This document shows positions 1 to 64,000 of a stretch of DNA of 64,000 bases, piece by piece (within the stretch, counting starts at the first letter, position 1; the number at the start of each line of letters is the position of its first letter). The stretch lies in IMG/VR virus record IMGVR_UViG_3300031418_000003. The stretch is one strand, 5' to 3'. Under the pieces are notes generated by a model. The model was not told where the DNA came from. It did no database searches and was given only the letters and a program-made list of their open reading frames with translations. Both the position numbers and the translations under genes were made by a program. Source of the stretch: a virus. Lineage: Duplodnaviria; Caudoviricetes.

Positions 1-148
1 CTTCTTCACCACCGACGTGAACCTCGGACAACTCAATAATAGAGTGGGTCGGAAAGTTTTCACTGGGTAACAGGGTCTCGCCTTTTTCGATGGTGAATAC
101 CAGGGGTTCACCGACGGTCTCTACATTATCAATATTTTCTACATGCAT
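1..148 (-). CDS. Hypothetical protein, partial (runs off left edge)
   Basis: Manual translation MHVENIDNVETVGEPL... open to the edge; early-type promoter motif just upstream (181-197). Confidence 0.6.
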   Translation of the reverse strand, partial: MHVENIDNVETVGEPLVFTIEKGETLLPSENFPTHSIIELSEVHVGGEE

Positions 149-203
149 TTTGATTGTCCAATTGTGGTTAGTACACAATGATAATATATGTTTGAATTAA
201 TTT

Positions 204-231
204 ACCTACTTCCCTTTTACAGGAAGTAGGT
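204..231. terminator. Intrinsic terminator hairpin
   Basis: acctacttcc/ggaagtaggt stem just downstream of 237..488. Confidence 0.65.
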
Positions 232-236
232 AGTTT

Positions 237-488
237 TCACTGGGAGAATACTTGCATGGTCCAGCTTTCTTTTCCTTCCATACGGGCTACATCAATCGTA
301 CCAATGTAGTTATCCATACTTAAGGGGAAGACATAGCCGGCAAAGTCATCGTCAGTAACAGTGAAACCATCTTCGGTAACTGTCGCAACAGTTTTAACGA
401 AAGGTGCTTGATCAATACCACCCTTGTTCGATTTGATTTCAATGAGCTGACCGGGGAGAATCTCAAGAATTGATTTGAGCATCTTCAC
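237..488 (-). CDS. Hypothetical protein, paralog of 813..1046
   Basis: EILPGQLIEIKSNKGGIDQAPF aligns with EISPGDLIEISSDSGGIESAPF. Confidence 0.75.
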   Translation of the reverse strand: MKMLKSILEILPGQLIEIKSNKGGIDQAPFVKTVATVTEDGFTVTDDDFAGYVFPLSMDNYIGTIDVARMEGKESWTMQVFSQ

Positions 489-795
489 GATTTTCCGTTA
501 TCGAGCGTTCAAAGAAAGGCTTCAACTTATCGATATCCGCCTGCAGAATCTTATCAGCGCGCGCCTCTGAGATATCAAAGGTCGTTTGCAGATTGATCCA
601 AAACATCGCGGTGGTACCGAACACCTTTCCTAACCGCAAAGCCATTTCTGTGGTCAGGGTTGCTTTACCGTTAATCAAACGACTCAACGCTGCTTCTGAG
701 ACGTCTAGAAGCTTAGCCAGTTTATTACTGGAGAGTTTATGCGGAACCATATACTCTTCTTTCAGGATCTCTCCTGGGGTTGAAGTAATGCGCAT
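463..795 (-). CDS. higA: HigA-family HTH antitoxin-like protein
   Basis: TPGEILKEEY...LAKLL.VS...LSRLING...LT.EMALRLGKVFGTTAMFWINLQ matches the HigA/XRE pattern. Confidence 0.85.
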   Translation of the reverse strand: MRITSTPGEILKEEYMVPHKLSSNKLAKLLDVSEAALSRLINGKATLTTEMALRLGKVFGTTAMFWINLQTTFDISEARADKILQADIDKLKPFFERSITENREDAQINS

Positions 796-812
796 TATTC
801 TTCCTTCAAAGA

Positions 813-1046
813 TTACTTATGAAAGATGTGGCAAAGGTTACCTGTTTTCATTTCTACGGTTTGATCATAATTTTCCATAGAAGGTTCAATTGACCAGGTT
901 TCATCTCCATCGGTAATCGATAAAGAGGAGGTGTTTGATTTTACCACTTCGCGAGTAAATGGTGCACTTTCAATCCCACCCGAGTCGGACGATATTTCAA
1001 TCAGATCACCTGGCGAAATTTCAGCTAACGATACAATTGTTTTCAT
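813..1046 (-). CDS. Hypothetical protein, paralog of 237..488
   Basis: Start moved to MKTIVS (TAATG overlap with upstream stop); similarity to 237..488. Confidence 0.75.
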   Translation of the reverse strand: MKTIVSLAEISPGDLIEISSDSGGIESAPFTREVVKSNTSSLSITDGDETWSIEPSMENYDQTVEMKTGNLCHIFHK

Positions 1047-1231
1047 TATTGACCACCTGGCCAAGTAAAAGCATCGGCCTTACCTGTCAGTACTCGCCAC
1101 GCTGCTTTAACGCGTACTTTGAACCCTGGCCAACCTTTAAGACCTTTTGGGCGCGCAGGTACCCACTTACCTCTGATTTGACATTGGGTGTGACTCAATG
1201 CCTGTAACAGATCATCATATTTATATTCCAC
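1046..1231 (-). CDS. Small conserved phage protein
   Basis: WVPARP...AWRVLTGKADAFTW pattern typical of small phage proteins. Confidence 0.7.
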   Translation of the reverse strand: MEYKYDDLLQALSHTQCQIRGKWVPARPKGLKGWPGFKVRVKAAWRVLTGKADAFTWPGGQ

Positions 1232-1268
1232 GATTGAATCCCCTTAATGACATCCCTGTCTGTTAATA

Positions 1269-3290
1269 TTAGTCGCGGGCGATTGGGTGCATGAACGCTT
1301 CCAATACGCCACCTTGACGGTTCTTAATACGCATGTTGTTTGGATGACCCAACAATGCACTGGCCTGCCAACCATACAGTAAAGTGTTACCCATACCACG
1401 GTTTAGAATACCTTCATGGAAACTCACGAAGTTACGCGGTTCGTCCCCAGTCGGTGTTCCATAATCCAGATGTTCAGGATCACGTGCCATACATGCCCAC
1501 AGGAAAATAGAGTGCATGATGATGTTGGCTTCCTTATATTTCTCATCCACCACCTTCCAGAATGCGATCATTGTTTCACCGTGAAGTTCTGGTGTCACTT
1601 TCACATCCCAGCGACGATGGACATGTGGAAACTTCAGGAAGCTCTCAACACGTTTACGATACGCATCCAGGTCTTCGTTGACCTGTGGAAGTTCAAACGC
1701 CGGCTCTTTGAAATCGTAATCCTTCAACGAGATCTTAAAGCTTCGGCCTTCTTCTTCCATTGGTTTCGATAACAGATACTCAATAAACGTTTTCGTCATT
1801 CGAGCATCACGGGATGCAATCGTGGTGGTCAGTACTGGGAAATAGGTTGCTTTCTTATCGTCAAACATTGGGTTAACAACGCTGACTTTAAGTTTGATCG
1901 ACTCATAGGTACGGAATCGAGTAGCATCCAAATCATCCATGCTGTCCATGAATTGGAAGTCAGAGAAATCCTGCTGGGTTTCTTTATCCAGAATAATGAA
2001 TGGATCAGAAGCTTCGTTCAGGATATCTTTGTTGAAGTAAATGAAGTCACCGGATTCATCGGTGGTGATGTACGGCATGTCTGGGCGCTGTACTTTAAAC
2101 CCGACGGATGTTGCAGATCCGATACGGTGTTTGGTTTTCAAGATTGACTGACCGATAGGTTCAGCAAACGTGGAACCATAGAACAGACCAGGAACACCTG
2201 CCTTCTTCGTATACGGGTTATACGGGATTGCAGATTCCATTTTACCGAAACACTTAGAACACGGCTTCCCACCTTTAGAATCGTTACACCAGGCGATGTC
2301 ACGAATCCGGATAGAACTGCCGGTTTCCAGTTTCTTCACTTCGTCATATGTCAGTAAGGTATTCGAACCATCATCGTTGATTGTCCAACGCCCCACTAAC
2401 GACTTCTTGAATTCACTGCTGATGATCTTCAGTACCGGACCAATCGTGGCACCGCAATCTGTCTGATAACGAATACCCTGTACAACCTGAGACACGTTGT
2501 GGATCTTTTTATGGAACCACTCGGAGTCCTGAAGTGCAGAGCCGTTACTGATCAGAGAGAAGCCCGCACCTTTGGAGTCACCCAGGGAATCAGCCAGGTT
2601 GGTAATACCATCAGCATAACTGGTCATGATTGTGTTCGGTAAGATAACGTTGTTCAGATCGAATACGTCACCGCGAGACACAATCAACTGGAAAGACTGC
2701 GTTGAGTTTACCGAGCGAGTACGATACAACAGCGTGAAGACATACGGGTTGAAATCCGGTTCTGTCATCATGATCTGTTCGAACTCTTTGTGCCCATCCG
2801 CCATATTGGTTTTACGACTGTGGACACGCTCACGCAGATCTTTGATCTTGGGATGCCGATAGATATGTACGATATCTACAGAACGTGCAGATACCACACC
2901 TTCTTCACCTTTGATCGCCAGATAGTTATGACATTGGTTATGCCAGGTAAAAATCAACTGCTTGATGAAGTCATAAAAGACCGGATCGTCATACTTGGGC
3001 ATTAGACGCTCAAGGAAGTTATCAATCGGTTTCTTCAGGGTATCATCATCAACAAAGGCTTGCCGACCTTCTTTGGCTTTTAGTAAGGCCAGCTCGTTAA
3101 CGAGATAAGGCTCTTCATCATAATGACGATGAACCACCAGACTGAACCAGGTCAGACCAAGCATCCAGGTGTCAGTGATTTGTTTCTCACCTTCATCATC
3201 GATGACTTCAATCTTGAACCGGCGTTCCGTAAACTGCAACATTGCTAAACAAGACAGATTTGCAAACTCACGCAGTTTTATCGTTTTCAC
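1269..3290 (-). CDS. Non-virion RNA polymerase beta' C-terminal subunit (phiKZ gp74-like)
   Basis: TDCGAT and C...CSKCFG Zn-site segments; AEPIGQSILKTKH trigger-loop-like segment; adjacent to the beta subunit. Confidence 0.85.
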   Translation of the reverse strand: MKTIKLREFANLSCLAMLQFTERRFKIEVIDDEGEKQITDTWMLGLTWFSLVVHRHYDEEPYLVNELALLKAKEGRQAFVDDDTLKKPIDNFLERLMPKYDDPVFYDFIKQLIFTWHNQCHNYLAIKGEEGVVSARSVDIVHIYRHPKIKDLRERVHSRKTNMADGHKEFEQIMMTEPDFNPYVFTLLYRTRSVNSTQSFQLIVSRGDVFDLNNVILPNTIMTSYADGITNLADSLGDSKGAGFSLISNGSALQDSEWFHKKIHNVSQVVQGIRYQTDCGATIGPVLKIISSEFKKSLVGRWTINDDGSNTLLTYDEVKKLETGSSIRIRDIAWCNDSKGGKPCSKCFGKMESAIPYNPYTKKAGVPGLFYGSTFAEPIGQSILKTKHRIGSATSVGFKVQRPDMPYITTDESGDFIYFNKDILNEASDPFIILDKETQQDFSDFQFMDSMDDLDATRFRTYESIKLKVSVVNPMFDDKKATYFPVLTTTIASRDARMTKTFIEYLLSKPMEEEGRSFKISLKDYDFKEPAFELPQVNEDLDAYRKRVESFLKFPHVHRRWDVKVTPELHGETMIAFWKVVDEKYKEANIIMHSIFLWACMARDPEHLDYGTPTGDEPRNFVSFHEGILNRGMGNTLLYGWQASALLGHPNNMRIKNRQGGVLEAFMHPIARD

Positions 3291-5379
3291 GCTCTTTCCT
3301 CAATACCAAACCAAAATCAGAGAACATATTGTCAATAACCTGCAGCGAGTGGTTCTTCTTCTCTTCACCCGGACGAATTAACTCAGGGATCAAGAACGGA
3401 TTATCGCTTCGGATTAAACGACGTACAGAAGCTTCCAGTAACTCAGCGGAGTTAGCCCAGGCCAGCATACGCGCTGCGGCTGCACCACCTTTCTGGTTGA
3501 TGAACAGTCGACCTTCGGTTTCGCCCACATTTCGGTTGAGGGTTGCGCGATAGAAATCACGGGCACGCTCATGTTTCGATAACGAGGTTGGGAGACCAAA
3601 GATATTCAACTTAGGTGTAGACTGACACGAGATGTCATCACCGAACTTATCCAGCATGATGTAATACACGCTACTGATAACGATCGGGTGGCGACTGCGT
3701 TTTGTTTCACCCCATTCATTGATCCAGGTTACCGGCGTGGGTTGAATTTCAGGATAGCGGTCAACCAGACGTTCAACAATTTTCACACCTTGAATTTCGT
3801 TGGTATTGTTACCCAGTGATGCAAATTCATTTTCATCCTTCATAATCCATTCCAGATGTTTCATTCGCATTTCTTCGGTAAACTTATCCATGATAGCACC
3901 GTGTTCCGGAGAGACTGTCTCATAGAAATCATAAGCAATCTTCCAAGCCAGATCATAGTCCTTCTTATTATACGCCTCGACGATCTTCGGATATAAATGA
4001 ATATTAACGAAGTTCACATCGAGTTCGATAAAGGAGTTATAAATCTGTCGGCGATAACCAGGGGTATTACCCACGATCATGTCTGCCACATTACCGTGAT
4101 CATCAACCGGTGCCATATGAGAAGGAAGAACTTTCATAATGACCGATTTGTTACCGTCCATACCGGTGTTCTTGAATCGGGTCTTCCCTTCTACTGCTTC
4201 ACGCAGATGAATACGAATACGCCAATCCTTGAGTTGAATATTACCGGTCTTACGTTTGACACGGGTATACTTGCCGTTACTGGTTGGTGTGGTAAAGTCA
4301 CGTGTGATGTTACCCATACCTTCGAAACAGATCAAGTTCCACAGTGCACGAGAGATAGGGACTTTCTTGTCCTTATACATACGCTGCTTCTCTTTATACC
4401 ATTTCACAATCGAGTTAGCGAAGTCGTTATGTGCTTCTTCGATCTTTTCCAGAATAGCAGTATGTGGTTGACTGCGTTTCTCGGCCCGTTTGTTATTAGA
4501 CAAATTCTTATAACGCTCGGTAACCACTTCAATATCTGCAACCACACAGTTAGGACTGGTTGAGTGGAAGAGGATATCATAGATCGGATCCGGTTCCATC
4601 AAGGCGGACTTGGTCAATGCAGCCATTGCACAGTCTGCGTCTTTACGGCGGAAGCCCATGATGATACCGTCAGAGCGCACAGTTTCACCAGACAGTGGGA
4701 AAGGTTGAGGATTATCGATTGTCCCATACAGGTTCAACGGAATATACTCATCTTCGTTCCACTGGAAATCGTGACTGCGTTTAAACGTTACCCCAATCTT
4801 TGCCGCATAGTGCTCAAAGATAACGACGGCGTCCTCTTCGGTAAAGACGTGGGACATCGCTGCCACCTTGGTCTCACAGCCCGGCACCCACTCATTACTT
4901 TCCGTGATACGTGCAGAGGTTGCAAAGACCGTACCTTTACGAAAACGCGCACCTTTACGAACTTGGCGGAGGAGATCATTGTCATAATGAAACTCAAAGC
5001 CAAGGTCCATATTTTGAGCGTGGAACTTAGGCATCTCAATCAGATCATATAAACCTGTTTCGAGATCTTTAACGATAACGTAATAAACACCCCATTTAGT
5101 GGTTTCTTTATCGTTAAGGATGTCACGAACAAAGAGAACTTCTTCGACTTCAACGTCAGAATCAGTTTCTACTTTACGTGCCCCTTTCGAATACTCTTGC
5201 TCCTCACCAGAAATATATTTGCGGTTAGTGGTACCATGAATAACAGCGGCCTTACCCTGGTTCTTCCCGAGCATGTATAAACGAGAAGCGGAGTTGGTCG
5301 CCCGGTTGGTATTCATCCCGATTGCCACACCTGCGGTATTCGGTTTAATCTGATTCTCATGTTGCTTCATGTTGCACAA
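3268..5379 (-). CDS. Non-virion RNA polymerase beta C-terminal subunit (phiKZ gp71-73-like)
   Basis: FTEEDAVVI, RFKNTGMDGNKSVI (cf. GDK...GNKGV), GETEGR (cf. GEME). Confidence 0.88.
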   Translation of the reverse strand: MCNMKQHENQIKPNTAGVAIGMNTNRATNSASRLYMLGKNQGKAAVIHGTTNRKYISGEEQEYSKGARKVETDSDVEVEEVLFVRDILNDKETTKWGVYYVIVKDLETGLYDLIEMPKFHAQNMDLGFEFHYDNDLLRQVRKGARFRKGTVFATSARITESNEWVPGCETKVAAMSHVFTEEDAVVIFEHYAAKIGVTFKRSHDFQWNEDEYIPLNLYGTIDNPQPFPLSGETVRSDGIIMGFRRKDADCAMAALTKSALMEPDPIYDILFHSTSPNCVVADIEVVTERYKNLSNNKRAEKRSQPHTAILEKIEEAHNDFANSIVKWYKEKQRMYKDKKVPISRALWNLICFEGMGNITRDFTTPTSNGKYTRVKRKTGNIQLKDWRIRIHLREAVEGKTRFKNTGMDGNKSVIMKVLPSHMAPVDDHGNVADMIVGNTPGYRRQIYNSFIELDVNFVNIHLYPKIVEAYNKKDYDLAWKIAYDFYETVSPEHGAIMDKFTEEMRMKHLEWIMKDENEFASLGNNTNEIQGVKIVERLVDRYPEIQPTPVTWINEWGETKRSRHPIVISSVYYIMLDKFGDDISCQSTPKLNIFGLPTSLSKHERARDFYRATLNRNVGETEGRLFINQKGGAAAARMLAWANSAELLEASVRRLIRSDNPFLIPELIRPGEEKKNHSLQVIDNMFSDFGLVLRKERENDKTA

Positions 5380-5403
5380 TACCTCTTTTCATTATACATA
5401 AAG

Positions 5404-5420
5404 ATAATATCTGCTTGATT
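5404..5420 (-). promoter_or_regulatory. Early-type promoter motif upstream of the nvRNAP beta gene
   Basis: Minus-strand tcaagcagATATTAT, one of ~9 copies in the window. Confidence 0.6.
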
Positions 5421-5452
5421 ATCTTTGGCACGAAAATTATTGGAGATCAAAA

Positions 5453-5797
5453 ATGCCTCTTCCTTATGAGGGTGGTGACTCTTACTACTATACCGACGAA
5501 TACAAAGTAATCATACGGTCATGTAAAGAAGTGCTGCTGCAATCTGCTTTCTATACCCCGTTCCAAGGACCGGGTATTAAATTTGCTTACCGTTATAACT
5601 TCCATAAGTTCTTGCGGCAAATTCGTACTGATAATTCAGAGATGACGGCCATCCCGGAAGAACTCATTTGGACCATCTCTTTTCTCAATGGTATTGAAAA
5701 CCCTAATCAGGACTTCAGTCATTTAGACGGCATCTATACTGTCACTGCTGAAAGCATTGATTTGATGATTCAGACAACCCGTACCGTAAGACAATAA
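5453..5797 (+). CDS. Small protein, possibly LysM/baseplate-wedge-like
   Basis: GGAG RBS; YRYNF...LIWTISFLNGIENP loosely resembles T4 gp53/LysM-like wedge proteins. Confidence 0.55.
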   Translation: MPLPYEGGDSYYYTDEYKVIIRSCKEVLLQSAFYTPFQGPGIKFAYRYNFHKFLRQIRTDNSEMTAIPEELIWTISFLNGIENPNQDFSHLDGIYTVTAESIDLMIQTTRTVRQ

Positions 5798-5814
5798 AAA
5801 ATTAAACAACAATA

Positions 5815-5842
5815 CTACTCCCTACGATATCGTAGGGAGTAG
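5815..5842. terminator. Bidirectional terminator
   Basis: Perfect 28-bp palindrome ctactccctacgatatcgtagggagtag between convergent genes. Confidence 0.75.
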
Positions 5843-5866
5843 ATATTTACTTATGCTTATTCGCTA

Positions 5867-7342
5867 TTAGTAGCCGTTAAGAGAACCGGTACCTACGAAG
5901 TCCATGCCGTTGTTTTGTTGTGGCATTCCGATACCATTATTCATGCCGTTGTTCACCATGCCATTGGACATAACTGGACGACCAGTATACGGATCATTCA
6001 CAAAAGCACCTCCCTGGTTAGGCATACCAATACCCATCAATGGAACAACACCGCCCTGCTGTTGCATGCCCATCATGTTCATCATACCCATCATGTTCAT
6101 CATTGGGTTCATCATGCCATTCTGCTGCCCGTTCTGAGGCATCTGGAAATCCTCAGAAATGAAGCGACCATCTTCAGCCAGACGACGAATACGAATCATG
6201 CCGTTTGGTTGCTGGAATTTAAATTCATAAATCCCGTTAGCCTGAGAATAGTCACTGCCGATGTAGTTTTCACCAGCCAGCGCATCTGGGGTACGTGGTG
6301 GGTTACCAGAACCACCGCCAGTATTGGTACTTACTGGTTGACCGTTACTGTTGAACATACCGTGGAACGGATTATAGCTGGAGATACGATTTGCATTGCT
6401 GTTGGAAGCCGGCGTCTCCGCAGCCGAGGTCAGATTATAGTTGTTATAATCCAACGCCGGAATCAGAGATTTGATTTCACCGATTTCATCCAGGTCAGAG
6501 ATCCAATCCAGATCAACACCGTAAACACCGATAGAGTCAAACTCTTTACGGAACTTGCCGATGATGCTGTTCATGTCGCTTGCTACCAGACCATAAGAAT
6601 GGAGATAAGCAACCAGACGTGCTGCATCAGGAGAAGTAGAAGAATACTTCTTACGGCTTGGATCCACACAGGCTGGCAGAACCAGCTCGAACAGAGCAAT
6701 GACTGTTACCAGTGCCGCCATAGAAACATTCTGATTATTAAACGACACACGGTCAGTTGGTTTCAGATGTTCGTTCTGGCTAACAGTACGATACAGTTCA
6801 GTATAGAACGGGAAGCTTGGTGTCGCGGTATAATACGCCGTTTCATCGTTATCCGTTTTACCGCCTTTGATGAGGGAGAAGTTAATCAGACGGGAGTCGA
6901 TGCCCTGGTCTTCCACATCAATAGAGATTGTTTTGATAACTTCCAGTACTTCCTGTTTCAGGTTTTTGGTCACGTTCTTAAACGGTTCCAACTGTTCCTG
7001 CATTTTGCCGCTCAGTGTCTTACCGCTTTTCTTGGTTGCCACATTGACAATCACTTCGAACATCGGTTGGAACACGGAATAGATCTTCGCCGCAGTGAGT
7101 TTACGGATGACCTTAAAGATCTCAGTTTCCTTAGACATGATAGACTCACATGCCGGATGGAAGAAGACCTTGCCAATGGTGATCCCGTTCAGGTTATCAG
7201 AGGTTGGCAGATAGACTTGCTTACCGTCAACTTTCACCGGTACTTCGATACCGCTCATGTTCAGCACCAGAGCGTAATCATCGGTGAACTTACAGCCGAA
7301 AGACTTCAGCATGGCTTCATAGATTTTGTTCAATTTGTTCAT
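5867..7342 (-). CDS. Conserved core protein (phiKZ gp70 position) with M/G/N/Q-rich tail
   Basis: 491 aa ORF in core synteny; low-complexity C-terminus. Confidence 0.75.
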   Translation of the reverse strand: MNKLNKIYEAMLKSFGCKFTDDYALVLNMSGIEVPVKVDGKQVYLPTSDNLNGITIGKVFFHPACESIMSKETEIFKVIRKLTAAKIYSVFQPMFEVIVNVATKKSGKTLSGKMQEQLEPFKNVTKNLKQEVLEVIKTISIDVEDQGIDSRLINFSLIKGGKTDNDETAYYTATPSFPFYTELYRTVSQNEHLKPTDRVSFNNQNVSMAALVTVIALFELVLPACVDPSRKKYSSTSPDAARLVAYLHSYGLVASDMNSIIGKFRKEFDSIGVYGVDLDWISDLDEIGEIKSLIPALDYNNYNLTSAAETPASNSNANRISSYNPFHGMFNSNGQPVSTNTGGGSGNPPRTPDALAGENYIGSDYSQANGIYEFKFQQPNGMIRIRRLAEDGRFISEDFQMPQNGQQNGMMNPMMNMMGMMNMMGMQQQGGVVPLMGIGMPNQGGAFVNDPYTGRPVMSNGMVNNGMNNGIGMPQQNNGMDFVGTGSLNGY

Positions 7343-8868
7343 GAGAAATAGCTCTGAATGTTAGAGAAGAAGTTAGAACCTGCTTCATGTGCAGATTCGC
7401 TGGTGCCCAGTACTGGACTGGTTGTGTTAATGGCGAAGGTTGGGAACATGCGTTTGATACCGACACTGGCTCCAGCAGCGTCCATCATGAACCCATTACC
7501 AATATTGTTTTCATCGACAACAGTCAAATCGATACTGGTTGTACCGAACAGTTCGGCCTGCACATCGAAACGAATTGGAACCAACTGGTTGATACTCAGA
7601 CCGTTCAGTTTAGTAAAGATCTGCGAAGTCAGTGCTTCCACAAATGCTTCTACTTTCTGACCCAACTGATAATCGTCTTCTTGTAAAGAAGCCGGCGCAT
7701 ACGGGAAGATAACAATGTTGTCCAAACCACCGTCACCGAAGTTGTCACAGTTAGACCCACGGAAGCTGATACCCATCAACCCGTATTTCAACATCAGGTC
7801 CAACATGTTGGCTTCGATCTCTGCCGCAGTGATTTCCGCTTGAGAAGAGGTACCGAACATTTCAGTGTTCTGAGTATAGTCTTCTGCAATGAACTGATCA
7901 CTGGTCATGATGGTCAGATCCATAACTTCTTCGATGTTAGGGAACGCCATTTCCAGGTCGGCCATGCTGTAACCGGTGAACCCACGAGTCTGAGAGTTAC
8001 CGGTCATCTGCATCATTTCACGGAAGAAGTCATCACGCAGTAACTGAGGCTCACGTTGCTGAGACTGATAACTGAGTTCGGTCAACTCGTTATACATCCC
8101 GTCCCACTGTGTACCCATCGTTTCCATTGAGTCAGAACCGAACAAACTGTTGCGCTGATAATTAGTGCCGGCGGTCAGAATGTCAGTGGCATAGCTGGTT
8201 GGGTTGGTATTGTCACGCTTAGAGGTTACGACACCGACGCGAGATAAAGAAGAAGAAGCTGGATTCGCACGGGGGTGCATTCCCGGTAATCCTTCTTCTT
8301 CCATGCGACTCATGACGTCATCATGAGTTGCTTTCTCTAACCCGAACTCCATCACATCAGCCGGTCGCAGTGTCACCAGATTTTGATCACTGGAACCGTC
8401 GTTAAACATGTAGTCGGTACGTGCACCGATTTGACGTTTAACCTGAGTAGGTGTATACAGGTCACCCATGTTACTGGTAATGGTTTCCTGCGTCTTCCAG
8501 GACATTACCGGATGGAACATCGCGTCCATGGTTAAACCGTGCAGCGCTTGGTTATTAGAAACATAACCCAACACGTTCATGTACTCAGTAAGTACCGGAG
8601 AACTTTGTGTGGTGAAAGTCAGTAGCATCAAACCTTTCGATGTGTTCCAACCTTCAGCAATGCTCGCATAACTGGCTTGAGCATTAAGACCGCCAGACAT
8701 CACAGCTGTATGTTTCAGCGTATTGGGCTTTACACCACCAGAGTGATTCTCAAACGTCAGGCTGTCGATAAGGGTAGAATGGATATCCATTACTGGGTTA
8801 CGGACAACTTGGTTTTGATAATAGTTGGTCAGGCCGGCGCGCGCTGAAACAAGTGTAATGTTACTCAT
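7339..8868 (-). CDS. picA: Probable phage-nucleus import factor PicA/Imp1 (phiKZ gp69-like)
   Basis: 509 aa, directly after the gp68-like gene; assignment by synteny and size only. Confidence 0.6.
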   Translation of the reverse strand: MSNITLVSARAGLTNYYQNQVVRNPVMDIHSTLIDSLTFENHSGGVKPNTLKHTAVMSGGLNAQASYASIAEGWNTSKGLMLLTFTTQSSPVLTEYMNVLGYVSNNQALHGLTMDAMFHPVMSWKTQETITSNMGDLYTPTQVKRQIGARTDYMFNDGSSDQNLVTLRPADVMEFGLEKATHDDVMSRMEEEGLPGMHPRANPASSSLSRVGVVTSKRDNTNPTSYATDILTAGTNYQRNSLFGSDSMETMGTQWDGMYNELTELSYQSQQREPQLLRDDFFREMMQMTGNSQTRGFTGYSMADLEMAFPNIEEVMDLTIMTSDQFIAEDYTQNTEMFGTSSQAEITAAEIEANMLDLMLKYGLMGISFRGSNCDNFGDGGLDNIVIFPYAPASLQEDDYQLGQKVEAFVEALTSQIFTKLNGLSINQLVPIRFDVQAELFGTTSIDLTVVDENNIGNGFMMDAAGASVGIKRMFPTFAINTTSPVLGTSESAHEAGSNFFSNIQSYFS

Positions 8869-10514
8869 ACTGATGCTTCCTCTAAAGTATTTGTCATTTT
8901 AATAAGTTCGATAAGCTCGCTTTTGATAGCCGGAGTAAGGTCTACTTGGTACGTTTGACCGGTAGACATTAAGGCTACGAATTCGGGATTACCGAGCAAT
9001 CCAGGTTCAATGGTGGAATCCCAACCAGAGGTAGAAAGTTCATCCAGGAAATCAGTAACGGACTTCACCAGAATGTTTTCAGTACTCGATGTGGATTGAC
9101 CAACATAGATGTCAGACAGTTCAACCAGACTATCACGATCTTTGGTAGTCAGTTTAAAGTCGTCGTCCAAGAACACCGCAGAATAGCTGGGGTTACGAAC
9201 AATCGAACACAGTTGTGCTAAATGTTCAAAGCCAAGTTCATAAAGTTTAACCTGCGCTAAACAGATAGCTGCCATCAGCTGATCATAGTTCAGTGCCGGG
9301 AACAAGTTATAGTTAATGTCGCGCTGGAAAACCAACTGCAACAGTTTCAGGTGAATAAGGGTCAGCTTGAAATCCCAAATACGCGGTAACGTATTAAAGA
9401 GTCGTTCGGCTAATGCCTGATCGCGAATACCCAATCCCAGACATTGATACTTGAAGAAGTCTTTATGTTTCTTCTCATACTCAGTATGGGTAACGCCGTT
9501 GAAATCCACCGATTGTTTCTCGATGTACATATCAAAGGTAAAGTACTCAGCCTGCGCAATTTCATCCGTACCGTTTACTGCCTGCGCAATACGATAACTT
9601 TCTGGAATCGATTGATCATCAGAACCGGGCTTTGGATCGCTGTAGGTTTTGAACTTAACATCAGACCCACCACGAATTTCACCCTCAACCAGCGAGTTCA
9701 ACTCTTTAGACAGGTTCTTGCCATTGATCTTACTTGGCAGGAATGTCAAACACAGTTTGTTGAACAGACCTTTATACACGATGTGGTCGATGTACTTGGT
9801 GTCACTCACTACCGCAATACTGTTACGGCGACCTTCTTGACGCAGACAGGAAGCACGCACATAAGTATCCAGAATTGTCCAACCTGTCATTTCAGTCAGT
9901 GCTGGAATGTGGGAGATCAGATGCTTGCCGGCAATTGCGTCTTTATAATCTTTACCGGCCATGATCGCAACATGGTCCAGCAGTTGGTTAACGATGGGGA
10001 AACAAAGTTGTGTGGCAAATGCCTGCTTAACCAGTTCACCGTATTTATAGTTGTCGATAGTGGTTTCTACTGGATAGTCACCCAGCTGAGACATCGCCAT
10101 CAAATCCGGTGGGGCGTTAGTGCGTCCTGTGATGGTTGCACCGTAAACGATATCTGCCGGTGGAAACTCGCGGTACATTTCATTAACCACAGGGACCAGG
10201 CGTTCGGTCAGAAACTTGTAGTCTTGGTTGTTGCGGCGCAGTTCAATCAGTTCATCAGTTTCTGGTTCATCGAAATAACCGGGAGAGATGATACGCTTAC
10301 CTTGACGTAACAAGTACCACAGTTTATCTAATTTAGGTTGTGGTGTTCCCTCGAAGAACTCGTTGAGATACTCGAACAGTTCTTGGTTTGCGTCACCCCC
10401 GTTAACTTTTTGACTACCATTAAAGATGATCTCTTCACCGTTATGTCTGACAACAATGCCGTCGATATTCTTCTTACCGGACATTCGAGTACCGTAATAC
10501 ATATAGTTCTCCAA
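8865..10514 (-). CDS. Probable nvRNAP promoter-specificity subunit (phiKZ gp68-like)
   Basis: 549 aa; canonical position in the nvRNAP cluster; early motif upstream. Confidence 0.65.
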   Translation of the reverse strand: MENYMYYGTRMSGKKNIDGIVVRHNGEEIIFNGSQKVNGGDANQELFEYLNEFFEGTPQPKLDKLWYLLRQGKRIISPGYFDEPETDELIELRRNNQDYKFLTERLVPVVNEMYREFPPADIVYGATITGRTNAPPDLMAMSQLGDYPVETTIDNYKYGELVKQAFATQLCFPIVNQLLDHVAIMAGKDYKDAIAGKHLISHIPALTEMTGWTILDTYVRASCLRQEGRRNSIAVVSDTKYIDHIVYKGLFNKLCLTFLPSKINGKNLSKELNSLVEGEIRGGSDVKFKTYSDPKPGSDDQSIPESYRIAQAVNGTDEIAQAEYFTFDMYIEKQSVDFNGVTHTEYEKKHKDFFKYQCLGLGIRDQALAERLFNTLPRIWDFKLTLIHLKLLQLVFQRDINYNLFPALNYDQLMAAICLAQVKLYELGFEHLAQLCSIVRNPSYSAVFLDDDFKLTTKDRDSLVELSDIYVGQSTSSTENILVKSVTDFLDELSTSGWDSTIEPGLLGNPEFVALMSTGQTYQVDLTPAIKSELIELIKMTNTLEEASV

Positions 10515-10636
10515 ATAAACTATTATAGGTTATACACGCTAATAATATCTGCCTAAAAATATTTAAGCGTATATAAAAAGAAGAGATTAGTAGCCTATAT
10601 ATTGAACTTGGTGTTTTTATTCATAATACATATATA

Positions 10637-10666
10637 GAACTCCTGGCCCGTGAAGGCCAGGAGTTC
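10637..10666. terminator. Intrinsic terminator hairpin
   Basis: gaactcctggcc/ggccaggagttc stem. Confidence 0.7.
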
Positions 10667-10685
10667 AGTTTAATTGCGTTACTGC

Positions 10686-11474
10686 TTAGAAGTCGATATC
10701 GTCAGCGAAGTCCTGTGGAGGTGCTTGGCGAGTTTGTCCACCGCCTGAATTACCACCACCATTTCCGTTCCAGTTTGAACCGCCGCCCTGGTTGCCGCCT
10801 GAGTTGTTGTTGCCACCGCCCCAGTTGTTTCCCCCGCGATTACCGCCGCCGTTATTATTACCGCCGTTCTCACCTTTCTTCTCACGAGGTTTGAAGTTGT
10901 TGTACTCGTAATCGTCCAGGAAACGTTTGGAGAAGTCCAGGAAAGCTTTGCAGTACACACGGGACATCAGACCGCGATCTTCGCGTGGTTCACCTTCACC
11001 GCTGGCGATCATGATGATCGAGTCATACGGAGAAGTGAATGGGAACATCACCTTGTAGGTACCTTTGGTGTAACCGACCAGGATACGACCTTCGCTATCG
11101 CGCATGATAGTAAAGGTAGCCAGAGTTGATGGATGATCGTTCAGACGACCGCTGCCACCGAACACGGTTTTCTTCACGTGATACTGAGACTTGGTAAAGT
11201 TCGGGTTGTTGATCGCTTCTTCCATCAGGCCAAAGAGTGCACCGCGGTCAGCCCAGCTCAGTTCTACTTCTTTGTTTTTGGCGTTCTTGTCATCACGACC
11301 CCAAATGCCGTCGTTGACTTTGAAGTAGATGTTACCGTTCAAGCCACATTCCCAGGTCCAACGTGCTGGGTGCTTAGCGCCCTCAACCGGTTTATCGGAC
11401 TTAGGCATCGGATAACGAAAGTCGTTGAATACGGTTTGTGGACGGCGCTGTACTTGATCTTGAGGGAAAGACAT
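10686..11474 (-). CDS. Putative single-stranded DNA-binding protein
   Basis: Folded N-terminal part, G/N-rich linker and acidic-aromatic tip DFADDIDF as in SSBs. Confidence 0.55.
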   Translation of the reverse strand: MSFPQDQVQRRPQTVFNDFRYPMPKSDKPVEGAKHPARWTWECGLNGNIYFKVNDGIWGRDDKNAKNKEVELSWADRGALFGLMEEAINNPNFTKSQYHVKKTVFGGSGRLNDHPSTLATFTIMRDSEGRILVGYTKGTYKVMFPFTSPYDSIIMIASGEGEPREDRGLMSRVYCKAFLDFSKRFLDDYEYNNFKPREKKGENGGNNNGGGNRGGNNWGGGNNNSGGNQGGGSNWNGNGGGNSGGGQTRQAPPQDFADDIDF

Positions 11475-11490
11475 AGTGGTGTTCCTTTTA

Positions 11491-12285
11491 TTAAATCATT
11501 TTCAATAGGATATCTTTCTCTGGACTGTTATTCAGAGAACGGATTGAGCGTGCGACCATTTGCGGGGTTGAAGCTGTACTCCAGTGAGCCGCATCCGCAA
11601 GTTGTCTTATTTCGTTTTTCACTGCGATGGATTGAGAATAGAAACTCATGGAGTTATCTCCAAAGATTTGTATTGTCAACTTGTTCATCGGAATGTTAGT
11701 GATCTTATCTGAACCTGTGAGCTTAGTATAGAAGAGTGTGTAATTCTTTATTGCGCCTGTGTGGGATTCCAACAGGTTAAGTCTCGCATAAGAATCCGTG
11801 GTGACCAGATCAACAGGGTGAGCTGTTAATATAAGTGCCTGTCCTGCAAACTGCGGAACAACACTGTCAACATGGTTAATGTTCTTACCGAACTCGGGCA
11901 ACAACTTATCGATCACACTCTTATCTAATACAGCGAACTCACGTTCTTTGGTTCCTTCCTTTCCCATTCCCTTGAGTTTGGCCATTGGAAACAATCTGGG
12001 TAATCCCTTATACGAGGGATAATAAAACTTGATGTCCAGATCGGTCTTCAACTTCATTGCTGCAATAAACTCTGCCAGGCCAACAATGTCTTCTTTGCAC
12101 GCCTGAAACAATTCAGAAGTGGTAGGAGTATATTGATCATAGGCTTGGCGAGCATTGCGGACAATAACCCTCAGGTTAATAAGAAAGGTGTGGAAACGGT
12201 GCATAGGTGCATTGGGAAGAGCCTCTAATGCGAGAGCTGTCCCCACACTTATGGGTACCGTACCTTTAACCCTTTCAGTCGACAT
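11491..12285 (-). CDS. Conserved core protein, possibly 5'-nuclease/PIN-like fold
   Basis: 264 aa coupled to the SbcD-like gene; fold guess is weak. Confidence 0.5.
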   Translation of the reverse strand: MSTERVKGTVPISVGTALALEALPNAPMHRFHTFLINLRVIVRNARQAYDQYTPTTSELFQACKEDIVGLAEFIAAMKLKTDLDIKFYYPSYKGLPRLFPMAKLKGMGKEGTKEREFAVLDKSVIDKLLPEFGKNINHVDSVVPQFAGQALILTAHPVDLVTTDSYARLNLLESHTGAIKNYTLFYTKLTGSDKITNIPMNKLTIQIFGDNSMSFYSQSIAVKNEIRQLADAAHWSTASTPQMVARSIRSLNNSPEKDILLKMI

Positions 12286-13411
12286 TCATTACCTCATCGA
12301 GTATTTCTCCCAACAGCTGGCGGTCGATATCGTCATTCTGTTGTAGAGTGGATTCCATAAAGTTAAACAAACTATCCTTAAGGTTTCCTTTCGTCAATGC
12401 CACGCCGTTATACATCTCTGGCGTATAGAGGGTGTCGTCAACTTCAATGTTTTCTTCTTTTACGTTTTCCAGGTCGAATACGTACTGCGGATACTGTTCC
12501 TTGTAATCATTAATCAGAGAACTTGTTACTGATGATAACCCACCCACTAAACGGATATGGGTGTTTTTAGGTGGAAGCTTGGCCAAATAGTTATTCAGCT
12601 CTTTTGCAATCGCCTTGGAATCCATTTCTTTGTTGATCAGGATTTTATCATAGATTAACGCATTCTTGTTTTCCCAAAACTCAGCCTTGAAGTCCTTGTC
12701 ATTAAACTCAAAACGATAAGCCCCTTTTGGGTGCATCTCACCAAATGCCGTACGGTCAAAAGAACCTGCACAGTAAATGTTGTATCGTGTTGACGGCTTA
12801 TGGATATGTCCGCTGAAGATTGCTTTCTTAGCCAACGCGCTCCACTTAACAGAATCGTACAACGCCCCTTTCTTATTCGCCATCGGTGGAAGCTGATAAT
12901 CGAATCCACCGTGCAAGAAGATAAAGTCAACCTGAGTCAGATTCCACTCACCTAACAGTTTCAGGGCATTGTCATAAATAATATCGGTGGACGTATGACC
13001 AAAGTTATCCGGCACATACATGCAGTGGATGTTTAACTCTGGGATAAACTCAATACTCAATGTATTAATGTACTTGATGTAGGGGCTGTCTTTGGGTTTT
13101 AAAATATCAAAACACTCAGGTTGCCCCCAATCGTGAGAAGATGTTCCTTCCAACACACGGACATGTACTTTCTTATCGTGACAGATCTGCAGGTGCTTTT
13201 TAATCCAACGATGACAGAGCATCATGTTAGGATCATTGGCCGGTGCGAGATCGTGAAAGAAATCTCCGTTCAATACGTTAAGGTCGATTTCATCCAGATT
13301 CGTCTCTTTATAATAGAACGTATCCAGATTACCCAGAATGTGACGAGTGGGAGTATTCGGGTGTATGGTGTGGTGATCGGTGGTCAGTACCGCTTTAAAC
13401 ATCTTTTTCAT
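12275..13411 (-). CDS. sbcD: SbcD/Mre11-like metallophosphoesterase nuclease
   Basis: TDHH, NGDFFH, GTSSHD, HGG and SGHIH motifs. Confidence 0.85.
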   Translation of the reverse strand: MKKMFKAVLTTDHHTIHPNTPTRHILGNLDTFYYKETNLDEIDLNVLNGDFFHDLAPANDPNMMLCHRWIKKHLQICHDKKVHVRVLEGTSSHDWGQPECFDILKPKDSPYIKYINTLSIEFIPELNIHCMYVPDNFGHTSTDIIYDNALKLLGEWNLTQVDFIFLHGGFDYQLPPMANKKGALYDSVKWSALAKKAIFSGHIHKPSTRYNIYCAGSFDRTAFGEMHPKGAYRFEFNDKDFKAEFWENKNALIYDKILINKEMDSKAIAKELNNYLAKLPPKNTHIRLVGGLSSVTSSLINDYKEQYPQYVFDLENVKEENIEVDDTLYTPEMYNGVALTKGNLKDSLFNFMESTLQQNDDIDRQLLGEILDEVMNVD

Positions 13412-13440
13412 ATTGGTCCTTTACACCCGATATACTTGAA

Positions 13441-14235
13441 TTAATCAACTAACGGGTCAATTTCTTTCTGAGAGGCAGAAGAAGAATCTTTGGTTTCTAC
13501 TACATGCTCCCCGTCGTAGAAAATAAATGTCCCGTTAGTAATTTCATGAATCAACTCTCTTTCTTTTTTGTAGATGGGTTCTTTCAATGCGTTACGTTTC
13601 AGAATATCTTCGATCTGAATCAGTAACTCTTCGTTACCATTAACCGGGACACCTTTGTAACTGAAGTTATCACGAATGTAGATCAGCTGCTTCATAATGT
13701 AGAAGTTCACCCCTTTGGAGATATAATACTCCCAGGGAATCATCATGGTCAGGGTATCGTAATCCTGGTTCTGCTCAGTAAGTTTCTGAACGATCTCAGT
13801 CAGTGTTCCCAGAGCTTGGTCGACTTCTGCTTTGTTCGGGTTAAATTTAGCATTAGCGCCAATTTTGTTAACGTGGTATTCCAGATAACTGCGGCTATTG
13901 GGACTCATGTCAATATCAGTAAACTTACGAATCAACAGTACCGGTTCTTTGTCTTCATTTAAGACAATCACACCCTTTGTGAAGGCATCGGTTAAACGGT
14001 ACCATTCTGATTGGTTGAAGTAGTTAACACCGTTCACAAAGCCGATGGCAAACTGTGACAACCAGTTATTGACGAAGTACTCTTCTTCCATCAACACGTA
14101 TTCGGCAAACTCGCCATCAGGTAACTGAATGACGTTTTTACCGGCGATCTCTACCGACTTAATCGACTGGAGGAATTCCAGCATCTTGCCGTGTTTGATT
14201 TTATCAACATTTTCAAAATCTTGTTCAGTTGCCAT
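13441..14235 (-). CDS. Conserved hypothetical protein
   Basis: 264 aa ORF in operon. Confidence 0.75.
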   Translation of the reverse strand: MATEQDFENVDKIKHGKMLEFLQSIKSVEIAGKNVIQLPDGEFAEYVLMEEEYFVNNWLSQFAIGFVNGVNYFNQSEWYRLTDAFTKGVIVLNEDKEPVLLIRKFTDIDMSPNSRSYLEYHVNKIGANAKFNPNKAEVDQALGTLTEIVQKLTEQNQDYDTLTMMIPWEYYISKGVNFYIMKQLIYIRDNFSYKGVPVNGNEELLIQIEDILKRNALKEPIYKKERELIHEITNGTFIFYDGEHVVETKDSSSASQKEIDPLVD

Positions 14236-14644
14236 TGTTTAATTCTCTCGCTGCATCAATGAGTTTATAAGACCCACCTTCAATATAAACCGCGTGGGCA
14301 AGGTCGTATTTCTTACCATCTTGGGTAACGATACCAGAAAGTATAAGGGTAAACATTTTGTCTCCCTCATTGGCACGTTTTGCATGAGCATCAACCGAGA
14401 CGGCATCGAAGATTTGCAACATATACTCGCTGAGGTTTTGTTTTATGTCAGCGAGGAATAACTCTTCGCTGCCCTTGTCATCTTGGTGGTTGGCGACGAC
14501 AAACTGGTAAGAGTGCACGTTGCGAATCACAATACATTGATCGATACGGTTAGCAAACCAATACGCAATTGCTCTGTCAATCTTAACGGTAGGTTCTTGA
14601 ATGAATCCAAGGGTATCCATTGAACCGACTACACCTTTAGGCAT
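14225..14644 (-). CDS. Conserved hypothetical protein
   Basis: 139 aa ORF with GGAG RBS. Confidence 0.75.
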   Translation of the reverse strand: MPKGVVGSMDTLGFIQEPTVKIDRAIAYWFANRIDQCIVIRNVHSYQFVVANHQDDKGSEELFLADIKQNLSEYMLQIFDAVSVDAHAKRANEGDKMFTLILSGIVTQDGKKYDLAHAVYIEGGSYKLIDAARELNNGN

Positions 14645-14710
14645 TTCTTTTCTCCAGGAATATTCATGATCAAAAGATAAAGAAACAAAAAAAAAATAAG
14701 AGATGAAGAT

Positions 14711-14740
14711 TCAGGATCTCCCAATGAAGGGAGATCCTGA
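14711..14740. terminator. Intrinsic terminator hairpin
   Basis: tcaggatctccc/gggagatcctga stem with an A-run (minus-strand U tract). Confidence 0.7.
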
Positions 14741-14744
14741 GGTC

Positions 14745-14909
14745 TTAGTTACGTTTGGCCATTTGATGCGTTGGGGTCAAGAGTACTTTGAGTGCATCCT
14801 TGATTCCTTGGAAAGCAGCATAACCAAATACAATTGCACCGATCCCACCAAAGAAAGCAGCCACAATTGCAACGTCGTCAGGAGTAGTTGAGCTAAAGAA
14901 ATGAAACAT
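14745..14909 (-). CDS. Small membrane protein (54 aa, not in ORF track)
   Basis: MFHFFSSTTPDDVAIVAAFFGGIGAIVFGYAAF...; GAGG RBS; one hydrophobic helix. Confidence 0.6.
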   Translation of the reverse strand: MFHFFSSTTPDDVAIVAAFFGGIGAIVFGYAAFQGIKDALKVLLTPTHQMAKRN

Positions 14910-14999
14910 AATCGCCTCTCACTATATCAGATAAGTTTAAACTGTTTAGGTTTACTACTTAGATGATATAGGTCTGAAACCAAATGCAGATGAATTAGA

Positions 15000-15722
15000 T
15001 CAGTCTTTTATCTGATCCCAAGTCTCACTGCACAAGGTGATGGACTCTGGTAATTTCTTTTCAGCAAAAAGTTGTTCAACAATCGGATAAGCAACTTCTG
15101 CGTCAGTACCGTATACCAGGGAAACGTGGAGCAAAAGATCATCGAAGGAATGTTTAAATCCTTCCTTGACCAGTTCTTTGTGTCGCTCAAGCACAGCATC
15201 GGATTCCAGAACAAGAGCACAAGCTCGCCATTTGGAACCCACTTTACCCAACATCTTCACGCCCACAATCCTGGCTTTATAAACCTTGTTAGATAGGGAT
15301 GGAACAATATCGGGATTCGATTCATCGTACATGATTGTGGCATGCAACTTATTCGATGGAATAAGATCCAGTTCTTCACAAGCTGGAACGATGACGTTAT
15401 ACAGTTTTGTACCACTTGCTAAATCAACATGTAACTCAGCATATCCGTGATTGGACATAAGTTTATTGACCTTCTTAATTTTACCTGCACTAACAGCATA
15501 AAGTGCAGAGTCCACACATTCGGTTAAATGACGTCCTATCAAAGTCTTATCTTTCTTAAAACGGTCTTTAAGAATAAGAAGAAGATGTTCCTCAGTCAAA
15601 CCATTGGTACCAAATTCAAGTTTAGCAATGCGGTTTTCATCGCTGTCGTAAACTTTGTACTGACCCGATTGAGATGAAACACATCTAATCGTTCCCTCAT
15701 CACTTCGATGAATTGTCGGCAT
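15000..15722 (-). CDS. acb1: Acb1-like (T4 gp57B-like) 2H phosphoesterase with N-terminal extension
   Basis: Two HxT/S motifs: KLHATIMY and HSFDDLLLHVSLVY; LVLESDAVLERH matches the Acb1 layout. Confidence 0.75.
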   Translation of the reverse strand: MPTIHRSDEGTIRCVSSQSGQYKVYDSDENRIAKLEFGTNGLTEEHLLLILKDRFKKDKTLIGRHLTECVDSALYAVSAGKIKKVNKLMSNHGYAELHVDLASGTKLYNVIVPACEELDLIPSNKLHATIMYDESNPDIVPSLSNKVYKARIVGVKMLGKVGSKWRACALVLESDAVLERHKELVKEGFKHSFDDLLLHVSLVYGTDAEVAYPIVEQLFAEKKLPESITLCSETWDQIKD

Positions 15723-15882
15723 CTCGTTTACTCGCTTCTAAGATGAACTGGCGCTTTTGTTCACGGGTTAATCCAATCGGCATGTTGATCTTCTTTTCAG
15801 CCAATGCTTTATTCATTCTGTCTTGATCAATAACAACAACCGTTCCCGCTACTTGAAGACGACCGCGAATAACACTTTTCAT
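15700..15882 (-). CDS. Small hypothetical protein
   Basis: GGAGG RBS before MKSVIRG. Confidence 0.65.
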   Translation of the reverse strand: MKSVIRGRLQVAGTVVVIDQDRMNKALAEKKINMPIGLTREQKRQFILEASKRDADNSSK

Positions 15883-15949
15883 TATCCCTCCATACAAAAA
15901 AAAATAAGAAGAAAAGGTAACCTACCCAATTGGGTAGGTTACGCTTCAA

Positions 15950-16612
15950 TTACTCTTCGTTGGCTTCTGCTTCTTTACGACGTTCTTCCACTTCTTCAAG
16001 AGAAAGGATATTCGTATTCGATACAGAAGTTGGGTCGAACAGGTTGTTGGCAATATGCAGGTTAGTGGCTTGCCAGGTACGATGGATTCCTACACGCTCA
16101 GAAATACTCAGGTGAGTTAACTGATCACGTGAACTGGAGAAGACCGTACGATTCAGAGTATTTTCCTCTTTATCGAAGATCACTTTACCATCGATAGAAC
16201 GATTATAGAAATAGTTCTCACGACCAATACCGGTACAGGCATTATGGAAATCTCCATCATAACCAGACACTTGTCCAGTTTGATAGAGCGCCTGCAGTTG
16301 TGGGTTGGCCATTATGTAATCTCGCATGAAGCCCAGAGCCTGTTGCTGATATTGGACTTCAGAGAGATAACCGATTTCAAACCGACCTACATACTGACCG
16401 TCTTTCCCGTTAACACGATTACTGAATTCCCACATACGACTATTCATAAAGTTAGTATGCAGTTCTTTAACGGAGTTGAGAGTATCTCCAAGCCAACCAG
16501 ACAGGTTGTCATATTTCTGATACATGTTGGCCATGTAACCATCGAACACGGCAGCACTACTATCAGTCATCGACCCACTGGTTGCTCTCATAAAGGCAGC
16601 AGTTACGTTCAA
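15950..16612 (-). CDS. Conserved hypothetical protein downstream of nvRNAP beta' N
   Basis: 220 aa ORF in core synteny. Confidence 0.75.
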   Translation of the reverse strand: MNVTAAFMRATSGSMTDSSAAVFDGYMANMYQKYDNLSGWLGDTLNSVKELHTNFMNSRMWEFSNRVNGKDGQYVGRFEIGYLSEVQYQQQALGFMRDYIMANPQLQALYQTGQVSGYDGDFHNACTGIGRENYFYNRSIDGKVIFDKEENTLNRTVFSSSRDQLTHLSISERVGIHRTWQATNLHIANNLFDPTSVSNTNILSLEEVEERRKEAEANEE

Positions 16613-16614
16613 AG

Positions 16615-18207
16615 CTATTCCTCTGCGATTGGTTCGCTCAGTAATACAGAGTTGATATTTAACAAGTTGGTTTTTGTATGGGTACCAAAACGACTCACTT
16701 TAAAGAGTTTATTTGGATCCAACATCTGATGGTGACCCCAGCTACTGTATGCTTCGATCTTAGAGGCCATATCTGGCAAGAAGATCACATACATCGCATC
16801 GCCATCAAAGTCGGCACCATATTCCTTAACAGTGGTGATTGGAATACGGATAGACTTGTCATCCAGGTCACGGGAGAATTTAACAAAGAACGCACGGGCA
16901 GACAGATACTGAATCGACGGATTTCGACCCGCTGTCGCCATTGCCAGTTTGTTATCTTCAATCCATGTATAGAACTCTTCAATCAATGGATGACGATAGT
17001 TGTTCGCCGTACGGATAATGCGTTTTACCTGTAACGGTGTATACCCTTTACGATATAACCAACCGGTCAGATGTTTATCCAGACAAGTCAAACCATACAG
17101 CCACGGAAGTACAATGGTATCAGAACGACACACGCCCGATTCACCGGTAATGATAGAACGACCGGTCATAGGAAGCTTACCTGCCCCCGCATGATATCGA
17201 ATCATTCCTTTCTTACCAAACAGAATGTTCTTCTGTACTTCCATCAGAGCATCAACCAAAGCCTTCATGTTTTTACCCATGAGGTCTTCGTTCTCTTCTG
17301 CTCGCACATCATCAATCGGATAAGTATCCGCTAATGTGAAATAGATCTTGTCCAGATCCGTTTGTTCTTTATTGACATAACGGTCACGCTGATCAGATTC
17401 AACCACCGTGGTAATTTTGTTAGGTAATGGAAGATAATTAAACACCGCTTTGGTTTTGAACTCTTGCCAAAACGCTGCAAAGTCTTCACGATCCTTTTCG
17501 TTCAGATCGAGTACTTTGCTGATATCGTGTTCAATCGCTGACATTACAATAAGGTCAAGGTTATCGATAAAGCTATTATAGCCAAACTCGATATCCAATG
17601 CCGCGCGGAAGCTCTCGATCTTTGCCGCAATTTTAAATGCGTTGTTATTTGGATCCCGGAATTTCTTGTCATCGCGGATGGTTGGATTAATCCAATATTC
17701 CACTAAGTTGACTTTCGGGGACTTGGTGTTCAGTTTACTGAAGAAGATTGCCCACATGGCTGGACTGATAAAGCCAGACACATAAGCCGGTTTCTTTAAC
17801 CAGACAATCGTTTCAATCTGCTGAGACAGAGGTTTAACAACTTCATGCCCACAGTTGTCACAGACAAACTTCATGTCTTCATACATGTTGCTACGATACT
17901 TCTTACATTGACAAGATGCGACAGTGTCGAAGTTATTTCCTTCAAACTCTGTACGCAACAGTTCAATGATAGCTTCACGGTCTTCTTCAATGTTGAAGTC
18001 GAAGTCATTCAGATAAACAGGTGGTCTGATACTCAGATCGTGTTTAACATTGAAATCTTCGAAATCAGGATACAAGGGTGTATAGAAGCGAGGATCATCC
18101 TGACGTGGTGTTACCCCACTTGCTTTAATAATGTCATTAAATAACGCACTCGGAACCATGTTATTGTCCGCGTAGTTATTTAGAATGTCCGCTACCGTTG
18201 TCGACAT
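16615..18207 (-). CDS. Non-virion RNA polymerase beta' N-terminal subunit (phiKZ gp55-like)
   Basis: Catalytic GADFDGDA; CQC...CDNC zinc ribbon; RNPSI. Confidence 0.92.
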   Translation of the reverse strand: MSTTVADILNNYADNNMVPSALFNDIIKASGVTPRQDDPRFYTPLYPDFEDFNVKHDLSIRPPVYLNDFDFNIEEDREAIIELLRTEFEGNNFDTVASCQCKKYRSNMYEDMKFVCDNCGHEVVKPLSQQIETIVWLKKPAYVSGFISPAMWAIFFSKLNTKSPKVNLVEYWINPTIRDDKKFRDPNNNAFKIAAKIESFRAALDIEFGYNSFIDNLDLIVMSAIEHDISKVLDLNEKDREDFAAFWQEFKTKAVFNYLPLPNKITTVVESDQRDRYVNKEQTDLDKIYFTLADTYPIDDVRAEENEDLMGKNMKALVDALMEVQKNILFGKKGMIRYHAGAGKLPMTGRSIITGESGVCRSDTIVLPWLYGLTCLDKHLTGWLYRKGYTPLQVKRIIRTANNYRHPLIEEFYTWIEDNKLAMATAGRNPSIQYLSARAFFVKFSRDLDDKSIRIPITTVKEYGADFDGDAMYVIFLPDMASKIEAYSSWGHHQMLDPNKLFKVSRFGTHTKTNLLNINSVLLSEPIAEE

Positions 18208-18299
18208 AAAAAATAAACCCTATGAGTAAAACAAGGACATCAGGGGTTAGCCCGATGTCCTTGTCATGGTTGTTAATTACCGTTACCGGTCAGTATCAA

Positions 18300-20219
18300 T
18301 TAATACTGGGAGTACGCGCCATTCCAACCCATACCGGCAGCCTGTACAGCCTGTGACAGTTGGGTAGTGATAGCGTAGTTCAGGTAATCGTTACCGGTGT
18401 TCATCTGCCACATGGTCGCGGTGCTTGAACCGGACAGAGTCAGAGTACCGGCCTGAGCCATAGCCTGCGCGAAGGTCGCGAAGAAGCTGTTTTCCCAGAT
18501 GAAACGACGGTTCCAGCCATCGAGGATGACGTTACCACCGAACAGCTGAGTCAGGCGAGTGTAGATGTTGAACTGACGAACCTTCAGGTTTTCACCTGCG
18601 ATGGTACCGTTGATCAGACCCTGGTATTCGCTGATAGCATTTTCGTTGTTGCCGTAGTACGCGTCTTGACGCAGGAACATACCGTCGACTTCGGCCAGAT
18701 CGAACCACTTACCATCTTTACCTTGTGCAATACCACTTGGCATGATGATGTTGGTTGCTTTCAGGATTGAATCGCCCGGCGCCCAATCAGTGCGTGGGTT
18801 ACGTGCAGCACCTTTGTTAGCATTCGCCTGTGCAATTTCGCTGAACTTGTTTTTGGACAGCGCATCGAGCAGGGTCAGCAGGGTACGATGATAAGTAGAG
18901 CCAGAAGGCTTACCGACCAGGTTCCACCAGAAATCGGTGTTCGCTACATCGTGGGTGAAGGTTGACAGATCCAGGACATACACAGCGTTTGGAGATACGT
19001 AAGTACCCAGCCACTGATTGATGACCTGCGCGTTGGTGATGTTTTTGTCGGTGATGTACTGTGGAGTACCGAATGCACCGCCGATAGACTGCATGATCTG
19101 AGACAGGTAGAAGTTGAAGTTACCGATATTACCACGGTGACCGACTTCTTTGCTGCGCAGCGCTTCTGAGAAGTAGTTGATGTTGTTCGCACCGATAGAT
19201 GCGTACAGACCCAACAGAGCAGTCAGCAGAGAGCTGTTGTTGTTCAGGGTTTCGCCTGGAACAGTCAGACCAGTAGAGATTACTGGAACCAGTGGACCAA
19301 CTACTGCACCCGGTGCACGCTGACGAGCGCCCTGGAACTGACTCATTGACATTGCTTCCAGAGAAACAGTCATGTAGGAAGTTGCAACAGAACGGCTCTG
19401 TGAGCTGTTTGCGTTCTGGGTGTTGTTTTTGTTGGTGGTAGAGATCTTGGCAGACAGGTTGTACGGAGTAGGTACGCCGTCGATGATGACTTTGTGAACC
19501 GGCTCGATACGCGCTACTGCAGTATCATCTTTACCGAACAGCTGACCGTCTTTGAACGGGTTAGGGAATGACACACCTGCAACGGTCGCTTCCAGAGAGG
19601 CGATGTTGAACAGAGAGGTTGACCACTCTTTCAGGATGCTGTTGGTTACCTGACCGATCATGTCTTCGGTGCTGATCTGGTTTTTGATGAACGGTTCCAG
19701 GTTGCGAACAACTGGTGCCAGAACGATCACTTTGGTGTACTGTTTGCCTTCGATGAAGCTGTACTGAGCTTTCACTTTCTCCAGCAGCTGACCATCCATG
19801 AAGTTGGACGCTGGTTTAGCGATCGCACGCGCCGCTGGTTCGTTGGCCAGGTAGACAGATTCGGTCACTTCGGTGATACCGGCTTTGTAGAACAGAACTG
19901 GCTGAACGTAAACCACGCTACCGATAACGGTATGCAGACAGATGCCTGGCAGGCTTGGAGAGATGTCAGAAGTGATGTTCTGAACTTTCTTCGGCAGTGA
20001 CAGTTTCTGCGCTTCAGTTGCGGTGTTCTGGTTCAGCGCTTCGATGGTCTTTTCGATACGCTTCACAACTTCTTGCACTTCGGCGATGTTGTGAGTCGAA
20101 GAGATCAGGTTCTGCTGACCCAGCAGAGCGAGCAGCGGGTTGTTGCTTGACATGTTAGTGTTACCTGCGTTGTTAGAAGGTTTGTTGTTGTTTTCAGAAG
20201 CGTGGTTATCAAGAGCCAT
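18300..20219 (-). CDS. chmA: Chimallin (phage nucleus shell protein)
   Basis: 639 aa; immediately upstream of nvRNAP beta' N; disordered N-terminus; strong high-expression codon bias. Confidence 0.85.
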   Translation of the reverse strand: MALDNHASENNNKPSNNAGNTNMSSNNPLLALLGQQNLISSTHNIAEVQEVVKRIEKTIEALNQNTATEAQKLSLPKKVQNITSDISPSLPGICLHTVIGSVVYVQPVLFYKAGITEVTESVYLANEPAARAIAKPASNFMDGQLLEKVKAQYSFIEGKQYTKVIVLAPVVRNLEPFIKNQISTEDMIGQVTNSILKEWSTSLFNIASLEATVAGVSFPNPFKDGQLFGKDDTAVARIEPVHKVIIDGVPTPYNLSAKISTTNKNNTQNANSSQSRSVATSYMTVSLEAMSMSQFQGARQRAPGAVVGPLVPVISTGLTVPGETLNNNSSLLTALLGLYASIGANNINYFSEALRSKEVGHRGNIGNFNFYLSQIMQSIGGAFGTPQYITDKNITNAQVINQWLGTYVSPNAVYVLDLSTFTHDVANTDFWWNLVGKPSGSTYHRTLLTLLDALSKNKFSEIAQANANKGAARNPRTDWAPGDSILKATNIIMPSGIAQGKDGKWFDLAEVDGMFLRQDAYYGNNENAISEYQGLINGTIAGENLKVRQFNIYTRLTQLFGGNVILDGWNRRFIWENSFFATFAQAMAQAGTLTLSGSSTATMWQMNTGNDYLNYAITTQLSQAVQAAGMGWNGAYSQY

Positions 20220-20315
20220 TATACAAATTCCTTATTTAAAATCAGTGATATAGATTAACGTTAATTTACATGGTGGGGATCAGATGAAATGACATCTAGT
20301 CTTCTATGCACTATA

Positions 20316-20332
20316 ATAATATAGACTTCAAA
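20316..20332 (-). promoter_or_regulatory. Early-type promoter motif upstream of chimallin
   Basis: Minus-strand ttgaagtctATATTAT. Confidence 0.55.
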
Positions 20333-20490
20333 AATTATAGGAACATCTTTTTCTCACAGTAAATCGTATGTATACTTAAAAATAAACGTACGACTCCCGT
20401 GTATCCTTAAGGACAAGCCTTAAGAATTAGTTTACATATAATACAAATGTTACGTAATTATTTACGGAGCACTTAATGAGGTTTATTTGA

Positions 20491-21588
20491 ATGTCCTATT
20501 TCAAACTTCAACCTAATGGGTTGAACTATGCGGTTAAGCCGTATGGTGGACTGGTAAACCTAGAACGGATAATGTCGAGAAACGAAGATCGCTTCTTTAA
20601 TTATATCAATCTAGGAAATCGCACGGTTCCTAACCAGAATCCATTGGTGCAGTTCTTACAGTCATTCTCGGTGAACGTAGAATGGGATCGCGACTATTTA
20701 ATTAATCAGATTCATTCCCGTGCTCAGCAAATAGCAAGCTTGACCGATTTCACTTCTTTATACAGTAAAGGTGAAAACCATATCGGGTCAATCTATCCAG
20801 AGAGTAACCACAATACCCTGCTGGTGATTCCTTTTGGTAATCCAAGTCCTGCACAAATAAATGACTATTTCAGTATCGATTTAGATGAGCTGGTTCCGAT
20901 GTACCCAATCTACACCACTGATACTATTCAGCGTTGGGACATTATGGATCTCATCGACACACGCTCTCTGAAAGCCCCTGCTGATATTTTTACCATTGTC
21001 AATGTCGATGTCTATGCGTTAATCATCGGCTTCTACCGTTGGTTACAGCGCGGTGTAGAGTGGGGTAATTCTCCACATGGATATATCGCCAACTTTCCGT
21101 TGATGAATTGTTATCTCTATCATAACGAGTTGGTGAACTTTAACTACCTCAATGGACAAACAACGGATATTGATATCTCTAAGGGGAATTGGAACTTAGA
21201 GAACTACTATACTCAGTTAACCGAATACACTGAGTATAAGAACCGTTGGATGCTGGGCAACATCATGCAGTCTTTCACTGAGTTTGTTCAGGTTAATAAA
21301 CGAACCAATTCGAATGTACGACTGAATAAGATGGTCTATCCAGAAGCCTACAAAAGTCTGTACTTCGTTCAGATGAATTGGGTTTGGAGTTTGGCGTCGT
21401 TGGGATTGGTTGAGAAATATATCCGCTATAACAACCTTCTGGGTTCTGTAGACGGTCAGATAAAAGCTCAGTTAAATTTGTATTACACCAAAGTTCAACT
21501 GCAAAGTCAAATTAATCAAATCCCTATGCCGATGTGGAAGAAACACTTCACCGATATCTGGACACAAGTCAAAGATATAAAACCATAA
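20491..21588 (+). CDS. Conserved protein divergent from chimallin, probably late/virion
   Basis: 365 aa; GAGG RBS; TCGTATG late-like motif upstream. Confidence 0.7.
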   Translation: MSYFKLQPNGLNYAVKPYGGLVNLERIMSRNEDRFFNYINLGNRTVPNQNPLVQFLQSFSVNVEWDRDYLINQIHSRAQQIASLTDFTSLYSKGENHIGSIYPESNHNTLLVIPFGNPSPAQINDYFSIDLDELVPMYPIYTTDTIQRWDIMDLIDTRSLKAPADIFTIVNVDVYALIIGFYRWLQRGVEWGNSPHGYIANFPLMNCYLYHNELVNFNYLNGQTTDIDISKGNWNLENYYTQLTEYTEYKNRWMLGNIMQSFTEFVQVNKRTNSNVRLNKMVYPEAYKSLYFVQMNWVWSLASLGLVEKYIRYNNLLGSVDGQIKAQLNLYYTKVQLQSQINQIPMPMWKKHFTDIWTQVKDIKP

Positions 21589-21596
21589 TAGAAGGT

Positions 21597-21626
21597 GAAC
21601 TCTATCCGGATATCCGGATAGAGTTC
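21597..21626. terminator. Bidirectional terminator
   Basis: Perfect palindrome gaactctatccggatatccggatagagttc between convergent genes. Confidence 0.75.
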
Positions 21627-21651
21627 TGTAAATTGTTTTACATAAAATTGA

Positions 21652-22476
21652 TTATTTATTAACCATCTGCTTTGCTTTATCCAGAAACTTTAAGAATTGA
21701 ACACCGGACTCTTTACTGATGAAGATTAAGGATCGCTGGTTACCCATAATACCATCAGTGGAGATGCATACTGCCGGCTTATCACAAATTGACTGTTTGA
21801 ATACGCGCAGGTTAAGTTCACCAAACCATTCCCAACTAGTATCTATTTTTACTTCTCTGGTGTCAGTCTCAATCAAACATTTGATAGCTTCGGATAACTT
21901 ATCAATGAATGATTTATCAACAAATCCGAATGAGAACATCTCGTAGGGACCGACAATGGTGAGTTGGTATGATAACTCCCCAAAACTATGTCTTTTAAAA
22001 TCCCACCATGAGAATAGATTAATAGACCCCACTTTTTCTTTGGAGACCATTTGTTCACCGACGGCATTTTTAACAATGTAAGGCTTATCTTTATGATAAG
22101 GACCGTCAGCAATATACAATTCGAGAGATCTGATTAAACCGTTATAGCATTCCTTTCCTAATAAGAGACATGAACCGATTCTAATTGTGGAAGGAGTATA
22201 CTTAATAGCCGACAATTTGCTCTTTGTTGTTCCGCAGGCGCGAATAAGTACTTTCAATTCACTCAACACCGTTTCAGCATCCGATTTATTCAGAGATGGT
22301 GATGTTGCATGTCCCACAACAACTTGACAGTATTTCTCATAAATCAACAGATGGGAATACCGAGTAGGGTCGATATTGATGGAGGCCAGTGCAACTGGCG
22401 GCTTCCAAATAAGTGGGTTATCTACAAAACCTGTTTTTTCTTTCATTATAAGCTCCTCGCTTATTGGGTTTATCAC
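21652..22476 (-). CDS. Hypothetical protein
   Basis: 274 aa ORF. Confidence 0.7.
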   Translation of the reverse strand: MINPISEELIMKEKTGFVDNPLIWKPPVALASINIDPTRYSHLLIYEKYCQVVVGHATSPSLNKSDAETVLSELKVLIRACGTTKSKLSAIKYTPSTIRIGSCLLLGKECYNGLIRSLELYIADGPYHKDKPYIVKNAVGEQMVSKEKVGSINLFSWWDFKRHSFGELSYQLTIVGPYEMFSFGFVDKSFIDKLSEAIKCLIETDTREVKIDTSWEWFGELNLRVFKQSICDKPAVCISTDGIMGNQRSLIFISKESGVQFLKFLDKAKQMVNK

Positions 22477-22520
22477 TACGGAAGAGTCATGGGCGGTACT
22501 CCCGCCCTCACTCGATACTA

Positions 22521-24599
22521 TTAATGTTCGTCACTAACCAGACGGGTAATGGAGTCGTTCATGAAATACAGACCGGTTGAGTTTAAGACTTCATAAACAC
22601 ATTTCAGGTTCTGTTTAATCACCGTGCGATAATCCACCGCCTTCTTGATCTCATCCGGGATACCCTGGATGTATTGCAGACGTTCCATTGGGATGACAAT
22701 GTTGCCGAGTTTATCACGACCTGCTAAAGTGAAGTGTTCCTCAAGCTTGGCTTTGATATCCGGATCCTGGATAGACTCAAACCACTCTTTCAGTTTGGAC
22801 TTCGTTCCCAGATCAACCGACATTTTGACACCCACATAAGGAAGCTCTGGAGCCGGACCGTATTTATCAGCAAACACGTTTTCCCACAGTTCATGATAGA
22901 AGTACACTGAACCTGATGGATTACTGTATGCGGCTTTACCTTTCACACCCTGACGGGACAACCACTTCCAATCGCCACTGTTGATGTCGTTAACGATAGT
23001 GCGCTCCAGATCCCCAATCTCTTTCAAGATTACCGGGGCATCCAGTTTCTTCTTGTGCTCAATCGCCTCCAATGTATCCACCATTAACTTCTGTGCAAAG
23101 TCTTTGATGTTCTTGGCAATCTTCGATGACTTCAGATGCACCCCTTTGATCTCCATTTCGGGTTTCTCGTTCATCACCCCCTCCACCATTTGCTGACTGG
23201 CATAATAGTGTTTGGACATCAGGGTGGTCACATAAGCACCAAAGTAGTATTCGTTCTTCATCCCCAACATGCGCAGGTTACGCTTACTCACGTTAAGGTT
23301 AGCCGACAACTGTTGATGTTGGTCAACCGAGATCATGCGAATGAAGTAAGTCAATACCGCATTCAAACGAATACCTTTCTCACGGTCATTGGTGTACGAC
23401 TCGATCATTTCATCCACGGTGTAGATTGAGGAGTCGGTATCAGAAGTCAACACACAGTCACGGATAGAAGAAGTTACGTCAAACAGACCCGATGGCGGGA
23501 TAACTGATTTGAAGAACACATTCATCAAGTCTGAGTATTTCTTCTCAACGTGATCGTGGTGATGGTTTAATGCGACAATCTCCAGCATCGGGGTATTACG
23601 TGGAAGCTTAGACACTGCCAAGACATATTTGTCATCGTTATCCGGAGCGACATAGTCCTTGATCTCTTTCCCTTCTTCCGGTGGGTTCAATGCTGCAAAC
23701 TCATCGAAGAAACCGGAGATCACTTCTTTGTTGTGGTTAAACAAAGAAACCAAGTCCAGGGTATAAAGAATAGAGGCCAAATGCAGAGGTTGTAATTCTT
23801 TCAGGAAGTTCTTGATGACTTCCATGTACTGGAACGAATCCCAATAACGAGAAGAACAGTAAATCACACGTTCCATGACATCATCGATGGTTGGGTAATG
23901 GAGTTTGTATTTCTCCATAACGTCTTCCAGCTTCTTCATGTCAGTAACCTGGATACGTGCCATGATCGACTGTAACGTATTCTCAGGGGTGTTATAGAAA
24001 CGGTTACCGGCAATGAACTGTTCGTTAATTAAGTTTGCTGTGGACGTTAGACAACGACAGGTAGACGTCAGTGAAGTATGACCGGTCTTGTTATTGATCG
24101 GCGTACCTTCTGATGACATGGCACCAGACTGTGCGTTGTTAAAGATCTTAAAGGCGTTCTGTAATTCGTGGTACTTATCATAGAGTTCATCGTCACCGGC
24201 TTTGTGTGCCTTCTTACGAAGTCCTTTATAATAGTTTCGGTTGTCGATAAAGAGACGTGTACCGATTGAGTTCACACACTCTTCTTCTTCTGAGTTGGTG
24301 TACGCAACCATAGAAGGGGAGAAATGATAGTTGTTCTGCTGAACATGTTTCAATACAGAGGAGAAAGGAATAACGTGTAACTCACGGTCACCAAGTTTGT
24401 TTTTAATAATGACTTTGGCACGGCGAGAACGAAACTCGTCTTTCTTCTCTTTAAAATATTTTATCAGATTCGCTCTGATCTCAGATTCATCTTCACCGCG
24501 TACTTTCGCAAGAAACGTTGCGTGTTGACTAATCGCATGTTTCAGTATATTGCGGTCGCTGCTGTATTCCTCTGAGAGAAATGGTCCCACTCCAGACAT
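22521..24599 (-). CDS. Family B DNA polymerase, polymerase subunit (phiKZ gp50-like)
   Basis: QNAFKIFNN (motif B-like), LTSDTDS (motif C), EIKGVHLKSS; no obvious exonuclease domain. Confidence 0.88.
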   Translation of the reverse strand: MSGVGPFLSEEYSSDRNILKHAISQHATFLAKVRGEDESEIRANLIKYFKEKKDEFRSRRAKVIIKNKLGDRELHVIPFSSVLKHVQQNNYHFSPSMVAYTNSEEEECVNSIGTRLFIDNRNYYKGLRKKAHKAGDDELYDKYHELQNAFKIFNNAQSGAMSSEGTPINNKTGHTSLTSTCRCLTSTANLINEQFIAGNRFYNTPENTLQSIMARIQVTDMKKLEDVMEKYKLHYPTIDDVMERVIYCSSRYWDSFQYMEVIKNFLKELQPLHLASILYTLDLVSLFNHNKEVISGFFDEFAALNPPEEGKEIKDYVAPDNDDKYVLAVSKLPRNTPMLEIVALNHHHDHVEKKYSDLMNVFFKSVIPPSGLFDVTSSIRDCVLTSDTDSSIYTVDEMIESYTNDREKGIRLNAVLTYFIRMISVDQHQQLSANLNVSKRNLRMLGMKNEYYFGAYVTTLMSKHYYASQQMVEGVMNEKPEMEIKGVHLKSSKIAKNIKDFAQKLMVDTLEAIEHKKKLDAPVILKEIGDLERTIVNDINSGDWKWLSRQGVKGKAAYSNPSGSVYFYHELWENVFADKYGPAPELPYVGVKMSVDLGTKSKLKEWFESIQDPDIKAKLEEHFTLAGRDKLGNIVIPMERLQYIQGIPDEIKKAVDYRTVIKQNLKCVYEVLNSTGLYFMNDSITRLVSDEH

Positions 24600-24685
24600 C
24601 TTGGTTCCCTCATTAAGAGAAAAAAAAAATAATTAGGTAAACATATTACCAGACCTACCGTATGGTAGGCCCAGTAATAGGATAA

Positions 24686-25111
24686 TTATTTATTGTCATC
24701 GATCTTAATTGTGTATTTCACATTCAAGCTGTTCAGGCAATCAATCAATGGCGCTTTCTGCCATTCTTGGAATGTCTGGATAATGACAGTTGCAGTGCGA
24801 GTCGTTAATGTGGTTAATGAATCCACATTGATCCAGGGGAATCCAATCACGAGGTAATCAGATTTGGTTGGATCTAACTGCAAGATAAAGTAGTTATAGA
24901 CGGAGGGATCATTGACATTATCAACGCTGTCTTTAAAGAACGGATAAAAGTTAGCGTGTTTAACATCAATAGACGGGTCGATTAACCGAGCCACACCGTA
25001 AGGTGCAATACTGTTAACCACCGCTGCCTTATATTGATCCCCGTAGATACCCTGTGTAATCATATCAAAATTGATGATGTCATCTTTCTTGATAAGGGTG
25101 ATATCTGTCAT
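24686..25111 (-). CDS. Conserved hypothetical protein
   Basis: 141 aa ORF in operon. Confidence 0.75.
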   Translation of the reverse strand: MTDITLIKKDDIINFDMITQGIYGDQYKAAVVNSIAPYGVARLIDPSIDVKHANFYPFFKDSVDNVNDPSVYNYFILQLDPTKSDYLVIGFPWINVDSLTTLTTRTATVIIQTFQEWQKAPLIDCLNSLNVKYTIKIDDNK

Positions 25112-25794
25112 CGGTTATGGACCTCAAGCAAAATAAGTGGGAAGGTTATCAAAGTATCCCCGTGCTTTGCTTTTGATCCTGGAATATCCAAGATATTAAT
25201 ATCCTGCATGAATTCCTGTGGAAGAATTTGGTTATTGATGTTATCAAATAAGAACTCATCTACACCCGTAAGGAAAGACGACAGATAACTCTCCACCCAT
25301 TCCCGTAAAAAATTGGCCAGCTGTCCAGGTGTGAGAACAGCTTCGTTGGGAAGTTTAAAGTGGTGATTGTACTCTGGAGTAGAGATGTATTCAATTTGAG
25401 GATTCATGTTATAACAAACGTTATCCCAAAAACTCTCGACGTACATCCAGAGTTTATCTTCGCCGTCTCCTTCGAAGAGATCAGAAAGGTCATCCAGGAC
25501 TCGACCTAATACTTGATGATAGTTGTCTTCTTCGAGAAACTCTTCCTCGCCCTCAATCGCGATAAACTCGGTATATTTTACCATTGATTGGACGCTACTT
25601 AAAAAAGAGACAACGATCTTCTCTTGCCAATCTTCCAGCTCTTGCTTCTGGCGAGTTACTTTATAGTTGTTCTCGAAGGTCTTGAGAACGACATTAACAA
25701 GTTCAGTCGTCAGCGGTTCATCTTTTAAATCAAGGTGTTCTACGATACCTCCTAACAGCTTATCGTAGTCGAAGTGGTTTGCCTTTATGTACAT
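25108..25794 (-). CDS. Acidic hypothetical protein
   Basis: 228 aa ORF, coupled to neighbours. Confidence 0.75.
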   Translation of the reverse strand: MYIKANHFDYDKLLGGIVEHLDLKDEPLTTELVNVVLKTFENNYKVTRQKQELEDWQEKIVVSFLSSVQSMVKYTEFIAIEGEEEFLEEDNYHQVLGRVLDDLSDLFEGDGEDKLWMYVESFWDNVCYNMNPQIEYISTPEYNHHFKLPNEAVLTPGQLANFLREWVESYLSSFLTGVDEFLFDNINNQILPQEFMQDINILDIPGSKAKHGDTLITFPLILLEVHNR

Positions 25795-25797
25795 ATG

Positions 25798-26106
25798 TTA
25801 CCTGCATTGAAAGGTCATGTAGAGACCTGTACCTGTTCCTTGTAGCTGACAGATAATTTCTTGGTAGTCTCGGTTAAGGCCGTCCAGAAACATCTTGAAA
25901 CTCAGGTAGTCGGCGGTAAAGCGATCATCCATATTCTTGTTCCCGGTCTCCATCGTCATTTCAGCAGTCAAGTCACGAGTACCGTTATGCTGAACGTTGT
26001 ACGCTTCCAGCAACATGATGACGCAGTTCAACAACGTGGTAAAGGGTAACCCAGGGTGAATCAGTGTGTGGGTAAAGTTTGCAGGGGGTTGATGAGATTC
26101 ACTCAT
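25798..26106 (-). CDS. Hypothetical protein
   Basis: Start moved to MSESHQ, overlapping the upstream stop. Confidence 0.65.
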   Translation of the reverse strand: MSESHQPPANFTHTLIHPGLPFTTLLNCVIMLLEAYNVQHNGTRDLTAEMTMETGNKNMDDRFTADYLSFKMFLDGLNRDYQEIICQLQGTGTGLYMTFQCR

Positions 26107-26404
26107 CCCGGTCAGCATGTTCATTGGTATGGTCCTTAATATAGAAACGGTTGTTCTTAATATAGAAATCTTCCACATTATCCGTATAGTTCAGTTCACT
26201 TATGAGCTCATATAAAGTAGGTCTGAGTTCTCTTTTAATACTGACATCAAATGGACTGAACCATCTGGACAGCTGTGCGTTAAGGATTTCCTCCCGACGA
26301 TGCGAGAGGAAATCCAAAATAACAGTAAAGAGTTTCTCAGTATCTAATCCATAGCGCTTAGCAATCTGAAGTATCGGAAAGATGTTGCAAGTATGCAACT
26401 TCAT
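26099..26404 (-). CDS. Hypothetical protein
   Basis: 101 aa ORF with GGAG RBS. Confidence 0.7.
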   Translation of the reverse strand: MKLHTCNIFPILQIAKRYGLDTEKLFTVILDFLSHRREEILNAQLSRWFSPFDVSIKRELRPTLYELISELNYTDNVEDFYIKNNRFYIKDHTNEHADRDE

Positions 26405-26406
26405 TC

Positions 26407-27039
26407 TTACTCCTCAGTGATTTCTAAATGCATCGCCTTCCACAGTAGGTTGTTGCCATCCCAGCATGTCTGGTCGAAAAGAGACTTGATATCGACACGA
26501 TGTCCAAATTTCTCTTCTAATTGATCTTGAAACTTAACAAACTCTTTTTGTAACTCTGGCCAGAGCTCACTAACAAAACGTTGACGTGGGTCGTATCCGA
26601 GATCAGTGAATTCTTCAGATTCCCCAGGATGGATCTCCACCAAGATAAAGTTCAAGTTATCCCGCCAACGAACCAACCGATATTTACGCTCGGGGTCAAT
26701 ACCCTTTTGATTGACCACGTAGTCACGGAATAACAGAAGCAGTTCATCAAACTCTTCAATTATGGCTTCGTGTTCAAACCAGTAAGTCAACTCCGGACAA
26801 CGCATATACCCGATTACATCAAAATACCCAGAAGCTTTAATAACCCATTCACGCAACCCCCAGATCACAGCCGGACGATTAGCACTGGTGATAAACTGAT
26901 GGGCAAAGAGCAACTTCTTTTCTAACTCTTCATCAATAATGGAATCGAACGATGTGAATTCGATTCTACCGTTTATCGAACATGGATTCAAGTTGGTCGA
27001 TGCTTGGGTAGTCAATAACGGCGTCGCTGACATCTTCAT
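26407..27039 (-). CDS. Hypothetical protein (start uncertain)
   Basis: Long ORF overlapping the upstream gene by ~70 nt. Confidence 0.65.
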   Translation of the reverse strand: MKMSATPLLTTQASTNLNPCSINGRIEFTSFDSIIDEELEKKLLFAHQFITSANRPAVIWGLREWVIKASGYFDVIGYMRCPELTYWFEHEAIIEEFDELLLLFRDYVVNQKGIDPERKYRLVRWRDNLNFILVEIHPGESEEFTDLGYDPRQRFVSELWPELQKEFVKFQDQLEEKFGHRVDIKSLFDQTCWDGNNLLWKAMHLEITEE

Positions 27040-27448
27040 TATCCGTTTCAGGGGTAGACAGGAATGATTCCACTGTTGCTTCCAGGTCCATGCTGATCGC
27101 ATGAAACTTAATGGTACTGCGCGGGAGAGCCCGCTCTACCAATTTGTATTTCATTCGGTTATCAAACCCAGCAAGATAGAATTGCTTCTTGATCTCGCGC
27201 ACTTCTTCGTAGATGGTCGAATAGAACAACTGAAGTGAAGTGTCGTCAGAATACTTACTGCGTAACTCCTCCCCGATAGCTTCTTCAGAAGTTTGATGTT
27301 TGTTGTTCAGTGCCCTGACAATAATGTCTAACACCAGAGGGTAGTAATACGCGACGTATTCCTGAACCGTTTGATTATTGTCTTCCGCTGACTGATAAAG
27401 GAATATCCCTATATTTGTTTTAAGGGTGCGGCTATCAATGTTGTACAT
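26966..27448 (-). CDS. Conserved hypothetical protein
   Basis: 160 aa ORF. Confidence 0.7.
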   Translation of the reverse strand: MYNIDSRTLKTNIGIFLYQSAEDNNQTVQEYVAYYYPLVLDIIVRALNNKHQTSEEAIGEELRSKYSDDTSLQLFYSTIYEEVREIKKQFYLAGFDNRMKYKLVERALPRSTIKFHAISMDLEATVESFLSTPETDNEDVSDAVIDYPSIDQLESMFDKR

Positions 27449-27456
27449 ATTGTTGC

Positions 27457-27735
27457 TCAGTGTATAGTGAGTTGAAATACAAGATTACCCAGACTTGCCA
27501 AAACAGCACAGTCAGTAACATGTACACCAAGGAGACATTCCTCGGCATAATTCTTAATACTTTCATACACATAAGAGTGTTCGAAAGACAAATTGGGATC
27601 GTAATATCCAGCTTCTACGGGGAACCCATTATCTTGACAAACCTTGGCCAAGATAGAATGTGCCAACCCGATGTCATTTTCAGATATCACATTTAGCGCG
27701 GTACGTTGATGAGTCAATCTAAACAAAATTTTCAT
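27457..27735 (-). CDS. Hypothetical protein
   Basis: 92 aa ORF following the PhuZ terminator. Confidence 0.65.
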   Translation of the reverse strand: MKILFRLTHQRTALNVISENDIGLAHSILAKVCQDNGFPVEAGYYDPNLSFEHSYVYESIKNYAEECLLGVHVTDCAVLASLGNLVFQLTIH

Positions 27736-27773
27736 GGGGGCAAAAGCCCTGGGAATTCCCAGGGCCTCCTTTA

Positions 27774-28724
27774 TTACATCATGCCGTCGTCGTTTGCGTC
27801 GCCGCCAAAGTTCAGACCACCTTTATTGCGGAATTGACCAGCCAACTGATCAGCTTTCACTGACTTGGCATTGATCATTTCTTTCAGGCTTTCCAGGGTA
27901 TCACCGTGATCCAGCACTGCGTGCGTGGTTTGATGAATACCATGATAGGTCTGACCATAGATACCCGCTTTGCGATACAACAGATCTTCGAATGGAGATT
28001 TGATCTGGTCTGCATCCGCATACAGGCTCAGCGCCGCCACAGGTTTGCTTTCATATTTACTGAGGCCATCTTCGGTCAGGAATGTCAGCTGAGTCAGAAC
28101 TGGATCTGCGTCTACGATAGACGTGTAGAAGAAGAAGTTAAACACGTCGGCATAGTCGATACGTTCATTTTCCAGACTGAACATCATGATTGCGTTATCG
28201 ATACGGGCAGCGGCCTGCGCATTGATTTCGCCCTGAGTAATGGTCGGTTTGTTTTCCAGGTAGGTAAACAGAACAGAGTGACCGAACTTGGTCTGGTTGT
28301 ACAGAGACCCCAGTGTACCGATGGTGTTTTCATGCTCTTTGAAACTTGAGCGATCACCAATCACAATCGCCAGTACTGGAATTTTGCGCTCCAGTAAATA
28401 GCGGACAATGAATGGACCCAGAGCCGCACCGGTGCCGCCGCTGGTTGAGAACACTACGATGTTGAGTTTGTTCGGCGCATATTTGGCCAGCATCTGCTTG
28501 GTGAAGTCAGGATACTTTTCAAGATGAGCCTGTTTGTTACCACCTGAACCTTCTGCACCTGGAACACGCTCTACATTGAACGCACCGTCAGTGACCGGGT
28601 TAGCACTGGAGGTATCAAAGCCAACGATGGTATCGATATCGCGACCATTACGGTTGTCTTTCAGGAAACGATTAGCAACGTTGATCCCGGTACCGCCTAC
28701 TGCATAGATGTTAAAATCTTTCAT
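27774..28724 (-). CDS. phuZ: PhuZ tubulin-like spindle protein
   Basis: YAVGGTGIN, GAEGSGG and STSGGTG tubulin/FtsZ signature motifs. Confidence 0.93.
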   Translation of the reverse strand: MKDFNIYAVGGTGINVANRFLKDNRNGRDIDTIVGFDTSSANPVTDGAFNVERVPGAEGSGGNKQAHLEKYPDFTKQMLAKYAPNKLNIVVFSTSGGTGAALGPFIVRYLLERKIPVLAIVIGDRSSFKEHENTIGTLGSLYNQTKFGHSVLFTYLENKPTITQGEINAQAAARIDNAIMMFSLENERIDYADVFNFFFYTSIVDADPVLTQLTFLTEDGLSKYESKPVAALSLYADADQIKSPFEDLLYRKAGIYGQTYHGIHQTTHAVLDHGDTLESLKEMINAKSVKADQLAGQFRNKGGLNFGGDANDDGMM

Positions 28725-28859
28725 TTACTTTCCTTTATAGGTTAAAGTTACTTCGTCAGGTTGCATAAAGCTCCAAATCCTTCTTTATGCGATTTAATCG
28801 TCTACATGATGCAACGATCAGTATTACTTAAATAAAGCGCTTAAAATTGATTACAGAGC

Positions 28860-29255
28860 TTATTCGAGTATCTGACACATGATATTGTCAGTTTCGTCAA
28901 ACAGCCATTGTAAACATCCGTCCATCAACTCTTGTTCGGTTTCGGCATAGATTGCTTGATCCAATTGCAGACCGATACCCAAGGGTGCTGGTTGGAATTC
29001 AAACCCGTGTTTCAACACGGGCTTGCTACAGAAGGTGCCCTGAAGTTTAATCAGGAAGTGGCCAGGACCCTCTTCATCGATAGGATAGACAACAAGCGCA
29101 AAGACCAGGTTTAGATCGCCCTCAGTGATACGAAAACTGAAACCTTGCATGTCTTCGATATTGAACCAGTTAGGGATAGGTTTACCCTGACAGCTCTGAC
29201 AAATCTCGCGCAGTTTCATTTCGGCGTATTTCTGTACAGCACTAGTGGTCGACAT
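28860..29255 (-). CDS. Hypothetical protein
   Basis: ORF; start moved to MSTTS after GAGGA. Confidence 0.65.
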   Translation of the reverse strand: MSTTSAVQKYAEMKLREICQSCQGKPIPNWFNIEDMQGFSFRITEGDLNLVFALVVYPIDEEGPGHFLIKLQGTFCSKPVLKHGFEFQPAPLGIGLQLDQAIYAETEQELMDGCLQWLFDETDNIMCQILE

Positions 29256-29616
29256 ACATGTCCTCGACTTTTTGAAGTTTATCAATAAAGGTTGGAATAA
29301 CCTTTAGTTTCAGGATCTCAAGAATACCTTTATAAGAAACGAATTCACTCTTCTTAAAGAAGGTTGTGGATTCACGCAGCTTGGGAATCAGGAAACTAAT
29401 TCCGTATTGCACATTTCTTTCAGTTTTCTCCAGATCAATCTCAACAAAGCAAATGAAGACTTCGTTCTTAGTTGACTTATAACGAAAACTGACAAAGATA
29501 CTTTTCTGATCGCCTGGGTTCAAGACCTTGATGAAATAGACATTTCGATAAGGCTTAGGGGTGCGCCCAAAAGCAGCATCAATAAGTATTTCACTTACGA
29601 GTTCTTTTAGTTGCAT
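29242..29616 (-). CDS. Hypothetical protein
   Basis: 124 aa ORF in operon. Confidence 0.65.
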   Translation of the reverse strand: MQLKELVSEILIDAAFGRTPKPYRNVYFIKVLNPGDQKSIFVSFRYKSTKNEVFICFVEIDLEKTERNVQYGISFLIPKLRESTTFFKKSEFVSYKGILEILKLKVIPTFIDKLQKVEDMYVDH

Positions 29617-30052
29617 GGTTTCCTCCTGATTCCTCGATCAGTTTAATAAGCTGTTCATTGGAATCAACAATCATATCTATTAACGCATTGACAGCCAGGT
29701 CATCCAACACTAACACATCCGGATTCATAAAAAGAGGAATCTCTCCGCCACGAATTCTGATGAATGCTCCGCCACGACGTCTCTCATCACCACGTCGATA
29801 AACCACTTCGAGGACGTCAATGGGATAACGATCTGGATTACCAAAAGCAGCGATTTGGAAATGACGCAATACATTTCCAGTATTTCGAAGATCCAATAAT
29901 TCATCTACGATAATAAAGAAATGTTTCATATCCTTTCTTTCAAATTTACGATGAAACTGGATTTTGTGTTCACCGCCAGTTTGAATACATTTTAATATAT
30001 CCGCGATCACTGCATAAATTGTTACCTTGGTTATTGCCCGTCGGTTATCCAT
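29591..30052 (-). CDS. Hypothetical protein
   Basis: 153 aa ORF directly behind an early promoter motif. Confidence 0.7.
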   Translation of the reverse strand: MDNRRAITKVTIYAVIADILKCIQTGGEHKIQFHRKFERKDMKHFFIIVDELLDLRNTGNVLRHFQIAAFGNPDRYPIDVLEVVYRRGDERRRGGAFIRIRGGEIPLFMNPDVLVLDDLAVNALIDMIVDSNEQLIKLIEESGGNHATKRTRK

Positions 30053-30078
30053 GTTATAAAAAACCTTTCTACATTAGT

Positions 30079-30106
30079 GTACACGATGATAATATTTGTT
30101 TGAAAT
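30079..30106 (-). promoter_or_regulatory. Early-type promoter motif
   Basis: gtacacgatgataatatttgtttgaaat is nearly identical to gtacacaatgataatatatgtttgaatt at ~171-198. Confidence 0.65.
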
Positions 30107-30162
30107 TATTTTAGCGCGGCATAATCGAGAACAGGGTGTTACCCCTGTTCTCTGTGCAATGT

Positions 30163-31941
30163 TTATTTAGGTTCGGTCTTCAACTGCAGATAACGTCTCT
30201 GGATATTCGGCTTAGCCGCGGTACCCATATTGATCTTAACAACAAGATGGTCTTTCTCAATCTTGCCCTTCAAGATCAGGTCACCGTCATTGGTTGCCCC
30301 AATACCAGCAGAACAGCCGATTGACCACTGTTCCAGGATATCGGTGATTCCTGCTACGGCATTCAGATCATCAAGTGATACTTTCTTAATGTCCGGTGTA
30401 AAGTAGTAGGAGACCCCTGCCTCATAACGGGTTTTTGAAGTTGCGGTGATCATTGGGATAACGTTTTTGGTATATGGCTTAACTTGCACATATATGACGA
30501 ACTTGCCACCACCGACTTTAGCAAACTTCACCGCCGAGACGGGACTTGAACCCACGGGTTGGAATGTTCCACCCATGCCACCGTTCTGATAGGTCTGGAA
30601 ACGAATCAGGGTGTTACCACCGCCTTGTCGTACACCATCGATATCTTCAAGTACGGCACCTTTGGAAAGCATGTTTCCGCAAGCGATCATATTGATGTCA
30701 ACGGTGTCACTTTCTTCAGATAAGTAGAAAGTACCCAGCTGGAACCAGTTAGCAACATTAGATGAGTTACTGATTTTGTTACGGGACATCAGTGTACCGG
30801 GTTCTAATGACCGCTCAACAAATATTCCATACGGGTTGATATCCACACGACCACGTTCCCATTCGCTCAACCACTGATCGGAGTCGTCGCGAGTGTAATC
30901 GATACCTGAAAAATTACCCTGATGGTTTTTGTTGATCTCGGTTAACTGGGCACAAGACACTTTCAGCGTGGTTTTACAATCTTCCATGCTGAGGTTTTCA
31001 ATGGTCCAGTGGCCACCGCTTAATGTACCTGGATCATCGCTGTGTTCAATCCAACCATTACGAATCAGTGCTTGGGTGCAACGTTGGAGATTAAAGACTT
31101 TACCATTATGGTTATTCTGGATATTGAAGTTAGTCAGTTCTAATGCGGTGGAGTGATTCCAACCACCTTTCTCACGGTCTGACCACCCACCCACAATTAC
31201 ATCACCAGTACACTGGCTGGTATAGAACTGATCAATCTTGCTATCAAGTGTATCAATCAAGCTAATACAAGTTCCACCGATCTTGTTGAACTTGACGCAA
31301 CGGGCGTTGAAGTATTGTCCACCAATAACATTGTTACGGAAGATCCCTTTCTTGTTGGGTTTATCAACAGTACTGGTACCTTCAAACATGATGTTACTGA
31401 TTTCTACCCAACGGTGTTTAACATCAATCAAAAACTCTTCAACAGGCTCGCCTTTTTCATTGGTCGGACCGGTGTCGGTGACGATGAAAGTGTTGGCGAA
31501 ATAACCAAAGTTAACAGGGGGTCCAGAGATACGGAAATAGCTGGACTCACTTAACATGCCGAGCTTGGACAAAAACAGTCGCCCAGCAGGAAGCTGAATA
31601 CCCAGACCTGGGTAATTGGCAAAGGCCCACTTATGCATGGCCAGTGCTGCATCAGCCATATCTGTCTTACCATCAGGAATTGCACCAAACTCAAGCACAG
31701 TCAGTTTGGATGGATCGCTGACAACACGTTCCCAGTAATAATCTTTACCGTGAGCGATAATCCCACCATCGCTGTATTTCTGTGTTACATTCCGATTGAC
31801 CAAGTAACCGATGAAATAACCACCACCGATATTCGTACCTTCATTCCACCCTGTCAGCAGAACGCGTTGCCCCTGTTCTGTGGGTTTGGTCGCCTTTAAC
31901 GCGGCGTATGACGGTATCAGAGTTAGTTCGTTACTTGACAT
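30163..31941 (-). CDS. Tailspike/EPS depolymerase-like beta-helix protein (AmsF/WceF-like)
   Basis: Tail-fibre-type N-terminus (GWNEGTNIGGGYF), LTVLEFGAIPDGKTD pectate-lyase-3-like entry, beta-helix-like repeats. Confidence 0.65.
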   Translation of the reverse strand: MSSNELTLIPSYAALKATKPTEQGQRVLLTGWNEGTNIGGGYFIGYLVNRNVTQKYSDGGIIAHGKDYYWERVVSDPSKLTVLEFGAIPDGKTDMADAALAMHKWAFANYPGLGIQLPAGRLFLSKLGMLSESSYFRISGPPVNFGYFANTFIVTDTGPTNEKGEPVEEFLIDVKHRWVEISNIMFEGTSTVDKPNKKGIFRNNVIGGQYFNARCVKFNKIGGTCISLIDTLDSKIDQFYTSQCTGDVIVGGWSDREKGGWNHSTALELTNFNIQNNHNGKVFNLQRCTQALIRNGWIEHSDDPGTLSGGHWTIENLSMEDCKTTLKVSCAQLTEINKNHQGNFSGIDYTRDDSDQWLSEWERGRVDINPYGIFVERSLEPGTLMSRNKISNSSNVANWFQLGTFYLSEESDTVDINMIACGNMLSKGAVLEDIDGVRQGGGNTLIRFQTYQNGGMGGTFQPVGSSPVSAVKFAKVGGGKFVIYVQVKPYTKNVIPMITATSKTRYEAGVSYYFTPDIKKVSLDDLNAVAGITDILEQWSIGCSAGIGATNDGDLILKGKIEKDHLVVKINMGTAAKPNIQRRYLQLKTEPK

Positions 31942-32029
31942 TCTATTCTCCCATTCTAAGTTTGCAGGTGAATGTGCAACTATGTGTTACACATACGATA
32001 AAGGAAGCAAAAATAAATAGAAGAATAAA

Positions 32030-32057
32030 CCCCTACTACCCAATTGGGTAGTAGGGG
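32030..32057. terminator. Terminator hairpin (CTAC/GTAG family)
   Basis: Palindrome cccctactacccaattgggtagtagggg. Confidence 0.75.
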
Positions 32058-32063
32058 AATAGA

Positions 32064-34205
32064 TTAGTAACCAGTGTGTGGATTTTGTTTTGGGTTGTGT
32101 GCTCCATTAGCGATTACAACACGACGCAGAGATTGAAACTCTTTGAAAGCTTCATCCTGAGTCAACCGCTTAGTGAGATCGCGAATATGATGAAACTGAC
32201 GCCCACCGGGTGCATCGGGTAAATCATGACTGAACATAAAACGGGTGAGACCAGGACTCCACGTCATCTTATATTCACAGAAGAATTCACCTTTCACATC
32301 GTGAATGATGAAACTCTGGTTAATAACAGCATGAGTGGTCGTTTCGATTTCTGAAACTGTTGGTTTTGGTTCAGGAGTACTATGCGGTGTGCCGTGAGTG
32401 GCAATAAACTTAAACAGCTCGGTAAGTTTATTGGATTCTTGAGAACGGGCTTTACCTAACCCAGGATTAATAAATACATTACTTCCTTTCTCAGTTAACT
32501 CAATACCCACGACGAGATCAAGCAGGCGTTTTTGATATTCACTGATTTTCTTTCCGTGTACCGGACACTCTGGATTTTTACATTCACCATTCAGTGTTGC
32601 CGGATCAACGCCAGTTAGACCTTTGAATGTACCATCCAGTTGTCTGGCGAGTTCTTCAATTTTGTTAAAGTGATCCATACCTGTTTTACGCTGCCCGAGG
32701 TTTTCGTTTAAACGAGATTTAAAGGTTGGCGGAATCTCCAACATTTTTACGAGCTGAGTAAAATTAGAGATAGATTGAGTATTACTCAATATCTCCTTAA
32801 TAGAAGGTTCTTGTTCCGGTGATTCAACCGGCTTGACTTTGCCGAGATCGACCTTGAACATCGCCGCCAATTCCTGAACCATTGGATCTTCAGGATTACC
32901 CTTGATGATCACCCCAGTTCTTTTGTCTTCAGGCAGTTCGTATCTGAAGGAAGGTTTCGGTAGATCTGTGAGACCCAACCCTTTAACATGATGAGAAAGA
33001 ATAGCATTGATGTTTTCTTCTGACTCGTCGCCCGAAACTTTAATTGTTTCATAGGCTTCTGGGTGCGCGGCTTTGATCAATTGCATGTAGAGTGAATCTT
33101 TCACCGGTTCTTCCTCTTCGGTTAAATTTGGGTATTGTGGGAACGAAGGCATTGGATCTTCTTCTTTCTTAACTTCAGTTTTTACAGGGTTAGCGATTTT
33201 ATCAAACATCTCGTCCAGAATCATACCACGCTTACGACGATCGAAGTCATTGAATACAGGGAAGTATTCTGCATCGATGATGATTTCTCGGCACAGGCGT
33301 CGTTGATGCGGGGAACGATGAATCACTGATTTCAGAGTACCAATCTTATCTACGTCACCGGCACGAATTTCGTTGATCAGTTTTAGAATCAACCGAGCTT
33401 CGTTGGCAAAGCGAGATAAAGAATCGTCCCATTTGAATAATGGACCAGTCAAGTGATTAGTTCCCATAAATTGGACATATGGTTCTGCGGGAGGATGCTT
33501 CGATTTCATTTTCTCTAACATTATTGTTGTGACTTCTTTTTGGGTATGTTCCATGAAGCGTTCTTTGATGGTTGCCTTAACCTGATTAAAACGAGCTTGA
33601 TCGATATCCTTAACATACACTAACTGTTTAAAATATTCTTCGCCAAACATTTGTTTTACAAATGCCACCTGAAGGTATGGATACTGATCGAGGATACGAC
33701 CGAGCTTATCGACGTACTTCTCGTAGTGGGTCAGATCTTTAGCAGTGCTTGCTTTTTCACAGTTTTCACAAGCTGCTTTAAACGCGTTCTCCACACTTTT
33801 GTATCCGACATGAAGACCTTTCGATTCAATCCGCAGAGTTAGGTCGATAAAGTAACCTGCTTTGGTCAGGAGACCATCGATAATAGCTGGCCAATCCATA
33901 AGCGAATATTCCTGTTTAGGATCTCGGTTAAAGAGTTCTTTATACAGATCAATGATATCTTCGAACTTCTTAGCTTCAATAAAAGAAGCAATCAGGTCAC
34001 GAACTTTTTCAAATTCATGAATTCCAGTTTTGCTGTCAGTGCACTGCTGAAGATGACCGGATTCTGGAATATTGAAGGTATTCATAATACGGTCAGACAA
34101 CCCGCCTGATTTACCACCATAGTTGGGAAACTCACAACCTTCTCTCAAACCAATTTTAACAATACGTGAAACAACATAGCGCTGAATTAAAGTTACATCT
34201 ACCAT
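32064..34205 (-). CDS. Large hypothetical protein
   Basis: ~710 aa ORF; GGAG RBS before MVDVT. Confidence 0.75.
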   Translation of the reverse strand: MVDVTLIQRYVVSRIVKIGLREGCEFPNYGGKSGGLSDRIMNTFNIPESGHLQQCTDSKTGIHEFEKVRDLIASFIEAKKFEDIIDLYKELFNRDPKQEYSLMDWPAIIDGLLTKAGYFIDLTLRIESKGLHVGYKSVENAFKAACENCEKASTAKDLTHYEKYVDKLGRILDQYPYLQVAFVKQMFGEEYFKQLVYVKDIDQARFNQVKATIKERFMEHTQKEVTTIMLEKMKSKHPPAEPYVQFMGTNHLTGPLFKWDDSLSRFANEARLILKLINEIRAGDVDKIGTLKSVIHRSPHQRRLCREIIIDAEYFPVFNDFDRRKRGMILDEMFDKIANPVKTEVKKEEDPMPSFPQYPNLTEEEEPVKDSLYMQLIKAAHPEAYETIKVSGDESEENINAILSHHVKGLGLTDLPKPSFRYELPEDKRTGVIIKGNPEDPMVQELAAMFKVDLGKVKPVESPEQEPSIKEILSNTQSISNFTQLVKMLEIPPTFKSRLNENLGQRKTGMDHFNKIEELARQLDGTFKGLTGVDPATLNGECKNPECPVHGKKISEYQKRLLDLVVGIELTEKGSNVFINPGLGKARSQESNKLTELFKFIATHGTPHSTPEPKPTVSEIETTTHAVINQSFIIHDVKGEFFCEYKMTWSPGLTRFMFSHDLPDAPGGRQFHHIRDLTKRLTQDEAFKEFQSLRRVVIANGAHNPKQNPHTGY

Positions 34206-34260
34206 AATACATTTCTCCGACATAAAAAGTAAGGGAGTCAATGACTCCCTATGAATTAGT

Positions 34261-34755
34261 TTATTGACCGACGTGCTTATTCATTAAGAACTGAAGCGGG
34301 GACTTGGTATTTTCCAACCCATGCTTGTCATTAATGTAACAACAGACCATATGGATGCGTTCTTCTGTTTCCATAAAAAGTCCATCAACTTTGCAAAAGT
34401 GCATGGTCAGGTTTTTGGTGTGCTGAAGGTCAACATCAACCAACTTGCAATTTTTCAAATACGGGTTATTCAGCTGAACATTTTTGAGATGGACCCCGCC
34501 TTCTAAAATAGGGGCATCGTTATCGGCAAATGTGATGACATTATCCGTACCGATAAGTGTAAGAGTGAGACGGCTGTTATCGATGCTAGCCTGGATATCA
34601 TTGGCGAGTTCGACCAGGGGATTTAGAGTGCTGTCATCGAGATTATCGATATATGCCTGAGATGGACGATGAATAATGCGAAGTGTTGCAAGTCCATCAT
34701 TGCGTTCAATGATCAGTTGATTGTTTTCAAGTTTGGTAGCATAGGTAGCTGTCAT
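34261..34755 (-). CDS. Hypothetical protein, paralog of 35299..35745
   Basis: NDIQASIDNSRLTLTLIG aligns with NDLETAVNSGELDLRLFG. Confidence 0.7.
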   Translation of the reverse strand: MTATYATKLENNQLIIERNDGLATLRIIHRPSQAYIDNLDDSTLNPLVELANDIQASIDNSRLTLTLIGTDNVITFADNDAPILEGGVHLKNVQLNNPYLKNCKLVDVDLQHTKNLTMHFCKVDGLFMETEERIHMVCCYINDKHGLENTKSPLQFLMNKHVGQ

Positions 34756-34831
34756 GGTGATATTCTCTAAAGTAAGTAGATAAAAGTAACCCTCCAGTGA
34801 CGGAGGGTTACAGTTCAGGGTTTGTTACAAA

Positions 34832-35290
34832 TTAACCTGCGATAACAGGTGCGGCAAAGCGATGCAGTTCAGACAGCATGCGCTCTACACGTTTGTGGAT
34901 ACGTTGCTCTTGTACTGACTCGACGGTAAAGTCGACGACATGATGTTCAACCACATAACTTGATTGTGGATCAGTAAGCCACAATCCCATACGTAGGCTA
35001 TACATATCGTCACCGATCGGAATCAGCGTCAGGCGAACCACAATCGGTTTGTTGATCTGAAGCAGATCCAGTGTCTGACTGATCTTGAGTTCTTTATGCA
35101 GTGAACTCAGTTTGATCTTGCCGTCTTCCAGACCTTCCAGACCCAATGCCGAGCTTTCACCGATCAGGGTACGCAGTTGGTTACTCACTGCATTACGCAC
35201 GGTGCCAAAAGGGGCCGCTACAAGTTCAGCCACATCGGTGGTATTCAGTTCAGGTAACAGAAGGGTAAGACGTTGTTGCAAGTTAAGCAT
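34832..35290 (-). CDS. Hypothetical protein
   Basis: 152 aa ORF; GAGG RBS. Confidence 0.75.
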   Translation of the reverse strand: MLNLQQRLTLLLPELNTTDVAELVAAPFGTVRNAVSNQLRTLIGESSALGLEGLEDGKIKLSSLHKELKISQTLDLLQINKPIVVRLTLIPIGDDMYSLRMGLWLTDPQSSYVVEHHVVDFTVESVQEQRIHKRVERMLSELHRFAAPVIAG

Positions 35291-35298
35291 GACTACCT

Positions 35299-35745
35299 CT
35301 ATACAGGTTGGTTACGATAATAGGACATGTGGTTATAAGAAACCCTTTTTGGTAAAGTATCGTAATTGCATTCATCGAACGATACCATACCAAACTGCGT
35401 GATACCCATAAATGCCAGGGTAGAATTACGGATGTTACATCTCGGCTTCAATGACAGGAGATGTAGATTTCCATTTTCAATCTGGGGGTCATACAAATGG
35501 CAAGAACTTAACGCCACCTTTCCCTTCAGTAAAAATCCCTTTTGTTCAAGTATAGTGTTATACCCAAACAAACGCAAATCGAGTTCACCGGAATTAACTG
35601 CGGTTTCCAGGTCATTCCAAGCTTCATAGGCCGGGCTGATCTCCGGCTTACCAAAAGGTTTGAATGAGATATGCAGAGACCCACCGTTCTCTGAATCGTG
35701 AACTACCAATACGCCTTTCTCAATAGCAAATTGCAGTCTCTGCAT
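35299..35745 (-). CDS. Hypothetical protein, paralog of 34261..34755
   Basis: 148 aa ORF; GAGG RBS. Confidence 0.7.
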   Translation of the reverse strand: MQRLQFAIEKGVLVVHDSENGGSLHISFKPFGKPEISPAYEAWNDLETAVNSGELDLRLFGYNTILEQKGFLLKGKVALSSCHLYDPQIENGNLHLLSLKPRCNIRNSTLAFMGITQFGMVSFDECNYDTLPKRVSYNHMSYYRNQPV

Positions 35746-35756
35746 AATAACCTCAT

Positions 35757-36005
35757 CTACTCTTGGTCAGCATAACGTTGTTTGTTACGCACATCAGAAA
35801 AGAGCTCACCGTGATTCTTACGGGGCTTATTACAACACCACCCATCACAACGCTTAGGGGTAGTAGCAACTTTGCCGATAACGCGTTTATCGGTTTGGGT
35901 TCCCACTTCTCTCCCAATCAGGGTATAACCTGCCGAATAATACCGGGTACAGTTCTTTTTCTTCAGTGCGAGTTTATAACGACGGTAAGCACGAGTACGA
36001 GCCAT
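35757..36005 (-). CDS. Small basic Cys-containing protein
   Basis: MARTRAYRR...IG...TPKRCDGWCCNKPRK..GE. Confidence 0.7.
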   Translation of the reverse strand: MARTRAYRRYKLALKKKNCTRYYSAGYTLIGREVGTQTDKRVIGKVATTPKRCDGWCCNKPRKNHGELFSDVRNKQRYADQE

Positions 36006-36089
36006 AATAAATATTCCGAAACACGGGAGCGACAACATGCCGCCCCCTTCTTAGTTTTTCGGAATGGCGGGCTGATCTCAGCTTTTTAA

Positions 36090-36425
36090 TCATGAATGAA
36101 CACCGACCTTACGTTTGTAGTCAGCAATGAATCGGGGATTGGTATTGATAGAATACGACGCCCCACGTTTATCAACAATCACCCGATTAACGGAGACATC
36201 ATTGATCTTGACTTCCAGGATGATCTTGGAACGATCGCGATTGAAACCCCAGATTTTGGTTCCCACCAGAACATCTGCTTTTGGTGTTTTGGTGGCAGTG
36301 CTTTCGCCTAAAACGATCAGGTCTTTGTTGGCTAATTCAGTAATGGCGTTCTCGATCAAATGAGTGATCGACTCATTGGTGACGCTTGAGTGCAGGTAAG
36401 CTTTTTGCATTAGTTCAGAGTCCAA
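36090..36425 (-). CDS. Hypothetical protein
   Basis: 111 aa ORF. Confidence 0.65.
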   Translation of the reverse strand: MDSELMQKAYLHSSVTNESITHLIENAITELANKDLIVLGESTATKTPKADVLVGTKIWGFNRDRSKIILEVKINDVSVNRVIVDKRGASYSINTNPRFIADYKRKVGVHS

Positions 36426-37153
36426 CTAAAGTCTTTCTCGATATAGCCGAGAGCGATGAGTGAAATGATGCCCAGATCGATATAACGCTGACAGATATCA
36501 ACGTTCTTGTTGTTGGGATCTGGACGTTGTGGCATTGCATTGAAGCTCACATTGCGTTTTACAACGTGAAGCTCACCGTGATTGAAATCATCAGGAACCA
36601 ACACGTCTACCCCGTAACCGGTTTCATCCCATGTTGCATAGATCATGCCATTGAAATGATCTTTGATCGCTTCAAAGTTGCTTTCGTGATTCCACAACGA
36701 GATGCGGTCACGCAGACCATGATGATACCAACTTGACGCCATTCCGCCAACGATATGTTCCAGAAAATGAGCACCAACCATTTCAACGACAGGCATCTGC
36801 ATCGTCTCTTCGATATCGCGATCAAAGTCTTCTTCCTGGAAAGTAATCGCGTAAGGACGACCATGTAGGAATGTGGTTGCTGTGGCAAAAGGACGTTTGC
36901 GGTAAGCTTCCATGTCGCGAATACCGCGAAGTGCATTTGCGCCAGCAAGTTCGTCGAGTGGGTTCTTTTTGAATAAGAACTCGAAATCAACAGACTCACC
37001 GGTTTTATTATCGGTAACCAGTGTATACCTTTTGCTGTTACCCATGACACCGCTGCCTTTGTTCAGGCCATCACGAATAACATCTTTGATCATGTCAGAG
37101 ATTTCAACTTGAAGTATCATTGCCTGACGTCTCGTATAATGCGTTTGACTCAT
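36410..37153 (-). CDS. Hypothetical protein
   Basis: 247 aa ORF, coupled. Confidence 0.75.
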   Translation of the reverse strand: MSQTHYTRRQAMILQVEISDMIKDVIRDGLNKGSGVMGNSKRYTLVTDNKTGESVDFEFLFKKNPLDELAGANALRGIRDMEAYRKRPFATATTFLHGRPYAITFQEEDFDRDIEETMQMPVVEMVGAHFLEHIVGGMASSWYHHGLRDRISLWNHESNFEAIKDHFNGMIYATWDETGYGVDVLVPDDFNHGELHVVKRNVSFNAMPQRPDPNNKNVDICQRYIDLGIISLIALGYIEKDFSWTLN

Positions 37154-37470
37154 TTGATTTCCTTAATGCGAAGTTTCATGAAGGCTTCTGTTATTTCGTT
37201 GACCAAACCCTTATCTAACGTTTGGCTTGATAAAGAAGCACAGGAAAGAATAGAGATGGGGATTACCTTATCATTGATGGATCCCAGTACCTCTATTCGA
37301 CTGTCGTTATAGAGTGGCAGCAGTCCATTACTGTATAACGTGATTGTGTAGTTGTCATCGAGTTTGCCTCGCTTAAAGAAGCTTCGCTCTTCTTCACCCT
37401 TCACAACCTTGGTCAATACAATAGTAACGAACTGCTCCACCCTTGAGCGGAGCTTTTTCGGAACCGCCAT
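37150..37470 (-). CDS. Hypothetical protein
   Basis: 106 aa ORF, coupled. Confidence 0.65.
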   Translation of the reverse strand: MAVPKKLRSRVEQFVTIVLTKVVKGEEERSFFKRGKLDDNYTITLYSNGLLPLYNDSRIEVLGSINDKVIPISILSCASLSSQTLDKGLVNEITEAFMKLRIKEIK

Positions 37471-38264
37471 TAATAGCCTTGAAGTCCAGTGTCATACGGA
37501 CCATTGATTTGAGGACGCATCCCGGTAGGGTCGAATACCCCAAATTGACCAAATCCAGGCGACTGTCTTTTCATATAAGAATGAGTTCGAGTATCATCAA
37601 AGTAGTAAGCAACTTTATCCCCATCTTTGACATAGAGAATGCCGTTAAGGATAGCCGATTCAATAGAGACATCCACTGTACGAGGAGGATATTCAATACT
37701 ACCAGCAATACCTAACGCTAAGTTAGCCGCTAAGCTGACTTGCTGGTTAAGAACGTTAGAATTGGTACTAAATAATGAATAGACCAGTTCTTCCCCTTTA
37801 GTGATACTGATGTTCGATTCAGATCGAGCAAAACGAACGTCACCAGGAAGAGTTACAGAGAACCCCAAAGATGAACGACGTTCTGACATGGCGAAAGGAT
37901 TCGTCAGTGAACGGTTTGCGATATCGTACTGGACCATCTTTGTCAGATCGTTCATATCGATTCTTTCCTGATTAGGACCCAGTGTACCAGCCAATGTGAC
38001 ATAAAGCATGTTGAATGAATCACTGTTGCTAATTGATCCGGCATCAAGACCAGTACCTAGAACCATTTTACCATAAGTAATGGTGGCAGTTTTGCGTGGT
38101 GTGGCATAATAGGAAGCCAAGTCAACTTTTGATTTGACGGATACCTTCAGCTCTACACCATCAACAATGATAGAGCCCTCTCCATCATCACCTAAAGTAG
38201 AAATGATGGTTTTGGTGGTTTCAACGATTTCTTTAATCAGTTCCAGGGTAAAAGTCTTTTTCAT
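37470..38264 (-). CDS. Hypothetical protein
   Basis: 264 aa ORF; AAGGA RBS. Confidence 0.75.
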   Translation of the reverse strand: MKKTFTLELIKEIVETTKTIISTLGDDGEGSIIVDGVELKVSVKSKVDLASYYATPRKTATITYGKMVLGTGLDAGSISNSDSFNMLYVTLAGTLGPNQERIDMNDLTKMVQYDIANRSLTNPFAMSERRSSLGFSVTLPGDVRFARSESNISITKGEELVYSLFSTNSNVLNQQVSLAANLALGIAGSIEYPPRTVDVSIESAILNGILYVKDGDKVAYYFDDTRTHSYMKRQSPGFGQFGVFDPTGMRPQINGPYDTGLQGY

Positions 38265-38297
38265 GATGGATCCTTACTAAAGTTAAAAGAGGGTTAA

Positions 38298-38852
38298 TTA
38301 AATAGCAACGTCATGGGTGATCAAGTCGGCCATGAGATAGTCAGAAAACAATTCCAGCGTACGGTGCTGTAAATCAGAAGAAGAGGTCATCACCTGAGGA
38401 TTAATGGACATATCTTGATTCACAGCTTCTTCCAGTGCATAGAGACTGTTATTTGGATTAGCAGTTTGTGAGATCATTAAACGACGAGAATCCACATCGC
38501 AATGAAACTTCACAGTTAAGCCAATAACGGAGTCATAAGCGATGTTAGTGGTTATACCGTTGAACATGTCCTGAATGTTATCAACTTCATCCGCTTTCTC
38601 AATACTGAGTCTAATCAGTAGATTAGCGATATCTCGGCGAGTCTGAGATCGGGATTCAGAGATTGATCCAAGACTACCTTCGAAATAGAAATCGTTGAAA
38701 AGCCAATGTGAAACGAAAGTGTCTCGAACAAAGATGATGATGAGTTCATCACCCAAATCGTGTTCGAGTACGTGCCGACCATTATCGATATTACTCAAAG
38801 AAGCTTTCAAAAGAACTTCAATTTTTTCCACTAACTCACTATTCAGTAGCAT
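38298..38852 (-). CDS. Hypothetical protein
   Basis: 184 aa ORF; AAGGA RBS. Confidence 0.75.
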   Translation of the reverse strand: MLLNSELVEKIEVLLKASLSNIDNGRHVLEHDLGDELIIIFVRDTFVSHWLFNDFYFEGSLGSISESRSQTRRDIANLLIRLSIEKADEVDNIQDMFNGITTNIAYDSVIGLTVKFHCDVDSRRLMISQTANPNNSLYALEEAVNQDMSINPQVMTSSSDLQHRTLELFSDYLMADLITHDVAI

Positions 38853-38861
38853 AACAAATCC

Positions 38862-39422
38862 TTAAATAACAAACGGTTTAAAATCAGCATCAACCATATC
38901 TGTAGTAATGGTCTTAGGAATACACAGCGCTGGAGACACTGGGAAGTCATTGTTTCTGATATCAAGTAACTTCACTTGATTACCACGATGATCAAAGAGA
39001 GTGATGTCGTCAGCTTTCAAGTCAACAGTATATCCACCCGGTAACTGCAATTTGACTTCTTGTACATGCCGATTACTCACTGCACTGATTAGTTTCATCA
39101 GAGAGAAGTCGCCGATTAATGCGTTATCATATAAAGATTCCACAATGCGATGTACTAAGTCTTCGTGCAGAAATTCATTATCGTGCACAAAACTATAAAG
39201 ACTTGTTTTGGTGAGTTTATCACGGTAAACAATGCAATTAGCAACTCTTGCAATAATAACCAATTTATCTTCAAGTCCGGCTTTCAGTTCCACTTCTACA
39301 TCTACGCCGCCAGTCAGCAGAATAGGATGGTTGCCCTTTTTAGTTTCCGGTGTGACGGTAGTCAGGAAACTGGCAATAGAGCGAGCAGCTTGTTCAACAA
39401 TCAGTTTAGTGATAACGGTCAT
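38862..39422 (-). CDS. Hypothetical protein
   Basis: 186 aa ORF; early motif upstream. Confidence 0.75.
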   Translation of the reverse strand: MTVITKLIVEQAARSIASFLTTVTPETKKGNHPILLTGGVDVEVELKAGLEDKLVIIARVANCIVYRDKLTKTSLYSFVHDNEFLHEDLVHRIVESLYDNALIGDFSLMKLISAVSNRHVQEVKLQLPGGYTVDLKADDITLFDHRGNQVKLLDIRNNDFPVSPALCIPKTITTDMVDADFKPFVI

Positions 39423-39519
39423 GGTGCGAGTTCCTTGGGTTGAAAAGGTTTGAGTTTATACATAGTAATAATGTCGGACTAAAAAGATATGCAAATGAAA
39501 AAAATTAAAAGGCAATAAA

Positions 39520-39547
39520 CCTCTACTACCCAGTTGGGTAGTAGAGG
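39520..39547. terminator. Terminator hairpin (CTAC/GTAG family)
   Basis: cctctactaccc-agtt-gggtagtagagg. Confidence 0.75.
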
Positions 39548-39556
39548 ACAGGAAGA

Positions 39557-39913
39557 TTAAATGCTGTTAAATTCCTGAAAAACAATACTGGCCATATCTT
39601 CTACTGCTTCATCGGTAAGGCATTCCCCGACATCTTCAGCAGTGATGTCAGATAGCTTCTTGCCGTTGAAAGGAAAGGGATATATGACGTTGAAGTTTTC
39701 CAGATAGGAAAAATGGATGACCACTTTGTCTTGATCATCATAAACCTGAATGATCATTTTAGGGCCGTCACGAAAGCGCATGGCCGGATGAAAATTATTA
39801 GGGTCATGGATGTTCTTGAGATTTCTAACCAGTGGCTCTAAATATTTCCGCAGTTCTTGTTCGGTAATTCGTTCATTACCTTCTTCAGGTAGGTTATCTT
39901 TGATGCGCTGCAT
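39557..39913 (-). CDS. Hypothetical protein
   Basis: 118 aa ORF; GAGG RBS. Confidence 0.7.
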   Translation of the reverse strand: MQRIKDNLPEEGNERITEQELRKYLEPLVRNLKNIHDPNNFHPAMRFRDGPKMIIQVYDDQDKVVIHFSYLENFNVIYPFPFNGKKLSDITAEDVGECLTDEAVEDMASIVFQEFNSI

Positions 39914-39922
39914 TTTTGACCT

Positions 39923-40396
39923 CTACAATAATGATCGGAAAGGAACGTTCCAGATCGGAACACGTTGAAGTCCCAACTTCTTATATTGGATAGCATAACA
40001 CTCTATCTCTTTAAACTTCATGGGACCTTTTGGTTTACTGGCATCAAGAGGAACACCACCCAGGTAAGGTTTAATGGTAACACTACCGTAGTTGTATTTG
40101 ATTCTAAACATCGCACTTTTGAGTATCCCGTTTTCATCGAGATACCGCAGACGCGTAAAGTTGGTTTTCTTGAGATACCGAAGTTCTTGGATATCCCCGA
40201 TAAGAAACTTTCTCAAATACTTGGTGAACTTCTTTTGTTGCCGCTGACGGTGAGCAATCTTGACATCCCACCACTTTCTTTTAAACCAGTTAGGATTAAT
40301 GATGCGAGTTCCTCCAACTTCATAGAGGAACTCATCGATGTTACTGCTGTTGATCTCTTTCATGATCTTTGGCGTCCAACACCTTAGCCGTTGCAA
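39923..40396 (-). CDS. Basic hypothetical protein
   Basis: ORF; start may be 40363. Confidence 0.65.
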   Translation of the reverse strand: MQRLRCWTPKIMKEINSSNIDEFLYEVGGTRIINPNWFKRKWWDVKIAHRQRQQKKFTKYLRKFLIGDIQELRYLKKTNFTRLRYLDENGILKSAMFRIKYNYGSVTIKPYLGGVPLDASKPKGPMKFKEIECYAIQYKKLGLQRVPIWNVPFRSLL

Positions 40397-41168
40397 TTAC
40401 CTGGGACAAGAAAACGTCAGGATTAATTTCTGCGCGTTTGGCAATAAACTTGATCTGACCTTCCTGTACATATCTTATCTCTTCAAAATAACGGGACAAG
40501 CTACGTTTACCATTACACCCAAACAAGAAGATAAGTTCATCTTCAGTAACAGCGTAAGTTTCTTTTAGTAACTCAACAACGATGTTTATATTATATCCGT
40601 GGTGAACAGTACCAGGCTTAATCTCCATTTGTTTTCTCATGAAAACAATGAGTTTATCCACGGTGTCAGTTTCCTCTCCACTACAAATAAGATCCATATC
40701 TTTGTTGAACTGAGCGGTTACTATCTTTTTCAGGTATCGTTCACCGATGACTTTTATCTTGGCATCTGGAAATTTCAGAAGCTTGGCAAAATCATCACCC
40801 ATTGTCTCAGAGACAGCAGATTCAATATTTCTCCAAATATACTCAATACTGGTTAGAGAGACAATTCTCTCTCGCCAGTCTGGATACTGTTGAAGATAAA
40901 GACGATAACTACCTTGTTTAAACCAGAAGAGAATCTTGGCCACATCTTCGAATAACCATCCTTCTTTTGGGATTAAGATCCGATGCACGCCGGCCAACAT
41001 TTCATTGACATTTTGAGCGATTCCAGTATCGAATGTTTGTCTTTCAGCAAGACTGAGTTGGTCTAAAATAGGATCTCCCTTGACTTTAGTAACAAAGTCA
41101 GAACGGTAATCGCCCGATGGAGTACGGGTGGTGTCGTAATCAACTTGAATATTTAAAGATCCTTTCAT
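40341..41168 (-). CDS. Hypothetical protein
   Basis: 275 aa ORF. Confidence 0.75.
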   Translation of the reverse strand: MKGSLNIQVDYDTTRTPSGDYRSDFVTKVKGDPILDQLSLAERQTFDTGIAQNVNEMLAGVHRILIPKEGWLFEDVAKILFWFKQGSYRLYLQQYPDWRERIVSLTSIEYIWRNIESAVSETMGDDFAKLLKFPDAKIKVIGERYLKKIVTAQFNKDMDLICSGEETDTVDKLIVFMRKQMEIKPGTVHHGYNINIVVELLKETYAVTEDELIFLFGCNGKRSLSRYFEEIRYVQEGQIKFIAKRAEINPDVFLSQVIATAKVLDAKDHERDQQQ

Positions 41169-42067
41169 TATTCACCCGCTAATTCATCAAGTTGGTCGAT
41201 CATAAGTGTATGCCAATCGAGAAACATAGTGCGTTCCGTAGAGAAGTAAAACCCAACCATTCCCACCTTTATAACAACAAACTTACCACGTGCCCCGTCT
41301 TCCATGGTTGCTTTGACATTAGGGTATTCTGGGAAATCAAGAATAATTCCCATGCCGAATGTTCCATCAACAATACGATCTTTGACTTGACGAATGACGC
41401 GAGCGAACATTGCCTCATTATCCTGAATGTACTTCAAAACGTTTACCGTTATGAGCTTTTGATCGGTATTTTCAGGGAACTCAATCCACCAATCACTTGG
41501 CTTTCTCAGCATCAATGATTTATGAGAAAATAATACATCGGCTGAATTCTCTTGAGATTGAGAAGCAAGTGCATCAACTGTAGTTTTCATTTGGCTAGCA
41601 ATAACCAACTTGTCACCACTCACTGTGGTTTCAGTACCAAATACCTGGTCTACACCAACATCCCGGTTATCGGAAATAGTAACTCGATAACCACCTAATA
41701 CTTTATGTTCTTCAAAGTTGAAGAAGATATCGTGATGGTGGGCATTCAAAGAACCCAGGTCATCCCAGTACAGTGCGATGTAAACACGGTTATAGCGAAT
41801 ACCGTCTAACCGATCACGTTGTACTCGACCACCAATAGACTTAACATCTTTGTCGATATATGAACTAAAGACATCTACCAACGGCGGCGGGATGATAACG
41901 ACCTGGATATCGCTCTGGTAGAACAGTTCGCTAACGACTGAGTTAATGGAGGTCACAGAAGCCATCCCCGGCAACTGAATACCAATGATCCCCTGAGCAA
42001 TCGGACTCTGTTTGAGATGGTGCTCGATGATTGGATTAATCGTTAAAGATATAGTTTTGGTTTGCAT
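41168..42067 (-). CDS. Hypothetical protein
   Basis: 299 aa ORF. Confidence 0.75.
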   Translation of the reverse strand: MQTKTISLTINPIIEHHLKQSPIAQGIIGIQLPGMASVTSINSVVSELFYQSDIQVVIIPPPLVDVFSSYIDKDVKSIGGRVQRDRLDGIRYNRVYIALYWDDLGSLNAHHHDIFFNFEEHKVLGGYRVTISDNRDVGVDQVFGTETTVSGDKLVIASQMKTTVDALASQSQENSADVLFSHKSLMLRKPSDWWIEFPENTDQKLITVNVLKYIQDNEAMFARVIRQVKDRIVDGTFGMGIILDFPEYPNVKATMEDGARGKFVVIKVGMVGFYFSTERTMFLDWHTLMIDQLDELAGE

Positions 42068-42069
42068 GA

Positions 42070-42234
42070 TTAATGTACCAGAGTAGAGAGATAGTCGATA
42101 AAGATTGGACCTTCCTGAGATACGGGAGGTCGACCGGTCATTGGTGGAGCTTTCGGAGTGATGATCGTAATGTTGAGATCTTTGGTCATTTCACGAACGC
42201 GCTGATACAAATTTTTCATTTCTTTATCTGACAT
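42070..42234 (-). CDS. Small hypothetical protein (54 aa, not in ORF track)
   Basis: MSDKEMKNLYQRVREM...IFIDYLSTLVH; fills the gap in the operon. Confidence 0.55.
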   Translation of the reverse strand: MSDKEMKNLYQRVREMTKDLNITIITPKAPPMTGRPPVSQEGPIFIDYLSTLVH

Positions 42235-42536
42235 TCTAAATCCTTGATATTGATCGTTGCGATGATAGGATTATTTATCCAGGGTCTACCTAGTGGTGCG
42301 TGAGGGTGACCCATCCCATGGGCTGGCTTAGGTGTTTGAAGTTTAAGTAGTTCTTCAACACTAACCCCGGTAAACTCGGAGATGTCATCAATGTGACATT
42401 CCAAGAGTTCTGGGAATTCATCATTCAATAACGCAGAGATAAACCGACCACTGTAATTATATTTACACTTAAATGAGATAAGCACTTCGGGTTTATCGAA
42501 CCCGTGTTTCTCTTTAAGAAGTTTACCGATCTCCAT
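42216..42536 (-). CDS. Hypothetical protein
   Basis: GAGGA RBS before MEIGK. Confidence 0.65.
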   Translation of the reverse strand: MEIGKLLKEKHGFDKPEVLISFKCKYNYSGRFISALLNDEFPELLECHIDDISEFTGVSVEELLKLQTPKPAHGMGHPHAPLGRPWINNPIIATINIKDLECQIKK

Positions 42537-42540
42537 TGGG

Positions 42541-43029
42541 TTAATCCTCTTTGCTGATAGGTAGATCAATAGCCTTACTCAGGTCGGTATAGGTGATATT
42601 GATCAGCATAAATTGTTTACTGCTTTCACTCCAAGCTTGAATCATGCCAGGAACAATCATGTTGAGTGATAGAGCAAAGTACTCTCTGCTTAGAACACCT
42701 TTGTGTTCCAGATAAACTTGTTCGTTACCTTTGAAGCAATGCCAGGTAACATACCCATCTTGGTCGAACAGTGTCTTTGACAGATAAATCCGGCCAAGAC
42801 GTTTGTCCTTTTTAAAGATGTCGAAATAAAATCCATCATGCAACCATGAGCCATCGATTCCGTATTCACCGATACACCCATCAACATAAGTATGTGCGTT
42901 ATGTTGTTCTGGGAACATCTTTTCTATTTCAACAAAGATCTGTTCGAATTCAAGTTGAATTTGGGCTTGTTTACGAGCACGTAGTTCTTTGCGGTATTTC
43001 TTGGAGAGCATCCTCTTTAACCAATTCAT
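42541..43029 (-). CDS. Hypothetical protein
   Basis: Start moved to MNWLKR after GAGG. Confidence 0.7.
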   Translation of the reverse strand: MNWLKRMLSKKYRKELRARKQAQIQLEFEQIFVEIEKMFPEQHNAHTYVDGCIGEYGIDGSWLHDGFYFDIFKKDKRLGRIYLSKTLFDQDGYVTWHCFKGNEQVYLEHKGVLSREYFALSLNMIVPGMIQAWSESSKQFMLINITYTDLSKAIDLPISKED

Positions 43030-43036
43030 AAAAACC

Positions 43037-43375
43037 TCAATGAATAGTGGTGAGTGTGTTATAGACACGACTGATGAGATGGGTATTACGTTCGGCGAAT
43101 TTATCAACAATCCATTTCTCACCCATAGCGGTTGTATCGGCCAGTTGTTGAGGTCCGATTTTAAATGCAACCGTTGACCCATACCAGTCGACCACATAAA
43201 CTACCAGATTACCATCCTCACTGACGAAGTGGGCAACCACTTTGGTATCTCGATGTTCAAACTCTACCTTATCCTCGGTTTTGCCTTCTCCTACCAACTT
43301 GTAGAGATGCTTGATCACTGGGGTCATTAATTCTTTTAACTCGTTACGTAGTTTCTTACGCGTTACTAGGGTCAT
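43037..43375 (-). CDS. Hypothetical protein
   Basis: 112 aa ORF. Confidence 0.7.
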   Translation of the reverse strand: MTLVTRKKLRNELKELMTPVIKHLYKLVGEGKTEDKVEFEHRDTKVVAHFVSEDGNLVVYVVDWYGSTVAFKIGPQQLADTTAMGEKWIVDKFAERNTHLISRVYNTLTTIH

Positions 43376-43377
43376 TA

Positions 43378-43626
43378 TTAATATTTCTCCACAACGTTAC
43401 GATAGACTTGTTCCATCTGACCTGGAGTCGATTTGAAAATCCGGTCTAACTGACGGAAGGTTACAAAACCCAGCCACTCATGTTGACCATAATAGAGTTT
43501 GGTGGCAACTTCGACGGGTTGGTCAATCTCACTGATAAAGTCGTTAGGTTTTATAAGGTTCCGCACGCAAATACGACGGATGATTTCTGCGAATGCTGCA
43601 TTGATACGCGCTTGCTTAGTTTGCAT
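43378..43626 (-). CDS. Hypothetical protein
   Basis: 82 aa ORF. Confidence 0.65.
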   Translation of the reverse strand: MQTKQARINAAFAEIIRRICVRNLIKPNDFISEIDQPVEVATKLYYGQHEWLGFVTFRQLDRIFKSTPGQMEQVYRNVVEKY

Positions 43627-43640
43627 GATACTCTCTATAG

Positions 43641-44411
43641 TTAGACAGCGGATAATTTATTATTGGTTAAATCAATAACTCCGTGCATACCCATGACGCG
43701 AGTCTGTTTCATGATCTTACCTGTCACAATTCCCACTTGACCACACGGACCTATACTAAATTTTTCTTGCAGATCGGGAGTAGGAGAATATGTCATAATG
43801 TTACCGAGATGACATTCAATTGTCTCTTTAATAAAACGAACTGTTCTCGATGACGAATTTTGCCAAGCAACGGTCTTACCCATCCATTCAATTTCCGGTA
43901 GCTCGATGGAACTATCTTCCAGATGGATGAGGGGATACAAGAACGTGATAGAATCTTGAACCATCAAGATTTCCAGCATTCGGTTCTTATAGATCAACGC
44001 GTTACCTTTTAACTTGGTCAGCTCGTCACCTAACTTCTTCAGAGTGGGAAACTGTTCTTCTAATGTTGATTCTGGAAGATTTTTGGTTATTGCCCAGAAA
44101 TAGTTAAAACGCCAATCTTCACAAGCAACTTCTGCATTGTGGAAGTTAGACAATCTTGCTAGGAACAATTCTCTCTCATCATCCCAACCGTACATATCAG
44201 TTCCTGTATCTAAAAGAAACTTACGTGTATCGGCCCACGCCGGATTAGCATTCTGACTTTGTTCATTTTGAGATACTAACACGGCATCATAACCCATCAT
44301 TTCATCATAGGTTACTGTTTCAAGAAATTTAAGTGCAACGTCTTTATTAAGCATGAGTAATTCTCTCTCTAAGGTTAGGTTAGCAAGATGACCCAGCCGA
44401 AGCCAGATCAT
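43641..44411 (-). CDS. Hypothetical protein
   Basis: 256 aa ORF; start uncertain. Confidence 0.7.
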   Translation of the reverse strand: MIWLRLGHLANLTLERELLMLNKDVALKFLETVTYDEMMGYDAVLVSQNEQSQNANPAWADTRKFLLDTGTDMYGWDDERELFLARLSNFHNAEVACEDWRFNYFWAITKNLPESTLEEQFPTLKKLGDELTKLKGNALIYKNRMLEILMVQDSITFLYPLIHLEDSSIELPEIEWMGKTVAWQNSSSRTVRFIKETIECHLGNIMTYSPTPDLQEKFSIGPCGQVGIVTGKIMKQTRVMGMHGVIDLTNNKLSAV

Positions 44412-44429
44412 CTTAGTAGTGGTTTATAT

Positions 44430-44789
44430 TTAATCGGCCCAGCTAATGACCAATGTCTGACCTGCTTCAAAAGCAAACGTATCACGCTGCTCTTTCAATG
44501 CCTCAATCAGACGACCTGATTTAAACTGTATCCCTTCACCCCATTCTCCCTGACGTTCTTCCAAACCTGCAACAATCCGATCAATCAACTCTGGACTCAG
44601 TACGTGGAAGTTTTCTTCTTCGTCGTAATCAACATCCAGAATCTCCATCAGTGCATCACACATCTCACCAATGCGAGGATCCCGATAAATCTCATTGGCA
44701 GCGTACTCGTACTCACTAACGTCAAGGATGGGCTTCAGCTCAGTAATAAGCTCATCATCGATAACGGATAACTTAACGTACTTGGCCAT
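44430..44789 (-). CDS. Acidic hypothetical protein
   Basis: 119 aa ORF; AAGGA RBS. Confidence 0.75.
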   Translation of the reverse strand: MAKYVKLSVIDDELITELKPILDVSEYEYAANEIYRDPRIGEMCDALMEILDVDYDEEENFHVLSPELIDRIVAGLEERQGEWGEGIQFKSGRLIEALKEQRDTFAFEAGQTLVISWAD

Positions 44790-44800
44790 AACAGAAATCC

Positions 44801-45322
44801 TTAAGTGGTGGTGTGACCCCGTGTGTTGAGTTTGGTAATGAAATTACCCAGCACACTCATCACGATATCGTCTTTAATAAAATCACTGCCGATATGGTAT
44901 TGAATCTCAGGCGCACTTGTTCTAACTGTGATCATATCAATCTGAATAACAATCTTGCCCAACGGGCTTTTGCTGTTGACATGATCCACATCAATGGATG
45001 ACGGGATCCCACCGTTCGGGGTAAAGACATACCCATTTACCGTAAGCGGCGTAAAATCTTTGAGCTTGTGTCCCTTCAACAGATTCAGGACCTCAGAGAA
45101 CTTAATAACAAAGTGTAACAAGGACTGTGTATCACACTGATCTATGTCCGTTGTAAACTTATCAACGAATGTCTCCAATAAACACTTTCGGAGTTCAGGC
45201 TCAGACATAGGGAACTGCTGTTGCAAACTCGAAGACATCGACTCAATATCTTTCTCAATCTTCTTTTTTAATTTAGCCGCATAGATATCGACTGACTTTT
45301 GAAGTTCCTCTTTAACGTTCAT
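44801..45322 (-). CDS. Hypothetical protein
   Basis: 173 aa ORF. Confidence 0.7.
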   Translation of the reverse strand: MNVKEELQKSVDIYAAKLKKKIEKDIESMSSSLQQQFPMSEPELRKCLLETFVDKFTTDIDQCDTQSLLHFVIKFSEVLNLLKGHKLKDFTPLTVNGYVFTPNGGIPSSIDVDHVNSKSPLGKIVIQIDMITVRTSAPEIQYHIGSDFIKDDIVMSVLGNFITKLNTRGHTTT

Positions 45323-45635
45323 TTAAAATCCTAAAAATAATAACACTCCAGAATAGCCTCAGCTACCTGTTAGGGTAACCAAGGTTCATATATTTAATTT
45401 CAGGATTTTTTATTTTCCCTAATTCCCTTTTATCCTTTTGTATATTCTCTTTAATTACTATATCTGAATTACTTATATTACATAAGTAGTGGGATTCTCC
45501 CAACGTCAACGTCAAGGGAGATCCCCCCTATTATCCCCCCTTAATGTCATCTTTTTCAAGAGACACTGAGAAGAGATAATAGGAAAGAAAAGAGAATTAT
45601 AATGCATAGTATATAAAAGGGATTTAAGAATTTAC

Positions 45636-46019
45636 TTAAGCCGTTTCGTTTAACCTGGGAATCCCGTACTCAACAATGGTCCCTACGAAGCTAAGTTTAG
45701 ACTTTACTCCATCGGCTTCAACCAGGATATGAACACGGTTACTCTCAAATTCGCGATCCAGAACGATATCTACACCCGGAACCATATCGCCCACTTTCTT
45801 AACGATCTTAAGCAGTTCTGAATAATGCAAGGCGTTATGCACTTTCAGACATTTGTTGATCTCGATCTCAATGTTTCCGTACGCGCACTGAACATCCTTG
45901 ATTGATTTCTTCAGGTCGTACGACTCACCGATAATCACACAAGTCAACCAGATGGCACCTACGGCGACTGCGATCACAATGATCAGTAGGATCCATCCCA
46001 GCAATTGATAATTAGGCAT
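45636..46019 (-). CDS. Membrane-anchored hypothetical protein
   Basis: N-terminal hydrophobic helix LLGWILLIIVIAVAVGAIWL. Confidence 0.7.
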   Translation of the reverse strand: MPNYQLLGWILLIIVIAVAVGAIWLTCVIIGESYDLKKSIKDVQCAYGNIEIEINKCLKVHNALHYSELLKIVKKVGDMVPGVDIVLDREFESNRVHILVEADGVKSKLSFVGTIVEYGIPRLNETA

Positions 46020-46090
46020 TTTCTTATTCTCTTTTTAAACGAAACGGCAAAGGGGTAACAGGTAGAGGGAACGCCCTCTACCCACCACGT

Positions 46091-46768
46091 TTACTTTAAG
46101 TTTACATCAACGTGCTCAAGCAGAGCTTCACGCAGCCACTTGTTGACTGGGTCGGTTGCTTGGTTTGCGTAGTAGCTACGCATGATCCCAGCATGAACCG
46201 GGATGTACTCCGTGAGACTACCTTTGATGTTGCCAGTGTGGATATCCACAAACACATGCAGCCTGTTAGTCAGTCCACGTTGTACGGTTACCCGCGTTTG
46301 TAAAAGCTGATCGAGGTAGAAAGTCCCATAAGAGATATCTTTCACATTCTGCTTAAAGGTCAAACGCTTCAGCCAGCCAATGTCGGTGATAAACGGTTTG
46401 ATGTTTACCCGCTTGATACTGGCAATGATGATATTGATCGAATCGTTGTAGGACGGACGGAATTCCTTATGGAACCAAACTTCCAACTGATTCAATATCG
46501 ATTTGCTGATTGTGGGTGTTTTACCCAGCTTGATCTCTTTATGATCGACCACACCTGCGATACAGATGACCAGGTAATACAGACCTTCTCGCAGCATAAT
46601 GGAGGCAGTGACACCATCAGCAGAGAAAAGGGACTTCATTGGATAGCTGACCCCAGTTGGTTCCAGTACCAGTTTTTCCAGACGCTTGTTGACCGCAGTA
46701 ATGTTGGCGGACAAGATGCTTAGGAACATCCGGAGATAAACGACGGCTACATTCTTATAGTCAAACAT
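46091..46768 (-). CDS. Hypothetical protein
   Basis: 225 aa ORF; GAGGA RBS. Confidence 0.7.
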   Translation of the reverse strand: MFDYKNVAVVYLRMFLSILSANITAVNKRLEKLVLEPTGVSYPMKSLFSADGVTASIMLREGLYYLVICIAGVVDHKEIKLGKTPTISKSILNQLEVWFHKEFRPSYNDSINIIIASIKRVNIKPFITDIGWLKRLTFKQNVKDISYGTFYLDQLLQTRVTVQRGLTNRLHVFVDIHTGNIKGSLTEYIPVHAGIMRSYYANQATDPVNKWLREALLEHVDVNLK

Positions 46769-46902
46769 TAACTATATCCTCAGAGTTTAAGTGTGTATCA
46801 AAGGTGTGTAATGTCCATATTTGTTGTATTCGTCCTCACACTACAAATGCAGTATGGGATCACAATATAGAAATTACTTGAGTAGACTAAAATTAAATTG
46901 AG

Positions 46903-47274
46903 TTATTTAGAAGCTGAGTTGATCAACTTATCCATGACTTCTTTGATGATGATCTCAATATCCGTTGGATCGGGGACTTCGCACAGTTTGTCCTTTGCAA
47001 GCTTACGCTGCAGGTTAGCCATGACCGCGTTAAAAATTGTATCCAGGTCAATGTCCAGCACATCTTCGTACTTCAGCACTTCATGATAAACCCGCAGGTA
47101 ATCTAAGTGAACGATTTCTTTACTGCGTGATTTAGAGCCTGCGAATTTAGCTTTACGAGTCATAAATAATTTCCTTCTGTATGGATGTGTGGCACGATGC
47201 CAAGAAAAACGACACAGGCCGGCAATCAGCCAGCCCGTTGTAAATAATGCGATGATGAAATAAACGATCTTCAC
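46903..47274 (-). CDS. Membrane-anchored hypothetical protein
   Basis: N-terminal hydrophobic segment. Confidence 0.65.
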   Translation of the reverse strand: MKIVYFIIALFTTGWLIAGLCRFSWHRATHPYRRKLFMTRKAKFAGSKSRSKEIVHLDYLRVYHEVLKYEDVLDIDLDTIFNAVMANLQRKLAKDKLCEVPDPTDIEIIIKEVMDKLINSASK

Positions 47275-47877
47275 TTAAACCTCAAAAAGTTTCTCCGGAC
47301 TCACTACCTGAAGGTTCTCATCTCTGATCTCACTCAGAGCACCATTGATGACCATGCCTTCGAAAATGTGGTATGTTCCGCCCTTGTTGATATGAACCTC
47401 AAACTGCGCGTCAAAGGTTTTGGTAAAACGATGAGGGTACAATACTTTATAACCCAGACAATACTCCAGATTATTTTTACTTTCTGATCGCCAGAACGAA
47501 ACCGTCTTCTTAATATACTCGGATGCTTCATAAGTCAACCAGGTATCAATGATACGGGCAAACAAATTAAAGCGAGTATTAATTTTGTCGTTCATCCTGA
47601 AGACGAAGTCGTGATTGCGGACTTCCTGGAGAATGAACTTACGGATCCCTTCTTTAGGGCGAGTGAATTTAATTTCACCATCCCGCTCAACGCCGAAGAT
47701 ATGGAGATGCATGGAGTGATTGATAATGAACTCAATTCCCACCATTGGCACTGACGTTAATTCAATGGGTTTGAGAGCGGATGGATCAACTTGGTAGACT
47801 TTGATCTGTTGTACAGTAAAATGTTCGTTCAGCAGATCGGTAAATTGGGTACGTACGTTTTCAAAGTTCATAATCAT
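47275..47877 (-). CDS. Hypothetical protein
   Basis: 200 aa ORF; early motif upstream. Confidence 0.7.
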   Translation of the reverse strand: MIMNFENVRTQFTDLLNEHFTVQQIKVYQVDPSALKPIELTSVPMVGIEFIINHSMHLHIFGVERDGEIKFTRPKEGIRKFILQEVRNHDFVFRMNDKINTRFNLFARIIDTWLTYEASEYIKKTVSFWRSESKNNLEYCLGYKVLYPHRFTKTFDAQFEVHINKGGTYHIFEGMVINGALSEIRDENLQVVSPEKLFEV

Positions 47878-47989
47878 TCCTAAGGTTAATAACTAAGGTT
47901 AGTAATAGCCCTATAATAATATCTGCTTAAATAATTATGACAAGTATTTATTTTATGTAAGAAACACCTGACATGTTCTCTACTTTTTT

Positions 47990-48260
47990 ATGGGAGTCTT
48001 AATCTATTGCCAGAGAGCCCATAACGAAGTATGACCGCCATCGTGCTTCGAGGTAACAGCCTTGTTCGTCCAATTACTATTTATGCCAAGGGAGAGTGCT
48101 ACCGTTCTCTCCCTTTCTTTGAATATATTCGCTGAGTGTATTGAAAGAAAGTGTGGGGGCATACTTTCATTCTGCTGTGTAGTAAGGTCATGATAAACAA
48201 AGCCCAGAGGCTCGGTCTTCCTTTTCCTCCTTCCTCTGGGCTTTTATCGTGTGTTTCTCT
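47990..48260 (+). ncRNA. Candidate structured small RNA
   Basis: ORF-free; TATG at the 5' end; stems agggagag/ttctccct and aaagcccagagg/cctctgggcttt followed by a U-rich tract. Confidence 0.4.
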
Positions 48261-48324
48261 ATATTAATTTTTTTTTTGCTGTAAGTTGATATAGAGAAAT
48301 GACGCGCTGTTATTTCTGCTCTTG

Positions 48325-48500
48325 TTGCTTAGCCTGAACGTTTGGCAAGGGGGATCGACATCCCCCTCTTTCTATATGCATTTGCGAGTGTCTATAGAAA
48401 GCGAACGCCTAGCTGGTATCGCTTGCTTGATGGAAGTGCCACTCTATCAAGTTCTTCAGCCCTATATGTTGCTGTGTGCTTATAGGGCTCTTTTTCTTTT
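48325..48500 (+). ncRNA. Candidate structured RNA or leader upstream of the Tad2-like gene
   Basis: Consecutive hairpins ending in agccctata/tatagggct plus a U-run. Confidence 0.4.
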
Positions 48501-48511
48501 TAAGGATTAAT

Positions 48512-48811
48512 ATGCCACAAGTAGAATCAGCTAGTCCAGTTCTGGTAACTTACGGTGTTGCTAACGAAGCAATGTTTTCTACATTAGAAAGCAAGAAGCT
48601 CAAAAAGTACGCACGCGTGGGTTGGAACGGAAAGAACCTGCATGTTCAGGTACATGGTAGTATTCCAACTAATCAGGTAGATCTGGGTAACGGCGATAAC
48701 GCATACCTTAACCCGTTCCTTGTTATCGTTAACAAAGATCGTGGCTCGGTAGACACCTGGGTTCCATCAATCTCTGACCTTCAAGGCAAAGATTGGTACG
48801 AAGTAATTTAA
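48512..48811 (+). CDS. tad2: Tad2-like (DUF2829) protein, putative nucleotide-signal sponge
   Basis: YARVGWNGK ... WVPSISDLQGKDWYEV matches the DUF2829 ARxGWNGK / WxPSxxDxxxxDW pattern. Confidence 0.75.
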   Translation: MPQVESASPVLVTYGVANEAMFSTLESKKLKKYARVGWNGKNLHVQVHGSIPTNQVDLGNGDNAYLNPFLVIVNKDRGSVDTWVPSISDLQGKDWYEVI

Positions 48812-49043
48812 TAATGCAGAGTTTATACTCTGTAAAAGAATTCCAGCCGGAGAGTGTAGCACCTTAGCTGAGTGCATCCGGTATCTCTCCCGACTCTACA
48901 TGTTCCAGTCAACGGGAAAAGATCCAGATCGACAGGACCACAATTAGGTTGATCAATCAATAGATAAGTTTTATGTCGAAATGAGAACAGTCCTTTCACA
49001 GCTTCTGAAAGTACACCAACTGTATCTAATCGAGATTAAATAG

Positions 49044-49268
49044 ATGAAACTTTATCTTATTGAACGTACCGATAAATGTCGGCATTACGATAACTATTTT
49101 GCTACAGTGGTAGCAGCGCCAACAGAGGAAAGATCACGTGAGTTAGCGTTGGCTTTATTCGCTGAGGGAGATCAATCATCTTCGGATGAATTCCTCAACG
49201 TAAGCACGGTCGCTATAAGCGCTCTTGTCCCTGAGGGTATAATCTTATCCGAGTATAATGCTGGATAA
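49044..49268 (+). CDS. Small conserved phage protein
   Basis: MKLYLI...YD.Y...VVAA.TEE.SR...IIL.EYNAG pattern. Confidence 0.7.
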   Translation: MKLYLIERTDKCRHYDNYFATVVAAPTEERSRELALALFAEGDQSSSDEFLNVSTVAISALVPEGIILSEYNAG

Positions 49269-49276
49269 GAGTAATG

Positions 49277-49331
49277 GCCGCCTGTAATACCCGAGCAATC
49301 GGGAATTACTGATTTGAATATCAAAGGCGGC
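49277..49331 (+). ncRNA. Compact three-way-junction RNA element
   Basis: gccgcct/aggcggc closing stem; gtaat-cccga-GCAA-tcggg-attac arm; tgat/atca arm. Confidence 0.45.
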
Positions 49332-49406
49332 AATATTATTAAGAGTTCATCTTATTTATCTTTTGACTGAACTGTCTCAGTCGATAAAAATATAAAGGTA
49401 AGTAAA

Positions 49407-49922
49407 ATGGATTCTATTGGGATGCTGTTAGTTGTGCTGGTTGTAGGTGTACTTATTGGTGTTGCACTTTACCATTTCTTCTCTAAGAAGAAAGAGGGTA
49501 ATATCGGCACCGATCCAAAACTGCAGGCTTATGTGGACTCCGTCCAAAGTCAGCTGCAAGCGCAGGTGAATGAACTTAAAACCAAACTTCTTCCTGCCGA
49601 TGTCCAAGAGAAACTCAAGGATGTTGGCGATGGGTTATGGGAAACGTTCAAAGCAAAAGTCCTGGCTGATTTAACAGAACTGAAAGAACACGGCTTGACC
49701 CATGTTGCAAATATCGATGCTGTTGTTCAACAGGTTGAGAACTTCACCAAAGAAGAACTGGTGAAACTTCATCTTGAAAAAGAAGAAGCACAGACCCCAG
49801 TTCCAAAACCTGTGGTAATAGGAAGTGATCCTATCTTGACCGTTTCACCTGCAGGTCCACAAACTGTGGTCTCTTCTGCACCGACGGTTCCTGTTGCTGA
49901 TGATCAGAACAAAACAGTTTAA
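49407..49922 (+). CDS. Membrane-anchored coiled-coil protein
   Basis: N-terminal TM helix; P/V-rich tail; terminator acctggg/cccaggt after the stop. Confidence 0.75.
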   Translation: MDSIGMLLVVLVVGVLIGVALYHFFSKKKEGNIGTDPKLQAYVDSVQSQLQAQVNELKTKLLPADVQEKLKDVGDGLWETFKAKVLADLTELKEHGLTHVANIDAVVQQVENFTKEELVKLHLEKEEAQTPVPKPVVIGSDPILTVSPAGPQTVVSSAPTVPVADDQNKTV

Positions 49923-49989
49923 TAGTTAGTTACCTGGGTCTCGTGCCCAGGTTTTTCTACCTTCTCTTCTTAAAGTTTTATTACGATAG

Positions 49990-50407
49990 AATTTTAAGAA
50001 GGGCGGTACCGATTCCGTCTCGGTGGTCGAGGGCTAGGCGTGCGAAGGGAGTAGGGATGCGACATCCCTATGATATGTCTTGGTTGTAATAGCTTCCAAG
50101 TAACTCTAGATGAGACAAATGACCCCGGCAGCCAGCCGGTTAAACATTGTGCGGAATCACAATGAGGGGCAAAGACTCTTGCATAAAGATTTATTAATAT
50201 AAGTCTTTGAGCGAGCGTTTCGGGTTGGGTGCGCCAAAGGAGCCATCGTAGGCCAGGTCTGAGGGATAGTGACATAGTCACGTGATGTCAGAAGCGGGTT
50301 GCCGTGAGGTAATCAAACCGAGTACAGTTGGACTTTGTCTGACCTGGGAGTTAGTGACTCCCACCAAGCTTCCATAGTTCAGTCGGTAGAACGAGGTATC
50401 TGATGGA
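49990..50407 (+). ncRNA. Structured RNA upstream of the HNH gene (contains motif copy A)
   Basis: Many stems including a GUGA tetraloop hairpin; shares five sequence blocks with 50913-51012. Confidence 0.55.
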
Positions 50408-50876
50408 TTTAAATGATTTAATGGTTCTTAAGGATAAGATAACCCGTGATCCAGAAACTAACTGTTGGAACTGGAATAAAAGCACCAGGGAAGGCTATGG
50501 TCAGATAACGATAGATGGGGTGCATTGGACCACACATCGGTATGTTGCCACAATCATCTTTGGCGTTATTCCAGAAGGCCATGTAGTGAGACATTCTTGC
50601 GATAACAGATTGTGCTGTAATCCAGGTCATTTAAGACTGGGAACACATAAAGATAACTGGAAAGATTCTGAGTCAGTTCACAGGGAATCTCATGTTAAGA
50701 TGAGAAGGGCATTAGGTTGGACAGTTGGAGATACGATTTATCCGACATCCAGAACAGCTCAGAAAGAAACAGGACTTCCTATGAAAACTCTAATGAGACA
50801 TATGAAGAACGGGATCTTCGATTTGGAAGCGTATCGCTCCGGATGTAAAAAGCGGGGAGTAATCCCTAAAGTTTAG
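50403..50876 (+). CDS. HNH homing endonuclease (HNH_3 domain plus NUMOD1-like HTH)
   Basis: CWNW...GYG...HRY...VVRHSCDNRLCCNPGHL..GT.KDN; C-terminal YPTSRTAQKETG. Confidence 0.9.
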   Translation: MDLNDLMVLKDKITRDPETNCWNWNKSTREGYGQITIDGVHWTTHRYVATIIFGVIPEGHVVRHSCDNRLCCNPGHLRLGTHKDNWKDSESVHRESHVKMRRALGWTVGDTIYPTSRTAQKETGLPMKTLMRHMKNGIFDLEAYRSGCKKRGVIPKV

Positions 50877-50912
50877 CTTTTAGCAAGACTTGAACTTGCT
50901 AAAAGAGTCAAA

Positions 50913-51012
50913 TTACACGCCATGCGGTTGTGCCGGGGTGCAACAGGCCAGGGGCGCTTAGGCGACCATACCTGGGATCCACTTCCCATCTGTCGGTAGG
51001 TGTGGTGTGTAA
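50913..51012 (+). ncRNA. Structured RNA downstream of the HNH gene (motif copy B)
   Basis: 11-bp closing stem ttacacgccat/gtggtgtgtaa around a multi-way junction. Confidence 0.55.
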
Positions 51013-51079
51013 CCCTTTATTAACGAAGAGAGAAGGGGTCAGTTGATCCCTTTTCTTTTTGTTTGTCCGGAGATAATTT

Positions 51080-51190
51080 ATGTCTTTATTAAAGAAGCTT
51101 CATAACTGGTTTTATAAAGATATGGTTTACTCTGTTTCAGCCGATGCTTGGTTCTACCAAGAAGGCGCGGCAGGTGAATGGGTGGATTAA
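51080..51190 (+). CDS. Small protein (36 aa, not in ORF track)
   Basis: GGAG RBS; MSLLKKLHNWFYKD...; TAATG coupling to the next ORF. Confidence 0.55.
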   Translation: MSLLKKLHNWFYKDMVYSVSADAWFYQEGAAGEWVD

Positions 51191-51363
51191 TGAAAATTCA
51201 CAAAGTAACTTCTGACCGTATTTTCTTTACCACGGATTCTGGTGCTTATGGATCTGTTCTTAAAGAAGATGTGAGCAAATTAGTAAAAGCAATTGATCTG
51301 CCCGAAGGTAAGATCGATGCTCGTACTGGAACTTGTATGACGGAATTAAAGGAACAAGAATGA
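51190..51363 (+). CDS. Small hypothetical protein
   Basis: MKIHKVTSDRIFF..., coupled to glutaredoxin. Confidence 0.6.
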   Translation: MKIHKVTSDRIFFTTDSGAYGSVLKEDVSKLVKAIDLPEGKIDARTGTCMTELKEQE

Positions 51364-51620
51364 AAGTAGTGATTTACGGTAAAGAAGGCTGTGCTTTCTG
51401 TACCCGTGCTAAAGAGCTTTGCGAAGCCAAAGAGATCGATCACGAATATATCGATTTCGTTAAGACAGGCATGACCAAACAAGATCTCGAGCAGATCGTG
51501 GGTAAACCTGTTGGTACTGTTCCACAGATCTTAGTGGACGGTGTTGCTATTGGTGGTTACACTGACCTGGTTCCCCTGGTTCAGAAACATACCACCCCTG
51601 TTCAAATTGAGAAGGAATAA
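51360..51620 (+). CDS. grx: Glutaredoxin
   Basis: IYGKEGCAFC active site, TVPQI and IGGYTDL. Confidence 0.92.
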   Translation: MKVVIYGKEGCAFCTRAKELCEAKEIDHEYIDFVKTGMTKQDLEQIVGKPVGTVPQILVDGVAIGGYTDLVPLVQKHTTPVQIEKE

Positions 51621-51623
51621 CCT

Positions 51624-51761
51624 GTGGATTTTGATTTAGACGATCTGAACCTTGACGGTCTGGATGAAGCTGAAGCTCGTAACCAAGAGCGCCAGGCTGA
51701 AGCTAACAAAGAAGCAGCTGCTATCGATGATGATGCAGATTGCGAAGGTTGTAAAATCTAA
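51624..51761 (+). CDS. 45-aa acidic peptide ending in an NrdA-like CxxC tail (not in ORF track)
   Basis: AAGGA RBS, GTG start; MDFDLDDLNLDGLDEAEARNQERQAEANKEAAAIDDDADCEGCKI. Confidence 0.7.
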   Translation: MDFDLDDLNLDGLDEAEARNQERQAEANKEAAAIDDDADCEGCKI

Positions 51762-51787
51762 TTTTAATAAGGCGATAAATTTTGACT

Positions 51788-51925
51788 ATGAAAAAGAAAA
51801 AGACCTCTTTGAAAGAAAAGATTCGTCGCCAAAATCAGAATGCCGAGAAGCATCTGTACCTCGACGGCGATGGTAATACATTTAGTATGACCAAAGTTAA
51901 AGACGGGTACAAGTTAAACGTGTAG
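51788..51925 (+). CDS. Small basic protein (45 aa, not in ORF track)
   Basis: MKKKKTSLKEKIRRQNQ...YKLNV. Confidence 0.5.
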   Translation: MKKKKTSLKEKIRRQNQNAEKHLYLDGDGNTFSMTKVKDGYKLNV

Positions 51926-51987
51926 GGTAGCGATATCCTATTTCTATTTTGATCTCCAACCACTACTACTAACTGCGAGATAAAAAT

Positions 51988-52608
51988 ATGCAACTTAAAT
52001 TAATTACATTCGACAAAAACAATTATTCAATCAGTACTCAGTACATTGAGCTAGATGGCCTAGCCATTGTCGAGTACCGTTCTCCGATCACCGGTGAATT
52101 TTCTCCCAGTAACACCCAAATCCCGTCGATAACTGATCCCTCTATAATTGCAGTTATTATCCAGAATAGCTTTGCTAAAGCTGAACCTATTCAAATAAGC
52201 AAGCACCAGGGTGCTTATTTAACGGATTCCGGTAAAACGATGGAGGTGATTAACAGACCTTCAGACTTTGACGATATCCAAATTTGGATCAAGTATGATA
52301 AAGAAGAGGGAAACTGGGAACGCGAAACTCTCAGTAGTTATATGGACGAGATTCACTATCGACGTCTGGAGTATAAATATTTAGTTTCTCCCCAAGGAAT
52401 GAATCCAGAAGAAGTGGAGAAACAGATTTCCCTTACCATGGAGGTTGGTAAAAGCGTACTTTGGAGCCGTTATATAAAAGGTACGTCTTTAACTTTCAAA
52501 CTTTCCAGCCAATTCGAATATGACCGGTTCTACAACGACCCAGATTACCAGTTCATCAAAGTTCCGGTTGGTGTCGACCCTAACACGCAAGGGTTTAAAC
52601 TTACATAA
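51988..52608 (+). CDS. Hypothetical protein
   Basis: 206 aa ORF. Confidence 0.75.
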   Translation: MQLKLITFDKNNYSISTQYIELDGLAIVEYRSPITGEFSPSNTQIPSITDPSIIAVIIQNSFAKAEPIQISKHQGAYLTDSGKTMEVINRPSDFDDIQIWIKYDKEEGNWERETLSSYMDEIHYRRLEYKYLVSPQGMNPEEVEKQISLTMEVGKSVLWSRYIKGTSLTFKLSSQFEYDRFYNDPDYQFIKVPVGVDPNTQGFKLT

Positions 52609-53261
52609 GTATATTATGTAATTCAATCGAGTGTAACTGTTTGCTGTTCTGAGGAATAGCATGGTTTCATTACCCCGTTATATTCGACTGTAAGACCCTC
52701 GTTATCCAGGTGTGGGTACATAACGAGGGCAAACCAGCAGGTTGCACTGCTGGACTAAATCCAAGAGTGAAAGCTGGCTTAAGTCCAGTAAAAACTAAGT
52801 AGCTCTTGGTGGGCGATGCAATAGTTTGAAAACTACTGTGTCATAGCAACGCGTCTAAAGTAAACGGTCCCTTCGTATAAGCTCAATACACTTTGGCGTC
52901 CGCGCCGAAGAAATAAGAGATGAACCCGAAACACTCTCAGGGACCCCTCTTCGGAGATAATAGCTTTAGAAACGGGAACGTTGTGCCCATTCCTTAACGA
53001 TGGTTATCCGTCGTTATCCCTTTGTACCAGTGGCTGATATCCAAGTAGAGCTTTAATTATACCTGACGGATAGCGCTCACAGTGTTTCAACCATTGGTAC
53101 AACCTCTTGAGGATCTTGAACGAAAACCGTAGGGTAACCGCTGAGCACATTGCGTTGCATTCAAGGCGGCTGTAGCAGGAGACTGGGTAGTCTTCCTGGG
53201 TGATATCAAGATCCTCAACCTTATCTACTCTCCGTGATATGGAGTAGACAAACCCTGTGGT

Positions 53262-53369
53262 GGGGGCATCGTAACCATCTGATGAGTCCGCGATGTAAAA
53301 AACAATGAGACGAAACGGGTTCTGTCAAAGGGGACTCCAACTCCAGACAGATCCGTCATGAATCGCTCC
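53262..53369 (+). ncRNA. Type I hammerhead ribozyme
   Basis: CUGAUGA 53279-53285; stem II GUC/GAC; GAAA 53312-53315; stem III cgg..tctgtc/gacaga..ccg; GUC cleavage triplet 53355-53357; stem I cat/atg plus ggggc/gctcc. Confidence 0.85.
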
Positions 53370-53614
53370 GCCTTAACTGTGAAGAGCATCCTCAGTCTAC
53401 GATTCTAGAGGAACAGCAGCGCTACCTGCAAAGGACCATTGGCAAATGGGATCTTAGGGTTAGCAAACAGTCCGCTCCTTTTGCCAGAGGAGAAGTTGTC
53501 AAAACCAAGAGGTGTAGACAGCCTTTAGTTCACTGTAGTGAAGAATCGGGGTTGCTCCCGTAGTAGTCACGAACAGTGATCTTTAGAGTGTTTACCGGAT
53601 AACAATATCGTACG

Positions 53615-53640
53615 CCCCTACCTCCTCACGGGGGTAGGGG
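53615..53640 (+). terminator. Intrinsic terminator closing the large ncRNA
   Basis: cccctacctcc-tcac-gggggtagggg followed by tttatgttt. Confidence 0.7.
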
Positions 53641-53756
53641 TTTATGTTTGGCTTTTCATTTGATCATATGAGCTCGTTCCATATATGTCCTAGGATGGAT
53701 GATATATGAAACATCTTATTATAGTTAATAAGACTATTTCGAAATAGAGGTAACAT

Positions 53757-54611
53757 ATGAGTTTGAGTAGCCCTGTCGATTTTGCTATCGACTATGTAAT
53801 GAACGGTCCAACCGATATCTCGGAATATCTGTTGAAGTTGGCCTTTCACAATCCCAATAACGGGTACGGTGGCATCTGGGGAAATCCCAATGACTCCTTC
53901 TCTGTAGAGCAGGGTATCCGTGAAAAAGTCATCGCCAAGATGGTTGCGCCGTTACTTCAGGTAGCCGGTGGTCAAACTGAGATCATTGATTTGTCCGGTG
54001 CACAGATTGAGAATTTAGCAGGCGGTGTTATTTGGGTTTCAGTACCCGACTTCATGACCGGTGGTCGTCGTATCATCGAGGTAATCGAAGTCTACCCAGG
54101 CAATATCAATCGAGCGGTTGCTAACGGTTATAATTTTGGCAGTGCTGCAACTTGTGGTGGCGGGGCAATCAATAACTCGCTGAGCCGATTGATGACTGGA
54201 TTAACAGACAGTAACGTTACTCGTTCTTTCAACAGCTTTACTATTGTTGGACCCAACTCTTTCCTGATTCGTGATGCGGGTTCGGCAATGTTTAACATGA
54301 TCGCCAAAGTGGTTCTCTCCTATGACGAGAGCTTTAACGGCGTACCTGTTAAGATGTTTGATAAGTTTGCTGAGTTAGTTGAACTCGGTACCAAAGCTTA
54401 CATCTATAAAACTTGCCGTCGCGGGATGCAAGAAGCAGTCTCTCGTTTTGGTGTAACTGTAGATGATGTCCAAGATGACATTCAGGGATACTCCGATGCT
54501 GCTCAGCAGTTCAAAGAGTTCTACAACGACAAGATGAAGAAGTACATGGCTTATGCTGATGCCAAAGGTAAAACCGACCAACTTAAAATGATTGTTCCAA
54601 GGAAACGATAA
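53757..54611 (+). CDS. Putative virion structural protein
   Basis: 284 aa; GAGG RBS; late-type plus-strand operon (context only). Confidence 0.6.
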   Translation: MSLSSPVDFAIDYVMNGPTDISEYLLKLAFHNPNNGYGGIWGNPNDSFSVEQGIREKVIAKMVAPLLQVAGGQTEIIDLSGAQIENLAGGVIWVSVPDFMTGGRRIIEVIEVYPGNINRAVANGYNFGSAATCGGGAINNSLSRLMTGLTDSNVTRSFNSFTIVGPNSFLIRDAGSAMFNMIAKVVLSYDESFNGVPVKMFDKFAELVELGTKAYIYKTCRRGMQEAVSRFGVTVDDVQDDIQGYSDAAQQFKEFYNDKMKKYMAYADAKGKTDQLKMIVPRKR

Positions 54612-56083
54612 TGTCAGCATTTCCAAAAGAACCAAGCTTACTGACCCGTAACATCTATACGGGGTTAAACCTGATTGACCAAGAAGAGCATCAACTTTCT
54701 GATACCGAGCTGCGCGAGCTTTTAGCAGGGATGGAAACCAGAAATGATCCCCACACACTTTTTGGTCCTGTCTTAGGGTTTAACCAATACGGCGGCATGG
54801 AGTCCTTTGAATCCAATCTTGAATACATCTCAGGAATGGAAGCATTAACTCCTAACTTTAATTACAGCCGTGACGATGCGGTTAAAGACATCTTCGATGG
54901 TCTGGTTGATGATCTCGTGATTAACCAGCGTTGGGTATCTACATTGCGCCGCTTTGTTTATGGTTTTGCAACCAAAGACAATGACCACACCGAGTTCTTT
55001 GGTTCACCTTACCTCGGTACCCATCGTGTTTTGTTCAAGACCTCTGACCGTGTAACTTTCTTCCGTGACATCATCGATGTTGACGAGGTACGTTTACGTG
55101 ACGAACTGATCAAAACCAAATGGATTAACAAAGACTTTAAAGTGTCATCTGAAGCCTTTAACTTGTCCATCATTTATTTGATGCATCGGGTTTATATTTC
55201 TGACCTGCCAAAGAACGTGAAAGAAGATGCCTTGATTAACCTGGTGATGTTATTCCATTACCGTATCATGACATCTATCATGAACCACTACTTTGGTTAC
55301 CTGGTTAAACCCAGTGTCGCTATAACTGCCTATAACAAGCTCTCCTTGAAGTTTGATATCAAGAAGTACGGTTCATGGACCGATCTGTTTAAAGCGCGTG
55401 GTGAGTTTGTCATTGATCCTCGTACCGGTATTCACTTTGATGCCTTTGCGAAGATGGACAATGACAAGAAGATTGTCTACATGGTCAACGATATGGAGTC
55501 TCGTCTGAAAGGTGTGGTCAACGACTATACCAAAGTGCTGTATGAGATCAAAGATTCGGCTGACCTGGTGGAAACAGATTCTGGTTTAGCAGTCATGGAA
55601 GGCGAGCTGAATATTAAAGACATTCAGAAGCGTGAAACCCGCTATAAGAACTATATCTCCAATACCTTAATGGCGACCAATAGTTTTTATAAACAGGAAC
55701 TAGTAACTTATGCTGCTAAAGCAATTCCCCGTACTGACGAAGATAAACTCGAGATGATTATCCGAGACTTCCCAAGTCAGTATGCCCACGCTAAAGGGGA
55801 GAAATATCGGGAGTTTGTTGACGACGTAACGACGCATCTGTTTGAATACCTTTCCACGAATTCGATCCGACACCAGGACTTGAAGAACGTGTTCTTTAAA
55901 CTGCGCGGTGCCTATACGTCAAACAAATCTTCCAATGCCCTTCTCCTGAAGCTTAGAACGAACGGTGACGAGCTCATTAAAGTCATGACCGGTATTAAGA
56001 CGGAGATTAAGATCACGTCTCTACGTACCAGCCTGATGCTTTATATCGTCCTCCGTACGCTTGTTATGGAGTCAATGACCTAA
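54611..56083 (+). CDS. Putative virion structural protein
   Basis: 490 aa; coupled; GMESFE resembles the (A/G)xE prohead-protease processing sites of phiKZ-like head proteins. Confidence 0.6.
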   Translation: MSAFPKEPSLLTRNIYTGLNLIDQEEHQLSDTELRELLAGMETRNDPHTLFGPVLGFNQYGGMESFESNLEYISGMEALTPNFNYSRDDAVKDIFDGLVDDLVINQRWVSTLRRFVYGFATKDNDHTEFFGSPYLGTHRVLFKTSDRVTFFRDIIDVDEVRLRDELIKTKWINKDFKVSSEAFNLSIIYLMHRVYISDLPKNVKEDALINLVMLFHYRIMTSIMNHYFGYLVKPSVAITAYNKLSLKFDIKKYGSWTDLFKARGEFVIDPRTGIHFDAFAKMDNDKKIVYMVNDMESRLKGVVNDYTKVLYEIKDSADLVETDSGLAVMEGELNIKDIQKRETRYKNYISNTLMATNSFYKQELVTYAAKAIPRTDEDKLEMIIRDFPSQYAHAKGEKYREFVDDVTTHLFEYLSTNSIRHQDLKNVFFKLRGAYTSNKSSNALLLKLRTNGDELIKVMTGIKTEIKITSLRTSLMLYIVLRTLVMESMT

Positions 56084-56084
56084 C

Positions 56085-56705
56085 ATGAAATACGCCGTAT
56101 TTGAAGGACCTGATCTTGGCGGTAAATCAACCTTAACTAAAAAGGTTGCAGAGCGTCTGGGTTATCGCTTGGTTGCTGAACCTTTCACTGAATCTGAAAA
56201 TGGAAAGGCAGTAAAGAAAGCAATCATCAACAACACGTTTAATAAAGAAACCGAAGTCTTCCTGTTAGCCGCAAACCGATTGGAAGCTTTCCGTGATGTG
56301 ATTACCCCTAATCGTCACACTGGTGTAATTGGTGATCGATCTGTGGTCAGTACAATGGTGTATCAGGTTGGAGAAGGTGTGTATAACTCACCAATGAATA
56401 TCCTCAACTTCATGTCCAAAGTGCTGGAAGATCAGATGCACGATATTTATCCTGATCATTTATTCTTCTTGGATATTGATCACGATACTTACCTCAGTCG
56501 TCTGGCCAGTTCAGGTCGCGTTGCTGACGAGAAAGAAAAAGCTTTGATGGATCCGGATAATTGGATGAAACTCAAAGAAGACTATCTCGCCGCAATTGAA
56601 TTGATCACGTTCACCAATCCAGATGTCCAGGTGCATTTCATTACGCCAGAAACAACGGTCGATGAGATCATTGCTATCATTGATCCGTCACTGCTTCCAG
56701 AATAA
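56085..56705 (+). CDS. tmk: Thymidylate (dTMP) kinase
   Basis: FEGPDLGGKST P-loop; EPF; DRSVVSTMVYQ. Confidence 0.92.
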   Translation: MKYAVFEGPDLGGKSTLTKKVAERLGYRLVAEPFTESENGKAVKKAIINNTFNKETEVFLLAANRLEAFRDVITPNRHTGVIGDRSVVSTMVYQVGEGVYNSPMNILNFMSKVLEDQMHDIYPDHLFFLDIDHDTYLSRLASSGRVADEKEKALMDPDNWMKLKEDYLAAIELITFTNPDVQVHFITPETTVDEIIAIIDPSLLPE

Positions 56706-56726
56706 AAAAAAATAATTGATTAAGAT

Positions 56727-56754
56727 CCTCTACTCTCCGCTAGGAGAGTAGAGG
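56727..56754. terminator. Bidirectional terminator
   Basis: cctctactctcc/ggagagtagagg between convergent genes. Confidence 0.75.
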
Positions 56755-56764
56755 TAATCTTTAA

Positions 56765-57310
56765 TTAGTCTGTAATAACGTGATCTAATAAGGACTGGAA
56801 GTCGGTACCGTAAAAGACACAATTCCCAACCGGAGTGTCGGGATAGATTCGAAGAGAGGTATAAAAACCTTTCTCAACTATTTCCTTTATTGACTCTTCT
56901 ACCGTTTCTTTCTCAGGAACAAAATCGTCCGCTTCTGGATCGATTCCGAATTCATATTCTAATGGACACTCGGTAGGTAATGCCCGATAAGTTAGGTATG
57001 ATCCGGACACCATCTTGTTAGCGAGAAATACAAATTTATCCATACGAAATGATGGAACCAGTTCATAAACATCAGGATGGTGTTCTTTCAACCAGGTCAT
57101 TAGTGACTCAGCGTCATAGGACATAATTATGATGTTTAGTTTCTCACCGTTCTTTTCGTACTTGATGAAGATCGCAGCAACGAAATCTTTTTCGATGATT
57201 TCTGCACGAGGAACAATCGCTATGCAGGATGATTCTTTAACATGCTGTTCAGCAGATTCGTACACAGTGGTGTTGTCTTTAGTTTCTAAACGAAATTCAA
57301 TAAGTTTCAT
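56765..57310 (-). CDS. Hypothetical protein
   Basis: 181 aa ORF. Confidence 0.7.
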   Translation of the reverse strand: MKLIEFRLETKDNTTVYESAEQHVKESSCIAIVPRAEIIEKDFVAAIFIKYEKNGEKLNIIIMSYDAESLMTWLKEHHPDVYELVPSFRMDKFVFLANKMVSGSYLTYRALPTECPLEYEFGIDPEADDFVPEKETVEESIKEIVEKGFYTSLRIYPDTPVGNCVFYGTDFQSLLDHVITD

Positions 57311-57339
57311 ATTTCTTTTCTCTAAAGTTAAAATTACGA

Positions 57340-57759
57340 TTAATGGAAGGTTGCGTATTCAGCTTCAGCAACGGCCTGATCAACTTCTTTAGGGAAGATC
57401 ATGTTCATTATGGTATCGTATTCTTCTGACATGGTAACCGCAGTGGCCAAGAAGCCCATTGGTTCAAGACGAGCACGAATCAACGAAGTAATTGAAACGT
57501 CGTCATTCATGTTGTGGTATCCGTATACAAAGGCTTCAGCAATTGCGGGAAGATCGATGTCGCGACGCGCACGCTGACAAATAAACTCGGCCTTATCATA
57601 AACAGCAACTGCAACAAAGGCAACAGCTTGTTCAAAGGTACCAGCTTCAAATACGATACCTTTAGTTTTCTGAAGGAAGATTTCAAAGTCACGATCGGAC
57701 AAAGTGAAATCTTGTTTACCGGTTAATTTACGAACTGAGTTTTCAAAATGAGCTTTCAT
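57340..57759 (-). CDS. Hypothetical protein
   Basis: 139 aa ORF; AAGG RBS. Confidence 0.7.
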   Translation of the reverse strand: MKAHFENSVRKLTGKQDFTLSDRDFEIFLQKTKGIVFEAGTFEQAVAFVAVAVYDKAEFICQRARRDIDLPAIAEAFVYGYHNMNDDVSITSLIRARLEPMGFLATAVTMSEEYDTIMNMIFPKEVDQAVAEAEYATFH

Positions 57760-57776
57760 TTAAATACCTTAAATTA

Positions 57777-58418
57777 TTAATTAGTTTTAAAATCGATAAT
57801 ACGACTACTTGTGTTTTTCAGAATACGGCAATGATGATCTGCTTTTTCTTCCAGCATCATCATAACTTCGATAGGATAAAGATTATCGCTGTAACCGGCT
57901 TGTATCGAAGAAATATACAACCCTTTAATGTTGTCCGCGTCACTGCGAAATTCAATTATCGTTTCAGTGAGATCAACGTGGATCGTTGCGACCACTTTCC
58001 GATACTGCTCAGGAAACTTATACATTTCTTCAAATTCTTTATACCAACAAAGATATAACGCCCCAGTCATTTCTTCTGGATCATATCCACCTGAAGTAAT
58101 AGTATTAAGAATACTGCTGAACTCACCTTTTCTGGTGGCGTATCGATTACCTGAAATAACACTCATGTTTTTCAACAAGGTATCTGACTTTGAATTTTCT
58201 TTGTTTAATTGATCGCAAAGTTCTTGTGCCTCTTTCATGGCCAGTTCAAACATAGCTTTAGAGTATGGTCGTTGGTTGGGAACATGCTGATCGGCTAAGA
58301 TGATAATTTTATTTACATTATCATGCCAACCATATGAGAGAGTTCCATGACTACCTTCCACCACTACCGCGATTTCTAAACGTTCTTGTCCAGTCGGGTG
58401 CTTTTGAACAATATACAT
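57777..58418 (-). CDS. Hypothetical protein
   Basis: 213 aa ORF; early motif at 58459. Confidence 0.7.
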   Translation of the reverse strand: MYIVQKHPTGQERLEIAVVVEGSHGTLSYGWHDNVNKIIILADQHVPNQRPYSKAMFELAMKEAQELCDQLNKENSKSDTLLKNMSVISGNRYATRKGEFSSILNTITSGGYDPEEMTGALYLCWYKEFEEMYKFPEQYRKVVATIHVDLTETIIEFRSDADNIKGLYISSIQAGYSDNLYPIEVMMMLEEKADHHCRILKNTSSRIIDFKTN

Positions 58419-58556
58419 GTGAAGCCTCTTGAATTATTTAGTTGAGTTATACACTTAAATAATATAAGACTCAGTTAGAATGCAACTAAACTATCCTTTG
58501 TAACGCGCTGTACAGCGCTCTAAGCTTATGTTCGCACCAACGAAGGTGAATGTCTT

Positions 58557-60881
58557 ATGAGTCAATTGGAAAGAGCCAAAAAGGTTCTGGAGCATCTTGG
58601 GTTAAAATGGTCCCAGCTCCCCGACTACTTAATGGATGACAAAAACAAACGTACGCAGTTGGCAGACGAAGATACTCGTATCCTAGCCCACTTTGAGGAA
58701 GACACGCTCTGGACATTAAAGACCGTCCGGTTCCTGAAAGACTTCCAACGGTACAATGCTGGTATCCATTTCAACACGTCAAATAAATCATTTAAACGTA
58801 CTGCAGAATTGTTCCGCAGTATGGGGATTAAGAACTACTATTTCATGTTGCAGCTAAACAACCCTATGCTGCAAGATGTGGATCCCTGGGATCCTAACCT
58901 CGATGATGTCACCCGCGCAATGATCCATAACGAATGTAATGAAAACATTTGGTACATCATTCGTGAAGTGGTCATGATTGGTGGGCGGCGTTTCCGTGGT
59001 AACCGTGCTGTCCTGTCATTTATCTGGGCATGCCTTTGTCATATCCCAACGACCATTCTAATGCCACGTCAGTCTGGTAAAACGGTGGGAATGCAGGTAC
59101 TGGCCTTTATCATGCAGTACTTTGTGGGTCGTGGTTATCGAACCGGGTTAATTACCTTGGCCGCATCAAACCGAATGCAGTTCGTGGAAGCCATCAAGAA
59201 GATCAGGGCAGGTTTACCCGATTACCTTATCAATGTCACTTACAAAGACAAAGATGCTGGTAACATGCTGTCCTATGAAGCATTCGGGGTCGAGTTCAAG
59301 AACACCTTTGAAGTGCGTGTTCCCTCCGGTGGTGCCGACGGTGCTGAGAACGTATCGCGTGGTTCAACCTTTGAATCACTGCTGTATGACGAACCGGCCT
59401 GGACTAAGTACATTGAGAATATTATCAATGGCTCGGGTCCTGCGACCCTGACTGCTCAGAAGGAAGCCCGTGAGAAGGGCATCCCGTACTTCACTGCCAA
59501 AGCAACGACACCTAACTCAGTATTAAAAGAGGAAGGTCGTTTCATGCACCAGGACTTCATGGACTCAACTGAGTGGCGTGAAGCGTTCTTTGACAGCTTC
59601 TCTGAAACCCATCTGGTCAAACGTCTGATCAAAGCGTCTCCTATCAGTAACGTCACCTTCCCGAAACTGGGTATGATGTTTACACACCTTCAGCTTGGCT
59701 TGGGTCACGCTTGGGTAAAAGAGACAATGGATAAGCTGGGTCTGTCTTGGTCTAAAGCTAAGATTGACTTGTTGATGATGTGGACGGAAGAGGGCGAGAG
59801 TAAACTCTTCGATGACTTCACGCGTGAGAAGTTGAACGAAGCCAAACAAGATCCGGTCTGGAATGAAGAAGTCAATGACACAGGGTTGTTCATCGACTGG
59901 TTTATAACCAAAGATGAATTGGAAGTGTTTATCAACGACCCTGATGAATATTTCTTTATGGGAATGGATACCTCGGATGCGAACAACCGAGATGCAATGA
60001 CATTGGTTATAAGGCGAGCTAAGACAGGTGAGAATGTCGGGACAGGTCGATACCCATTGGCGTTTGCCGATGACGTGACAGAGGTATTAAAAGAACTTCT
60101 GATCCGTATCCCCAACAGTCTTCTGTTGATTGAACGTAACCGTGCCGCTCACATGATCGAGCGTCTCTTGTTAACTCTTCCGGCTTATAACATTGATCCA
60201 TTCAGACGCATCTTTAATGACATCATTCAAGACCCGGTGAAATACAAGAACGAATACAAAGATGTGAGTGAGATTCACTTTAAACATCGCAGTAAAGAGT
60301 TCTACTTGCGCTTCAAACGTTTCTTTGGTTTCTACACTGGACCACAGACTCGCCGTGAGATGTATGGGTTTATTCACGAGGCTGTCTCGTTAACTGGTGC
60401 CGGCATTCGCTTTAAACTGTTGGTTGATGAACTGATTGGTTTGGAGATCAACAAAGAAGGTCGTATCGATCACGGAAACAAAACCCACGATGACTTGGTG
60501 GTGGCGTGGTTGTTGTCTTACTGGTTTATTAAACTCGGTTATAACAAAACGTATTATGGTATTCCTCAGGGAATGGTCATGACACAGATTATAACCTTGA
60601 AGAACAACGGTGATGCACCGCAATACACTAAGAACCAACTGGAAATGTTTATCAAGATCAAATCACGGATTAATGACCTGACCAAGGAGTTGATGCAAAC
60701 CACCAATAACATCATTGCAGAGCGTATTGAGATGGAGGTTCGCAAGCTCTCTGAGTTTATTCCTAAAGAGATGAAAAAGACCATCACCATCGATAACATT
60801 CTGGAAGAGGCGAAAGCTGAACGTAATAAACGTGCAGTGGCTAAACGCACTCGCTTTAATGGATCAGTCCGTTACCGATAA
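58557..60881 (+). CDS. terL: Terminase large subunit
   Basis: Walker A PRQSGKT; Walker B LLYDE; nuclease GMDTS and HDDLVVAW. Confidence 0.93.
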   Translation: MSQLERAKKVLEHLGLKWSQLPDYLMDDKNKRTQLADEDTRILAHFEEDTLWTLKTVRFLKDFQRYNAGIHFNTSNKSFKRTAELFRSMGIKNYYFMLQLNNPMLQDVDPWDPNLDDVTRAMIHNECNENIWYIIREVVMIGGRRFRGNRAVLSFIWACLCHIPTTILMPRQSGKTVGMQVLAFIMQYFVGRGYRTGLITLAASNRMQFVEAIKKIRAGLPDYLINVTYKDKDAGNMLSYEAFGVEFKNTFEVRVPSGGADGAENVSRGSTFESLLYDEPAWTKYIENIINGSGPATLTAQKEAREKGIPYFTAKATTPNSVLKEEGRFMHQDFMDSTEWREAFFDSFSETHLVKRLIKASPISNVTFPKLGMMFTHLQLGLGHAWVKETMDKLGLSWSKAKIDLLMMWTEEGESKLFDDFTREKLNEAKQDPVWNEEVNDTGLFIDWFITKDELEVFINDPDEYFFMGMDTSDANNRDAMTLVIRRAKTGENVGTGRYPLAFADDVTEVLKELLIRIPNSLLLIERNRAAHMIERLLLTLPAYNIDPFRRIFNDIIQDPVKYKNEYKDVSEIHFKHRSKEFYLRFKRFFGFYTGPQTRREMYGFIHEAVSLTGAGIRFKLLVDELIGLEINKEGRIDHGNKTHDDLVVAWLLSYWFIKLGYNKTYYGIPQGMVMTQIITLKNNGDAPQYTKNQLEMFIKIKSRINDLTKELMQTTNNIIAERIEMEVRKLSEFIPKEMKKTITIDNILEEAKAERNKRAVAKRTRFNGSVRYR

Positions 60882-60900
60882 AAAAAATAAGATAGATGAG

Positions 60901-60928
60901 GAACCTCTACCCATGTGGGTAGAGGTTC
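60901..60928. terminator. Bidirectional terminator
   Basis: gaacctctaccc/gggtagaggttc with an A-run. Confidence 0.75.
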
Positions 60929-60934
60929 AGTCTA

Positions 60935-61492
60935 TTATGAGATGCTGATTACCAGACCGTTTGTTTGATGGGTAAAGATAAGAGTATCTGTGAGTGCGGC
61001 GATTAACTGCTCCTCGTATCCAGATGAATGAAGGGATGAGTAAATTGGCTTGTCGTTTTGGTAAACATCAATAAACCGCATTTCACCTGATCCGGTTGGT
61101 ATTGTGTAGACATGCGCATTTAAGCTACCTGGGAGCAAAGAACTGACGAATTGAAAATCATTAACTGTTTGTACAATCGATCTCACTACCCGTTCTACTT
61201 CATCTTTGACATACTGTTGTGTGTGAACCGTTAACAGGTAAACAATATTGTCGATAGTTAGTGTAGACACACTGTGACCATCTTTCTCAATATTAACATT
61301 AATTGACGTTATCTCTTTTCCATTAATAACGATCCCGTAGCTTACATTTTCGCCAATGATAGTACGAATCGCATAAACACGATATTCTGGCCAAATAGAG
61401 ATGTAGCGAGGTAAAGCGTTGATATTGGCTTTGTCAATAATATCTGAAAACTTCTTAGCAATTAATGTGAAGTTTGATTCGCTGATGATCAT
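60935..61492 (-). CDS. Hypothetical protein
   Basis: 185 aa ORF; early motif at 61532. Confidence 0.7.
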   Translation of the reverse strand: MIISESNFTLIAKKFSDIIDKANINALPRYISIWPEYRVYAIRTIIGENVSYGIVINGKEITSINVNIEKDGHSVSTLTIDNIVYLLTVHTQQYVKDEVERVVRSIVQTVNDFQFVSSLLPGSLNAHVYTIPTGSGEMRFIDVYQNDKPIYSSLHSSGYEEQLIAALTDTLIFTHQTNGLVISIS

Positions 61493-61567
61493 AATAAATC
61501 CTATTTAAATTAAGCGTTGGTTAACAAGTAGATAATATAGGTCTTAGTTTAAATAGAAACAAACATA

Positions 61568-61597
61568 TTCCTACTCTCCCTTGCGGAAGAGTAGGAA
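61568..61597. terminator. Terminator hairpin (CTAC/GTAG family)
   Basis: ttcctactct/agagtaggaa stem. Confidence 0.65.
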
Positions 61598-61605
61598 CCA
61601 TGAGA

Positions 61606-63363
61606 TTACGTTGTTGGTGCCGTGATTTCATTACAGATAGCTGCAGAAACACCCAGTTGCAATTCATTACCATCGGACTCACGTAATACCCAACGGATAT
61701 AAAGTGTGGTGCCGGTACTCAGTGCAATACTGGAGATCGGTAGCTGATTGAATGCCGCTACTGGAATACCACTGGTAAAGGTACCGTCTTCACGAACCAG
61801 GTCAAAGTGCGTAGGTGTCGGTGCTTTAACTTCAGTACGAACATCGTACATCGGTGCAAACGCCCAATAACCTGCATCCAAGAACTCGTCGATTGTGGTG
61901 ACGGTTGCAAAGCGACCTGGGTTACCACCACCCACTTGCTGCCAGAACTCGACTACCATGTTCGGGAAGCCCGGTGCGTTGTAGTCATGGCGAATATTCC
62001 ACTTACGACCCGGTGCACTTGGTGGGTTGAATAACGTGATCGTGCTGTACTGAATGAATGCCCACGGTTCATAAATAGCAGAAACATCCCGCATATTTAA
62101 GTTGAACACCATTGGTTGTTCCTGACCGAACAGTTGACCCTGGAAGACCGGCGAGGTTTCATTCAAGGTAACTTTGTCAGTCACGTCACGACAGTACTTG
62201 CGATCCAGGTCAGTTAACCAATGTTTCAGTTTATAACCTGCCGCACTATCCCAATAAGGATAGGTATAGATACGCGGACTGTACGCACCCTGTGCCGGTG
62301 TTGCCACAATCTCATACAGATTAGACATGTGACGTGGTGCGCCCGGTTGAGCAATGGATGCTTGCTCGCTTTCACTGAAGAAGTACGTCAACACAACTGC
62401 ATCGGAGATTTGTCCCGGTGTCGTTGGTTTGTACTGATTGATACCATCCAGACGGAATCCGTTATCACCGTTGAAGGAGTTAACCGGTTGTTCAGAAGTG
62501 GTGCCGTCACTGTAGTGAACCAATGCACGGAACTCAACAGCACTCAGTGGTAAGTTCACCGGAATAAACAAGGTGTTCGGTTTGGTACTGTTTGTAAACC
62601 ACGGAGCCAACAGTTCAATAGAAGTGATGTACTTCTTATCCAACTGATGATCACGCAGATACGCACAGTGTTGAACTACGACCGGATAGGTTGGCGGAAT
62701 AGGGCGACCAGCCTGATCGTAATAAACCAGTGTACAGCGAGTACCGTTTGGAAGAGCAGCTTCGTTCTGAGTTACACTGAACGAGTTACACCCCATAACC
62801 ACATTGTTTTCTAGGTTATCGTAAACCACAGGAGAAACACCAATCTGATTATTCACCAGATCCATGTTGGCGTAGGTCGCAGAAATGATCTCGCCTTTCT
62901 CACTGATGATCGCCCCTTTATACAACATCGCATACGCAGCATTCGGCGCCACCGCATTAGCATCCACACGAGCCACCGCAGGACGAGTAGAGAAGTCAAT
63001 GGCTAATGCCAGCTCACCTTGCAGGAAACCGTATTCGTGCTGAGGGAAAAGATCGTAATCTGAAACATCTTTCTCAGGTAAGAGGAAGTAGTTCTCAAAT
63101 GTACTTTTCCAGGTGTTGTATTTATCAACATGTTTGACAATCAGAAAACGATTGTCATCGACATCTACAACCAACTCACCTTCCAATGGGATGATGTATT
63201 TCGCCATATCCGAAACCGGATGGATGTCCGGGTCATAGATCTGGCTGAGATACCAAATGCGTTTGATATCACCTTCATTACGAAGGGCAGGTTCATTTCC
63301 AGGAACCACCCCAGTTGTTTTCGCAGTAGATGTTGCGCTACCGCTAAATAAGTTACTGCTCAT
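61606..63363 (-). CDS. Virion structural protein next to terminase (phiKZ gp26-like position)
   Basis: 585 aa, beta-rich; terL-adjacent synteny. Confidence 0.7.
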   Translation of the reverse strand: MSSNLFSGSATSTAKTTGVVPGNEPALRNEGDIKRIWYLSQIYDPDIHPVSDMAKYIIPLEGELVVDVDDNRFLIVKHVDKYNTWKSTFENYFLLPEKDVSDYDLFPQHEYGFLQGELALAIDFSTRPAVARVDANAVAPNAAYAMLYKGAIISEKGEIISATYANMDLVNNQIGVSPVVYDNLENNVVMGCNSFSVTQNEAALPNGTRCTLVYYDQAGRPIPPTYPVVVQHCAYLRDHQLDKKYITSIELLAPWFTNSTKPNTLFIPVNLPLSAVEFRALVHYSDGTTSEQPVNSFNGDNGFRLDGINQYKPTTPGQISDAVVLTYFFSESEQASIAQPGAPRHMSNLYEIVATPAQGAYSPRIYTYPYWDSAAGYKLKHWLTDLDRKYCRDVTDKVTLNETSPVFQGQLFGQEQPMVFNLNMRDVSAIYEPWAFIQYSTITLFNPPSAPGRKWNIRHDYNAPGFPNMVVEFWQQVGGGNPGRFATVTTIDEFLDAGYWAFAPMYDVRTEVKAPTPTHFDLVREDGTFTSGIPVAAFNQLPISSIALSTGTTLYIRWVLRESDGNELQLGVSAAICNEITAPTT

Positions 63364-64000
63364 TCTTCACCTCAAAGTGTCCTTCGATGGCTACCTTACC
63401 TTTAAGGTAGAGTTCGTTCACCATCTTAATAAAGGTAAGCTGATCCGGCGTAACTGTAGGGCGAGTGAGGTTACTGTACGGATGGACCGTAAAGTACTGA
63501 AGATCAAACCCAAGGATAATGGGGTCGTACTTCAACATCCACTCGTACTCTTTAATCACTTCATCCACAGTTTGCGGTGGATAAGGTACCGCTTTACCAG
63601 ATGGTTTCGGTGCGTCCATGAACCCTAAGATCAATTCATTCACCACCATGCTCAGGAACGGACTAAACAAAGTATATTTGTCACCGGCCATATAAATCAC
63701 ATTCAGTGGTTCTACTGACTTATATTTCACATTGGCTGTTAAGTAATCACCGACAGTTTGATCCAATTTCTGGGCGTCGTCATAACCCCAGTATGTGTCG
63801 TACTTGTCCACATACTTGTTGGCAGAGTAAATGTGCTTCACCTCGTAGGGCATGCCATTTAAACTCTTCATGTTGTCACCGTGGTGGATATCTTCCGCCT
63901 GGTCAACAGTCTGGGTTAAATACAGACGACCATTGATGATGGTCTTGGTTGGGCGGTCAATACGAAGATTGTAACGACCGTTGTACCCAATGACCCCATC
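63353..64000 (-). CDS. Virion structural protein, C-terminal part (truncated by window edge)
   Basis: The 63353..63871 frame stays open to position 64000. Confidence 0.7.
   Translation of the reverse strand, partial: DGVIGYNGRYNLRIDRPTKTIINGRLYLTQTVDQAEDIHHGDNMKSLNGMPYEVKHIYSANKYVDKYDTYWGYDDAQKLDQTVGDYLTANVKYKSVEPLNVIYMAGDKYTLFSPFLSMVVNELILGFMDAPKPSGKAVPYPPQTVDEVIKEYEWMLKYDPIILGFDLQYFTVHPYSNLTRPTVTPDQLTFIKMVNELYLKGKVAIEGHFEVKNEQ

What the first reader, a model, noticed from the sequence alone, without database searches (positions are those of the whole stretch)
51624..51761. Free-standing peptide resembling the ribonucleotide reductase C-terminal redox tail, right after glutaredoxin
Seen: an unannotated 45-aa acidic ORF with an AAGGA RBS, ending DDDADCEGCKI. 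Established: class Ia NrdA ends in an acidic flexible tail with a cysteine pair (E. coli ...CESGACKI) that shuttles electrons from glutaredoxin/thioredoxin to the active site. Inference: a split-off swinging arm acting in trans on a tail-less phage NrdA, or a Grx-coupled modulator of host RNR.
Basis: partly seen in the sequence, partly recalled or inferred. Interest (0 to 1): 0.72.

Follow-up and report, generated by a model that had tools for sequence, protein, structure and literature searches.

The report
Free-standing reductase-tail microprotein beside phage glutaredoxin
A giant phage that lacks the large subunit of ribonucleotide reductase makes a conserved 45-residue acidic protein that ends like the two-cysteine recharging tail of its host's enzyme, so it probably acts on the host's supply of DNA building blocks, though this is untested.

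Summary
Window 51624-51761 (+) is a GTG-started 45-aa acidic ORF with an AAGGA ribosome-binding site, 3 nt after a GrxA-family glutaredoxin gene. It is a real gene: dN/dS is 0.00-0.16 across five phages and 17 clusters are all 45-46 aa.

The phage genome (266,753 bp, terminal repeats) has no NrdA, so the reading "arm for a tail-less phage NrdA" fails. It does carry an NrdB 80% identical to E. coli NrdB.

- It is fused to glutaredoxin in Pantoea phage Survivor and one relative.
- It occurs in Chaseviridae and KP34-like phages that have no RNR or Grx genes.
- It is a monocistronic 46-aa gene in 84 enterobacterial species genomes.

All members end acidic run, C-x(2-4)-C, then two residues. In E. 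coli K-12 only nrdA ends that way.

Alignment statistics do not support homology to NrdA. No function has been tested and I found no paper on the family. Best reading, about 0.4: a glutaredoxin-cycled mimic of the NrdA tail acting on host RNR. Earlier notes of this scan report the same kind of peptide on other DNA.

The parts
51624..51761 (+). 45-aa acidic microprotein gene (GTG start, TAA stop); member of PHROG 10239
   Evidence: The ORF is seen. dN/dS is 0.00-0.16. 17 clusters are all 45-46 aa. PHROG 10239 matches at E 4.4e-8.
51612..51616 (+). AAGGA ribosome-binding site, 7 nt before the GTG, inside the end of grx
   Evidence: Read. AAGGAA, GAGGAA or AAAGGTG sits at the same place in AH04 and L009-L011.
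51624..51683 (+). Conserved N-terminal acidic/hydrophobic module (residues 1-20, MDFDLDDLNLDGLDEAEARN)
   Evidence: M1, D2, F3, L5, L13, E15, E17, A18, R19 and N20 are invariant in 18 sequences. The module is kept in the Grx fusions. A shuffle test against NrdB tails was not significant.
51726..51758 (+). C-terminal tail DDDADCEGCKI: acidic run, Cys40 (51741-51743), Cys43 (51750-51752), then K-I at the carboxyl end
   Evidence: D39, C40, C43, K44 and I45 are invariant. The tail follows the same plan as the NrdA ending ...DDGCESGACKI. The in-frame motif is unique to nrdA in E. coli K-12.
51360..51620 (+). GrxA-family glutaredoxin gene (active site CAFC), immediately upstream and probably co-translated
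   Evidence: PF00462 matches at E 1.1e-10. NF008401 scores 98.2 bits, above its cut-off of 84. The adjacency is kept in AH04, L009 and L010. In L011 the two genes lie within about 450 bp in the other order.
51788..51925 (+). Conserved basic 45-aa ORF (MKKKKTSLKEK...) that travels with grx and the peptide
   Evidence: Present next to the pair in AH04 gp14, L009, L010 and L011. No Pfam or PHROG match.
51190..51363 (+). Upstream small ORF of the same + strand gene string (57 aa from the ATG at 51190); PHROG 20147, unknown function
   Evidence: The homologue is AH04 gp17.

Best explanation
The ORF encodes a free-standing microprotein in three parts: a conserved acidic/hydrophobic N-terminal module, a short helical-looking linker, and a flexible acidic C-terminal dithiol tail. 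The tail copies the plan of the redox tail of class Ia RNR alpha (NrdA).

Proposed mechanism, all of it inferred:
- The tail's cysteine pair cycles between dithiol and disulfide.
- It is re-reduced by the GrxA-type glutaredoxin encoded just upstream, or by host Grx1 or thioredoxin in phages that carry no Grx.
- It engages host NrdA, which is the only alpha subunit available because the phage supplies only NrdB.
- I lean towards an auxiliary arm acting in trans that helps re-reduce the NrdA active-site disulfide. Together with the phage NrdB and Grx it would raise dNDP output from the host enzyme.

What is shown: the gene is real and under purifying selection, the tail motif and its position at the carboxyl end, genetic linkage and fusion to glutaredoxin, and the absence of a phage NrdA. 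What is inferred: reduction by Grx, binding to NrdA, and the sign of the effect.
For: 1. It is a real protein. dN/dS is 0.00-0.16. Family members keep the same length in phages and bacteria.

2. The tail plan is constant. Every member has an acidic run, C-x(2-4)-C, then exactly two residues. That matches NrdA, whose ending is ...DDGCESGACKI in E. coli, Erwinia and Pantoea.

3. The motif is rare outside NrdA.
- In E. coli K-12, over all six frames, the only in-frame C-x(2-4)-C-K-I-stop is the end of nrdA.
- In four other Enterobacterales genomes the in-frame hits were nrdA (4 of 4), the microprotein (3 of 4) and 3 others of unknown coding status.

4. A profile built only from the microproteins hit one NrdA C-terminus end to end: profile positions 21-45 at E 0.005 for one genome, within the 401-genome search.

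5. In genome G105 the microprotein ends ...DEDDCAGGACKI and its own NrdA ends ...EDDGCAGGACKI.

6. The link to glutaredoxin is strong.
- The neighbouring gene is GrxA family, the family of E. coli Grx1. That Grx1 is a classic RNR hydrogen donor is recalled; PMC4078304 (abstract, passages) states that glutaredoxins reduce the C-terminal cysteine pair.
- Two natural Grx-microprotein fusions, 74% identical to each other, exist.
- Grx fusions to every RNR component, also in viruses, are documented in PMC6187632 (abstract and section 5).

7. All 6 of 6 peptide-bearing jumbo phages have NrdB and none has NrdA. The window phage's NrdB is 80% and 78% identical to E. coli NrdB over its two exons and keeps a host-like C-terminal tail.

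8. The mechanism is plausible. PMC4078304 (passages) reports that dithiols reduce the RNR active site directly and act cooperatively with the tail route.
Against: - There is no statistically significant alignment to NrdA. hhalign pairs only C-K with residues 759-760 at probability 0.2%. The profile finds nothing in the PDB at E up to 10. The phage-only profile gives no hit on the E. coli K-12 chromosome at E up to 10.
- An ungapped shuffle test of the last 14 residues against the E. coli NrdA tail gave 20 of 1000 for the phage peptide and 118 of 1000 for the bacterial one.
- The NrdA hit at E 0.005 is one of about two expected by chance over 401 genomes. Two unrelated hits at similar E-values appeared in the same search.
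- Host NrdA tails are Cx4C in 120 of 120 sequences examined. The phage peptide is CxxC and the enterobacterial one is Cx3C.
- The peptide is not tied to RNR genes. Faunus, Myduc, phiKDA1 and phiA050 have it but no NrdA, NrdB or Grx.
- OBP, Sureiya and N1M2 have NrdB and Grx but no peptide.
- Bacterial copies have varying neighbours that are not nrd or grx genes.
- A free peptide must compete with a tethered native tail, so a stimulating effect is not obvious.
- No expression, structure or assay data exist.
Confidence: 0.4

Rival explanations
1. Same mimicry with the opposite sign. The microprotein is a decoy or inhibitor. It competes with the NrdA tail for Grx1 or thioredoxin, or it occupies the site where the tail works, and so slows RNR regeneration. 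This would be a bacterial and phage counterpart of yeast Sml1.
For: - The tail motif and the Grx linkage are as for the best explanation.
- The chromosomal copies are monocistronic. They have their own -10 element (consensus CCTATACT) and an intrinsic terminator. The -10 resembles stationary-phase sigma-S promoters (consensus recalled, not tested), which would fit a brake on dNTP synthesis.
- Sml1 is reported to inhibit by interfering with the R1 C-terminal tail (Zhang et al. 2007, seen only as a reference entry in PMC4078304; content recalled).
Against: - Lytic phages that need dNTPs, and that add their own NrdB and Grx, gain nothing obvious from slowing host RNR.
- Fusing a decoy to the reductase it would titrate makes little sense.
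- No sequence relation to Sml1 was tested or is claimed.
Confidence: 0.15
2. The peptide is a glutaredoxin-linked dithiol whose target is not RNR. It could be a redox relay or sensor for another disulfide substrate, or an electron sink. On this reading the likeness to NrdA reflects only shared recognition by GrxA-type glutaredoxins.
For: - Adjacency and fusion to Grx are the strongest links found.
- In both fusions the terminal K-I is replaced by A-V. That fits K-I being a Grx-recognition feature that becomes dispensable once the tail is tethered (inference).
- The peptide occurs in phages without any RNR gene.
- Bacterial neighbours are unrelated to nrd.
Against: - No alternative target is suggested by any context.
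- The motif is otherwise found only on NrdA in the genomes examined.
- In the jumbo phages the peptide always occurs together with NrdB (6 of 6).
Confidence: 0.2
3. The peptide is an acidic microprotein with an unrelated job, such as a nucleic-acid mimic, an anti-defence factor, a metal-binding peptide or a lysis-cassette accessory. The CxxC-K-I ending would then be a metal site or a coincidence, and the position next to grx would be accidental.
For: - Net charge is about -12.5, as in many small phage proteins that mimic nucleic acid (recalled).
- In Chaseviridae the gene overlaps the start of the spanin genes.
- The family has a patchy distribution.
- There is no significant homology to NrdA.
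- The conserved N-terminal half has no explanation.
Against: - A composition-preserving shuffle of the last 14 residues gives the NrdA-type ending with probability 5e-4 (my arithmetic: I at -1, K at -2, Cys at -3, the other Cys at -6 to -8).
- Independent of that, the gene sits beside or is fused to the glutaredoxin family known to reduce that ending.
- The G105 tail equals that genome's own NrdA tail over 8 residues.
- There is only one Cys pair, which is too few for a usual zinc site in a monomer.
Confidence: 0.2
4. It is not a gene but a chance ORF in the spacer after grx.
For: It is very short, starts with GTG, and no RNA or protein evidence is available.
Against: - dN/dS is 0.00-0.16 with dS up to 2.28.
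- Length and start position are conserved.
- Homologues occur in unrelated phage families and in 84 bacterial species genomes.
- The family has a PHROG model.
Confidence: 0.02

Closest known systems
C-terminal redox tail of class Ia ribonucleotide reductase alpha (E. coli NrdA, last ~25 residues, ending ...DDGCESGACKI)
   Same: - Both are acidic and predicted flexible.
- Both have two cysteines 2-4 residues apart.
- The second Cys is the third residue from the carboxyl end, and the ending is C-K-I.
- Both are genetically tied to a GrxA-type glutaredoxin.
- Both occur in organisms, or phages of organisms, whose NrdA ends the same way.
   Different: - The peptide is a separate 45-aa polypeptide, not the end of a 761-aa enzyme.
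- The spacing is CxxC here and Cx3C in enterobacterial copies, against Cx4C in 120 of 120 NrdA sequences examined.
- It has a conserved N-terminal module that NrdA lacks.
- No significant alignment was found.
Glutaredoxin domains fused to RNR components (Facklamia ignava Grx-NrdB; Grx::NrdB in 24 viruses, grx::nrdA in two viruses; PMC6187632, abstract and section 5)
   Same: Grx is physically coupled to an RNR-type element, also in viruses. The Survivor-type protein is Grx followed by the tail module.
   Different: Here the fused or neighbouring element is only a tail-like microprotein with no catalytic or radical subunit. In the window the two are separate genes.
Yeast Sml1, a small protein inhibitor of RNR that interferes with the R1 C-terminal tail (Zhang et al. 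2007; seen only as a reference entry in PMC4078304; content recalled)
   Same: It is a small free-standing protein that acts on the tail-dependent regeneration step of class Ia RNR.
   Different: It is eukaryotic, no sequence likeness was tested, and it is not itself a dithiol tail. Its effect is inhibitory, whereas the sign here is unknown.
Split class II RNR NrdJa/NrdJb, in which the C-terminal cysteine-bearing part is a separate polypeptide (recalled; no paper seen)
   Same: It is a precedent for the redox-tail part of an RNR being encoded by its own gene.
   Different: NrdJb is a much larger piece of the enzyme itself and is encoded beside NrdJa. Here no alpha gene exists in the phage, and bacterial hosts keep a full NrdA with its own tail.
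PHROG 10239 (unknown function)
   Same: The window protein matches the model over residues 2-45 against model positions 6-47 of 47, at E 4.4e-8.
   Different: The PHROG carries no function. The Faunus and phiKDA1 relatives did not reach E 0.01 against any PHROG.

Membership tests
Class Ia RNR alpha C-terminal redox tail (as a motif) | Cysteine pair a few residues apart at the extreme C-terminus, preceded by acidic residues | tested here: met
   The window peptide ends DDDADCEGCKI. D39, C40 and C43 are invariant across families. The second Cys is always third from the end.
Class Ia RNR alpha C-terminal redox tail (as a motif) | Enterobacterial ending C-x4-C-K-I | tested here: inconclusive
   K-I is kept, but the spacing is CxxC (phage) or Cx3C (Enterobacteriaceae). 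Cx4C was seen only in the G105 copy, CAGGACKI, which is identical to that genome's NrdA tail.
Class Ia RNR alpha C-terminal redox tail (as a motif) | Part of an NrdA polypeptide (PF02867 catalytic body) | tested here: not met
   It is a stand-alone 45-aa ORF. There is no PF02867 or PF00317 hit anywhere in the phage genome.
Class Ia RNR alpha C-terminal redox tail (as a motif) | Detectable sequence homology to NrdA | tested here: not met
   hhalign probability is 0.2%. The PDB profile search found none. There was one NrdA hit at E 0.005 among 401 genomes.
Class Ia RNR alpha C-terminal redox tail (as a motif) | Reduced by glutaredoxin or thioredoxin and able to reduce the active-site disulfide | not testable with these tools
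   This needs biochemistry. Only linkage and fusion to a GrxA-family Grx are shown.
PHROG 10239 | Match to the family profile | tested here: met
   E 4.4e-8, 34.5 bits, residues 2-45 against model positions 6-47 of 47.
GrxA family glutaredoxin (the neighbour gene, 51360-51620) | Score above the curated cut-off of NF008401, and a CxxC active site | tested here: met
   98.2 bits against a cut-off of 84. TIGR02183 scores 79.6, below its cut-off of 106.5. The active site is CAFC.
NrdB C-terminal docking tail (considered for the peptide's N-terminal module) | Order-specific similarity to the last 14 residues of NrdB beyond composition | tested here: not met
   Shuffles reaching the observed score numbered 161 and 259 of 1000 (phage peptide) and 46 and 115 of 1000 (bacterial peptide). 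hhalign against NrdB found nothing.

The most novel reading that the evidence does not exclude
The microprotein is a portable 'swinging arm'. Its N-terminal module docks on host NrdA. Its C-terminal dithiol, recharged by glutaredoxin, reduces the NrdA active-site disulfide in trans. Phages would then overdrive the host reductase without encoding its large subunit. In the jumbo phages this would act together with a host-like NrdB and a Grx; in small phages the peptide would act alone. The chromosomal homologues in Enterobacteriaceae would be an unrecognised endogenous regulator of the rate-limiting regeneration step of class Ia RNR.
Probability: 0.2. Interest if true: 0.85.

Novelty: new variant of a known kind. 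Interest (0 to 1): 0.62.

Why it matters
Regeneration of the active-site cysteines through the C-terminal tail is an accepted step of class Ia RNR catalysis. I recall it as rate-limiting in steady state, but I saw no paper on that point.

A conserved, separately encoded copy of that tail would be a new layer of control over dNTP supply. It is carried by several unrelated phage groups and by 84 enterobacterial species genomes. It would also be a new way for viruses to tap a host enzyme.

It would help explain why a group of jumbo phages carries only the small RNR subunit plus a glutaredoxin.

The question is directly testable with existing E. coli RNR assays and tail mutants. If the peptide has nothing to do with RNR, it is still an uncharacterised, strongly conserved microprotein of Enterobacter, Klebsiella, Citrobacter and their phages.

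Tried and rejected
- **Tail-less phage NrdA.** Rejected. PF02867, PF00317 and NRDD find nothing in the genome, and tblastn with E. coli NrdA gives a best E of 1.3.
- **The N-terminal module as a copy of the NrdB docking tail.** The shuffle test was not significant and hhalign found nothing. I do not use it as evidence.
- **Homology to solved structures or to NrdA by profile.** None found.
- **Stop-codon read-through making a Grx fusion.** grx and the peptide share a frame in the window and L009 (264 nt apart) but not in AH04 (259 nt) or L010 (257 nt). Rejected.
- **A 138-nt repeat of the nrdA 3' end in Enterobacter G001 as the origin of the gene.** It is only a 42-nt remnant without a start codon, next to REP-like repeats. 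Rejected.
- **tblastn of the window peptide against 'phages'.** It found nothing, although AH04 carries an 87% identical copy. This was a false negative, probably from the low-complexity filter. Relatives P0036 and P0043 did give hits. Most of those are weak (E 8e-4 to 0.8). Only Faunus, Myduc, phiKDA1 and phiA050 were checked by translation.
- **Conserved neighbours of the bacterial gene.** None is consistent. The largest neighbour cluster covers 28 of 78 loci. G105 and G311 were uninformative.
- **ESM Atlas.** Only unnamed clusters came back.
- **tRNA and Rfam scans of 46000-54000.** Nothing found.
- **Promoter and terminator scan around the gene.** No more sites than in shuffles.
- **RNA evidence.** No RNA holder listed.
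- **Alignment A5.** It misaligned the stand-alone Grx sequences onto the peptide and was not used.
- **Literature.** Searches for family motifs, accessions, phage names and NrdB-only phages found no paper on this protein. Supplements are closed, so tables there may hold something I could not see. Table S1 of PMC6187632 is one example.
Full report
**1. The observation**

Window 51624-51761 (+) holds a GTG-started ORF of 45 codons, MDFDLDDLNLDGLDEAEARNQERQAEANKEAAAIDDDADCEGCKI. AAGGA lies at 51612-51616, 7 nt upstream and inside the end of the preceding gene. The protein has pI 4.05 and net charge about -12.5.

The preceding gene (51360-51620, stop at 51618-51620) is a glutaredoxin. It matches PF00462 at E 1.1e-10 and the NCBIfam GrxA-family equivalog NF008401 at 98.2 bits, above its cut-off of 84. 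TIGR02183 scores below its cut-off.

**2. It is a real gene**

- Erwinia phage AH04 has an annotated 45-aa 'hypothetical protein' (gp15) in the same place, directly after its Grx.
- A word-indexed search of 5.8 billion proteins returned 17 clusters out of 17 candidates, all 45-46 aa. In the 18-sequence alignment 19 columns are invariant, among them M1, D2, F3, L5, L13, E15, E17, A18, R19, N20, D39, C40, G42, C43, K44 and I45.
- Three further complete jumbo-phage contigs carry it.
- Across the five DNA copies, all 10 pairwise dN/dS values lie between 0.00 and 0.16, with dS of 0.26-2.28. The start codon (GTG or ATG) and a purine-rich ribosome-binding site sit at the same place.
- The protein matches PHROG 10239, of unknown function, at E 4.4e-8.

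**3. The genome around it**

The window is G000:C1:197056-261055 of a 266,753-bp virus record with direct terminal repeats, estimated 100% complete. By its NrdB it is close to Erwinia phage AH04 (97% identity, genus Meadowvirus). It groups with Pseudomonas phage OBP, Edwardsiella pEt-SU, Serratia Sureiya and Yubaba, and Klebsiella N1M2.

- It has no NrdA. PF02867 and PF00317 give no hit, NrdD gives none, and tblastn with E. coli NrdA gives a best E of 1.3.
- It does have NrdB, 80% and 78% identical to E. coli NrdB over two exons. The exons are separated by about 1 kb that holds a 233-aa endonuclease-like ORF. The NrdB C-terminus is host-like...SSYLVGQIDSDVDADDFKGFDL.
- AH04, Sureiya, OBP and N1M2 likewise lack PF02867.
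- All 6 of 6 peptide-bearing jumbo phages (own, AH04, G403, G404, G405, Survivor) have NrdB and none has NrdA.

Any RNR partner must be the host's NrdA.

**4. The family is much wider**

A profile of the 18 sequences was run against 1.84 billion representative proteins. It gave 26 hits at E up to 0.001.

- **Fusions to glutaredoxin.** P0019 is a 164-aa protein named 'Glutaredoxin' of Pantoea phage Survivor (cluster member P0058). A GrxA-type domain is followed in one open frame by the whole microprotein module, ending ...DNDCKDGCAV. A second fusion, P0070, is 167 aa, 74% identical and has the same ending. In L011 the peptide lies about 450 bp upstream of grx instead of downstream.
- **Other phage families.** Copies occur in Erwinia phage Faunus (gp31), Proteus phage Myduc (gp32) and Aeromonas phage phiA050. 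The first two belong to Chaseviridae. In these phages the gene runs into the spanin genes. The C-terminal part of gp38 of the KP34-like Enterobacter phage phiKDA1, which ends CDGCTI, is also a copy. These four phages have no NrdA, NrdB or Grx.
- **Bacterial chromosomes.** A 46-aa protein occurs in Citrobacter, Enterobacter, Klebsiella, Raoultella, Kluyvera, Leclercia, Lelliottia, Cedecea, Yokenella and other genera. One form is MEIDLDNLVFNGLDEAEERNAERLDDADKKAQAIVADDDCGDACKI. The scan confirmed 84 species genomes and kept 80 loci. In 79 of the 80 loci I recovered a 44-50-aa ORF, and every one ends DCGDACKI.
- **How the bacterial gene is organised.** It is monocistronic, with its own -10 element (consensus CCTATACT) and an intrinsic terminator. 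Its neighbours vary, and the largest neighbour cluster covers 28 of 78 loci. E. coli K-12 has none.
- **Frequency in Enterobacterales.** In an even sample of 401 genomes, 13 had a hit at E up to 0.01. Seven were strong, three were divergent small ORFs, one was an NrdA C-terminus and two were unrelated.
- **Where it is missing.** OBP, Sureiya and N1M2, which have NrdB and Grx, have no copy at E up to 1.

**5. Is the ending really NrdA-like?**

In favour:
- Every member ends with an acidic run, C-x(2-4)-C and exactly two residues. These are K-I in nearly all, T-I in phiKDA1 and A-V in the two fusions.
- NrdA of E. coli, Erwinia, Pantoea and 120 of 120 best Enterobacterales hits ends D-[DG..]-C-x4-C-K-I.
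- A degenerate pattern for C-x(2-4)-C-K-I-stop was run on five genomes. In E. coli K-12 the only in-frame hit with a true stop, in any of six frames, is the end of nrdA. In the other four genomes the in-frame hits were nrdA (4 of 4, plus one remnant), the microprotein (3 of 4) and three others of unknown coding status.
- The microprotein profile hit the C-terminus of one NrdA end to end...LEDDDDCAGGACKI, profile positions 21-45.
- In G105 the small protein ends ...PDEDDCAGGACKI and that genome's own NrdA ends ...AEDDGCAGGACKI.
- A composition-preserving shuffle of the last 14 residues yields this terminal pattern with probability 5e-4 (my arithmetic).

Against:
- hhalign of the family against E. 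coli NrdA pairs only C-K with residues 759-760, at probability 0.2%.
- The profile finds nothing in the PDB at E up to 10 and nothing on the E. coli K-12 chromosome at E up to 10.
- The NrdA hit has E 0.005 for one genome. About two such hits are expected by chance in 401 genomes, and two unrelated hits did appear.
- Ungapped shuffle tests gave 20 of 1000 (phage) and 118 of 1000 (bacterial).
- The cysteine spacing differs from the hosts' NrdA.

My reading is that this is a short linear motif shared with NrdA. It is not demonstrable homology. Its specificity rests on the position at the carboxyl end, its rarity and the independent link to glutaredoxin.

**6. How it most likely works**

These facts are established from the literature:
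- The C-terminal cysteine pair of class I RNR alpha reduces the active-site disulfide and is itself reduced by thioredoxins or glutaredoxins (PMC4078304, abstract).
- Dithiols such as DTT reduce the active site directly and act cooperatively with the tail route (PMC4078304, discussion passages).
- Grx domains are found fused to every RNR component, including in viruses (PMC6187632, abstract and section 5).

From these I infer the following:
- The microprotein's dithiol tail is a substrate of the GrxA-type glutaredoxin next to it, and of host Grx1 or Trx in phages without Grx.
- It works on host NrdA.
- Because this phage adds a host-compatible NrdB and a Grx but no alpha, I lean towards an auxiliary arm in trans that speeds re-reduction.
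- The fusions fit a Grx-to-tail-to-target relay. They keep the N-terminal module but swap K-I for A-V. That would fit K-I serving Grx recognition and the N-terminal module serving something else, perhaps target docking. This last point is pure inference.

The sign of the effect could equally be negative, a decoy like Sml1. The target could also be something other than RNR. Section 5 and the distribution data in section 4 leave real room for an unrelated function.

My odds are:
- real Grx-linked dithiol microprotein, about 0.8
- RNR-directed tail mimic, about 0.4 to 0.55 counting both signs
- stimulating arm in trans, about 0.2 to 0.25

**7. Comparison with what is known, and novelty**

The closest known things are:
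- the NrdA tail itself: same motif plan, but not part of NrdA and no significant alignment
- Grx-RNR fusions (PMC6187632)
- Sml1 (recalled)
- the split class II NrdJa/NrdJb (recalled)

The family already exists as PHROG 10239 and as 'hypothetical protein' records. Full-text searches for its motifs, an accession, the phage names and NrdB-only phages found no paper that treats it. Supplements were closed.

Earlier notes of this scan describe the same kind of peptide on other DNA: 42 findings in at least 35 genomes, with similar readings. One of them was later given 90 in 100 for what was seen and 12 in 100 for its bold reading. I treat those notes as leads and not as support. They made me keep the mechanistic confidence modest.

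I class the finding as a new variant of a known kind, namely an RNR redox tail or Grx relay element encoded as a free microprotein.

**8. Limits**

- No RNA holder was listed.

Noticed in passing
outside the window: G000:C1:75797-77913 (L003 11798-13917): The phage nrdB is split after residue 237 by about 1 kb that carries a 233-aa endonuclease-like ORF (L003 12610-13311). This is probably an intron with a homing endonuclease. The related contig G405 is split at the same profile position, whereas AH04, G403, G404 and Survivor have an unbroken nrdB.
   Followed up: partly
window 50403-50876 (+): An HNH endonuclease ORF (PF13392, E 6.7e-13) sits upstream of the grx gene string. A similar 157-aa ORF lies at L011 2922-3395. 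AH04 has a tRNA-Cys in the corresponding stretch, and related phages keep grx inside a tRNA cluster. ARAGORN and Rfam find no RNA gene in window 46000-54000.
   Followed up: partly
window 51741-51800: The last six codons of the peptide gene (TGCGAAGGTTGTAAAATC), the stop and the 26-nt spacer up to the next ORF's ATG are almost invariant at the DNA level in four phages, although dS elsewhere in the gene is about 0.3-1.6. There may be an extra constraint on the nucleic acid, such as coupling to the next ORF or a promoter.
   Followed up: no
window 51360-51761; L009 3737-4138: grx and the peptide are in the same reading frame, separated only by TAA and one codon, in the window and L009. They are not in frame in AH04 or L010. 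Read-through would reproduce the natural Survivor-type fusion, but it is not conserved.
   Followed up: yes
L011 4588-4863 (protein P0072): The Grx of this related phage has an acidic C-terminal extension...SEDPLDTDDLGGI. It contains the pentapeptide DTDDL, which is also present in the E. coli NrdB C-terminal tail. Not tested for significance.
   Followed up: no
L110 (G001:C1:3709624-3709788): In an Enterobacter genome a 42-nt copy of the 3' end of nrdA (encoding QDDGCESGACKI and the stop) is repeated 138 nt downstream of the nrdA stop, with REP-like palindromes between the copies. It has no start codon and looks like a duplication made by a repeat-element insertion.
   Followed up: yes
window 51788-51925 (+): A basic 45-aa ORF (MKKKKTSLKEKIRRQNQNAEK...) stays next to grx and the acidic peptide in all five jumbo-phage loci, even where the gene order differs (L011). 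It has no family match.
   Followed up: no
L112 1391-1813 (genome G105): The divergent 50-aa chromosomal homologue (GTG start, AAGGAG ribosome-binding site) follows a gene for an 86-aa coiled-coil protein. From memory that protein resembles UbiK/YqiC. No family search was run on it.
   Followed up: no

Follow-up and report, generated by a model that had tools for sequence, protein, structure and literature searches.

A likely new class of large multi-domain structured RNA with a hammerhead ribozyme in a group of nucleus-forming jumbo phages

The window analysed was a stretch of 64,000 nucleotides from the 266,753-bp genome of a virus of the Caudoviricetes (IMG/VR record IMGVR_UViG_3300031418_000003). 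Positions 52609-53663 (1055 nt) formed the longest ORF-free run of the whole genome at a threshold of 60 aa, the second-longest measuring 444 nt, and no ORF longer than 54 aa was present on either strand. The MFE z-score of this stretch was -8.76 on the + strand and -4.36 on the - strand. A prior reading of the DNA without database searches (the sequence-only reading) had reported the longest non-coding stretch of the window here. This observation was confirmed overall and extended to the entire 267-kb genome. The large terminase gene was located at 58557-60881, a few kilobases from the ORF-free stretch. ARAGORN found no tRNA genes in the genome, yet the RNA was retained; tmRNA was not found by ARAGORN either.

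Thirteen distinct homologues were identified in nine cultured phages and in metagenomes, all at one locus. They included Pseudomonas phage OBP, Edwardsiella phage pEt-SU, Klebsiella phage N1M2, Kosakonia phage Kc263, Serratia phage Yubaba, Shewanella phage SXP01, Pantoea phage Survivor and Erwinia phage AH04. The locus was ordered (tRNAs)-glutaredoxin-(tRNA-Met)-RNA-DUF7484 virion gene-thymidylate kinase-terminase, with tRNA-Met ending approximately 10-20 nt before the RNA start in three members. The wider search covered the same locus or whole genomes and used nhmmer, blastn and two covariance models. Scanning with a hammerhead-core pattern returned 14 metagenome loci, with L023 as the single homologue among them, and seven matches in genome contigs, all unrelated. 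A 5'-core pattern recovered OBP alone from viral contigs. The 5' core was absent from Aeromonas jumbo phages, EL-like phages, RisingSun, pTD1 and Ea35-70. One 17-bit match in EL-like phages lacked the hammerhead core and was rejected as a homologue. The RNA class is likely restricted to a single clade of nucleus-forming jumbo phages, that of OBP, pEt-SU, N1M2 and AH04. No paper on this RNA was found in the literature searched.

For the five close homologues, the consensus folding energy was -242 kcal/mol, compared with -141 to -166 kcal/mol in 15 column shuffles, and 41 compensatory pairs were counted against 4-13 in the shuffles. Both measures were also far above those of the reverse strand. 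Across 13 sequences, 105 of 209 consensus pairs covaried; this was the full covariation sample, and part of the pair counting was performed on an alignment fitted to the model. Substitutions in helices were compensatory and not three-periodic. The approximately 1-kb RNA gene is conserved, structured, modular and located on the + strand, and it contains an element with the anatomy of a hammerhead ribozyme. The ORF-free stretch is therefore a conserved gene for a folded RNA of about 1,000 bases belonging to no catalogued family, with transcription being inferred. The sequence-only reading had proposed four long helices (52627-37/52677-87, 52696-705/52720-29, 53023-33/53091-101 and 53107-19/53206-18) and a covariation check on homologues. 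All four were present, their pairing was kept through sequence changes in the 13 homologues, and the covariation was strong. The features are listed in Table 1.

Table 1. Features of the RNA gene and its flanks, in positions of the window
Feature	Position	Strand	Remarks
Promoter-like box	52609-52625	+	17 bases invariant in the five closest phages; upstream sequence diverges
P1	52627-37/52677-87	+	G.U pairs; encloses hairpin P2; RNAalifold
P2 hairpin	52642-49/52654-61	+	Compensatory: UGUUC/GAAUA, CGGUC/GACCG, AGCCC/GGGCG
Universal 5' core	52688-52815	+	All 13 members
P3	52694-703/52722-30	+	In 5' core
P4 hairpin	52732-40/52747-55	+	Covaries at 8/9 pairs
P5	52761-68/52802-09	+	Preceded by AAAUCC junction, followed by UGGUGGG
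P5a inner hairpin	52773-78/52783-89	+	Inside P5
Domain P6-P9	52811-52988	+	Closed by 52811-14/52985-88 and 52846-51/52979-84
P9	52915-19/52933-37	+	5/5 pairs covary
Domain P10	53023-53101	+	Closing helix 53023-33/53091-101, 11-12 bp
Domain P11	53107-53218	+	Closed by 53107-19/53206-18
P11 inner helices	53126-28/53199-201, 53176-84/53189-98	+	
P12 hairpin region	53219-53266	+	Directly 5' of ribozyme; loop usually YUGGUG
Type I hammerhead	53267-53360	+	Covariation and invariant catalytic core, 13 sequences
Stem I/loop II pseudoknot	53267-72 with 53290-95	+	4-7 bp
Hammerhead stem I	53276-78/53358-60	+	
Hammerhead core CUGAUGA	53279-85	+	Invariant in 13 except N7
Hammerhead stem II	53286-88/53309-11	+	
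Hammerhead GAAA	53312-15	+	Invariant in 13
Hammerhead stem III	53315-26/53346-56	+	Conserved apical loop
Cleavage triplet GUC	53355-57	+	All 13; predicted cut after C53357 (GUC/A)
Hairpin with conserved 13-nt loop GCCUUAACYGUGA	53365-53387	+	First element of 3' RNA
Optional 3' domain	53388-53613	+	Helices 53466-80/53487-500 and 53514-34/53575-95; covarying
3'-domain inner hairpin	53547-50/53557-60	+	
Intrinsic terminator	53614-53649	+	12-bp G+C-rich hairpin, then UUUAUGUUU

The equivalent of P1 in distant members was GUYGG/UCRAC. In the 5' core, the junction GUAAGACC preceding P3 was invariant and 93.2% of cells were paired in the model-fitted alignment. Two-sided changes affected 15 of 24 pairs, compared with 8.5 ± 1.7 in 500 shuffles (0/500), and sliding the partner strand as a control left only 33-53% pairing. 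Helices of the P6-P9 domain showed compensatory changes. This domain was dispensable, being replaced by a short piece in the contigs L003 and L004. It holds the cUUCGg loop proposed at 52947-56, which was present as a CUC-UUCG-GAG hairpin but not conserved: it differed in AH04 and L005 and was missing with the domain in L003 and L004. The closing helix of P10 was invariant among close relatives (RNAalifold), and every distant member had a closing helix of 9-14 bp in the same place with quite different sequence. In P11, covariation was found for 7 of 13 closing pairs and for 3/3 and 5/9 pairs of the inner helices (13 sequences). A P12 hairpin of varying sequence was present in all members, its exact pairing remaining uncertain in the clade of the window. 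Two candidate elements were dismissed in this part of the RNA. Segment 53123-45, considered for its resemblance to helix 45 of 16S rRNA, pairs long-range and is unconserved outside the clade of the window. The palindrome GAUAUC, considered as a kissing site, overlaps the start of helix P11.

The hammerhead was assessed by register-anchored, scripted counting of pairs. N7 was U, C or A, and the CUGANGA criterion for the catalytic core (C3 U4 G5 A6 N7 G8 A9, with G12 A13 A14) was met in 13 of 13 sequences. The GUC triplet adjoined the end of stem III and preceded the 3' strand of stem I, in line with the criterion of an NUH triplet with A15.1-U16.1 and an unpaired H17. Three helices in type I order were kept by covariation, as required for this class. 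Stem I measured 3-4 bp across members; 44 of its 52 cells were paired, compared with 30.5 ± 2 after shuffling (0/2000), and all four positions covaried. Stem II comprised three invariant pairs and covarying positions 4-5. Five of nine pairs covaried in stem III, whose distal part occurred in five or more different sequences, all paired. The criterion of a contact between stem I and stem II was met by the pseudoknot, with 96% of cells paired and 4/6 pairs covarying. The Rfam criterion was not met. The best match, to Hammerhead_3, reached 16.6 bits against a gathering threshold of 48.5, and no Rfam hammerhead match was obtained in other members (seven homologous loci). The low score is attributed to the long stem III and the loop II insertions, and the threshold is a criterion of detection, not of biochemistry. 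In the window's own copy, stem II had three pairs followed by a C.A mismatch and stem I had three pairs; slow cleavage of this copy is therefore possible. Pseudoknots of the stem I/loop II type are found in about 40% of natural hammerheads, and fast cleavage depends on them (PMC3088659). The ribozyme should cut the approximately 1-kb RNA into two pieces, although cleavage in vivo and the end chemistry are inferred. A conformational switch between distal stem I and the flanking hairpins was unsupported, as the distal pairing fails in OBP and both hairpins covary.

The hairpin following the predicted cut was 99% paired, and four of its pairs covaried (GCUCC/GGAGC, GUCGC/GCGAC, UCCG/CGGA, GCUGU/GCAGC). 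The 3' domain was wholly absent in pEt-SU, SXP01 and Survivor, where the ribozyme lay directly before the terminator. No long-range helix tying the 3' domain to the core was supported. A terminator had been claimed at 53615-40, and this held: the hairpin found at 53614-41 had 12 bp, including eight G-C pairs, and was followed by the T-rich tail TTTATGTTT. It met the criterion for an intrinsic terminator, a G+C-rich hairpin with a U tract on the RNA strand. A terminator followed the RNA in each of the 12 members whose 3' end is intact; L023 was cut off. The stem CCCCUAC.../...GUAGGGG, then UUU(A/U)UG, was present in eight members. AH04 had the variant GGGGUGGGGG, and L003-L005 a different stem, CCUCUACUCUCC/GGAGAGUAGAGG. 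CCCCUAC/GUAGGGG was not a general terminator stem of the window's genome.

The claim that the RNA has its own promoter held only in part. The invariant 17-mer at the 5' end contains TATATTAT (52610-17) and TATG, which was present at 52615-18 as claimed. TATATTAT is the core of the motif most enriched upstream of the genes of this genome. About 20 intergenic sites matched [G/T]ATATTAT, mostly 28-70 nt before start codons with a few up to approximately 250 nt, and one of them precedes chimallin. The GTGTA half lies 13 nt downstream of TATATTAT in the RNA gene, compared with the usual 4-5 nt. The box was absent in members whose RNA follows tRNA-Met. Early promoters of the vRNAP are of the type with an AT-rich box centred at -10, and the late promoters of phiKZ carry TATG with G+1 (PMC7598289). 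The TATG match comprises merely four bases. A phage-type promoter at 52609-25 is plausible and no more, there being no start-site data. Since the upstream ORF is not separated from the RNA by a terminator and the GTGTA spacing is off, read-through transcription is also possible.

Rfam 15 at gathering thresholds gave no match in the RNA region of the window, and the sole relevant match at E<=10 was the sub-threshold hammerhead. Seven homologous loci gave no Rfam match (three at E<=5, four at E<=10). GOLLD, ROOL, OLE, raiA, HEARO and other catalogued large RNAs had no covariance-model match, and for group I and group II introns there was neither an Rfam match nor a split host gene. The sequence-only reading had placed the stretch at the scale of GOLLD/ROOL without a known class and had proposed an Rfam scan; with no family matched and strong covariation, this assignment was supported. 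GOLLD (RF01998) and ROOL (RF03087) share with the RNA the size class (0.6-1 kb), many covarying helices, invariant junctions, carriage by phages, gain and loss of peripheral domains and an unknown function. Unlike them, it matches neither model in sequence or structure and is carried by chimalliviruses infecting Gammaproteobacteria. Like this RNA family, GOLLD and ROOL lie in or beside tRNA gene clusters (papers on the topic, not the source of this statement: PMC12286853, PMC5737381). Neither is known to have a self-cleaving ribozyme and a two-part product.

Hammerheads are reported to be common in prophages (Perreault et al. 2011, PMC3088659). Natural pseudoknot hammerheads (Rfam clan CL00010; PMC3088659) share CUGANGA, GAAA, GUC, the type I helix order and the Watson-Crick contact of the stem I side with loop II. 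The present ribozyme differs in its very long stem III and its A-rich loop II of 14-20 nt. It is located in the 3' side of a conserved RNA of about 0.65 kb rather than between protein genes, and its inferred job is the trimming or splitting of a non-coding RNA. Processing of polycistronic RNA punctuated by tRNAs is well known, as is ribozyme processing beside phage tRNAs. The likeness here is an RNA in a phage tRNA island, with tRNA-Met closely upstream in three members. However, the window's phage has a promoter-like box in place of tRNAs, and what would be processed here is a large structured RNA instead of a tRNA or mRNA. The phi29 pRNA is a phage-encoded structured packaging RNA. The present RNA is likewise a structured phage RNA close to a large terminase gene, but it shows no homology, is about six times larger and has no evidence for packaging; its closeness to the terminase gene may be incidental.

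The locus most likely encodes a large structured RNA of several domains that belongs to a new class and has a ribozyme making its 3' end; transcription, cleavage in vivo and end chemistry are inferred. In the clade of the window, + strand transcription would start at the phage-type promoter box just before P1, and in other members the RNA would be co-transcribed with the upstream tRNA-Met. Transcription would stop at the intrinsic terminator. The transcript is predicted to fold into the stem-loop domains P1-P12, joined by invariant junctions, with the pseudoknot-stabilised type I hammerhead directly after P12. The predicted cut would leave a core of about 735 nt, still carrying the ribozyme body and with a 2',3'-cyclic phosphate at its end. 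The second product would carry a 5'-OH end. In this phage it would be a second structured RNA, about 290 nt long and with the terminator hairpin at its 3' end, and in three phages the terminator only. The hammerhead would accordingly act as RNA punctuation, a 3'-end maker for the conserved core. This role is supported by the short forms, the lack of a supported helix between 3' domain and core, the closeness of tRNA-Met in three members and a similarly designed hammerhead in Miamivirus phages. The 5' end of the core may be set by tRNA processing in some members. RtcB and the RNA_ligase family, which could rejoin ribozyme ends, were absent from the genome; the search for Rnl1 was without a positive control.

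Alternatively, the RNA could be one unit of about 1 kb whose hammerhead is slow, regulated or a relic, so that cleavage is not the normal fate, at least here. The short stems I and II of the window's copy favour this, and in its clade GCUCC after the cut could pair with GGGGC upstream of the ribozyme, making alternative folds conceivable. However, this pairing is not kept in OBP while the local hairpins covary, and in the short forms the ribozyme directly precedes the terminator. The catalytic nucleotides are invariant in 13 diverged sequences, and the pseudoknot and three stems are kept by compensation. Such purifying selection makes a dead ribozyme hard to accept, and the single-unit explanation is considered unlikely. 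Less probable still is a cis-acting element, either the 3' UTR of ORF 51988-52608 or a 5' leader of the DUF7484 gene. Both neighbours lie on the strand of the RNA, no terminator separates it from the upstream ORF, and the DUF7484 gene is always downstream. Against this, the strong terminator ends the RNA 115 nt short of the next gene, and in L003-L005 an oppositely oriented ORF of 141-144 aa and a two-way terminator intervene. The upstream neighbour varies between a 206-aa ORF, glutaredoxin and tRNA-Met, and Aeromonas and Vibrio phages, EL-like phages and others have DUF7484 genes but lack the RNA.

A degenerate or unusual intron or a known large ribozyme (group I, group II, RNase P RNA, tmRNA) missed by Rfam is similarly very improbable. 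Size, modular peripheral domains and invariant junctions do look like those of large ribozymes, and an HNH endonuclease gene is located 1.7 kb upstream of the RNA. However, no such family was matched even at E<=10 in the window and the homologous loci, and ARAGORN reported neither tmRNA nor tRNA. Complete, unrelated genes flank the RNA and are not the same in every member, leaving no exons to join. Protein coding, whether by several small ORFs, by a decayed gene or by a leaderless peptide from an AUG that the ribozyme would expose, can be all but excluded. In its favour, the 3' product would start with AUG in 8 of 13 members, and in the window, OBP and Kc263 the codons that follow can be read as ...ALTV. 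The small translated ORFs allowed for by the sequence-only reading were contradicted by the absence of a conserved ORF: the longest ORF per member measured 54-172 aa and differed in strand and place in each of the 13. The leaderless peptide was rejected, as the members do not share a reading frame downstream of the AUG, and L023 has a stop after five codons. The AUG is replaced by AUA in Yubaba and N1M2, by CUG in SXP01 and by GG in pEt-SU and Survivor, and it covaries with its stem I partner. The compensatory helix substitutions without three-base periodicity also speak against coding.

The preferred reading thus remains a large structured RNA with a 3'-end-making hammerhead. Few large RNAs combine an intricate fold with invariant junctions. 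Every one with a known role (rRNA, RNase P, group I/II introns, tmRNA) is a central machine, and the small number of orphans (GOLLD, ROOL, OLE) have been puzzling for a long time; the new family adds another. The roles suggested by the sequence-only reading, a scaffold, a decoy or a virion- or nucleus-associated RNA, remain guesses in the absence of functional data. That the core acts as a stable scaffold or catalytic RNA during infection is a long shot at present. The family is present in cultured, genetically tractable jumbo phages, namely OBP (Pseudomonas fluorescens), N1M2, Yubaba and AH04. Natural deletion variants already outline the minimal core, and the built-in ribozyme cut site offers a precise, testable molecular phenotype. 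The host phages separate transcription, in the phage nucleus, from translation, and the fate of non-coding RNA there is an open question.

A bolder reading, which can only be held as a possibility, regards the conserved core of about 450-650 nt as a new functional RNA machine of nucleus-forming phages, a ribozyme or a self-assembling GOLLD/ROOL-like scaffold, and hammerhead punctuation as a general means by which chimalliviruses excise structured RNAs from longer transcripts. The latter part rests on Miamivirus phages, where a similarly designed hammerhead belongs to an unrelated structured, ORF-poor region and separates it from a real protein gene. In public annotations, the RNA locus appeared as a gap or as spurious CDSs and the RNA was annotated in no homologue; the family corrects these annotations.

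The source record is viral, comprises 266,753 bp and carries direct terminal repeats; the window spans its bases 197056-261055. Genes in the window include those for chimallin (18300-20219), the split subunits of a multisubunit RNA polymerase and the large terminase, and the phage was therefore assigned to the nucleus-forming jumbo phages. The ~1-kb RNA gene lies between an upstream 206-aa ORF, whose stop codon ends at 52608, and a downstream gene for a DUF7484 'virion structural protein', which starts at 53757. Neither strand of the 52608-53757 interval held an ORF >54 aa. At a 60-aa threshold, no ORF-free run anywhere in the genome exceeded 52609-53663 (1055 nt), and the second longest measured 444 nt. 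The longest ORF over the RNA had a different strand and position in each of the 13 members of the family. Doubtful CDSs were placed over the RNA in a few records. Annotated CDSs in Klebsiella N1M2 (N1M2_252, L035:2371-2883, - strand) and Kosakonia Kc263 (QYN80068, L033:3033-3224) and a 172-aa open frame in a viral contig (L004:2595-3113, - strand) were kept in no other member and are likely annotation artefacts.

The RNA body (995 nt) showed a folding z of -8.76 on the + strand versus -4.36 on the - strand. The consensus folding energy of five close homologues was -242 kcal/mol forward versus -200 reverse, while column shuffles of this alignment (n=15) reached only -141 to -166. Compensatory pairs numbered 41, compared with 4-13 in the shuffles. 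Many conserved G.U pairs of the + strand fold become A.C mismatches on the opposite strand, and the orientation of the hammerhead core and the terminator likewise favoured the + strand. RNAalifold on a MAFFT alignment of all 13 sequences predicted 209 consensus pairs, 105 of them with compensatory changes. In the universal 5' core, 93% of cells were paired in a covariance-model alignment and 15 of 24 pairs had changed on both sides (shuffled, 8.5+/-1.7; 0/500); sliding the partners by 1-3 columns left only 33-53% of cells pairing. This alignment was fitted to the model and is hence favourable, but the MAFFT-based counts are unfitted and agree. The sample was limited to 13 sequences, the MAFFT alignments were imperfect in variable domains and E-values from the home-built models are only approximate.

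Features of the RNA and promoter-like motif sites in the window
Feature	Position	Strand	Remark
Invariant 17-mer with TATATTAT and TATG	52609-25	+	1 nt upstream of P1; window's clade
P1 with inner hairpin P2	52627-37/52677-87	+	RNAalifold-supported
Invariant junction GUAAGACC	between P1 and P3	+	
P3	52694-703/52722-30	+	supported element
Hairpin P4	52732-40/52747-55	+	8/9 pairs covary
P5/P5a	52761-809	+	supported element
Domain P6-P9	52811-52988	+	supported element
Domain P10	closing helix 53023-33/53091-101	+	a 9-14-bp helix of different sequence there in every distant member
Domain P11	closing helix 53107-19/53206-18	+	7/13 pairs covary
Hairpin region P12	between P11 and hammerhead	+	
Hairpin with conserved 13-nt loop	53365-87	+	3' of hammerhead
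3' domain	between 13-nt-loop hairpin and terminator	+	two long helices
Terminator	53614-41	+	12-bp G+C-rich hairpin, T-rich tail
[G/T]ATATTAT-N4-GTGTA motif	188, 5411, 10549, 20323, 47923, 58466, 61539	-	

P1-P5, P10, P11, P12 and the hammerhead were common to all members, and other parts were modular. The P6-P9 domain was swapped for a short piece in two contigs, L003 and L004. The whole 3' domain was missing in three phages, pEt-SU, SXP01 and Survivor, and L003 carried a 60-nt insertion inside it. The internal loop of P5, in which GUGAAC faces AAGUAGC, is suggestive of a sarcin-ricin/loop-E motif, a likeness inferred from sequence alone.

The whole RNA matched no catalogued family. GOLLD and ROOL are its nearest analogues, being likewise large, ornate, phage-associated orphan RNAs, but it has no homology to either. 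To our knowledge, the self-cleaving two-part design has not been described for GOLLD or ROOL, and no paper on this RNA was found in the literature searched. The sequence-only reading had proposed a large phage ncRNA comparable in scale to GOLLD/ROOL, which it could match to no known class. This held, with no catalogued match and, in the covariation check among homologues that it had suggested, strong covariation. A set of small translated ORFs, named there as a refutation, was not borne out by the ORF analysis. All sequence features it had listed were present where it had placed them, including a UUCG hairpin (52947-56), but conservation of this hairpin across homologues failed.

Homologues were recovered by several routes. 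Erwinia phage AH04 was found by blastn (82% identical, RNA region unannotated) and five viral contigs were found by tblastn with the protein encoded downstream of the RNA; two of these were taken to be Pseudomonas phage OBP and Edwardsiella phage pEt-SU from the match positions. The downstream protein in cultured phages led to Kosakonia Kc263, Serratia Yubaba and Sureiya, Klebsiella N1M2, Shewanella SXP01 and Pantoea Survivor, and the hammerhead-core pattern added one metagenome contig (L023). The family totalled 13 distinct sequences, all at one locus with the shared gene order (tRNAs)-glutaredoxin-(tRNA-Met)-RNA-DUF7484 gene-phrog_2921 gene-thymidylate kinase-terminase, and none of their records annotated the RNA. 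The RNA was confined to one clade, comprising exactly those phages with a DUF7484 protein ≥68% identical to that of the window. It was absent from Aeromonas jumbo phages (59-67% identical), and EL-like phages, RisingSun, pTD1 and Ea35-70 likewise lacked it at the locus and, as judged by two covariance models, genome-wide. As the DUF7484 gene is widespread without the RNA, it is not an obligate partner. The 107 nt between terminator and DUF7484 gene (53650-53756) showed strong conservation in AH04 and were partly kept in Yubaba and N1M2, including ATCATATGA, CCTAGGATGG and the palindrome TATTTCGAAATAG, and are probably a control region of this virion gene. In three viral contigs, a 141-144-aa opposite-strand ORF of no known family lay between RNA and DUF7484 gene (L003:3371-3850, L004:3426-3851, L005:3412-3846), accompanied by a hairpin with A and T runs on either side, which resembles a two-way terminator. 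This ORF was missing from the window and AH04.

Among motifs preceding genes in this genome, [G/T]ATATTAT-N4-GTGTA(Y)A showed the strongest enrichment, and TATATTAT within the 17-mer represents its core. About 20 intergenic sites were found, most of them 28-70 nt ahead of start codons and a few as far as ~250 nt, including sites for chimallin and an RNA polymerase beta-like subunit. The motif is probably the consensus of early promoters in this phage, read by the virion RNA polymerase. At early genes, jumbo-phage virion RNA polymerases use AT-rich boxes whose centre lies near -10, and the phiKZ late signal is TATG with G+1 (PMC7598289). The box at the RNA combines the early-type AT-rich core with TATG but has no GTGTA at the usual distance, so that a promoter there is plausible, not shown. 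Of the promoter and terminator that the sequence-only reading had assigned to the RNA, the former thus held in part and the latter fully. In Yubaba, N1M2 and L023, the RNA started ~10-20 nt after tRNA-Met without a promoter-like box, suggesting co-transcription and a 5' end set by tRNA processing. Relatives (L006, L007, L023, L033-L037) carried 1-6 tRNA genes immediately upstream. ARAGORN detected no tRNA gene in the whole 267-kb genome, and in the window's clade the tRNA-Met position was taken by the 206-aa ORF (51988-52608), which belongs to no known family. Retention of the RNA in a tRNA-less phage indicates a role independent of phage tRNAs.

The hammerhead was read outward from fixed anchors without alignment freedom. 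CUGANGA, GAAA and the GUC triplet were present in 13/13 sequences, with U, C or A at N7. Stem I comprised 3-4 bp and covaried at every position (CAU/AUG, UAU/AUA, CAG/CUG, CACC/GGUG, CC/GG), pairing in 44/52 cells versus 30.5+/-2 when shuffled (0/2000). Stem II consisted of GUC/GAC and two covarying pairs, and stem III of four invariant pairs followed by a distal helix for which five or more different sequences were seen. The six bases immediately 5' of stem I formed a pseudoknot with loop II, in which 96% of cells paired and 4/6 pairs covaried (CAUCGU/GCGAUG, CGUCGU/GCGACG, CCCG/CGGG, UGUCGU/ACGACA, GUUCGU/GCGAAC). Such pseudoknots occur in ~40% of natural hammerheads and are required for fast cleavage (PMC3088659). 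The order stem I strand, core, stem II, GAAA, stem III, GUC, stem I strand defined type I. Rfam hammerhead models gave only 16.6 bits in the window copy and no match in other members (seven homologous loci scanned), which was attributed to the length of stem III and loop II. The hammerhead was thus classed as a new member of a known ribozyme class, with all anatomical criteria met, the Rfam score criterion not met and activity inferred. The window copy is probably active, judging from sequence alone; this estimate was lowered because its stem II has just three pairs before a C.A mismatch.

Cleavage, itself inferred, is predicted after C53357. It would yield a ~735-nt core still containing the ribozyme, with a 2',3'-cyclic phosphate at its 3' end, and a second piece with a 5'-OH, in this phage a ~290-nt structured RNA. 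Short forms without the 3' domain would release only ~55 nt of terminator. Consensus folds of the homologue alignments contained no supported helix joining the 3' domain to the core and only 3-4 stem I pairs would remain after cleavage, so the pieces should separate. On this expectation, the best-supported role of the ribozyme is punctuation, in which it would make the 3' end of the core and free the second RNA where present; expression data are lacking. A genome search revealed no RtcB or Rnl2-type ligase able to rejoin the ends, and the search for Rnl1 was uninformative. Apart from L023, whose 3' end is truncated, every member (12 sequences) had a terminator after the RNA. Eight of these had an unusually conserved stem in common, a sequence that is not used as a general terminator in this genome; AH04 differed by one base pair and L003-L005 used another stem.

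A further hammerhead and a weaker hammerhead-like site were observed in other phages. The hammerhead model matched Klebsiella phage Miami with 27 bits (L050:1501-1594; NC_070950 222387-222480, + strand). On visual inspection, it has every part of a type I hammerhead and is built like that of the window (UUAU/CUGAUGA/GUCUU..AAGAC/GAAA/stem III/GUC^AUAA), including a CGUCG/CGACG pseudoknot, and seven Miamivirus-type records preserve it. The overlying Miami gp268, a 60-aa frame on the opposite strand, is likely spurious. The element lies ~230 nt past a protein gene, which is real (90/136 substitutions at codon position 3), and is followed by an ORF-poor stretch of ~650 nt, which is much less variable than this gene and folds with z = -5.5. 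It was also present in Raoultella phage VB_ZK_P1 (L055:1389-2368). Outside the ribozyme, no homology to the window's RNA was found. A T-arm-like piece, GGGGGTTCAATCCCC, upstream of the hammerhead (L055:1500-1540, also in L050) might be a tRNA remnant. The Miamivirus hammerhead with its structured stretch hints that attachment to a large structured RNA could be a wider theme in chimalliviruses. Erwinia phage Ea35-70 held a weak hammerhead-like site of 15.5 bits (L054:1501-1606; record 167793-167898) with CUGAUGA, GAAAC and the same CGUCG/CGACG pairing. Its stem II and cleavage triplet were non-canonical and stem III carried a ~110-nt insert; the site is conceivably a degenerate or divergent relative.

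Follow-up and report, generated by a model that had tools for sequence, protein, structure and literature searches.

The DNA analysed here (the window) is a stretch of 64,000 nucleotides from a 266.8-kb IMG/VR phage contig with terminal repeats. The closest named relative of this phage is Erwinia phage AH04 (genus Meadowvirus, family Chimalliviridae), and a phiKZ-type split RNA polymerase subunit and a divergent family B DNA polymerase are also encoded in the window. An earlier reading of the sequence without database searches (the sequence-only reading) had called it a nucleus-forming jumbo phage. That placement can be kept as a taxonomic one, made through the classification of AH04 in the Chimalliviridae.

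Towards the end of the window, 1148 bases separate a 206-aa ORF (end 52608) from the gene of a DUF7484 virion protein (start 53757). No plus-strand ORF of at least 60 aa was found in this gap. It is largely taken up by an ORF-free non-coding RNA (ncRNA) of ~1 kb, presumed to run from about 52620 to about 53650, of a kind found in OBP/AH04-like giant phages, and a hammerhead ribozyme is embedded in it. The features of the locus are as follows.

52609..52624, plus strand: promoter-like motif GTATATTATGTAATTC, directly 3' of the upstream stop codon; identical in the window, AH04 and three IMG/VR contigs (L003, L004 and L005)
52625..53252, plus strand: 5' domain of the ncRNA, ORF-free, with blocks UGUAAGACC at 52689 and GUAAGUAGCUCUUGGUGGG-like at 52795
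53253..53266, plus strand: hairpin Pa, CCCU/GGGG (53253-56/53263-66) with loop GUGGUG, adjoining the 5' side of the ribozyme
53267..53272, plus strand: 5' strand of the pseudoknot, CAUCGU, 3 nt upstream of stem I, pairing with 53290-95
53276..53278, plus strand: 5' strand of stem I, CAU, pairing with 53358-60
53279..53285, plus strand: core positions C3 to A9, CUGAUGA, invariant in 12 aligned sequences except N7 (U, C or A)
53286..53311, plus strand: stem II, GUC/GAC (53286-88/53309-11) with a 20-nt loop; three pairs invariant
53312..53315, plus strand: core positions G12, A13, A14 and A15.1, GAAA, invariant in 12 aligned sequences
53315..53356, plus strand: stem III, 11 pairs (53315-26/53346-56) with U53321 bulged
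53357..53358, plus strand: predicted scissile bond, after C17 (C53357) and before A53358, from the core geometry; G-U-C at 53355-57 invariant in 12 sequences
53358..53360, plus strand: 3' strand of stem I, AUG, pairing with 53276-78 and forming the predicted 5' end of the 3' cleavage product
53365..53387, plus strand: hairpin Pb, GCUCC/AGAGC (53365-69/53383-87) with the conserved 13-nt loop GCCUUAACUGUGA
53388..53613, plus strand: 3' domain of the ncRNA, with blocks CAAACAGUCCGCUCC at 53464 and GUAGACAGCC at 53514; conserved in nine phages
53614..53650, plus strand: intrinsic terminator, a 12-bp stem with 8 G-C pairs (53614-41) followed by UUAUGUUU

On the comparative evidence given below, positions 53267-53360 are a genuine type I hammerhead ribozyme, the cleavage itself being predicted. 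Both core segments and the cleavage site named in the sequence-only reading were found in place, as were the GUC/GAC helix of stem II and the CAU/AUG helix of stem I; U16.1 and C17 correspond to 53356 and 53357. The proposed type I topology also holds, since only stem I is open-ended, stems II and III being capped by loops. Stem III had been described as 10 bp with one bulge. The bulge (U53321) is confirmed, and the pair count was refined to 11, to which an apical helix of 4 bp is added (53330-33/53341-44). Its loop ACUCCAA (53334-40) carries a YUCCAR motif that is conserved across the aligned sequences. The loop of stem II contains the 3' strand of the pseudoknot, GCGAUG (53290-95), followed by an A-rich return segment (53296-53308). 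A fourth pair of stem II is C.A in the window and C-G or U-A in nine of 12 sequences. The 3-bp stem II of the window is acceptable because very short stem II helices are tolerated in hammerheads (Perreault et al. 2011, PMC3088659). Thermodynamic folding was uninformative: the minimum-free-energy structure predicted here had no more stability than those of shuffled sequences (z = −0.47).

The pseudoknot 53267-72/53290-95 (6 bp) provides the tertiary contact between stem I and stem II that is looked for in hammerheads. In the 12-sequence alignment 97% of its cells are paired and four of the six pairs are compensatory, with strand pairs CAUCGU/GCGAUG, CGUCG/CGACG, UGUCGU/ACGACA, GUUCGU/GCGAAC and CCCG/CGGG among the examples. 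The spacing from the pseudoknot to C3, made up of stem I and a linker, is constant at 5-6 nt in the alignment. This structure replaces the extension of stem II proposed earlier, because GCGAUG (53290-95) is a strand of the pseudoknot with 53267-72 as its partner. The candidate extension CGAUG/CAAUG was rejected, being weakened in AH04, whereas CGAUG covaries with 53267-72.

A distal part of stem I, ggggc/gctcc, had been proposed as well. This helix was discarded as unsupported: its 5' strand is the 3' arm of Pa and its 3' strand the 5' arm of Pb, both of them conserved local hairpins. Shewanella phage SXP01, Pantoea phage Survivor and Edwardsiella phage pEt-SU lack the partner region altogether. 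A hairpin in the position of Pa was predicted in 12 of 12 sequences, with differing stem sequences, and the corresponding RNAalifold pairs (749-752/759-762) include compensatory changes. For Pb, 98% of the cells are paired and three of five pairs are compensatory, while the 13 nt of its loop (consensus GCCYUAACNGUGA) are nearly invariant. Pb is present too in the hammerhead-less Aeromonas phages PS1 (L039, about 2126-2148) and pAEv1810 (L038, about 1074-1096). Within the 3' RNA module it may serve as a site for binding or for a tertiary contact.

Syntenic loci were gathered from IMG/VR and from GenBank phages by means of the flanking DUF7484 protein. A hammerhead was found at the same syntenic spot and on the same strand, upstream of the DUF7484 virion gene, in 12 further phages: Erwinia phage AH04, Pseudomonas phage OBP, pEt-SU, Kosakonia phage Kc263, Serratia phages Yubaba and Sureiya, Klebsiella phage N1M2, SXP01, Survivor and the three IMG/VR contigs L003-L005. 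The alignment comprised 12 sequences, the window and 11 of the 12 further phages; Sureiya was left out, its matched stretch being identical to that of Yubaba.

Decisive support for the predicted ribozyme comes from this conservation, that is, from the core and from helix covariation across 12 homologues. Loss of core nucleotides in related phages, which had been named as a finding that would count against the ribozyme, was not seen: the core is kept in all 12 aligned sequences, with variation at N7 only. N7 is the sole free core position in hammerheads. Standard pairs were formed in 89.1% of the pair cells of the alignment, compared with 25-44% when the 3' partners were slid by 1-3 columns. 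Changes on both sides (compensatory) were counted in 17 of 29 pairs, and the observed covariation score was reached by none of 500 shuffles. Each of the three helices contributes: all four pairs of stem I change on both sides, the fourth pair of stem II covaries, and compensatory changes occur in five of the 11 proximal pairs of stem III and in three of its four apical pairs.

The bare motif alone is indecisive because a looser hammerhead descriptor matched 42 of 300 shuffles (14%). A strict descriptor, set to the stringency of the observed element (stem II of at least 3, stem III of at least 6 contiguous and stem I of at least 3 pairs), had matches in five of 1500 dinucleotide-shuffled versions of the window; with a pseudoknot of at least 6 bp as a further requirement, one of 1500 matched.

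The 12 sequences were used to build a covariance model, which scored them at 71-100 bits and found a single ribozyme copy in the 266.8-kb genome of the window phage. Unrelated type I hammerheads of the ordinary sort, from other phage contigs, were likewise recovered (22-39 bits). With this model, which is tuned to the present subfamily, no match was found at E ≤ 1 in the whole genomes of PS1, ZPAH34, AhC3_1 and EL, nor at E ≤ 0.1 in pAEv1810, RisingSun, FishSpeaker and Vibrio phage 2 TSL-2019. The sole match in the D6 genome had 13.7 bits (E = 0.57). A second pattern scan of IMG/VR yielded 39 stretches; apart from five known relatives, the family model gave no score to any of them where the pattern lay.

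The check with Infernal and the Rfam models proposed in the sequence-only reading gave no match at threshold, although the core and all helices are present. Rfam 15 had no matches in the whole window at gathering thresholds. In E-value mode the sole match at the locus was a partial Hammerhead_3, spanning core and stem II only, with 16.6 bits (E = 3.5) against a gathering score of 48.5; five relatives searched at E ≤ 1 likewise yielded no usable match to ribozyme or host RNA. The miss may be due to the long loop II and the long stem III. The Rfam threshold describes what the current models can detect and does not define the ribozyme.

The hammerhead is unannotated in every GenBank record, the locus being blank or, in Kc263, overlapped by a ‘hypothetical protein’. 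This CDS is QYN80068.1 (L032 2033-2224). Another ‘hypothetical protein’ CDS, N1M2_252 (L034 1371-1883), overlaps the 5' RNA domain on the opposite strand. In both cases the gene call is probably spurious and covers ncRNA.

Hammerheads are well known in phages, and thousands of natural hammerheads are known. To our knowledge, the biological roles of those in bacteria and phages are largely unproven. The present ribozyme is a pseudoknot-stabilised type I hammerhead of the sort already described in phages and prophages; as a ribozyme class it is not new. About 40% of natural hammerheads have pseudoknots of this sort, which fast cleavage requires (Perreault et al. 2011, PMC3088659). With the pseudoknotted type I hammerheads of phages and prophages (PMC3088659; Rfam clan CL00010, Hammerhead_1 RF00163) the present family shares the catalytic core, the three-way junction, the open stem I, the 6-bp pseudoknot in place of loop-loop contacts and the location in a non-coding part of a phage transcript. 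It differs from known phage type I hammerheads in its loop II of about 17-21 nt with an A-rich tail, in its long two-part stem III with the YUCCAR loop and in a stem I of only 2-4 bp. It also lies within a ~1 kb ncRNA and not between protein genes, and scores below the Rfam thresholds. What is new is the setting within a large uncatalogued ncRNA, the occurrence in Chimalliviridae, the failure of Rfam 15 to detect it and the absence of GenBank annotation. In the literature library searched, no paper was found linking hammerheads to jumbo or phiKZ-like phages.

Klebsiella phage Miami, which belongs to another genus of the Chimalliviridae, carries an unannotated type I hammerhead that is also pseudoknotted (MT701590.1:222403-222477 = L090 1501-1575). 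There, CGUCG upstream of a 4-bp stem I pairs with CGACG in loop II, and stem II has 5 bp. Like the hammerhead of the window it is located in an ORF-poor, ncRNA-like region. It differs in its position upstream of a tubulin-like (PhuZ-type) gene, in a shorter stem III and in flanks without similarity, and it scores 39.4 bits with the family model.

The host ncRNA is delimited by a putative start and by a terminator. The promoter-like motif showed no enrichment within the window as a 12-mer and was rejected as a repeated element, for which reason we can only infer its promoter function; 52609-52624 is taken as the putative start region of the ncRNA, with a presumed transcription start. In Yubaba and N1M2 the RNA begins immediately after a tRNA-Met. 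The marker blocks of the 5' domain (~0.6-0.7 kb) are common to 11 of the 12 hammerhead-bearing phages. On nine full-length sequences RNAalifold predicted 142 pairs, 74 of them with compensatory changes, and many covarying helices fall in the 5' domain, for which there was no Rfam match. GOLLD, ROOL and other large ‘ornate’ phage ncRNAs are likewise large, highly structured and near tRNA genes; in comparison with these and with other catalogued large ncRNAs, the host RNA gave no Rfam match, at E ≤ 10 for the locus and at E ≤ 1 for five relatives.

Downstream of the hammerhead, two architectures were found. In the first (the window, AH04, L003-L005, OBP, Kc263, Yubaba and N1M2, with Sureiya grouped here through the identity of its matched stretch to that of Yubaba), the hammerhead is followed by Pb, a 3' domain of ~250 nt and the terminator. 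In the second (SXP01, Survivor and pEt-SU), the terminator alone follows about 15-25 nt after the hammerhead, and the 3' domain is absent from the whole genomes of these three phages. In the Aeromonas phages PS1, pAEv1810 and AhC3_1, the 3' domain occupies the same syntenic place and no hammerhead was found anywhere in the genomes with the family model. From both architectures and these loci with the 3' domain only, the constant unit is the 5' domain plus the hammerhead, and the predicted ribozyme marks the boundary between the 5' domain and an optional second module.

This modularity could also be read as that of a selfish or passenger cassette, inserted between two RNA genes and kept without benefit, which may cleave with no function attached to the cleavage. 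The Aeromonas relatives with a 3' domain in the syntenic place and no hammerhead agree with such a cassette, as do the same pseudoknot design at another locus in phage Miami and the frequency of hammerheads in selfish elements (PMC3088659). We nevertheless consider it unlikely. One position has been kept although the flanking virion protein is only 69-89% identical, the same 5' domain is attached (markers in 11 of 12), and the genome holds a single copy. The invariant core and the compensatory changes in every helix indicate purifying selection on activity.

The terminator stem CCCCUAC/GUAGGGG is conserved in nine phages. In the window and in AH04, OBP, Kc263, Yubaba, N1M2, SXP01, Survivor and pEt-SU it is followed by UUUAUG. 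Its sequence is kept across distant phages without covariation drift, and the motif is essentially unique in the window; the hairpin may have a role beyond that of a generic terminator.

Between the terminator and the start codon of the DUF7484 gene lies a separately conserved block (53658-53756, TTGATCATATGAGCTCGTTCCATAT...), with 92% identity in L003 and L004. In L003-L005 it stays beside the DUF7484 gene despite an inserted gene, which suggests that it is probably the promoter or leader of that gene. The inserted gene is convergent and encodes 141-144 aa on the minus strand between the ncRNA and the DUF7484 gene (L003 3416-3850, L004 3426-3851, L005 3412-3846). It had no Pfam or PHROG match, is accompanied by a different, bidirectional-looking terminator, and is missing in the window and AH04.

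The fixed order of ribozyme and virion gene raises the question of an effect on the latter: if read-through transcripts were cut, the DUF7484 mRNA would acquire a 5'-OH end or be detached from the RNA that precedes it, and its stability would be tuned in this way. The ribozyme is always upstream of this gene on the same strand, at a distance of 93-102 nt in SXP01, Survivor and pEt-SU, and processing of mRNA was proposed by Perreault et al. for prophage hammerheads (PMC3088659). A strong terminator separates ribozyme and gene, however, in the nine sequences with the CCCCUAC/GUAGGGG hairpin, and the conserved block at 53658-53756 suggests that the gene has a promoter of its own. Such tuning of the virion genes is therefore rated very unlikely.

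The reading that we prefer, and hold to be highly probable on this comparative basis, is that a genuine hammerhead within the ~1 kb ncRNA cleaves itself after C53357 and acts as RNA punctuation. The ribozyme would be transcribed within the ORF-free RNA (about 52620-53650) and its active fold held by the 6-bp pseudoknot, which joins loop II to the 5' flank of a very short stem I. Self-cleavage after C53357 would release a 5' product of ~735 nt (5' domain and ribozyme body) with a 2',3'-cyclic phosphate end and a 3' product of ~290 nt (Pb, 3' domain and terminator) starting with 5'-OH. The fragments of ~740 and ~290 nt foreseen in the sequence-only reading are consistent with the promoter-like motif at 52609-24 and the terminator at 53614-41, the start being the putative one. 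A stem I of only 3 bp should let the products come apart and make re-ligation unfavourable. The ribozyme would thereby set the 3' end of the 5'-domain RNA and free it from downstream sequence with no need for host RNases; the sequence released would be a second RNA module in the window phage and eight aligned relatives, or only the terminator hairpin in the three others. The position of the hammerhead between the 5' and 3' domains, or before the terminator alone, together with the 3' domain of Aeromonas phages without a ribozyme, points to punctuation and the making of a 3' end as its likely role. Among the roles suggested earlier, maturation best fits this comparative anatomy.

Ligation, also suggested earlier, has found no support. 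The two ends could in principle be ligated, so that the RNA is circularised or joined to another RNA, and the predicted end chemistry would suit RtcB-type ligases. The 266.8-kb genome holds only one ribozyme, and a search of it for RtcB and for the PF09414 RNA ligase found neither, which makes ligation or circularisation unlikely; a search for T4 Rnl1 was uninformative, as its control gave no match anywhere. In three phages, moreover, the 3' product would be merely a terminator hairpin. Taken together, we regard cleavage followed by joining as extremely improbable.

Separation of the two products by the punctuating ribozyme may be incomplete if they are held together by a long-range helix. A first candidate, 52636-45/53462-71, was rejected for an uncompensated A.A mismatch in AH04, L003 and L004. 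The alternative given by RNAalifold, 52686-91/53467-72 (6 bp), pairs in 51 of 54 cells with zero compensatory changes; this candidate helix, if real, could hold both products together. Environmental RNA from four runs, one of which is probably DNA by its label, contributed five short contig matches, mostly to the 3' domain (53374-53721) and too sparse to show ends. None of these five bridges or ends at the cut site, and they have no bearing on expression or cleavage.

In nucleus-forming phages, transcripts are made within a protein shell that excludes most host proteins. It is conceivable, and put forward here tentatively, that built-in hammerheads give these phages host-independent RNA processing, by which one unit is cut into separate stable RNAs, here of ~735 nt and ~290 nt and of an uncatalogued family, and that the recurring pseudoknotted design at different ncRNA loci in different Chimalliviridae genera is a signature of this.

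The ribozyme has a fixed place where two conserved modules of a large uncatalogued ncRNA meet, and it adds to the little-explored RNA biology of nucleus-forming phages. The clade includes cultured phages with their hosts (OBP on Pseudomonas fluorescens, AH04 on Erwinia billingiae, and N1M2, Yubaba and pEt-SU), so that a role in RNA maturation is directly testable by point mutation. Practical gaps are exposed as well: the hammerhead models of Rfam 15 miss the element, and GenBank records are blank here or contain seemingly spurious ORFs.

Some further observations concern the surroundings of the ncRNA. ARAGORN detected zero tRNA genes in the window between 47000 and 54000. One to four tRNAs lie just upstream of the ncRNA in the syntenic regions of AH04, OBP, Kc263, Yubaba, N1M2, Survivor and the Aeromonas phages. 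In PS1, an Rfam tRNA match of 46.7 bits (L039 1541-1622) falls within an unannotated gap and is not in the GenBank feature table. In the window, a free-standing HNH endonuclease gene (PF13392, PHROG 6254) is present at 50403-50876, in the RNA-rich island upstream of the ncRNA.
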